NCBI GenBank assembly: GCA_037142335.1
Contig: JBAXAT010000001.1
Span: 1-25,500 of the forward strand
Source of the DNA: Verrucomicrobiota bacterium
Lineage (GTDB): Bacteria; Verrucomicrobiota; Verrucomicrobiia; Palsa-1439
Length of the DNA: 25,500 nucleotides
Direction of reading: 5' to 3'
Position 1 is the first letter of the stretch. The number at the start of each line of letters is the position of its first letter. The translations under genes were made by a program, and so were the position numbers. Under the pieces are notes generated by a model. That model had not been told where the DNA came from, made no database searches, and saw only the letters and a list, made by a program, of their open reading frames with translations. Positions 1 through 25,500 of this stretch are shown here, one piece after another.

Positions 1-965
1 TCTCCGATCATGATCACGTCGGGATCACTCCGCAGAAATGACCGTAGGGCACGGTCAAAGGTCAGGCCAAAATTCAGATTAATTTGCATTTGTGTCATGC
101 CCGGCAATAAGTATTTCACTGGATCTTCGACGCTCATGACTTTTACGCCGGGCTTGATCACTTCCTGTAAACAGGCGTAGAGCGTGGTTGTCTTGCCGGA
201 GCCAGTCGGACCAGTACAGAATACAATACCACTCGGTGACTGTAGATGTCGCCGCAGTATTGCCCGGTGCTGCGGCGAATACGGCAACTGGTCAAGTTTA
301 CGTTGGACTTCCCCCTGCCGCAAGAAGCGGGTCGTCAGGTTTTCCCCAAGGACGGTGGGGATGATGCAAACTCGCAGATCTAGCCGGGAGGCGTCCAAAT
401 CTAGTTCGATGCGGCCGTCTTGCGGTACATCCTTTATGTTCACATCGCAGTGCCCCATTCGTTTCCACTGCTCGATGATCGCCGGCAATAACCGCACATC
501 GCAAGTCACTGCCGTGTGTAACACCCCGTCCACTCGGTACCGCAGGTGGAGTTGGGAGACGCGTCCGTCGGTTTGCGATTCGAGATGAAAATCACTGGCG
601 TGCATCGCCAAGCCGAGCCGAATCATCAGATTGATTACCTTGGCCACCGGCTCGCCGGTATCCGCCAAGTTCTGTTTGCCGCCAACCGCCGTCAGCTTGG
701 CGTTGAGTGCCGCGATTAATGGCTGAATATCGGCCACCAGTTCGATGCGCGGCTGCTGGCCTTTTATGAAGCGCTCCACGTCAGCGCGGTAAAACCGCCA
801 TTGACGGCCGGCCTTCATGCCCTTGATCTTCCCAGCCCGCAGCCAACGATAAAATGTTGGTCGGGTGGTCTTCAGCAGCGCGATCGCCTGCTCCATGTCG
901 AGGAGTTCATCCGTCGTGGTTGACGGCTGCAGTGTTGCGGGAGTTTTTTGTTGTTTCATGACCAT
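1..965 (-). CDS. HTH_17 (excisionase/MerR-like) DNA-binding domain fused to a GspE/PilB/PulE-family secretion ATPase; 3' end truncated by the window edge
   Basis: Absent from the ORF track; translated by hand from ATG 965 (or in-frame ATG 959), open to position 1. N-terminus ELLDMEQAIALLKTTRPTFYRWLRAGKIKGMKAGRQWRFYRADVERFI fits the HTH_17 pattern. It is followed by ASDFHLE, LRYRVDGVL, PQDGR, DLRV, Walker A GPTGSGKTT (186-212), Asp box SVEDPVK and the start of Walker B, LRSDPDVIMIG. SD-like GAAAGGA lies upstream of ATG 965. Confidence 0.9.
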   Translation of the reverse strand, partial: MVMKQQKTPATLQPSTTTDELLDMEQAIALLKTTRPTFYRWLRAGKIKGMKAGRQWRFYRADVERFIKGQQPRIELVADIQPLIAALNAKLTAVGGKQNLADTGEPVAKVINLMIRLGLAMHASDFHLESQTDGRVSQLHLRYRVDGVLHTAVTCDVRLLPAIIEQWKRMGHCDVNIKDVPQDGRIELDLDASRLDLRVCIIPTVLGENLTTRFLRQGEVQRKLDQLPYSPQHRAILRRHLQSPSGIVFCTGPTGSGKTTTLYACLQEVIKPGVKVMSVEDPVKYLLPGMTQMQINLNFGLTFDRALRSFLRSDPDVIMIG

Positions 966-986
966 TGTTCCTTTCGATGGTCATAA

Positions 987-1009
987 CGTATCATAGGGTT
1001 TATGATACG
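987..1009. promoter_or_regulatory. Perfect 9-bp inverted repeat CGTATCATA-gggtt-TATGATACG, candidate operator overlapping the promoter of the HTH-ATPase gene
   Basis: Read directly. On the minus strand it lies across TTGCGT (1012-1007), a 16-nt spacer and TACGTT (990-985). A second dyad AACAAT-N8-ATTGTT is at 1011-1030. Confidence 0.65.
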
Positions 1010-1095
1010 CAACAATAACTTTGAATTGTTACCTTAATCCCTTATAAACATTGGCGGTTTTGAATGAAATAGTTATTACCAGCCGTAATACCGCA

Positions 1096-1797
1096 TCAAA
1101 TTAAACCGAGTTCTTTCAAACTCACAAAATCCTGGTCGCGCCCTGTCACCCGTTGTCCCAAGATGATGTGGTCGTGGACGGCAATTCCGAGCAGTTCCCC
1201 GGCCTTGACCAGCCGCCGCGTGATCGCGATGTCTTCGCTGCTCGGCGTCGGATCGCCGCTCGGATGATTATGGACCAGAATCATGCTGGCGGCGGATGCG
1301 GAAACCGCATCTTTGAAAACCTCACGAGGTTCAACGATGCTCGCGTTTAGAGAACCACGCGAAATCGGACAACTTTTGAGGAGTGCGTTTTTTGTGCTTA
1401 GCAGCAGGACGTGGAATTCTTCCCGGTCGAGCAACCGAAAATCTTCCCGGACACATGCTGCGGCTTCCGCCGGCGTGCTAATAATGCACAGTGCCGACCT
1501 GGAATGTTCCGCTAGCCGGCGTGCTAGTTCGAATGCCGCTTTCAACTGAATTGCCTTCGTCTCACCGACACCTTTGGTTTTCGCGATAGTCTCAAGTGGC
1601 GCGCCGGCAAGTTTATCGAGTGTGCCGAATTGCCGGATCAGCTCCTGCGCCAACTGCACTGCGGATATACCTTTAGTGCCAGTGCGCAGCAGAATTGCCA
1701 CCAACTCCGCCTCAGTCAACGCCCCAGGTCCGCGCTTCTTGAGCCGTTCGCGCGGCCGTTCACCTTCCGGCATCTCGCGAATGAGATAAGTGGTCAC
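1096..1797 (-). CDS. radC: RadC-family JAB/MPN domain protein (full length, with N-terminal HhH region)
   Basis: MPEGERPRERL..LTEAELVAILLRTG N-terminus and JAMM motif HNHPSGDPTPSSEDI. GTG start at 1797 overlaps the hflX stop (GTGA). The ORF-track extension to 2025 is the overlap with hflX. Confidence 0.95.
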   Translation of the reverse strand: MTTYLIREMPEGERPRERLKKRGPGALTEAELVAILLRTGTKGISAVQLAQELIRQFGTLDKLAGAPLETIAKTKGVGETKAIQLKAAFELARRLAEHSRSALCIISTPAEAAACVREDFRLLDREEFHVLLLSTKNALLKSCPISRGSLNASIVEPREVFKDAVSASAASMILVHNHPSGDPTPSSEDIAITRRLVKAGELLGIAVHDHIILGQRVTGRDQDFVSLKELGLI

Positions 1798-3077
1798 TCT
1801 TCCTTCACAACATACGGTTTTAACTCGCCGGCCAGCACGCGCGGAATTTGCGCGCGGAGAATGACCTTGCCGTCTTCGTGTTCGCGCGCCGTGACGTAAC
1901 CAGCCCGGTACACCAGCGCAATCGCCTGTTGCCGATCCGCTGGAATTGCCAGCGTGACGCTGACGCGCCGGTCGCTGAGCCGCAGTGCAATTTCTTCCTG
2001 TAACACATCGAGATTTGTTCCGCACTTCGCCGAAATTGCAACACTACCGGGATGCTCACGCTGCAATCGCTCCAATACCGACCGGTCTTCGCAAATCCGA
2101 TCAATCTTGTTCAGTGCTACCACGACCGGCTTCGTGCCGGCATCAAGCTCATCAAGCACGACCGCGACCGCAGCGATTTGCTCGTGCACTTGCGGGTGTG
2201 TCACGTCCACGACGTGCAACAGCAAATCCGCCTCGGTGGTTTCTTCGAGCGTCGCCTTGAAGGATTCGACCAGATGATGCGGCAGCTTGCGCAAAAAGCC
2301 GACAGTGTCGCTCAGTAAAATGTTCTGATTGTTCGGTAACCGATGCTTGCGCGTCGTCGGATCGAGCGTCGCGAACAACTTATCTTCCGCGAGCACACCG
2401 GCATCGGTCAACTTATTCATTAACGTGCTCTTGCCGGAGTTCGTGTAGCCAATAATTGAGACGCGCGGCCAGTGCAGTTTCTCGCGGCCACTACGTTCGA
2501 TGCGCCGGTTTTTACGGACTTCTTCGAGTTGCCGCTGCAACCGCGTAATTTTTTCCTGCACCCGCCGCCGATCGACTTCGAGTTGCGTTTCTCCCGGTCC
2601 CCGGCAACCGACACCGCCGCGCTGCCGGGACAAGTGCGTCCACATACCAGTAAGACGCGGCAACATGTAATAGAGTTGGGCGAGTTCGACTTGAATCTTG
2701 CCTTCGCGAGTCCGAGCGCGCTGCGCAAAAATATCGAGAATGAGTTCCGTCCGGTCGATTACCTTTACGGTTGGGCCAAAAATTTCGCAGAGGTTGCGAC
2801 CTTGCGCCGGCGACAGGTCATCGTCGAAAATCACGGTATTGGCGGCCAGCGCCTGACAACGGTCGGCGATTTCGGTGGCTTTGCCTTTGCCGACGAAAGT
2901 CGGCGCGCTGGGCGCATCGCGTTTCTGGGTGAGCAATTCGAGAACACCCACGCCAGCGGATTCCGCGAGTTCCCGGAGTTCGGCAAGCGAATCTTGGGCC
3001 GCCCACCGGTCCTGGCCGGGCCGTTCCAAACCGATGAGCAATGCCGCCTCGGGTGGCGGCGCTTGCGTGTCGTACAT
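1794..3077 (-). CDS. hflX: Ribosome-splitting GTPase HflX
   Basis: GPGETQLEVDRR, G1 GYTNSGKST, G2 FATLD, G3 DTVG, G4 NKID, G5 SAK. ATG 3077 lies 2 nt after the miaA stop. Confidence 0.96.
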   Translation of the reverse strand: MYDTQAPPPEAALLIGLERPGQDRWAAQDSLAELRELAESAGVGVLELLTQKRDAPSAPTFVGKGKATEIADRCQALAANTVIFDDDLSPAQGRNLCEIFGPTVKVIDRTELILDIFAQRARTREGKIQVELAQLYYMLPRLTGMWTHLSRQRGGVGCRGPGETQLEVDRRRVQEKITRLQRQLEEVRKNRRIERSGREKLHWPRVSIIGYTNSGKSTLMNKLTDAGVLAEDKLFATLDPTTRKHRLPNNQNILLSDTVGFLRKLPHHLVESFKATLEETTEADLLLHVVDVTHPQVHEQIAAVAVVLDELDAGTKPVVVALNKIDRICEDRSVLERLQREHPGSVAISAKCGTNLDVLQEEIALRLSDRRVSVTLAIPADRQQAIALVYRAGYVTAREHEDGKVILRAQIPRVLAGELKPYVVKEE

Positions 3078-3079
3078 CT

Positions 3080-3958
3080 TCAGCGCGATGGTAATTTCTC
3101 CAAAATTTTTGCCGCCGTAATTGCCGGCGGTTCGTCCGCCGCGACTGGAATCCACACTAAACCCGGCTCCCGGCGAAACCAAGTCAATTGTCGCCGCGCC
3201 AACTGACGGGTGCGCGTTTTAATGAGCGTGACCACCGCCGGTAGCGTCAGTTCGCCGGCGAGATGCGCGGCTAGCTCCCGGTAGCCAGCAGCTTGCATGG
3301 CAATTAGATTTTGTGCCAACCCATGCGCGAGAAGTTGCCGGACTTCGCCCACCCAACCGGCCGCGATTTGCTCATCAATCCGGCGCTCAATCCGCGCGAA
3401 CAAATCTTTCCGGTCGCGTTCCAATCCGAAAATGAAATCAGTGGGCCGACTGGTTTGTGTTTGGAATTGGCGAATGGATTGACCGGTGGCGTGAAACACC
3501 TCAAGCGCACGGATGAGCCGGCGCGGATTGTGCCGGTCAATAGTGGTGGCGGCTTGCGGATCTAATTGCTGGAGTTCGGCAAAAAGTTGTTCAACTGGTA
3601 AGGCCTCGAGACGGACGCGCAACACGGCATTGCGGCCTGGGCCGGTGAACAATCCTTGCCGGAGCGAACGCACATACATGCCGGTGCCCCCGACAACTAA
3701 AGCGCGAGTCAGATGCGGACTGGCGAGTTTGACGAACTGTTTTACGTCGAATGGTTCGTTGATATCGCAAACATCGAGGAGGAGGTGTGGGATCTGCCGG
3801 CGCTCGGCGGCTGTTGGTTTGGCGGTGCCGATGTCCATGCCGCGGTAGACCTGCATCGAGTCGGCGGAAACAATTTCCGCGCCGAGCCGGTCAGCAAGTT
3901 CGAGCGCGATGGCGCTTTTGCCGGAAGCGGTTGGTCCAACGAGAAAAACCGGGAACAT
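3080..3958 (-). CDS. miaA: tRNA dimethylallyltransferase
   Basis: GPTASGKS, DSMQVYRGMDIGTAKP, VGGTGMY, RRLIRALEV, TRQLARRQLTWFR. Confidence 0.97.
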   Translation of the reverse strand: MFPVFLVGPTASGKSAIALELADRLGAEIVSADSMQVYRGMDIGTAKPTAAERRQIPHLLLDVCDINEPFDVKQFVKLASPHLTRALVVGGTGMYVRSLRQGLFTGPGRNAVLRVRLEALPVEQLFAELQQLDPQAATTIDRHNPRRLIRALEVFHATGQSIRQFQTQTSRPTDFIFGLERDRKDLFARIERRIDEQIAAGWVGEVRQLLAHGLAQNLIAMQAAGYRELAAHLAGELTLPAVVTLIKTRTRQLARRQLTWFRREPGLVWIPVAADEPPAITAAKILEKLPSR

Positions 3959-3965
3959 ACTGTGT

Positions 3966-3994
3966 ACGATAAAATAAAACTAATACGCTGGCGA
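3966..3994 (-). promoter_or_regulatory. Candidate sigma70 promoter for miaA-hflX-radC (leaderless geometry)
   Basis: TCGCCA-17 nt-TATCGT-7 nt-ATG; no SD. Confidence 0.4.
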
Positions 3995-4006
3995 CGTAAA
4001 TCAGTA

Positions 4007-4035
4007 TTGAACGCCTGCAGTGGTCCGGCTAGAAT
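4007..4035 (+). promoter_or_regulatory. sigma70 promoter for gmhA (leaderless geometry)
   Basis: TTGAAC (4007-4012)-17 nt-TAGAAT (4030-4035)-6 nt-GTG (4042); no SD. Confidence 0.65.
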
Positions 4036-4041
4036 ACCGGC

Positions 4042-4611
4042 GTGAGCGAATCAATTCTTTCCAAAGCCATCACCGAATCGTGCGCCGCAATGAAATCTCT
4101 AGCAGCACAGCAAGCAATGTTCGACCGGTTTGCTGTTGCCACTGTTAAATGTCTCCGCGCCGGCAACAAGGTCCTCACCTGCGGGAATGGCGGTAGTGCG
4201 GCTGACGCGATGCATATGGCCGAAGAATTCATCGCGAGGTACCGAAGCAACCGTCGTTCGCTACCGGCAGTTTGCCTGAATGCGGATCCAACGGTGATTA
4301 CCTGCATCGCCAACGATTTTGGATACGACGATATTTTCTCTCGGCAAGTCGAAGGCCTCGGCGTGCGCGATGACGTGTTAGTCTGCTTCACGACTTCCGG
4401 CAATTCCGCGAATTGCCTGCGCGCGCTCACTGTCGCCAAGTCGCGCGGGTTAATCACCGTCGCGCTGCTCGGAAAAGACGGCGGCAAAGCGAAAGGCATG
4501 GCGGATTTTGAATTTATCATCGGCAACTCGGACACGGCGCGGATTCAAGAAGCGCACACGTTAATCCTCCATGCATTACTTGAAGTAGTGGAGCGTGAGT
4601 TCCCGGCCTAG
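4042..4611 (+). CDS. gmhA: D-sedoheptulose-7-phosphate isomerase (SIS domain)
   Basis: CGNGGSAADAMHMAEEF..RY..NR, NDFGYDDIFSRQVE, TSGNS, RIQEAH. The DAMH-x-x-EE pattern matches GmhA rather than DiaA. Confidence 0.88.
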   Translation: MSESILSKAITESCAAMKSLAAQQAMFDRFAVATVKCLRAGNKVLTCGNGGSAADAMHMAEEFIARYRSNRRSLPAVCLNADPTVITCIANDFGYDDIFSRQVEGLGVRDDVLVCFTTSGNSANCLRALTVAKSRGLITVALLGKDGGKAKGMADFEFIIGNSDTARIQEAHTLILHALLEVVEREFPA

Positions 4612-5996
4612 CGATTCTCTGCTTGGCGCCGGTCAATCGGCAGCCACGCCAAAACTTGTCCGCTAATCTGCTGCAATGCTTGACCGACATGTCCACCATG
4701 CCGGCGCGAAAGCTTGTTAATGAGCAATAACGGCAACAGCATGAGCCCAACCCGCGCTAGAAAGACCAATCGTGTTGCATCAAGGATGAGTGGACCGATC
4801 TGGAACTGCAACCCGGTAAATATTTGAAGAATCCTCGCGCCGGCAAACGGCGCCAGTCCGGCTGCCACAGTATTACACACAAACGCGATATTCATGTACG
4901 CGCTCCGGCACGACTCGCCAGCGCTACCAAGCATCATGTCGGTAATGCCCACACCAATTCCCGCCGTGAGCACACCTTGGAGTACAAAATAAACCACCAG
5001 CAGTGTTGACCACGAGGCTCGGTCGCGCGCTACCAGCAACCAGAGCAGATTCACCAGTGCCAGCGGTGGCAGCAGGAGCGCAAACAACGTGCGTGCGCCA
5101 AAACGATCTACGAAGTTCCCCCAAAACCGTAATGTCAATGCGGCTCCCAATGCCGCCAGCGTATCCATCCACACTACGAAACCATCACCCACGCCAAGTG
5201 TGGATTTCAAGCAGCGGATTGTAATTGGACCGACGCAGGCGGCAGCGAAGCTAAACATAACTCCGAAAATTAGAAAGTTAGCGAAAACCCGGTTTCGAAA
5301 TGGAACCGCCAGCCGCTGAATAAATGGTTCCTGGTCGACAATTTGACGCACCGGTGCTTCCGGAATCGCCATCAGCGCCAGATTACCGGCGATACTCGCT
5401 AACACAGCTACCACCAGCAGGACTTGGAAGCGCCACAACTCAGGCGTATTACCGAGGAAAAGACCGCCCAGTGCCGTCGCGATGATCAGTACCGTCTGCC
5501 ACTTGGTTCGCAATGTTCCAAAAAACTGACCACGGGTTTCATCCGGCACGTTATCGTCGAGGATTGGGAACCAGCCGGGAAAACCGAGCGCCCGCAAGGC
5601 CGCATAACATCCCAGCAAGATCGCCGTGATCCGCACCGCGCCCGCCGCACTACAAATGGACCGCGTCCACGGGATGAAAATCATCAACACGAGCAATACT
5701 GTCGAACACCAGTAAAACGGCACCAAAATGCGCTTCTTGCCGACCACATCCACCACCGGACTCATGAGCGCGGTGAGGATTGCGGCCAGCGGCGTCAGCG
5801 CAAAAAAGAACGCCAGTACCGTATTACTGGCCAATGGATCGAGTCGTAGAATAAAAAGTGCAATGACCCGCTCGTTGACGGCCAGCCAAAATACGATCGA
5901 CAAACACGAATAAAGAATCGCCTGGCGCCGACCAACTCGCATCTGCTCAGCCGTGAGTGCAGTCGGTTCAGGTCTAATCGTGAATTTAGGGCGCAT
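4608..5996 (-). CDS. Major facilitator superfamily transporter, substrate unknown
   Basis: 462 aa with about 12 hydrophobic segments in two halves and MFS loop motifs VDVVGKKR and VDRFGAR. Stop codons overlap gmhA convergently (CTAG, 4608-4611). Confidence 0.85.
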   Translation of the reverse strand: MRPKFTIRPEPTALTAEQMRVGRRQAILYSCLSIVFWLAVNERVIALFILRLDPLASNTVLAFFFALTPLAAILTALMSPVVDVVGKKRILVPFYWCSTVLLVLMIFIPWTRSICSAAGAVRITAILLGCYAALRALGFPGWFPILDDNVPDETRGQFFGTLRTKWQTVLIIATALGGLFLGNTPELWRFQVLLVVAVLASIAGNLALMAIPEAPVRQIVDQEPFIQRLAVPFRNRVFANFLIFGVMFSFAAACVGPITIRCLKSTLGVGDGFVVWMDTLAALGAALTLRFWGNFVDRFGARTLFALLLPPLALVNLLWLLVARDRASWSTLLVVYFVLQGVLTAGIGVGITDMMLGSAGESCRSAYMNIAFVCNTVAAGLAPFAGARILQIFTGLQFQIGPLILDATRLVFLARVGLMLLPLLLINKLSRRHGGHVGQALQQISGQVLAWLPIDRRQAENR

Positions 5997-6077
5997 ATTC
6001 CCGGTCAGTGTAGTGAACCGCGCCGCCAGTTTGTTCTTTAGACATATGCAGGCTAGGAAAGCACAACCAGAGTGCAG

Positions 6078-6494
6078 TTACTTTACTCGCTCGGCGTGGC
6101 TCTTAACATATGCCACCGCCTGCGTCATGTCTCGATCCGAGATCAAGTGCGACGGGTACTTTCGTTGATACTTGCTGATCAGTTCCACAAGATTGACTTC
6201 GTTGGAATTAATCCCCACCGTGGGATCATCTTTGTACGTTTGCAAAAGGGTGCACAAATCCATGTCGAGGTCGCTTTCCAAACCGGCAATTGCTTGATCG
6301 ATTTTCCCGTTTTGGAGTTCTCCCAGCAACATCAGCGTGCGACCGGCGTTATTGTAAGCGTGGGCGTTCCAACAGCTCAACGATTGCGACTTGAGTTCGG
6401 CCACATGCCGCTTCTGTGTGTTATGGCGGTCAATTATTGATCCCCAGAGCAGCACCTGAACGCAGATGAACAGGAAAAGTGTCTTTTTGTTCAT
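6078..6494 (-). CDS. Hypothetical protein with N-terminal hydrophobic anchor/signal
   Basis: 138-aa ORF, MNKK followed by LFLFICVQVLLWGSII; 12 nt downstream of the oxidoreductase on the same strand; fills an otherwise empty gap. Confidence 0.65.
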   Translation of the reverse strand: MNKKTLFLFICVQVLLWGSIIDRHNTQKRHVAELKSQSLSCWNAHAYNNAGRTLMLLGELQNGKIDQAIAGLESDLDMDLCTLLQTYKDDPTVGINSNEVNLVELISKYQRKYPSHLISDRDMTQAVAYVKSHAERVK

Positions 6495-6506
6495 TTTGCG
6501 ACGGTC

Positions 6507-7661
6507 TTACAACTTCACCCAGCGGTGCGTTTTCGCGGACTTCTCGACGGCGGCGAGGACAATCTGGTTCGCCAAGCCTTCGGCGAAGTCGGGCTTGACC
6601 GGCTTCTTGTCTGCGGCGGCGTTGACGAAGTCGGCAATCGTGTGCACGAAGGTGTGTTCGTAGCCGATGATGTGGCCGGGCGGCCACCACGCATTGATAT
6701 ATGGATGGACGCCGCCGCCTTCGGTGACGAGGATGTCGCGGAAGCCTTTGCGGTCGGCCGGGTCGGCATCGTTGTAATACTGCAGCCGGTTCAGGTCTTC
6801 CAAATCGAAGAGAAGCGAGCCTTTGCTGCCGTTGATTTCAATTTGGATGCCGTTTTTACGGCCGAGGGCGAAACGGGTGGCTTCGAGGTTGGCGAGCGCG
6901 CCGTTTTTGAAGCGGCCGATGAACGACACGGCATCGTCCACGGTGACTTTACCCAGTTTCTTGGAGCCGGTGGCGCTGAGGCCGCCTTGCGCGGCGGGCA
7001 GGGGTCGCTCTTTGATGAAGGTCTCCATCTGGCCGCAGACTTCGGCAAATTCGCCGATGAGGAACCGGCCGATGTCAATGATGTGGGCGTTGATGTCGCC
7101 GTGGGCGCCGCTGCCGGCAATCTTGCTCTGGAGCCGCCAGACGAGCGGGAAGCTCGGGTCCACAATCCAGTCCTGCGCATAGCGCGCCCGGTAATGGTAA
7201 ATCTGGCCGAGGTCGCCGGCGCTGATTATCTTCTGGGCGAGGACGAGCGCGGGAATCCGCCGGTAATTGTGGCAAATCATGTTTGTGATGCCAGCTCTTT
7301 TGACGACGGCCACCATTTCCCGGGCTTCCGCTACATCCAGCGCCAACGGTTTCTCGCAGAGGATTGCCTTGCCGGCCTTGGCGGCAGCGATGGCGATTTC
7401 GGCGTGCGTGTCGTTGGGTGTGGTGATGTCCACGATGTCAATCGTTGGGTCGTTGACGACATCGCGCCAATCGGTGACGAATTGATCCCAGCCCCACCGG
7501 TGCGCGGCTTCGGCGACGCCGGCCCGGTCGCGGCCGCAGATGACTTTCATCACTGGACGGGCTTTGAGGTCGAAGAATTTGTCGGCCTTGAGCCACGCGT
7601 TTGAGTGAGCGCGGCCCATGAATTTATAACCGACCATTCCAACGTTCAACGTCTTTGGCAT
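6507..7661 (-). CDS. Gfo/Idh/MocA-family NAD(P)-dependent oxidoreductase
   Basis: MPKTLNVGMVGYKFMGRAH Rossmann start, CEKP motif, GDINAHIID. SD GAGGA lies before ATG 7661 (ORF-track start 7850 is an overextension). Confidence 0.93.
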   Translation of the reverse strand: MPKTLNVGMVGYKFMGRAHSNAWLKADKFFDLKARPVMKVICGRDRAGVAEAAHRWGWDQFVTDWRDVVNDPTIDIVDITTPNDTHAEIAIAAAKAGKAILCEKPLALDVAEAREMVAVVKRAGITNMICHNYRRIPALVLAQKIISAGDLGQIYHYRARYAQDWIVDPSFPLVWRLQSKIAGSGAHGDINAHIIDIGRFLIGEFAEVCGQMETFIKERPLPAAQGGLSATGSKKLGKVTVDDAVSFIGRFKNGALANLEATRFALGRKNGIQIEINGSKGSLLFDLEDLNRLQYYNDADPADRKGFRDILVTEGGGVHPYINAWWPPGHIIGYEHTFVHTIADFVNAAADKKPVKPDFAEGLANQIVLAAVEKSAKTHRWVKL

Positions 7662-7749
7662 GTTGTCCTCTGTGGAAAAAAGTTGCGATTTGACTGGGAA
7701 TCTTATACCGGAGAGGTGCAAGTTGTGCCACAAGAAAAAGGAAAATGCC

Positions 7750-8832
7750 ATGCCCAACAAACATGTGAAATTATTTATCCCCGGCCCGGTCGAGGTCAGC
7801 CCGGAAACCTTTGCCGCAATGAGCCAGCCGATGATGGGCCATCGCGGCACCGGCTTCCAAGACCTTTACGCTGCCATTCAACCAAAAATCCAAACTCTTC
7901 TGAATACGAAGAATCCAGTATTTCTTTCCACCTCTTCGGCGTGGGGTGTGATGGAAGCCGCCGTTCGCAATCTGACCGGTAAGAAAGTCTTGAACTGCTG
8001 CTGTGGCGCATTCTCGGACAAATGGCTCGATGTTTCGAAGCGTTGCGGCAAAGACGCCGAAGCGCTCAAGGTTGAATGGGGTCAGCCGATTTTGCCGGAG
8101 CAGATTGACGCCAAACTCAAGACCGGCCAGTTCGACGCACTCACGCTCATTCACAATGAGACTTCCACCGGCTTGATGAATCCGCTCGCCGAAATTTCAG
8201 CGGTGATGAGGAAATATCCGAACGTGATGTTCATCGTGGACGCCGTAAGTTCGATGACCGGCGTAAAAATTGATACCGACGCGCTCAGTATTGATGTGTT
8301 GCTGGCCGGCGTACAGAAGGCGTGGGCGTTGCCGCCGGGGCTGGCGGTGTTCGCCGTCAGTGAGCGGGCATTGAAGAAAGCTGAGACCATCCCTGGGCGC
8401 GGCTATTACTTCGACTTCCTAGAATTTAAGGCAAATCACGATAAGAACATGACTCCGAGCACGCCGAGTATTCCGCACATCTACGGCTTGAAGTTCAAGC
8501 TCGACCAGATCGAGAAAGAAGGTCTCGACAACCGGTACGCCCGGCACTTGAAGATGGCCGGCATGGTGCACGATTGGGTGAAGACGCGCGGCTTCGAGAT
8601 GTTCCCGAAAGCCGGTTACGAATCCGTCACGCTCTCCTGCGTTAAAAATAATAAAAACATCGACGTCGCCAAACTCCAAAAAGCCTTGAAGGACAAATAC
8701 CGGGTGCTGATTGACGGCGGTTACGGCCAAATCAAAGGCAAGAGTTTCCGCATCGGCCACATGGGCGACGAAACACCTGCCACAGTCGCCGAATTGCTCG
8801 GTTGGCTCGACGATTGTCTGAAGACGCTCTAA
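7750..8832 (+). CDS. Class V PLP-dependent aminotransferase (alanine/serine-glyoxylate type)
   Basis: LFIPGPVEV, MMGHR, HNETSTG, VDAVSS, GVQKAWALPPGL (PLP lysine), FRIGHMG. SD-like AAGGA lies before ATG 7750. Confidence 0.92.
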   Translation: MPNKHVKLFIPGPVEVSPETFAAMSQPMMGHRGTGFQDLYAAIQPKIQTLLNTKNPVFLSTSSAWGVMEAAVRNLTGKKVLNCCCGAFSDKWLDVSKRCGKDAEALKVEWGQPILPEQIDAKLKTGQFDALTLIHNETSTGLMNPLAEISAVMRKYPNVMFIVDAVSSMTGVKIDTDALSIDVLLAGVQKAWALPPGLAVFAVSERALKKAETIPGRGYYFDFLEFKANHDKNMTPSTPSIPHIYGLKFKLDQIEKEGLDNRYARHLKMAGMVHDWVKTRGFEMFPKAGYESVTLSCVKNNKNIDVAKLQKALKDKYRVLIDGGYGQIKGKSFRIGHMGDETPATVAELLGWLDDCLKTL

Positions 8833-8835
8833 GCC

Positions 8836-9678
8836 GTGCCAGAAATCGCATACGTCAACGGAGAGTTTCTCCCGCTCGAACGCGCCATGGTTCACGTTGA
8901 GGACCGTGGCTACCAGTTCGCTGATGCGGTGTATGAGTTTGTGCGAACCTATAGTGGCCGGCCGTTCGCCGTTACCGAACATTTGCACCGGCTCTTTTTT
9001 AGCCTCGATGCCATCGGGCTGAAACACAACTTTACATTGGCCGGGTTGGAAGCGATCATCCAAGAAGCCGTTCGCCGTGCCGCTTTTCCGGAAGCGGCAA
9101 TTTATCTGCAAGTGTCGCGCGGCCAAGCCAAACGCCATCGCGGCATTCCGGCTAATTACGAACCGACGCTGGTGATTACCGTCCGGCAGCTTGTCAGCAC
9201 TGCAAACCTTTGCGAAACCGGCATCAAGCTCATTACTGTGCTCGACCAACGTTGGTCGCGGTGCGATATCAAAGCCGTCGGACTGCTCGCCAATGTTCTC
9301 GCCTACCAAGCCGCACAACAAGCCGGCGCTAGCGACGCCATTTTCTGCGAAGCCGATGACACTGTTAACGAAGCGACTGCCGGTAACATCTTCATTGTCA
9401 CCACTGCCGGCGAGTTTGTCACGCCGCCAAAGAGTCACCGACTGTTGGCCGGCGTGACTCGCGACAAATTGCTTCAAGCCGCCGGCAGCGCCGGCATTCC
9501 AACCGCTGAACGGCGCATTACTAAAACCGAACTATTGTCCGCCGCCGAAGTCATTCTCTCCAGCAGCACTGCCGAAGTCGTGCCGGTAGTTATGGTGGAC
9601 AGCCAACCAATCGGTACCGGTAAGCCAGGTCTGGCAGCGCGGAAAGTCTACGCTGAGTTTCTCCGGCGGTTGCCTTGA
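8836..9678 (+). CDS. dat: Class IV PLP aminotransferase, D-amino-acid transaminase-like
   Basis: EDRGYQFADAVYE, RWSRCDIK (PLP lysine), LLANVLA, EATAGN, LLAGVTR. GTG start 3 nt after the upstream stop. Confidence 0.8.
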   Translation: MPEIAYVNGEFLPLERAMVHVEDRGYQFADAVYEFVRTYSGRPFAVTEHLHRLFFSLDAIGLKHNFTLAGLEAIIQEAVRRAAFPEAAIYLQVSRGQAKRHRGIPANYEPTLVITVRQLVSTANLCETGIKLITVLDQRWSRCDIKAVGLLANVLAYQAAQQAGASDAIFCEADDTVNEATAGNIFIVTTAGEFVTPPKSHRLLAGVTRDKLLQAAGSAGIPTAERRITKTELLSAAEVILSSSTAEVVPVVMVDSQPIGTGKPGLAARKVYAEFLRRLP

Positions 9679-9702
9679 CATTGGCGGTAAGCCTGATAGG
9701 AT
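9675..9702 (+). promoter_or_regulatory. sigma70 promoter of the rpmH operon
   Basis: Perfect TTGACA (9675-9680, overlapping the dat stop)-16 nt-TAGGAT (9697-9702) preceded by an extended -10 TG. Confidence 0.7.
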
Positions 9703-9716
9703 GAACACTTCTTAAC

Positions 9717-9854
9717 ATGAAACGTACCTATCAACCATCAAAACGCCGCCGGAAACGCCGTTGCGGATTTCTGAAACGTTCTAGCACTCGCGGCGGTCGT
9801 GCCGTGCTTGCCAACCGTCGCCGTGTTGGCCGCAAAAAGCTAACCCAGGTCTGA
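9717..9854 (+). CDS. rpmH: 50S ribosomal protein L34 (missed by the ORF track)
   Basis: Hand translation [45 protein letters not shown] (45 aa); canonical position upstream of rnpA. Confidence 0.97.
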
Positions 9855-9875
9855 GTTGTTGCACCGGAGGTTCGG

Positions 9876-10235
9876 TTGCATGGAAGTCAGTCATTTCCGA
9901 AACAGCAGCACCTGCTGCGTCCCAGCCAATTTCAGCGGGTGTACGACAACGGGCGCCGGTATCACGGCAGCTTGGCCGTCGTCCACGTGCTCGCGGTCCC
10001 GGACCAGCCGCGCGTGGTTGGAATTGTGACCAGCCGCAAGGTTGGTAATGCTGTGGCCCGCAACCGTGCCCGGCGTCTTCTCCGCGAAGCTTACCGGCTG
10101 AACCAGCACCAACTCCAAGATCACTTCCAAATCGTTATGGTCGCCCGCAATTTAATCAACGGCAAAAAACGTCAAGATGTCGAAGTCTGCCTGCTCGATT
10201 TATTCCGGTCGGCCGGCTTGCTGTGTGCTGCGTGA
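9876..10235 (+). CDS. rnpA: Ribonuclease P protein component
   Basis: RNR motif [20 protein letters not shown] start with SD GGAGG. Confidence 0.95.
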
Positions 10236-10456
10236 TGAAACGCACTTTGCTTTGGCTGATTCAAGCATACCGGTCGCTTGCGCCGGTGCGCGCTCTTTTG
10301 CCGGTCGCCTGCGACTGTCGATATTTCCCAAGCTGCTCCTGCTACACCAGCGAAGCGATTAACCGGCATGGTGTCGCACGCGGTAGTTGGCTGGCGGCCC
10401 GGCGCTTAGCGCGGTGTCATCCATTCCATGCCGGCGGTTACGATCCAGTCCCATGA
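10235..10456 (+). CDS. yidD: Membrane protein insertion efficiency factor YidD
   Basis: [35 protein letters not shown] overlaps the rnpA stop. Confidence 0.93.
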
Positions 10457-12039
10457 ATAAACAAACCTTTCCCATTGTAATTGCGTGCCTCGTGGCGTTG
10501 TTCGGTGTGCAGTACGCCGTCAATAAAATTTACCCACCGATTCCGCGCAAGGCAGCACGACCGATCCCTGCGGCACCGGTATTTACGACCAACGTCGTGG
10601 AGACGATTCAAACAGCGCAGGCACCTGTGCCGGTAGCGACTGGGACGCGACCGGCCGAGCGAGTTGTCACACTGAGCAACGATTGTGTGCGTGTCGAAGT
10701 AACCAGTTGGGGTGGTGGCATCAAGTCTGTGGAGTTGCTAAAATACAAAGCGACGCTGTCCGGACCGGCGTTGACATTACCGGGTGACGACGTATTTGCG
10801 ATTGAGCAGACTGATGCGCGGACGGTTGTGCTCCGTGGTGGCGGCGTTATGAGGACGTTAACGCTTGGCGCAGATTACCGGCTGACAGGCAAGTTCGTGG
10901 TGCCGGCTGGGATGACCAACCTGTTCATCACTGTTGGTACGGCAGCACCAAACGCCGCAAAGGAGGAGGCAAGTTATCTGAACGTAGATTGGCAAGGCGG
11001 CCCGAAATTCTCTAACCGTGACGTTAGCAAGGTCATTAAGCGGACGAAGACCGGCGAGAATCGGGAATTCATCCACGCCCAGTGGGTCGGAGTGAAGAAC
11101 CAGTTTTTCACGACGATTCTGTCGTCGTCGAATTACATCGCCAGCGTAACGTATGCACCGGTCGGCTTGCCGCAGTGGAAAGACCAACCTAAGAGTGAAA
11201 ATACGAACGGTGTGACCGCATTCGCCGAGGTGCCGGTAACCGGCACAATGTGCGAGTTTAGCTACTATGCTGGGCCAAAGGAATACGACCGGTTGCAATC
11301 GCTTGGCCAGAATCAGGAAGAAGCGATGGATTTTGGCTCGTGGATGGACGCCTACTCTGGCTTTTTCGGCTGGTTACTATTGCGGAGCCTGAATTTCTTC
11401 CACGCGCTAATTCCGAGCTACGCCATTGCAATTCTCCTCGTGACTGCGGCGCTGAAGCTTGCTTTCTGGCCGATTCAAGCAAAGAGCATTCAGTCGATGA
11501 AAGCGATGCAGAAGTTTCAGCCGCAAGTCCAGAAACTCAAAGACAAGTTCAAGGATGATCCGGCGCGTCTTAACCAAGAGACGATGCGGCTTTACAAGGA
11601 GCACAAGATCAATCCTTTCTCCGGCTGCCTGCCGATGTTGGTACAGATGCCGGTGTTGATCGCATTTTACAAAGTGCTTGGTGGTAATGTCGCCTTGCGC
11701 GGCGAATCATTCCTGTGGATTAAAGACCTCGCCCAGCCGGACACCATCTACACGCTGCCGTTCGCGTTGCCATTGCTCGGGCTTCTCCCTATCAATCCAT
11801 TGCCGATTCTGATGGTTGGCTCGATGATCTGGCAGCAAAAAATCACCCCACAAACCGGTGACCCGCAGCAGGCGAAGCTGATGATGTTCATGCCGCTAAT
11901 CATGTTGATGTTTTTCTACAATGTGGCCTCAGGTCTGACGTTATACTGGACGTTGCAACAATTCCTTTCCATCCTCCAGCAATGGCTAAGTCTCCGGAAA
12001 GATCACCAACTCGCGCCAGTCGTCGTGAAGTCAAAATGA
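10453..12039 (+). CDS. yidC: Membrane protein insertase YidC
   Basis: N-terminal TM, periplasmic domain ending YAGPKEY, then [51 protein letters not shown] overlaps the yidD stop. Confidence 0.96.
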
Positions 12040-12533
12040 ACACCGATTCTCAAACCGCAGTGCCACTCGATCCAAAAATCGTCGTCGAAACCATTCTCGC
12101 CGGCCTCGCCATCTCCGGCGCTGTCGAACAATCAGTGATTGATGGCGCGCCGTTCCTACGGATTACTACTGCCGACCCTAGTCAGCTGATTGGCAAACGC
12201 GGCCAGACGCTGTACCAACTCCAATTTCTCGTCAACCGCATTCTCCAACGCCACGACCTCAAAGCGCCGCGTGTCACCATTGACTGTGAGAATTACCGGG
12301 AACAACAAAACGACGGGGTTCTCCGTCAGGCCACCGATGCCGCCGACCAAGTCCGCCGCTGGGGTGAAGCCGTGACCCTCGGCCCGTTGGTCATGTTTGA
12401 CCGGCGCATCATCCAGCAACATTTCAACTCCGATCGGGAAATCGAAGCCGTTAGCGAAACCGGTGACGAAGCCGGTAAGAAGAAAATAATGATCCGCGTC
12501 CGGCAAGCTCCGTTGCCCGCGCCCGCCCACTAG
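12036..12533 (+). CDS. jag: Jag/KhpB (EloR) RNA-binding protein, KH plus R3H-like domain, no Jag_N domain
   Basis: KH GxxG loop LIGKRGQTLYQLQFLVN, DCENYR, R3H-like segment FDRRIIQQH; conserved position after yidC with ATGA overlap. Confidence 0.85.
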   Translation: MNTDSQTAVPLDPKIVVETILAGLAISGAVEQSVIDGAPFLRITTADPSQLIGKRGQTLYQLQFLVNRILQRHDLKAPRVTIDCENYREQQNDGVLRQATDAADQVRRWGEAVTLGPLVMFDRRIIQQHFNSDREIEAVSETGDEAGKKKIMIRVRQAPLPAPAH

Positions 12534-12545
12534 AATCGACCGTTT

Positions 12546-13151
12546 TCAGCCCGGGAACACGACCGGCTGCCATTCTTGCTGCCGGTGAAAGTTACAAACG
12601 GAATGCGGCGACGTGGATGACAAAACCGGTGCTGATTTACCACGCGTGTGGTCATACCGACAGAACGAGCATAACCATCTAGAGCCCGGTTGCATCGCGC
12701 CATTCTCAACCACCATTGCAAACGGGATGGTCGCACTCACAAACCACTTCTGCGCGGCGGTATCCGCGCGCACAGCGCTAGCAATGCGCGTTTTCCAGAT
12801 TTTGTGGGCTGCTAGTCGTTCGTCGAGCGTGCCGGTGGGGGGAAGCTGGCGGATTTTCTGAGCGTCAGCAAAACGCAACTGGAATAGTTGATTGCTCGGC
12901 GTGATGTGAAACTCGAAATATGGCTCCTGCGCTTCTGGTCGCAAGAAAATCTCAAACACATCGCCATTGTTGAATGCCGCCTGATTAAACTCGGTGACCG
13001 GATTAAAAATATCACGGTCCGGTAACTCTGCCTCGACGACCAACGCGTCACGGTTCCAACCGACGCGGACACGCGCCGGCAATAAATCGGCTTCCGGTTC
13101 CGATCGCCACGCTTGGTGCATCATCCAATCCGCGACAAAATTAGTTTTCAT
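12546..13151 (-). CDS. Carbohydrate-binding family 9-like / DOMON-like beta-sandwich protein
   Basis: DVFEIFL..YFEFHITP..W..IPF..W.CSFCRYD pattern typical of CBM9-like proteins. Starts 2 nt after the serine hydrolase stop. Confidence 0.65.
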   Translation of the reverse strand: MKTNFVADWMMHQAWRSEPEADLLPARVRVGWNRDALVVEAELPDRDIFNPVTEFNQAAFNNGDVFEIFLRPEAQEPYFEFHITPSNQLFQLRFADAQKIRQLPPTGTLDERLAAHKIWKTRIASAVRADTAAQKWFVSATIPFAMVVENGAMQPGSRWLCSFCRYDHTRGKSAPVLSSTSPHSVCNFHRQQEWQPVVFPG

Positions 13152-13153
13152 GG

Positions 13154-14248
13154 TTAATCCTTTAACTGTAACGCCGCTTGCTCAAACGCTTGCCGGCACT
13201 TGACGCCGTCATCCCACGGGCCAGTGTGTTGCACTAGAAAAACAGTGATTAAACCAGCTTGCCAGTGAATGGTAAAATTGGTCGCGAGCGCGCCACCGTG
13301 GCCACTCCAGCCCTCACCGGCTTGCCAGCCAAATCCATAGCCTTCGGAAAGTTGTGGAGCGGTTTGCCGGCGTGTCATTTCGCGGACGGTGACTTCGGAC
13401 AGATACCGGCGCCTGTCCCACGTGCCGCCGTTGAGAATCATCTGGCCAAACTGCACCACGTCCCGCGCCGTTGAAAACAAACCGCCGGCCGGCAGCGGAT
13501 ACCGTCGTCGACTACTGTATGGTGTTTGGAGTTGGGAGATACCGGTTTCTTCAAAGCCAGTCTTGGTGGCATTGGGCTTGTAAGATTTCGCAAGGCGTTT
13601 TAATAAAATCGCGTTTGGCCAGAACGAAGTTTCCGTCATGCCGAGCGGTTTCAAGATGCGTTGTGCGAGAAACTTTTCGTACGATTGTCCTGTGACGACT
13701 TCGAGGACGCGCGCAGCGATATTGATACCGGCGTTGCAGTACACATACTTTGTGTCCGGTTCCTGTTGCAGCGGCAACATAGCGTAACTGAGTACCGCTG
13801 TTCGCAACGGTAATCCGTCGGCAGTCGGGAACTCTACAGGGGAGTTAAACGGCAATCCGCTCGTGTGTGACAACACATTGCCGAGCGTGATTGGATGTGC
13901 TGGGTGTTTCAATAACACATGGTGCTCATCCTGTTCGGCGATCATCATCTGGCCTTTGAACTCCGGTAAATATTTCTCAACCGGATCGGACATGCTCACC
14001 CGACATTCATCCACCAGCATCATCACCGCCGCGCCGGTCATCGGCTTGGTCATCGAGGCGATCCAAAACAAGCTATCTGGCTGCATCGGTTTCTGTGCCG
14101 CCATATCAGCGAAGCCTACAGTGGTCACGTCGAGAATTTTATCTTTCGTCGCCACCAATGTGACTGCACCGGCTAGTGAATGGTTATCGATAAATGGCTG
14201 CAACGCGGCAGCGATGCTGTTCTTCTGACGAAGAGATTGGGAGTTCAT
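13154..14248 (-). CDS. Serine hydrolase, class C beta-lactamase/esterase family
   Basis: SxxK (IASMTK), YxN (YCN), AGGLFSTARD, HGG. SD GAGG before ATG 14248; no obvious signal peptide. Confidence 0.9.
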   Translation of the reverse strand: MNSQSLRQKNSIAAALQPFIDNHSLAGAVTLVATKDKILDVTTVGFADMAAQKPMQPDSLFWIASMTKPMTGAAVMMLVDECRVSMSDPVEKYLPEFKGQMMIAEQDEHHVLLKHPAHPITLGNVLSHTSGLPFNSPVEFPTADGLPLRTAVLSYAMLPLQQEPDTKYVYCNAGINIAARVLEVVTGQSYEKFLAQRILKPLGMTETSFWPNAILLKRLAKSYKPNATKTGFEETGISQLQTPYSSRRRYPLPAGGLFSTARDVVQFGQMILNGGTWDRRRYLSEVTVREMTRRQTAPQLSEGYGFGWQAGEGWSGHGGALATNFTIHWQAGLITVFLVQHTGPWDDGVKCRQAFEQAALQLKD

Positions 14249-14301
14249 TGGGTAGCCTCTTGCCACAAAGAGACGGCACCTGTCAATGGATGGCTTACAA
14301 A

Positions 14302-15117
14302 TTAAGCTGCGGAGTTCTTCCGCTTGGCGACGGTCTTGGCTCGCCGGAAGAATTCACGCTCTAGCGCGGGAACGACGCGATCTTTTTTCACGGCGGCAAT
14401 GTATTCCGCCAGCGAATCCACGAGCAGATCACGCATAATCCGGCCTTTCGCGGCAGTGGCGGGTCGGGCGTCACCGGCGTAATGTTCAGGATAATCGCCG
14501 TACCAATGGACACCGGTAAACGTTGGCCGCAACGCTTTCAATCGGTGCAGTGCTTTTGCTGGTTGCTTCGGGAGGCAATCCATCTGAACAAGGTGTGGAT
14601 GATTGGCGAGAGAAACACTGGTTTCACATTCACAGGCGTGACCGTGTTCCTTTGTCTCACAGAGAGCGTCCCACTTCTTTTGTCGGTCGACAGTCAGGTA
14701 ATTAACCGGTGGCAGATAAAGACTGTACAGTTTCTCTTCCCACAAACTGCATTGAGCCACAAACGGTAAAAAATGATTATTCCCACCGTGCGCGCTGTAG
14801 ACGATAATCTTGCGAAATCCGTTCCGGCCGATTTCATCGAACACGCCTTGAATCAGTTCTAGCAGCAATGCCGGTTTCAATGTGACTGTTCCCGGGAAAC
14901 ACCGGGCCTCGTAGATTTGGCCAAAATAAAACGGTGGCCACACAACTGCCGGTTCTTGCGCTGCCGCCAAGCACGCAAGCTTGTGGCCATTCAGAAAATC
15001 CGTGCCGAGCGGCAAATGCTCACCGTGCTTCTCCAGCACGCCCATGGCAATGACACAAACGCCGGTGCGCTCCGCGGCTTTTTTGAATTCCCGAGCGGTT
15101 AAGTTTTCCCATTGCAT
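14302..15117 (-). CDS. Creatininase / creatinine amidohydrolase family protein
   Basis: EKHGEHLPLGTD, HGGN, HACECETS metal-ligand motifs. SD GGGAG. Confidence 0.9.
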   Translation of the reverse strand: MQWENLTAREFKKAAERTGVCVIAMGVLEKHGEHLPLGTDFLNGHKLACLAAAQEPAVVWPPFYFGQIYEARCFPGTVTLKPALLLELIQGVFDEIGRNGFRKIIVYSAHGGNNHFLPFVAQCSLWEEKLYSLYLPPVNYLTVDRQKKWDALCETKEHGHACECETSVSLANHPHLVQMDCLPKQPAKALHRLKALRPTFTGVHWYGDYPEHYAGDARPATAAKGRIMRDLLVDSLAEYIAAVKKDRVVPALEREFFRRAKTVAKRKNSAA

Positions 15118-15145
15118 AAAAATATCTCCCTTCCGCCGATCAAGT

Positions 15146-15922
15146 TTAGACCAGCCTCATCAAGCACCAGTCCACGAAACCGGGAAAGAGCCGCTTGGCC
15201 CAGCAACCAAGGATACACGGCAATGTCAGCACAACCTCGCGACGCCGGTGCCGGCAGGCGCGGAGGATAACAGTGGCAACATGGGACGGTAACTGGCCGC
15301 GCATTGATCCAAAACGTGACGGGCCGCTGGTGATAATTTGATTCTCAAAAAACTGTGTTTCCGTATGACCCGGCAAGATTGAGATGACATCAATGCCGGA
15401 CGCGCGCAGTTCCAACCGGAGTGAATCGCTCAACGATCGCACCGCGAACTTGCTCGCACAGTAAATACTATTTTGTGGCGTGGCAATCATCCCGACAACA
15501 CTGCTGATGTTGACGATTTGACCACTGCCTTGCCGGCGCATTACCGGCACGACGGCTTGCGTGCAGCGCAATAGTGCAAAGAAATTTAGATCCATCACAC
15601 GCCGTGCAACGCCGAAATCCAGTTCAGCAAACAGGCCACGCTGGCCAATACCGGCATTGTTGACGAGGATGTCAATTCGCCCAAACTCGCGGAGCGTAGT
15701 GGCGACAATTTCGACGGCGGCATCGGAATGGGTGATGTCCGCCGGTAATGGGCGCAATTGCAATTGCGGATTTTCAGAGGCGATTTGCCGCAGCATTTCG
15801 CCACGACGCGCGACCATGATGACGCGCGCACCGGCCCGGCCGAACGCCAGCGCAGTTTCCTTACCGATACCGCTTGAGGCGCCGGTTACGATGACGACTT
15901 TGTTGTGAAAGTGAGATTTCAC
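15146..15922 (-). CDS. Short-chain dehydrogenase/reductase
   Basis: TGASSGIG, NNAG, NISS, YCASK. GTG start at 15922 preferred over TTG 15958. Confidence 0.92.
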   Translation of the reverse strand: MKSHFHNKVVIVTGASSGIGKETALAFGRAGARVIMVARRGEMLRQIASENPQLQLRPLPADITHSDAAVEIVATTLREFGRIDILVNNAGIGQRGLFAELDFGVARRVMDLNFFALLRCTQAVVPVMRRQGSGQIVNISSVVGMIATPQNSIYCASKFAVRSLSDSLRLELRASGIDVISILPGHTETQFFENQIITSGPSRFGSMRGQLPSHVATVILRACRHRRREVVLTLPCILGCWAKRLFPGFVDWCLMRLV

Positions 15923-15930
15923 GAGTCCAC

Positions 15931-15977
15931 AGCATAGCGGAATTGTTGTGGAAAGCAATCGTGCGTGGGACTAGATT
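15931..15977. promoter_or_regulatory. Overlapping divergent sigma70-like promoters for the SDR (-) and DUF2007 (+) genes, both with leaderless geometry
   Basis: Minus strand: TTGCTT (15958-15953)-16-TATGCT (15936-15931)-8-GTG. Plus strand: TGGAAA (15949-15954)-17-TAGATT (15972-15977)-6-ATG. Confidence 0.5.
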
Positions 15978-15983
15978 ACCGGC

Positions 15984-16502
15984 ATGAACCAGCCCAACAC
16001 AAAACTGGTCGAGGTGTACAAGGCGCGCGACACGTGGGAAGGCACATTGCTGACCGGCTACTTGCGCGACAACGGTATTGAGGCCGCCTTTCATGGCGAC
16101 CCAAATGTGTCGTTTGACATGACCGAATTGCTGCGTAACAGCAACGAGGCATTTGGCGTATTTGTACTGGAACCTGAAGCGGCGCAGGCGAAGGCGTTGC
16201 TTACGGAGTTTCTGACGGCAGCAACTGACGAGTTGTTGTTGGCTAAGAACGCCGCGCACAAATTGAAAGTGGACAAGGAGACAATCCATCGCTTGCGCGG
16301 CGCGCTGGTGGAAGAGCGGCGCACGTTTGAGTTCCTCGGTTGGGTCGGCGTGGTGTTCCTCGGCGCGGCAGCGTTGCTGTGGACGATCTGGCCGGCGTGG
16401 TTGAAGATGGACGTGCCGCCGTCAATCTTCCGGTGGCTGATGGTGGCGTTACTAACCATCGGCGCTGTCTTTGCTGGTAACTGGGCCAACCGGAAAATTT
16501 AA
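15984..16502 (+). CDS. DUF2007-like (putative signal-transducing) domain protein with two C-terminal TM helices
   Basis: LVEVYKARDTWEGTLLTGYLRDNGIEA..VFVLEPEAAQAKALL N-terminal pattern; two hydrophobic segments at the C-terminus. Confidence 0.7.
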   Translation: MNQPNTKLVEVYKARDTWEGTLLTGYLRDNGIEAAFHGDPNVSFDMTELLRNSNEAFGVFVLEPEAAQAKALLTEFLTAATDELLLAKNAAHKLKVDKETIHRLRGALVEERRTFEFLGWVGVVFLGAAALLWTIWPAWLKMDVPPSIFRWLMVALLTIGAVFAGNWANRKI

Positions 16503-16507
16503 CAGTC

Positions 16508-17242
16508 ATGCTGCGACCGCAAACTCGATTTGGCAATCTCACTCTCGGCCGCGTGCCGAAAGTGGTCGGCACCGTCTCACAAGCCGGCACGCTCGAAAAA
16601 CTCGCCGCCGGCATGGAACGCCAGTGCGACATCGTCGAACTCCGCCTTGATTTAATCGGCACCGGTCACTGGCTCGACCACGCTAAAGCCATCGAAGCCC
16701 AAAGCTTGCCGGTCATCGCCACGCTCCGCCTTGCCAGCGAAGGCGGCAAATGGACGCGATCTGATGCCGAACGTTTACCGGTCTTTGAGACGGCATTGAC
16801 ACATCTTACCGCCGTCGATATTGAATTCAGGAGTCCGCTTCTCGAAAAGGTTTCCGCGTTCGCCGCCAGTCACCAAAAGGCGCTAATCATTTCGTACCAC
16901 GATTTCGAGCGGACGCCGCCGGTCGCCGATCTCCGGCAAGTCAATCGCAAAGCGGCCAACTACGGCACCGTTGTGAAAATCGCCACCTTGACGCAAACCG
17001 AAGCCGACCTAGCGGCGTTGCGTGAATTATTTTCAGAGCAATGTTCCGCCTCGGTCTGCTTGCTCGGTATGGGCGCGCTCGGTCCGACGAGTCGGAAATT
17101 ATTACCGCAGCTTGGCTCATGTCTCACCTATGGCTACCTCGACGCGCCAATCGCGCCAGGTCAGGTAGCTGCTGTCGAATTATTGCGTCAGCTTGCCGGC
17201 GCACTTACGGAGTCATCCGCGCGCATTCCAGCGGCACAATAG
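16508..17242 (+). CDS. aroD: Type I 3-dehydroquinate dehydratase
   Basis: DIVELRLD, IATLR..EGG, DIE, IISYHDFERTP, VVKIA (Schiff-base Lys), MG..G..SR, GSCLTYG, APGQ. Confidence 0.92.
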   Translation: MLRPQTRFGNLTLGRVPKVVGTVSQAGTLEKLAAGMERQCDIVELRLDLIGTGHWLDHAKAIEAQSLPVIATLRLASEGGKWTRSDAERLPVFETALTHLTAVDIEFRSPLLEKVSAFAASHQKALIISYHDFERTPPVADLRQVNRKAANYGTVVKIATLTQTEADLAALRELFSEQCSASVCLLGMGALGPTSRKLLPQLGSCLTYGYLDAPIAPGQVAAVELLRQLAGALTESSARIPAAQ

Positions 17243-20200
17243 TTGTCTTTCCGTTTTCAAACTTTACCAGACCTGAGCGTCCCTTGAACGTCACGCCGTC
17301 CTGCGTTACCTCACGCACTTCCGGGAAGAGAAAAATTAAATGTCTACGGCCTGTCGCCCAGCGGATTTCAACCGTTCCAGACGCGAGCTCATTTACAACC
17401 GGCGGAGCCTCAGCGCCGTGCCGCAACGGGAAAAGGACCACGCCGTAGTCCCCGCCAATTTCGGCGCGAGCTTGAATGCGGGTCTGATCTTGGTTCATCT
17501 GAATGTAGCTGTGAGTCCGGTGATGATGGAATAAACTGGTTAGTGATGCCGGCGGCTTGCGGTAGAAAGTTAAGGCCACGTCCACGCCAAACTGGCCTTC
17601 GAGCCACGCCGTTTGGTCTGCGATTTTTTCGGTACCCGGCTTGGCGAGCGTCCAGACGTTCCACTCGCTGGAGTGGGTGGCCGGGACTACGTCGCGAAAG
17701 ACAAAATATGTAGCGGCGTCTGGGTTCTGATTGTCCTTAACGAAAAGAATCTGCCGCTGCCAATCGGTGTTGGCAGCCGGCGGCATGGATTTGTCACGGC
17801 AGCTTGGCGACAGGCCGGTTTCGTGCGTGCGAACATAGTCCGCCTCCGCGTGCGTTACAAAGACATCCGGCGGCGCGGTCAACCACGGCAGCGCGGCGGG
17901 ATGGTAATTCACTCGGTTGTGGTATTCCGCCTCGTTCGGGCTGTAGTCAATCCAGTCCAGACAGAGCGGCGCACCTTTGGCGAACAACGAAAAACTGCCT
18001 TGATCCTCATCGTAATGGCCGTAAGCGAAGTTACTTTGACGGTAGGTCATAAATGTTTCGTTGGAAGTGCCAAAGCCATGACGGAACATGACGCCGAAAC
18101 CGGGAACAGCCACACTCGTACCGGTAATTGGCGCGGGCTTAATGCTGCCATCCAATACGTGCTCGTTCATGAGTAACAACGCATCTCGCGATGGACGCCC
18201 CATCTTTTCCCAACACCAGGCGGCGTTACCGGCTTGGACCGGGAACGTTTCCCGGCCACTGAAGGCCAGATATGTGTACATGTTGTTGAAGAACGGCACA
18301 TTGTCGCCCAGCGCCATAGGCATTCGTTTACCGGCAAAGCGAGGGTCAGGCGGCGTCAGTAGATTAGCGTAATAAGTCGAGACCGCCATCAGCCGCTGGC
18401 CGTAGAGTGGGTCCTTCACGAGATCGATGATGCCGGCATTCTTAAGAATCAACACCGTCATATTAATTGGAGTATTTCCTGCGCCCTGATAGCCCGGTGA
18501 CTCCAGCCACGCGCCGCTGGGATTGATTGACATCAAGATGTCCGCGCACACAAGCCGCCGGCACAGCTCGAACCATTCTTTCTGCCGGGGATGCCCCGCG
18601 CACAATGCCGCGCACTTCGCCAAAGCATCGGTGGCAATGCTCATCATATTTGGATTCGACGGCCCACCACCGTAACTGTGATAGGCCCAGTAGTCGGAAT
18701 CAGAAATCTTGTATGCGAGGAAGGCGACGACCGCCAAGGCGCGACGCCGTTCCTCGACTGTGATAGAATTGGAAGCTAAGCTGATATCCACCAGTGTCGC
18801 GCTGTGGCGGACGATTTCCTGGAAGCGATGTGTGTAGGTGTCGGTCGTATTGTGGCCGCCGGTCAGGAACGTGATGGCAGAGTTACGGAGTTCACCGAGT
18901 TGTCCAAACGCTTTCTTCAACCCGGCGTCGTTGCCGGTCAGCAGTGCTTCTGCAGGTTGATCGCTGTGTATGATGGATTTAATGTTGGCCGGTAGTCCGA
19001 CGTAATCGCGCTTCATCTGCGCAATGCTTGCCGGCGTGTAGTAGATCCGTGGAAATTCCATATCAGCCGGCAGATTCCATTCAAGCGTCCAGTCCTTGAC
19101 TTTATCGAGCGGTGTCTCGCCGTGTTTGACTTGGGCTCCTCGAATTGGCGAGAACACTGAGCCGCCGTGCTTTTTAGATTTTTCCTCGGCCCCTGCACCG
19201 CTGTCGCCGACCATCAATCCCCATTCTCGGTGACCTTCAAACGCGATGAACTGGCCCACTACGCCTTCGTCCAGCCACGGCAGCGGCACCTGATTCTCGA
19301 CCGCATGCTGCCAGCGGCTCAGGTAACGCGAGAAAAAGCCGAGATAGTCGGCACTCTTACCGGGCGCGTCAAAACCAACCGCTACCACCCGGTTGCCGCG
19401 ACCTTGGTATGGCGTCAACAGCATCCCTTGTCGCCAGTCGCCGGTTCCGGCAGGCAGTCCCGGGCGAGTGAGAACAGTCCCGCCGCCTAAGTCGTACTTG
19501 GTCACGCGCTCGGCTTCCCAATTCTTAAAGAAGTTGAAGCGGAAGCATGGGTAATTCGTCGCCGCCGTGGTCACGTCCATCCAGCCCATACCGCCGCGAA
19601 CTAGCCAGTTGCTCAAGGCCGATGGCGTGCCCGGCTCTGGCGCAAGGTCCGGCGGCGTGACAAATATCGTCTCCTTTAACTCGTCGGAAGAGAGTGCGAA
19701 GTCTTCCTCGACGAGCACCACATCCTCGCCAGCAACAACCCGCACGCGCACCTGATAAAACTTGCGTTCATCAAATTCGTAGCGGAGTGTCGCTTGCGCG
19801 AACAGCGGCCCGTCGGCATCCACCGTGACCGAGAAGGCGCGCACCGGCCACGATCCTTGCAGACTTCCCTCCCCAAGCCAACGTCCCGATAGCCCTTTCA
19901 CGGCTTGGATTGGTGCCGGCAACTTATCGAATGGCATTCCCGGCTTAAAACCGGCCGGGACGGCGACCCGCACCGCCATTCGACCCGCCGCGAGAACAAG
20001 CGACGTCCCATTGTTCGACCACACGTTGGCATAGCTGTGGCTCTGCGCCGTCTTCGGCTCAGCACTCAAAGTAAAGCGGCGCGAACCATATGGAGCAAGA
20101 TCGACGAGGAGCGCCAGGCGCCATGCTGCCTTTCCAGTGGATGGTGTTTGCCGGTAGAACTGGAATGGCAGCGACTGGCTCATCTCATCAGTCACTGAGT

Positions 20201-20396
20201 ATCTCGATTCATAGCCTAGAACAGCATTTGTATCTTTGACGGGAAAGAAGACGAGTTCGTTGGTCCAGCCGTGTCCCAGACTTTCCTTAATCTCCCAAAT
20301 CTGTGGCTCTTGTGCCGTGGCAGACGAGATAGCAATCAGAATGAGAAACTGCAGAAAACTCGACGAGCGACCAATTACTGCTCCCGTCTTTGTCAT
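17205..20396 (-). CDS. Large secreted protein (1063 aa), probable heparinase II/III-like polysaccharide lyase fold
   Basis: Signal-peptide-like FLQFLILIAISSATA/QE, helical middle region with WLESPGY, and C-terminal GHYDEDQGSFSLFAKG..YHN resembling Hepar_II_III. The CDS is confident; the function is tentative. Confidence 0.7.
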   Translation of the reverse strand: MTKTGAVIGRSSSFLQFLILIAISSATAQEPQIWEIKESLGHGWTNELVFFPVKDTNAVLGYESRYSVTDEMSQSLPFQFYRQTPSTGKAAWRLALLVDLAPYGSRRFTLSAEPKTAQSHSYANVWSNNGTSLVLAAGRMAVRVAVPAGFKPGMPFDKLPAPIQAVKGLSGRWLGEGSLQGSWPVRAFSVTVDADGPLFAQATLRYEFDERKFYQVRVRVVAGEDVVLVEEDFALSSDELKETIFVTPPDLAPEPGTPSALSNWLVRGGMGWMDVTTAATNYPCFRFNFFKNWEAERVTKYDLGGGTVLTRPGLPAGTGDWRQGMLLTPYQGRGNRVVAVGFDAPGKSADYLGFFSRYLSRWQHAVENQVPLPWLDEGVVGQFIAFEGHREWGLMVGDSGAGAEEKSKKHGGSVFSPIRGAQVKHGETPLDKVKDWTLEWNLPADMEFPRIYYTPASIAQMKRDYVGLPANIKSIIHSDQPAEALLTGNDAGLKKAFGQLGELRNSAITFLTGGHNTTDTYTHRFQEIVRHSATLVDISLASNSITVEERRRALAVVAFLAYKISDSDYWAYHSYGGGPSNPNMMSIATDALAKCAALCAGHPRQKEWFELCRRLVCADILMSINPSGAWLESPGYQGAGNTPINMTVLILKNAGIIDLVKDPLYGQRLMAVSTYYANLLTPPDPRFAGKRMPMALGDNVPFFNNMYTYLAFSGRETFPVQAGNAAWCWEKMGRPSRDALLLMNEHVLDGSIKPAPITGTSVAVPGFGVMFRHGFGTSNETFMTYRQSNFAYGHYDEDQGSFSLFAKGAPLCLDWIDYSPNEAEYHNRVNYHPAALPWLTAPPDVFVTHAEADYVRTHETGLSPSCRDKSMPPAANTDWQRQILFVKDNQNPDAATYFVFRDVVPATHSSEWNVWTLAKPGTEKIADQTAWLEGQFGVDVALTFYRKPPASLTSLFHHHRTHSYIQMNQDQTRIQARAEIGGDYGVVLFPLRHGAEAPPVVNELASGTVEIRWATGRRHLIFLFPEVREVTQDGVTFKGRSGLVKFENGKTTIVPLECARMTP

Positions 20397-20403
20397 GTTT
20401 CGG

Positions 20404-20432
20404 AGTGTAGCTACTCTACGTATCTTTGACAA
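20404..20432 (-). promoter_or_regulatory. sigma70 promoter for the 1063-aa gene, overlapping the 3' end of the ATPase gene (leaderless geometry)
   Basis: TTGTCA (20432-20427)-17 nt-TACACT (20409-20404)-7 nt-ATG (20396); no SD. Confidence 0.6.
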
Positions 20433-22461
20433 GTGCGCCGTCGGCAGAATCGTGAGATCCTTGATAGCGCAGTAGCCGCATCGCATTCAGGATGACGATA
20501 ATGCTACTGAATTGGTGGGCGATTGCGCCTCCGATCATATGGAGGTGGCCAGTACTAGCCAGCGTGACCATTGTGACGTTATACGCCAACGCAAACCACA
20601 AGCCTTGTCGGATGATTTTAAGCGCGTGCCGACTCAGGCCGACGCTGAACGCAATCTTAGACAGATCATCCGCCAGCAGTGCGACGTCGGCGGCTTCGTG
20701 GGCGACATCGGTGCCGGTCACGCCCATCGCCATGCCGACATCGGCCACCGCCAATGCCGGCGCGTCGTTGACACCATCGCCGACCATTGCCACCAGGCCG
20801 GCCTTTTTTAACTCCGTGATGTGCGCGGCTTTTTGTCCCGGCAAAACTTCGGCGTGAACTTCGTCAATGCCGAGTTTGCCGGCAATGTCCAACGCGACGC
20901 GGTGGTGATCGCCGGTGAGCATTACAATTTTTTCGATGCCGAGTTGCCGGAGTTGGCGTATGGCTGCGCCGGCATCGGCGCGAACGGTGTCAGCCACAGC
21001 GATGCTGCCGCATAGTTTGCCGTCGTGTGCGAACAAAATATCATGATGGTCGCCGGTCACGTCGATGGCGCGTTCCGCTAGAAATTCGGAATGCCCAATC
21101 ACGAGTGTCTGACCGGCATGTTCGGCGACTACGCCGCGCGGGTGTGACGTGAACGAAGTTGGATCAGCCGGCGTCTGGTCGGATTTGCGGACGATGGCGC
21201 GCGCGACCGGGTGCGAACTCATTTTCTCAGCGACAGCGGCCAAGCTGACGAGTTCGGTGGCGGTGTGATGACAGCTGCGGCGGACGTCGGTGACTTCCGG
21301 TTGGCCGTTGGTGAGCGTACCAGTTTTATCGAAGACGATGGTGTGGAGCCGGGCGGTGGCCTCGAGAAATTGACCACCTTTGATGAGCACGCCGGCGCGG
21401 GCAGCGCGGGCAATACCGGCCATCACGGCGGTCGGTGTTGCCAAAATTAAGGCGCACGGACAGGCGACAATAAGCACGGTGATGGCGCGATGCCAATCTT
21501 GTGTGAGCGCGAAAACTAGCCCGGCAAGTGCGAGCATTACCGGCACAAGCCAACAGGCGAGCCGGTCGAGCGTGCGCTGGATTGGTGCTTCGCGTTCTTG
21601 AGCTTCGGCGACGATGCGGGCGATTGCGGCGAGCGTGGTGTCGGCGCCGACGCGCGTGGCCTCGACGATGAGCGCGCCGGATTCGGCGAGCGTGCCGACG
21701 AAAACTTCGGCACCGGTGGTCTTGGTGACTGGCATGCTTTCGCCGGTGACTGGCGCTTGGTTGACGCTAGCGATGCCGGAACGCACGATGCCGTCGGCCG
21801 GAATTCGTTCACCGGCACGGACGACGACTGTGTCGCCAATTTGTAATTCACCGGTGGGAATTTCGATTTCAGTTTCTCCACGGCGGACACGGGCGGTGGC
21901 CGGTAGGAGCGCGAGCAAGCTTCCGAGGGACCGGCGGGCGCGGCGCGTGGTGAAGTTTTCGAGTTGTTCACCGAGTTGCATGATGAAGGCGACTTCACCG
22001 GCGGCGACGAATTCGCCGACCGATGACGCAGCGATGATGGCTGTGGCGACAAGGACGTCGGCGTCGAGTCGCCGGGCGCGGAGCGCTTTGAACGCCCGGT
22101 AAATAATTGGCCACGCGCCGAGCGCGGTGGCGAGGATGATGACCGGTTGGAAGTGAAACGCCCAGCCGCCGAAAAGTAGTGCACCGATGCCGGCGGTTTG
22201 GGCGAGTTGCCAGCGGGCATGTCGAAGTTCATCGGCGGCTTGGCGCCGGGAGGGTGGGCGTGCGGTGTAGCCGGCTTGGTGGACGGCGTGAATTAAATCT
22301 GGCTCGGTAGTTTGATCGGGATCGAAGGTGATGCGGGCGGATTTGGAAAGAAAATTTACGTGGGCGGTTTGGATACCGGCGACACCGGTCAGCGCAGTTT
22401 TGATGGCGCGGGCGCAGTTGGCACAAGTCATGCCGTCAATCTGGAGTGTGATAGTTTTCAA
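20416..22461 (-). CDS. Heavy-metal-translocating P1B-type ATPase with one N-terminal HMA domain
   Basis: GMTCANC, TGES, CPCALILATP, DKTGTLT, HP, GDGVNDAP. TTG start. Confidence 0.95.
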   Translation of the reverse strand: MKTITLQIDGMTCANCARAIKTALTGVAGIQTAHVNFLSKSARITFDPDQTTEPDLIHAVHQAGYTARPPSRRQAADELRHARWQLAQTAGIGALLFGGWAFHFQPVIILATALGAWPIIYRAFKALRARRLDADVLVATAIIAASSVGEFVAAGEVAFIMQLGEQLENFTTRRARRSLGSLLALLPATARVRRGETEIEIPTGELQIGDTVVVRAGERIPADGIVRSGIASVNQAPVTGESMPVTKTTGAEVFVGTLAESGALIVEATRVGADTTLAAIARIVAEAQEREAPIQRTLDRLACWLVPVMLALAGLVFALTQDWHRAITVLIVACPCALILATPTAVMAGIARAARAGVLIKGGQFLEATARLHTIVFDKTGTLTNGQPEVTDVRRSCHHTATELVSLAAVAEKMSSHPVARAIVRKSDQTPADPTSFTSHPRGVVAEHAGQTLVIGHSEFLAERAIDVTGDHHDILFAHDGKLCGSIAVADTVRADAGAAIRQLRQLGIEKIVMLTGDHHRVALDIAGKLGIDEVHAEVLPGQKAAHITELKKAGLVAMVGDGVNDAPALAVADVGMAMGVTGTDVAHEAADVALLADDLSKIAFSVGLSRHALKIIRQGLWFALAYNVTMVTLASTGHLHMIGGAIAHQFSSIIVILNAMRLLRYQGSHDSADGALVKDT

Positions 22462-22469
22462 TGTGAATT

Positions 22470-22498
22470 AGGCTAGCGCGACTTGTGAGGGTTGTCGA
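22470..22498 (-). promoter_or_regulatory. Candidate sigma70 promoter for the P1B ATPase
   Basis: TCGACA (22498-22493)-17 nt-TAGCCT (22475-22470)-8 nt-TTG; no SD. Confidence 0.45.
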
Positions 22499-22502
22499 AT
22501 GG

Positions 22503-23243
22503 TCACCGGTGGCGGAGCGCGCCGGTTGTGGTTTGAAAGTGTTGTCGGAACAAACGGCAGAGCCGGTAAGCGTCGCCGAGTCCGACGCGGGGCGCGATTT
22601 CCTTCAATGGTAGATTCGTGGTCAACAACAGATCACGCGCGGCTTCCAGTCGAATCAATCGTAAATCTTGCATTGGCGTATTTCCGGTCAGTCGTTGGTA
22701 CCGACGCACGAAATGAAATTTGCTTAAGCGACTCTTTTCGGCCAGATCATCCAGCGTGAGTGATTCGCGCAGACTGAGGCGCATAAACTTACGGAGATCA
22801 GCCACCCACGGGTCCGCGCGTTGGGCGGTCAGTCGTAAATACTCAGCAACGATGGCTTGAGCGAAGACCAGACCAGCGCCTTGCCGGAACGCGGAATCCG
22901 CCTCACGTTCGGCAAAGAGCCATCGTGCAAGTTGACTGAGACGGCCGGCAACGTCGGTTACCATCAATTGCGACGGGCTGCGCAATTCTGGCCATTCGAC
23001 CTGAAGGAACAGCGACTCAACCGGCACCTTAGGTTCCGTCCATTCACGGTGGGCGACACGATTGGGATACCAGAAAACGTCACCGGTGTTTCCAGACAGG
23101 GTTTGCCCTTGAATTTCGACGTGTAGTTGGCCGGCAAGCACCACAACTAGTTCGTGACGCGAATGCGCGTGTGTGTCCATCTGCCAACGCGGGTTTGGAA
23201 GGAGATGGCCGATGCTGTGCAGTTTAATGGCGGCGAAGTTCAT
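22503..23243 (-). CDS. AraC-family transcriptional regulator (cupin ligand domain plus double HTH)
   Basis: HAHSRHEL..G..H cupin; LTLDDLAEKSRLSKFHFVRRY..TP..RLEAARDLL..LKEIA..VG..F HTH. ATG 23243 preferred over 23324. Confidence 0.92.
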   Translation of the reverse strand: MNFAAIKLHSIGHLLPNPRWQMDTHAHSRHELVVVLAGQLHVEIQGQTLSGNTGDVFWYPNRVAHREWTEPKVPVESLFLQVEWPELRSPSQLMVTDVAGRLSQLARWLFAEREADSAFRQGAGLVFAQAIVAEYLRLTAQRADPWVADLRKFMRLSLRESLTLDDLAEKSRLSKFHFVRRYQRLTGNTPMQDLRLIRLEAARDLLLTTNLPLKEIAPRVGLGDAYRLCRLFRQHFQTTTGALRHR

Positions 23244-23245
23244 GG

Positions 23246-23290
23246 AGCAATTTTCGACAATAGTTAGCAATCCCAGCCATTGCCGGCAAG
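23246..23290. promoter_or_regulatory. Candidate AraC-type operator: GCAA repeats at about 20-bp spacing plus a TTGCCGGCAA palindrome
   Basis: AGCAAT 23246-23251 and 23266-23271, GGCAAG 23285-23290, ACAAT 23257-23261; palindrome 23280-23289; lies in the divergent intergenic region. Confidence 0.4.
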
Positions 23291-23338
23291 TGAGATTTGC
23301 GGTAGTGGTTTGCCATCTAAACAAAGGAGATTTTATTT

Positions 23339-24394
23339 ATGGCTAACAAAGTGCGAATTGGTTTTGTCGGTGTGGGCGGGATGGGGCAATGCGCTCACTT
23401 GAGAAATTATGTGACGGTGCCGGAATGCGAAGTGGTCGCGCTGGCGGAATTGCGTCCGAAACTGCGCGAGGCTGTGGCGCGCAAGTACGGCGTGGCGCAC
23501 ACATATGCGAGCGCGGCTGACATGCTCGTAAAGGAAAAACTGGATGGCATCGTAGCCTCCCAACCATTCGATCGACACGGCCAAATTATCATTCCACTTT
23601 ACGGGTCGCGGATCCCTGTTTTCACGGAGAAACCAATTGCCGCGTCCATTGAAGTGGGCGAGAAAATGCTAGCGGCGCTCAAAACTAGCAGGACTTGGCA
23701 CATGGTCGGCTATCACAAGCGCAGCGACCCGGCCACGATGTGCGCCAAGGCTGAGATTGACCGGTTGAAACAGACCGGTGAATTCGGCAAGCTCAAGTAC
23801 ATCCGTATTCTCATGCCAGCGGGCAACTGGATTGCGGGCGGGTTCAATGATTTGATCAAAAGTGACGAGCCGGTGCCCAAAATAGAAGCTGATCCGGTGG
23901 CGCGCGACATGGATGCGGCAACGTGGGCTAAATATGTCAGTTTCGTGAATTATTACATTCACCAGGTCAACCTACTGCGGCACTTGCTTGGGGAATCCTA
24001 CCAAGTCACCTACGCCGACAAGTCCGGCGTGTTGTTGGTGGCGGAAAGCGCCAGTGGAGTGACGGGAAGCATCGAAATGACCCCTTACCAGACCACGATC
24101 GATTGGCAGGAGTCAGCGTTGGTGGCGTTTGAGAAAGGTTTTGTGAAGCTGGAGCTACCGGCACCGGTGGCATTGAACCGACCCGGCCGCGTTGAGTTCT
24201 TCCGCGATCCCGGCAACGGCGTAACGCCGCAGTCAATTGTCTCGCAGATGCCGTGGATTCATGCGATGCGCCAACAAGCCATTAATTTCGTCCGTGCGAT
24301 CAAAGGCGAAATTAAACCGCCATGCGACGCGGCGGAGGCGTTGGAAGATTTGAAAGTGGCGCGCGAATATATCCGGTTGTGGACCGGTAAGTAA
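23339..24394 (+). CDS. Gfo/Idh/MocA-family oxidoreductase
   Basis: RIGFVGVGGMG, TEKP, VGYHKR. Strong SD AAGGAG. Confidence 0.92.
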   Translation: MANKVRIGFVGVGGMGQCAHLRNYVTVPECEVVALAELRPKLREAVARKYGVAHTYASAADMLVKEKLDGIVASQPFDRHGQIIIPLYGSRIPVFTEKPIAASIEVGEKMLAALKTSRTWHMVGYHKRSDPATMCAKAEIDRLKQTGEFGKLKYIRILMPAGNWIAGGFNDLIKSDEPVPKIEADPVARDMDAATWAKYVSFVNYYIHQVNLLRHLLGESYQVTYADKSGVLLVAESASGVTGSIEMTPYQTTIDWQESALVAFEKGFVKLELPAPVALNRPGRVEFFRDPGNGVTPQSIVSQMPWIHAMRQQAINFVRAIKGEIKPPCDAAEALEDLKVAREYIRLWTGK

Positions 24395-24396
24395 GA

Positions 24397-25485
24397 ATGG
24401 CCGGCGCCCTCACACCCGGCGAACGCGTTGTTCGTTGCTTGACCGGCGGCGAGATTGATCGCGTGCCATTTGGTGTGGGATTGGGTTGGAATCCGTGGGG
24501 CGAAGCGTTGCCAAATTGGTGTCGCGTCACCGGTATCGCAGATTTGGAGCCGGCAACGTATTTCGGATACGACCGCAGTTTCGCGTTGCCGGCGGTGCAC
24601 TGCGGAATTTTTCCGGGCTTTGAAAAAATCATCATTGAGAAAAATGCCGCGTTCACCACTTGGCGTGATGAACGCGGCATTACGCTAAAGCAGGACAACG
24701 CCGGCGGGTCGATGCCGGACTGGATTAATCATCCGGTGAAGGCGCCCGCCGATTGGGAGAAATTGCGCGACCGGCTCCAGATGAATGACGCCCGCATTCA
24801 GGAAGATTGGCCGAAGTTTCGCGACCGACTCAAGGCGACCGGTGAAGCGGTGCAAGTCGGTGTTTTTCCATGGGGCGTGTTCGGTACAGTGCGCGATTTA
24901 CTCGGCAACGAACAGGTGTTGTACGCATTCTACGATTACCCGGAGATGGTGCGCGATATGATGAATACGCTCACCGACCTTTGGCTTGGTTTGTACGAAT
25001 GCGTTGCGGTTGAGGTGCAGATTGACCACATCCACATCTGGGAAGATATGTCCGGCCGGCAAGGCTCACTCATCTCGCCGGCAATGGTCGAGGAATTCAT
25101 GATGCCGTGCTACGACCGGATTGTGGACTTTGCTAAAGCCCACGACGTCAGGGTCGTCAGCGTGGATACCGATGGTGATTGCAGTCAGCTTGTACCAATT
25201 TTTATGAAACACGGGATCAATATGATTTTCCCGTTCGAGGTCCAGGCCGGTAACGACATCCGCGAATATCGCCGGCAATATCCGACGCTCGGAATTATGT
25301 TCGGTCTCGACAAACGCGCGTTGGCCGGTACCTTTGCCGATGTGGACCGGGAACTTGATAAGGCAGACTGGATGATCAAGCAAGGCCGGTATGTGCCAGG
25401 CTTCGATCACCTCATTCCGCCTGACGCGAAGTGGGAAAATTTTCGGTATGCTGCGGAACAAATCCGCAGTTTGTGCAACCAATAA
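24397..25485 (+). CDS. Uroporphyrinogen decarboxylase (URO-D)-fold protein, not HemE
   Basis: IHIWEDM..LISPAMVEEFMMPCY, VDTDG, PFEVQAGND, FGLDK, GRYVPGFDHLIPPD; lacks the HemE N-terminal RQAGRY motif. Confidence 0.85.
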   Translation: MAGALTPGERVVRCLTGGEIDRVPFGVGLGWNPWGEALPNWCRVTGIADLEPATYFGYDRSFALPAVHCGIFPGFEKIIIEKNAAFTTWRDERGITLKQDNAGGSMPDWINHPVKAPADWEKLRDRLQMNDARIQEDWPKFRDRLKATGEAVQVGVFPWGVFGTVRDLLGNEQVLYAFYDYPEMVRDMMNTLTDLWLGLYECVAVEVQIDHIHIWEDMSGRQGSLISPAMVEEFMMPCYDRIVDFAKAHDVRVVSVDTDGDCSQLVPIFMKHGINMIFPFEVQAGNDIREYRRQYPTLGIMFGLDKRALAGTFADVDRELDKADWMIKQGRYVPGFDHLIPPDAKWENFRYAAEQIRSLCNQ

Positions 25486-25500
25486 GGAGAGAACGATTAT
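25484..25500 (+). other. SD and probable first bases of a further operon gene beyond the window
   Basis: AAGGAG (25484-25489), 9 nt, then AT at the last two positions. Confidence 0.55.

What the first reader, a model, noticed from the sequence alone, without database searches (positions are those of the whole stretch)
1..965. DNA-binding HTH_17 domain fused to a GspE/PilB secretion ATPase
Seen: one open frame joins an excisionase/MerR-like HTH (about 762-905) to the N2D and ATPase core of a T2SS/T4P motor ATPase. Established: GspE/PilB proteins normally carry an N1D/MshEN partner-binding region here and form hexamers at the inner-membrane platform; HTH_17 is a small DNA-binding module known in fusions such as PTS EIIA. 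Inference: swapping the platform-binding domain for a DNA-binding one suggests a repurposed ATPase, either an oligomeric ATP-dependent transcription regulator or a link between pilus/DNA-uptake machinery and DNA. No pilC/gspF or pilin gene is visible upstream, but downstream genes are outside the window. I cannot tell whether the architecture is already catalogued.
Basis: partly seen in the sequence, partly recalled or inferred. Interest (0 to 1): 0.72.

Follow-up and report, generated by a model that had tools for sequence, protein, structure and literature searches.

The report
Self-repressing DNA-binding pilus-type motor ATPase
A real, intact gene joins a small DNA-binding domain to a pilus/secretion-type motor ATPase, and the only matching DNA site in each of six genomes checked lies inside the gene's own promoter, so the motor most likely shuts off its own production; this protein family is widespread but I found no study of it.

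Summary
Window 3-965 (minus strand) encodes HTH_17 (aa 21-70), a 35-aa linker, then the N2D and ATPase core of a GspE/PilB-type ATPase.

- **Gene integrity.** The gene runs off the contig and continues on contig C44, giving about 501-503 aa. It is 98% identical over its full length to an independent metagenome protein, and four metagenome runs show no indels.
- **Catalytic state.** All catalytic motifs and the four-cysteine cluster are conserved. The usual N1D/MshEN domain is absent.
- **Distribution.** At least 380 species genomes carry the fusion (Verrucomicrobiota, Planctomycetota, Lentisphaerota, Armatimonadota and others). It is patchy even within the genus, always a lone gene with no conserved neighbours, and no paper was found.
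- **New here.** The HTH is the best conserved part. A palindrome, TATCATA-N5-TATGATA plus a third half-site, fills the spacer of a near-consensus promoter upstream of orthologues across phyla. It occurs once per genome in 6 of 6 genomes, always at this gene.
- **Reading.** This is an autorepressed, stand-alone assembly-type motor ATPase. It is not a global regulator, and its client machine is unknown.

The scan had noted related HTH-ATPase fusions on other DNA (e1-976250) and this window's dyad (e1-5299443).

The parts
3..965 (-). 5' two thirds (aa 1-321) of the HTH_17-GspE/PilB-like ATPase gene. The likely true start is the second ATG at 959. The remaining 182 codons lie on contig C44 of the same assembly (L002/L007 67-613).
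756..905 (-). HTH_17 / excisionase-type winged helix-turn-helix (aa 21-70). The recognition helix TFYRW is at 857-843 and the wing GRQWRF at 809-792. This is the best conserved part of the family (78% identity among distant members).
657..755 (-). Conserved linker (aa 71-103) with the PRIEL motif and one predicted helix. It takes the place of the N1D/MshEN domain.
3..656 (-). N2D domain and first half of the ATPase core. It holds the LRYRVDG arginines (545-525), Walker A GPTGSGKTT (212-186), the Asp box SVEDPV (134-117) and Walker B DPDVIMIG (26-3).
987..1009 (.). Perfect 9-5-9 palindrome CGTATCATA-aaccc-TATGATACG, with core TATCATA-N5-TATGATA at 989-1007. It is the candidate operator and the only copy in the assembled genome.
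979..985 (-). Third half-site (TATGACC; family consensus TATGAT[A]), 3 nt after the second half-site and in direct repeat with it.
1007..1012 (-). -35-like hexamer TTGCGT (TTGACA/TTTACA in most orthologues), abutting the left half-site.
   Evidence: (alignment of 34 upstream regions)
985..990 (-). -10-like hexamer TACGTT (TAtacT/TAtatT in orthologues), overlapping the end of the right half-site. The operator therefore fills the promoter spacer.
   Evidence: inference
969..974 (-). Ribosome-binding site AAAGGA.

Best explanation
The gene encodes a stand-alone, catalytically intact assembly-type (GspE/PilB-class) hexameric ATPase. Its usual machine-docking N1D/MshEN domain has been replaced by an excisionase-type HTH_17 domain. 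The HTH most likely binds a composite operator: inverted repeat TATCATA-N5-TATGATA plus a third TATGATA half-site 3 nt further on. This operator fills the 17-nt spacer and the start region of the gene's own near-consensus sigma-70 promoter, so the protein would repress its own transcription. Promoter, operator and ORF together form a self-contained single-gene cassette that is gained and lost as a unit. Negative feedback would hold the free pool of the motor at a set level. By analogy with PutA or BirA, molecules engaged elsewhere (at a membrane platform, or in another nucleotide or oligomeric state) would leave the operator and allow new synthesis. What is shown here: the fusion, the intact motifs, the conserved operator and its one-per-genome occurrence, and the cassette indel. 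What is inferred: DNA binding by the HTH, repression, hexamer formation, and the client of the ATPase. That client is unknown; my best guess is a type IV pilus / T2SS-like platform encoded elsewhere.
For: 1. Real fusion. Pfam and NCBIfam hit both domains. The full-length join matches an independent protein at 98% identity. Four metagenome runs show no indels.
2. Active ATPase. In 50 family members the Walker A Lys is kept in 50/50, the Walker B Glu in 49/50, the His-box histidines in 47-49/50, three N2D arginines in 50/50 and four Zn-type cysteines in 50/50. The AF2 model (pLDDT 90) superposes on PilB, PilF and GspE structures at TM 0.8-0.9, normalised to the solved chain.
3. The HTH is under the strongest constraint. 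It shows 78% identity among distant members, against 48-56% for the ATPase domains. The recognition helix and wing are invariant.
4. Operator enrichment. The palindrome (at most 1 mismatch per half-site) occurs in 26 of 52 orthologue upstream regions of 411 bp, against 2 hits in 603 kb of flanking DNA. With up to 2 mismatches, 34 loci (33 orthologues plus the window) align on it. They show the layout TTGACA | TATCATA-N5-TATGATA | TAtacT plus a third half-site.
5. One site per genome. The exact motif occurs once in the window's genome, where 0.0025 is expected. It occurs exactly once, at up to 1 mismatch, in each of five other genomes of 4.5-8 Mb, always just upstream of this gene.
6. The palindrome travels with the gene. 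Genomes of the same genus or family that lack the gene have no copy with 0-1 mismatch, and 2-mismatch hits are at the control level.
7. The palindrome tracks the HTH type. The Armatimonadota-type clade, whose recognition helix differs, has no match at up to 2 mismatches in any of its 17 loci.
8. Lone cassette. No neighbour family is conserved in 54 loci. The upstream gap is usually over 50 bp and the downstream gene often lies on the other strand. A same-genus genome lacks exactly the promoter plus ORF between radC and the shared downstream region.
9. Not the canonical motor. The genome has two MshEN+T2SSE ATPases, one in a pilT-pilB-pilC row. The family's ATPase cores form their own clade (SH-aLRT 99), apart from those paralogues.
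Against: - No experiment or DNA-protein model shows that this HTH binds the palindrome. Another factor could in principle bind it.
- 12 to 18 of the 52 TFYRW-type loci (12, 18) show no N5-spaced copy with 2 or fewer mismatches.
- The Armatimonadota-type clade has no recognisable operator, so autoregulation may not hold for the whole family.
- If the gene's own promoter is the only target, the benefit of fusing the repressor to the enzyme rests on analogy only.
- No partner machine was identified. The window's own assembly (81% complete) shows a single platform gene, which already has its own ATPase.
- The -35 and -10 assignments are consensus matches, not mapped transcription starts.
Confidence: 0.62

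Rival explanations
1. ATP-dependent oligomeric transcription regulator with a regulon. The hexameric ATPase would serve as a sensor or remodelling module, and the HTH would direct it to several promoters.
For: An HTH joined to an oligomeric ATPase recalls NtrC-type activators (own knowledge). The HTH is highly conserved. Half-sites or weaker sites elsewhere cannot be excluded by pattern searches.
Against: The palindrome occurs once per genome in 6 of 6 genomes, at the gene itself. Looser matches are at chance or control level. The ATPase keeps every feature of a mechanical assembly motor, including the Zn cluster and N2D arginines. There is no sigma-54 activation or other regulator domain.
Confidence: 0.1
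2. The HTH_17 domain is a protein-docking module that replaces N1D and ties the motor to a pilus or T2SS-like machine (for example a PilM/GspL-like protein). The upstream palindrome is then bound by some other factor.
For: Earlier scan notes report small excisionase-type HTH genes at the head of pilus/T2SS-like operons in other genomes (e1-2091400, e1-2234069; not checked here). The HTH sits where the partner-binding N1D normally is.
Against: The palindrome travels with the gene across phyla and is missing from related genomes that lack it. It is also absent where the recognition helix differs. The invariant residues are those of the recognition helix and wing. The gene is never next to machine genes.
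Confidence: 0.08
3. A DNA-directed motor. The unique site would act as a loading or anchoring site, centromere-like or KOPS-like. The hexamer would act on DNA there, or tether that locus to the membrane, and repression would be a by-product.
For: There is one site per genome, next to the gene, as with many partition systems. The three half-sites could engage several subunits of one oligomer. Related ATPase folds such as FtsK and PINA do act on DNA (own knowledge; weak PINA hit of 24.6 bits).
Against: The site sits exactly in the promoter spacer, which is the classical repressor layout. The genomic position of the cassette is not conserved, even within the genus. No GspE/PilB-class ATPase is known to translocate DNA (own knowledge).
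Confidence: 0.1
4. Artefact: a chimeric assembly or two separate genes read as one.
For: The gene is cut by a contig end, and the assembly is a fragmented MAG of 513 contigs.
Against: A 98%-identical full-length protein comes from another assembly. Contigs of several studies are identical or near-identical and carry no indels. Hundreds of homologues share the same two-domain architecture.
Confidence: 0.01

Closest known systems
GspE/EpsE, the type II secretion ATPase (Vibrio; PDB 1P9R, 4KSR, 4PHT; NCBIfam TIGR02533)
   Same: N2D plus C-terminal ATPase domain with Walker A/B, Asp and His boxes, the four-cysteine Zn site and N2D arginines. Identity is 35-39% over residues about 100-495, with Foldseek TM 0.6-0.8 normalised to the solved chain. 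This is the best NCBIfam hit (408 bits).
   Different: There is no N1D that binds GspL; an HTH_17 sits in its place. The score is far below the equivalog cut-off of 630. The gene is not in a gsp operon, stands alone, and carries its own operator.
PilB/PilF, the type IVa pilus extension ATPases (Geobacter 5TSH/6OLJ, Thermus 5OIU/5IT5, Myxococcus 3JC8; TIGR02538)
   Same: Best structural matches: TM 0.88-0.91 normalised to the solved chain, 37-38% identity. It has the same extension-motor hallmarks and differs from the PilT retraction motors.
   Different: It lacks the MshEN/GSPII c-di-GMP-binding N-terminal domains that the genome's own two PilB-like paralogues carry. It scores 385 bits against a cut-off of 676. 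It forms a separate clade from the canonical paralogues.
ComGA, the competence pilus ATPase of Firmicutes (NF041000)
   Same: An assembly ATPase that also lacks an N1D/MshEN domain. This shows that such motors can work without it (own knowledge; 200.7 bits).
   Different: ComGA sits in the comG operon, has no DNA-binding domain, and the score here is below its cut-off of 300.
Enzyme-repressor fusions such as PutA, BirA and NadR (functional analogy only, from own knowledge)
   Same: An enzyme carries a small N-terminal DNA-binding domain that represses its own gene or operon. Partitioning between DNA and the site of work sets expression.
   Different: There is no homology. For this protein neither DNA binding nor a switch has been shown.
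Excisionase / MerR-like HTH_17 proteins (Xis, TorI, AlpA, BldC; PF12728, TIGR01764; MADS MAD1)
   Same: The same small winged-helix fold and signature, with scores over both cut-offs. BldC- and Xis-type proteins bind repeated half-sites, as the three half-sites here would suggest (own knowledge).
   Different: There is no integrase or mobile-element neighbour. The domain is fused to a 400-aa motor ATPase.
Phycisphaerae family with an HTH, an acidic linker and a dead GspE-like ATPase, noted earlier in this scan (e1-976250)
   Same: An HTH head on a pilus-motor ATPase fold, uncharacterised.
   Different: As described, that family has lost its catalytic residues and has a long acidic linker. The family here keeps all motifs and has a short conserved linker. 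I did not compare the sequences directly.

Membership tests
GspE/PilB-class secretion ATPases (Pfam T2SSE, PF00437) | T2SSE domain over the gathering score | tested here: met
   193 bits (cut-off 24.9) for the window part alone. The C44 part scores 182 bits. Orthologues score 313-360 bits.
GspE/PilB-class secretion ATPases (Pfam T2SSE, PF00437) | Walker A, Asp box, Walker B and His box are intact | tested here: met
   GPTGSGKTT, SVEDPV and DPDVIMIGEMRD are read across the window and C44, and TGHLVLTTLHT is on C44. They are conserved in 47-50 of 50 members.
GspE/PilB-class secretion ATPases (Pfam T2SSE, PF00437) | Four-cysteine Zn-binding cluster of extension-type motors (absent from PilT) | tested here: met
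   CLEC and CAKC are on the C44 part. The four cysteines are kept in 50/50 members.
GspE/PilB-class secretion ATPases (Pfam T2SSE, PF00437) | N-terminal N1D / MshEN (GSPII) partner- or c-di-GMP-binding domain | tested here: not met
   There is no MshEN hit and HTH_17 sits in its place. The genome's two canonical paralogues do have MshEN.
GspE (TIGR02533) / PilB (TIGR02538) equivalogs | Score over NCBIfam's equivalog cut-off | tested here: not met
   408 against 630, and 385 against 676, for the 98%-identical full-length P0001.
GspE/PilB as the motor of a pilus or T2SS operon | Encoded beside a platform (PilC/GspF), pilins or alignment-complex genes | tested here: not met
   The neighbours are radC and an alpha/beta hydrolase. 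No neighbour family is conserved in 54 loci.
GspE/PilB-class secretion ATPases | Hexamer formation and ATP hydrolysis | not testable with these tools
   There is only the monomer model (pLDDT 90.3) with a PilB-like fold. A hexamer exceeds the size limit of the complex tool.
HTH_17 / excisionase-family DNA-binding domain (PF12728, TIGR01764) | Profile match over the cut-off and a beta-alpha-alpha-beta-beta-alpha winged-helix fold | tested here: met
   49.6 bits against 27, and 42.2 against 28.8. The model places strand 19-21, helices 22-29 and 33-41, strands 48-50 and 53-57, and helix 58-65.
HTH_17 / excisionase-family DNA-binding domain | Binds specific DNA | not testable with these tools
   The evidence is indirect only: a conserved palindrome, one per genome, in the gene's own promoter that co-occurs with this HTH type.
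Excisionase (recombination directionality factor) | Partnered with an integrase on a mobile element | tested here: not met
   No integrase or other conserved neighbour was found in 54 loci.
NtrC-type bacterial enhancer-binding proteins (ATP-dependent regulators) | AAA+ sigma-54 interaction domain | tested here: not met
   Pfam finds T2SSE and only sub-threshold generic P-loop hits. There is no Sigma54_activat hit.

The most novel reading that the evidence does not exclude
The promoter-operator-ORF unit is a horizontally mobile single-gene cassette. Its product is a pilus-type hexameric motor that reads out its own engagement state. Subunits not engaged with a membrane machine (or in a given nucleotide state) sit on the unique three-half-site operator, so machine occupancy would be coupled directly to transcription. 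Alternatively, the hexamer uses that unique site as a loading or anchoring point and acts on DNA itself. Either would be a mode of action not described for the GspE/PilB/PilT ATPase family.
Probability: 0.15. Interest if true: 0.85.

Novelty: new variant of a known kind. Interest (0 to 1): 0.62.

Why it matters
GspE/PilB ATPases are among the best studied bacterial motors, and they are thought to act only at membrane platforms. Here a distinct subfamily spans several phyla, with about 140 clusters at 50% identity and at least 380 species genomes. It has swapped the platform-docking domain for a DNA-binding one and carries a matching, one-per-genome operator in its own promoter.

If the inferred binding holds, this would be the first case known to me of a pilus/secretion motor that directly controls its own transcription. 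It would also be a compact, portable repressor-operator pair with a near-consensus promoter.

The finding also corrects database names. These proteins are labelled 'PilB', 'TadA' or 'excisionase', and none of these fits. Finally, it gives simple tests, an EMSA and a reporter assay, for a family found mostly in uncultured PVC-group bacteria.

Tried and rejected
- **Conserved neighbours.** I called ORFs in 72 related loci and clustered them with all-against-all BLASTP. No neighbour family was shared. The only multi-locus cluster was antisense shadow ORFs over the gene itself.
- **Literature.** Six full-text searches (HTH_17 + T2SSE; the two Pfam numbers; GspE/PilB with helix-turn-helix, excisionase or DNA-binding domain; HTH_17 + pilus) found no paper on this architecture.
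- **Defence or phage role.** PADLOC matched only the HTH (mad1) and gave weak P-loop hits. PHROGs matched only generic ATPase and excisionase families.
- **N-terminal dimer.** Complex prediction of residues 15-100 in two copies gave no verdict. It counts neither for nor against.
- **Operator of the Armatimonadota-type clade.** Searches for shared dyads, k-mers or the palindrome upstream of 17-19 loci found nothing.
- **Other targets in the window's genome.** Looser inverted-repeat and direct-repeat searches gave only chance-level hits.
- **Expression.** No RNA holder was listed among the public runs. This is no evidence either way.
- **Stand-alone HTH_17 genes in the window's genome.** One strong hit on C375 lies at a contig end beside TPR and membrane-protein ORFs that I did not identify, which is uninformative. 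Two weak hits were also found.
- **Phylum-wide co-occurrence with platform genes.** I did not pursue this. The family was found in 0 of 150 sampled high-quality genomes of the phylum, and related genomes carry 3-4 platforms whether or not they have the gene.
Full report
**1. The observation**

The minus strand of window 3-965 is one open frame of 321 codons that runs off the window. The window start is also the start of contig C1 of a fragmented MAG: 2.27 Mb, 513 contigs, 81% complete.

Pfam places HTH_17 at aa 21-70 (E 4.8e-13, 49.6 bits, cut-off 27) and T2SSE at aa 104-321 (E 7.9e-57, profile positions 5-218 of 370). NCBIfam agrees, with the excisionase-family domain plus GspE and PilB as best ATPase models.

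The missing 3' part lies on contig C44. Its first 66 bases are the reverse complement of window 1-66 (65 of 66 identical). It continues the frame for 182 more codons, covering T2SSE profile positions 198-370.

The joined protein has 503 aa, or 501 from the better-placed second ATG at 959. It is 492/501 identical along its whole length to P0001, a protein from an independent metagenome assembly.

Contigs of four freshwater or lake metagenome runs from four studies lie on window 1-1100 without any insertion or deletion. One covers 144-1100 with no difference. One from another study covers window 1-401 and runs 128 nt past window base 1.

**2. Anatomy of the protein**

An alignment of 50 family members at 48-90% identity and an AlphaFold2 model of P0001 (pLDDT 90.3, pTM 0.81) give the following layout:
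- a variable N-terminal tail, often rich in Lys and Arg;
- a winged HTH (strand 19-21, helices 22-29 and 33-41, strands 48-50 and 53-57, helix 58-65);
- a conserved linker with a PRIEL motif and one helix (79-91);
- the N2D domain, from residue 104;
- the C-terminal ATPase domain.

Residues about 100-495 match solved GspE, PilB and PilF structures at 35-39% identity. The TM-score, normalised to the solved chain, is 0.6-0.8 for the GspE entries and up to 0.91 for PilB and PilF. The first 100 residues match none of them.

The catalytic equipment is conserved across the 50 members:

| Feature | Kept in |
|---|---|
| Walker A Lys | 50/50 |
| Asp-box Glu | 50/50 |
| Walker B Glu | 49/50 |
| His-box histidines | 47 and 49/50 |
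| N2D arginines R140, R142, R196 | 50/50 |
| N2D arginine R211 | 47/50 |
| Four cysteines of the Zn cluster | 50/50 |

The Zn cluster marks extension-type motors. This looks like a working assembly-type ATPase, unlike the 'dead' HTH-ATPase family noted earlier in the scan (e1-976250).

There is no N1D/MshEN domain. The scores stay well under the GspE and PilB equivalog cut-offs: 408 against 630, and 385 against 676.

The most conserved part of the protein is the HTH. Distant members are 78% identical there, against 43% in the linker, 48% in N2D and 56% in the ATPase domain. The recognition helix (TFYRW) and the wing (GRQWRF) are invariant.

**3. Surroundings and distribution**

In the window the gene follows miaA, hflX and radC on the same strand. 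On C44 it is followed by an alpha/beta hydrolase that is split into two ORFs.

The genome has two canonical MshEN+T2SSE ATPases (572 and 570 aa), one of them in a pilT-like, pilB, pilC row, plus another PilT-like gene. The HTH protein is therefore an extra motor, not the canonical one.

The top 120 database hits almost all carry PF12728+PF00437 at about 480-540 aa. They are named 'ATPase, T2SS/T4P/T4SS family', 'PilB', 'TadA' or 'excisionase family DNA binding protein'.

They come from Verrucomicrobiota, Planctomycetota (including a Kuenenia MAG), Lentisphaerota, Sumerlaeota, Armatimonadota, Abditibacteriota, Sericytochromatia, Omnitrophota and a few oddly labelled MAGs. An exhaustive HMMER search with the HTH-linker found 140 clusters at 50% identity with E below 1e-10. 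About half are roughly 470-550 aa long; the shorter ones are probably fragments, which I did not check.

Even so, the gene is patchy:
- 0 of 150 sampled high-quality genomes of the phylum carry it;
- 3 of 24 genomes of the family carry it;
- 2 of 4 other genomes of the genus carry it.

Within the genus, one genome has an 88% orthologue at the same locus. Another has a copy that is only 68% identical in the N-terminal query (about 55% over the whole protein, by the identity of its product P0065 to P0001), at a different locus.

Gene neighbourhoods differ from lineage to lineage. In 54 loci no neighbour family is shared.

A same-genus genome without the gene has the radC stop, 8 nt, and then the same downstream region that follows the gene's stop codon in the 88% orthologue's genome. 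The indel therefore comprises just the promoter plus ORF, about 1.6 kb.

On a tree of the ATPase cores, the main HTH family forms one clade (34 rows, SH-aLRT 99). It is separate from the canonical paralogues of the same genomes, and phyla are intermixed within it. An Armatimonadota/Lentisphaerota HTH clade is placed without resolution. One Omnitrophota HTH protein nests among the canonical ATPases (quick search, midpoint root only).

**4. The operator**

Following a first-stage note on this window (e1-5299443), I looked for inverted repeats upstream of the orthologues.

The window has the perfect 9-5-9 palindrome CGTATCATA-aaccc-TATGATACG at 987-1009, ending 21 nt before ATG 965. The same core, TATCATA-N5-TATGATA, turned up as a perfect repeat upstream of orthologues that are only 50-57% identical and come from other phyla.

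The numbers:
- With at most one mismatch per half-site, it is present in 26 of 52 upstream regions (411 bp each, about 21 kb in all). There are 2 hits in 603 kb of the surrounding loci.
- With up to two mismatches in all and N5 spacing, 34 loci (33 orthologues plus the window) align on it.

Aligned on the palindrome, these regions share a full promoter layout:
- an A/T-rich stretch;
- TTGACA or TTTACA directly abutting the left half-site;
- the palindrome as the 17-nt spacer;
- a TAtacT/TAtatT hexamer that starts with the last two bases of the right half-site;
- a third TATGAT(A) half-site 3 nt further on.

The window version reads TTGCGT (1012-1007), the palindrome, TACGTT (990-985), TATGACC (985-979) and the RBS AAAGGA (974-969).

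Genome-wide results:
- The exact motif occurs once in the window's assembly, where 0.0025 copies are expected.
- At up to one mismatch it occurs exactly once in each of five other carrier genomes of 4.5-8 Mb, each time just upstream of this gene.
- Related genomes that lack the gene have no 0-1-mismatch copy, and their 2-mismatch hits equal the reversed-pattern control.
- The clade whose recognition helix reads PTLYRLL instead of PTFYRWL has no such palindrome.

**5. Interpretation**

A near-invariant recognition helix and wing, together with a near-invariant palindrome that travels with the gene, occurs nowhere else in the genome and fills the spacer of the gene's own promoter, is the classical signature of direct negative autoregulation. 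Binding itself is inferred, not shown.

Because there is a single site per genome, the protein is unlikely to be a regulator of other genes through this motif. The output of the system must therefore lie in the ATPase, which keeps all features of a mechanical extension motor. What it drives is unknown. It has no platform gene of its own and lacks the domain that normally docks such motors to GspL or PilM.

My working model is a stand-alone motor whose free pool is held constant by self-repression, in the manner of PutA or BirA (analogy from general knowledge). Molecules that are engaged elsewhere, or that are in another nucleotide or oligomeric state, would be released from the operator.

Three half-sites, two inverted and one direct, suggest that more than two HTH domains of one oligomer may bind. 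This is speculation.

The rivals are a wider regulon, the HTH as a protein-docking module, a DNA-directed motor and an artefact. They are listed with their evidence in the rival explanations.

**6. Comparison and novelty**

By fold and motifs the protein works like a GspE/PilB extension ATPase. It fails three membership features of the canonical families: the N1D/MshEN domain, the equivalog score and the operon context. It forms its own clade.

The domain pair is already present in public databases, so the architecture as such is catalogued. However, I found no paper on it, and the database names are misleading.

I rate the finding a new variant of a known kind, of moderate to high interest. 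It is cheap to test, and if confirmed it would be the first pilus/secretion-type motor known to me that directly controls its own transcription.

Noticed in passing
L007 (contig C44) 696-1289 and 1350-1748: The alpha/beta hydrolase (Abhydrolase_1) just downstream of the gene is split into two ORFs, covering profile positions 1-102 and 200-241. This may be a frameshifted pseudogene or an assembly error. This roughly 1.15-kb stretch is absent at the same place in the same-genus genome G157.
   Followed up: partly
window 1-66 / C44 1-66; window base 55: The contig break inside the gene coincides with a T/G polymorphism at window base 55. C44 and contigs of three runs read G there. Strain heterogeneity in the Walker B region probably broke the assembly.
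   Followed up: partly
window 1011-1030: A second dyad, AACAAT-N8-ATTGTT, lies directly upstream of the -35-like hexamer, in the A/T-rich stretch. The aligned orthologue regions show only general A/T-richness there, not this dyad.
   Followed up: partly
window 1096-2025 (minus strand): The longest radC frame (309 aa, GTG start) overlaps the end of hflX. The RadC domains (UPF0758_N plus the JAB domain) fill only the last 233 aa, so the true start is probably at about 1797.
   Followed up: partly
L070 (Omnitrophota MAG), 6001-8057: An HTH-bearing ATPase whose ATPase core groups with canonical PilB-like paralogues rather than with the main HTH family. This may be an independent fusion. Support is weak (SH-aLRT 81, unresolved fork).
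   Followed up: no
L061-L080 (Armatimonadota, Abditibacteriota, some Lentisphaerota): A sister-type HTH-ATPase clade has a different recognition helix (SKPTLYRLL). My crude ORF calls for it are 500-740 aa, longer in several loci. No palindrome was found upstream, so its DNA target, if any, is unknown.
   Followed up: partly
P0193 (2039 aa): A very long protein matched the query's residues 54-90 (end of the HTH and the linker) in 16 separate stretches. This repeat protein is of unknown meaning.
   Followed up: no
L021, L039, L052, L087, L090: Family members, or in L090 only a weak match to the N-terminal part, sit on contigs labelled Anaerolineales, Nitrospiraceae, Pseudomonadales and Bifidobacteriaceae. 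This reflects either horizontal transfer or binning and labelling errors.
   Followed up: no
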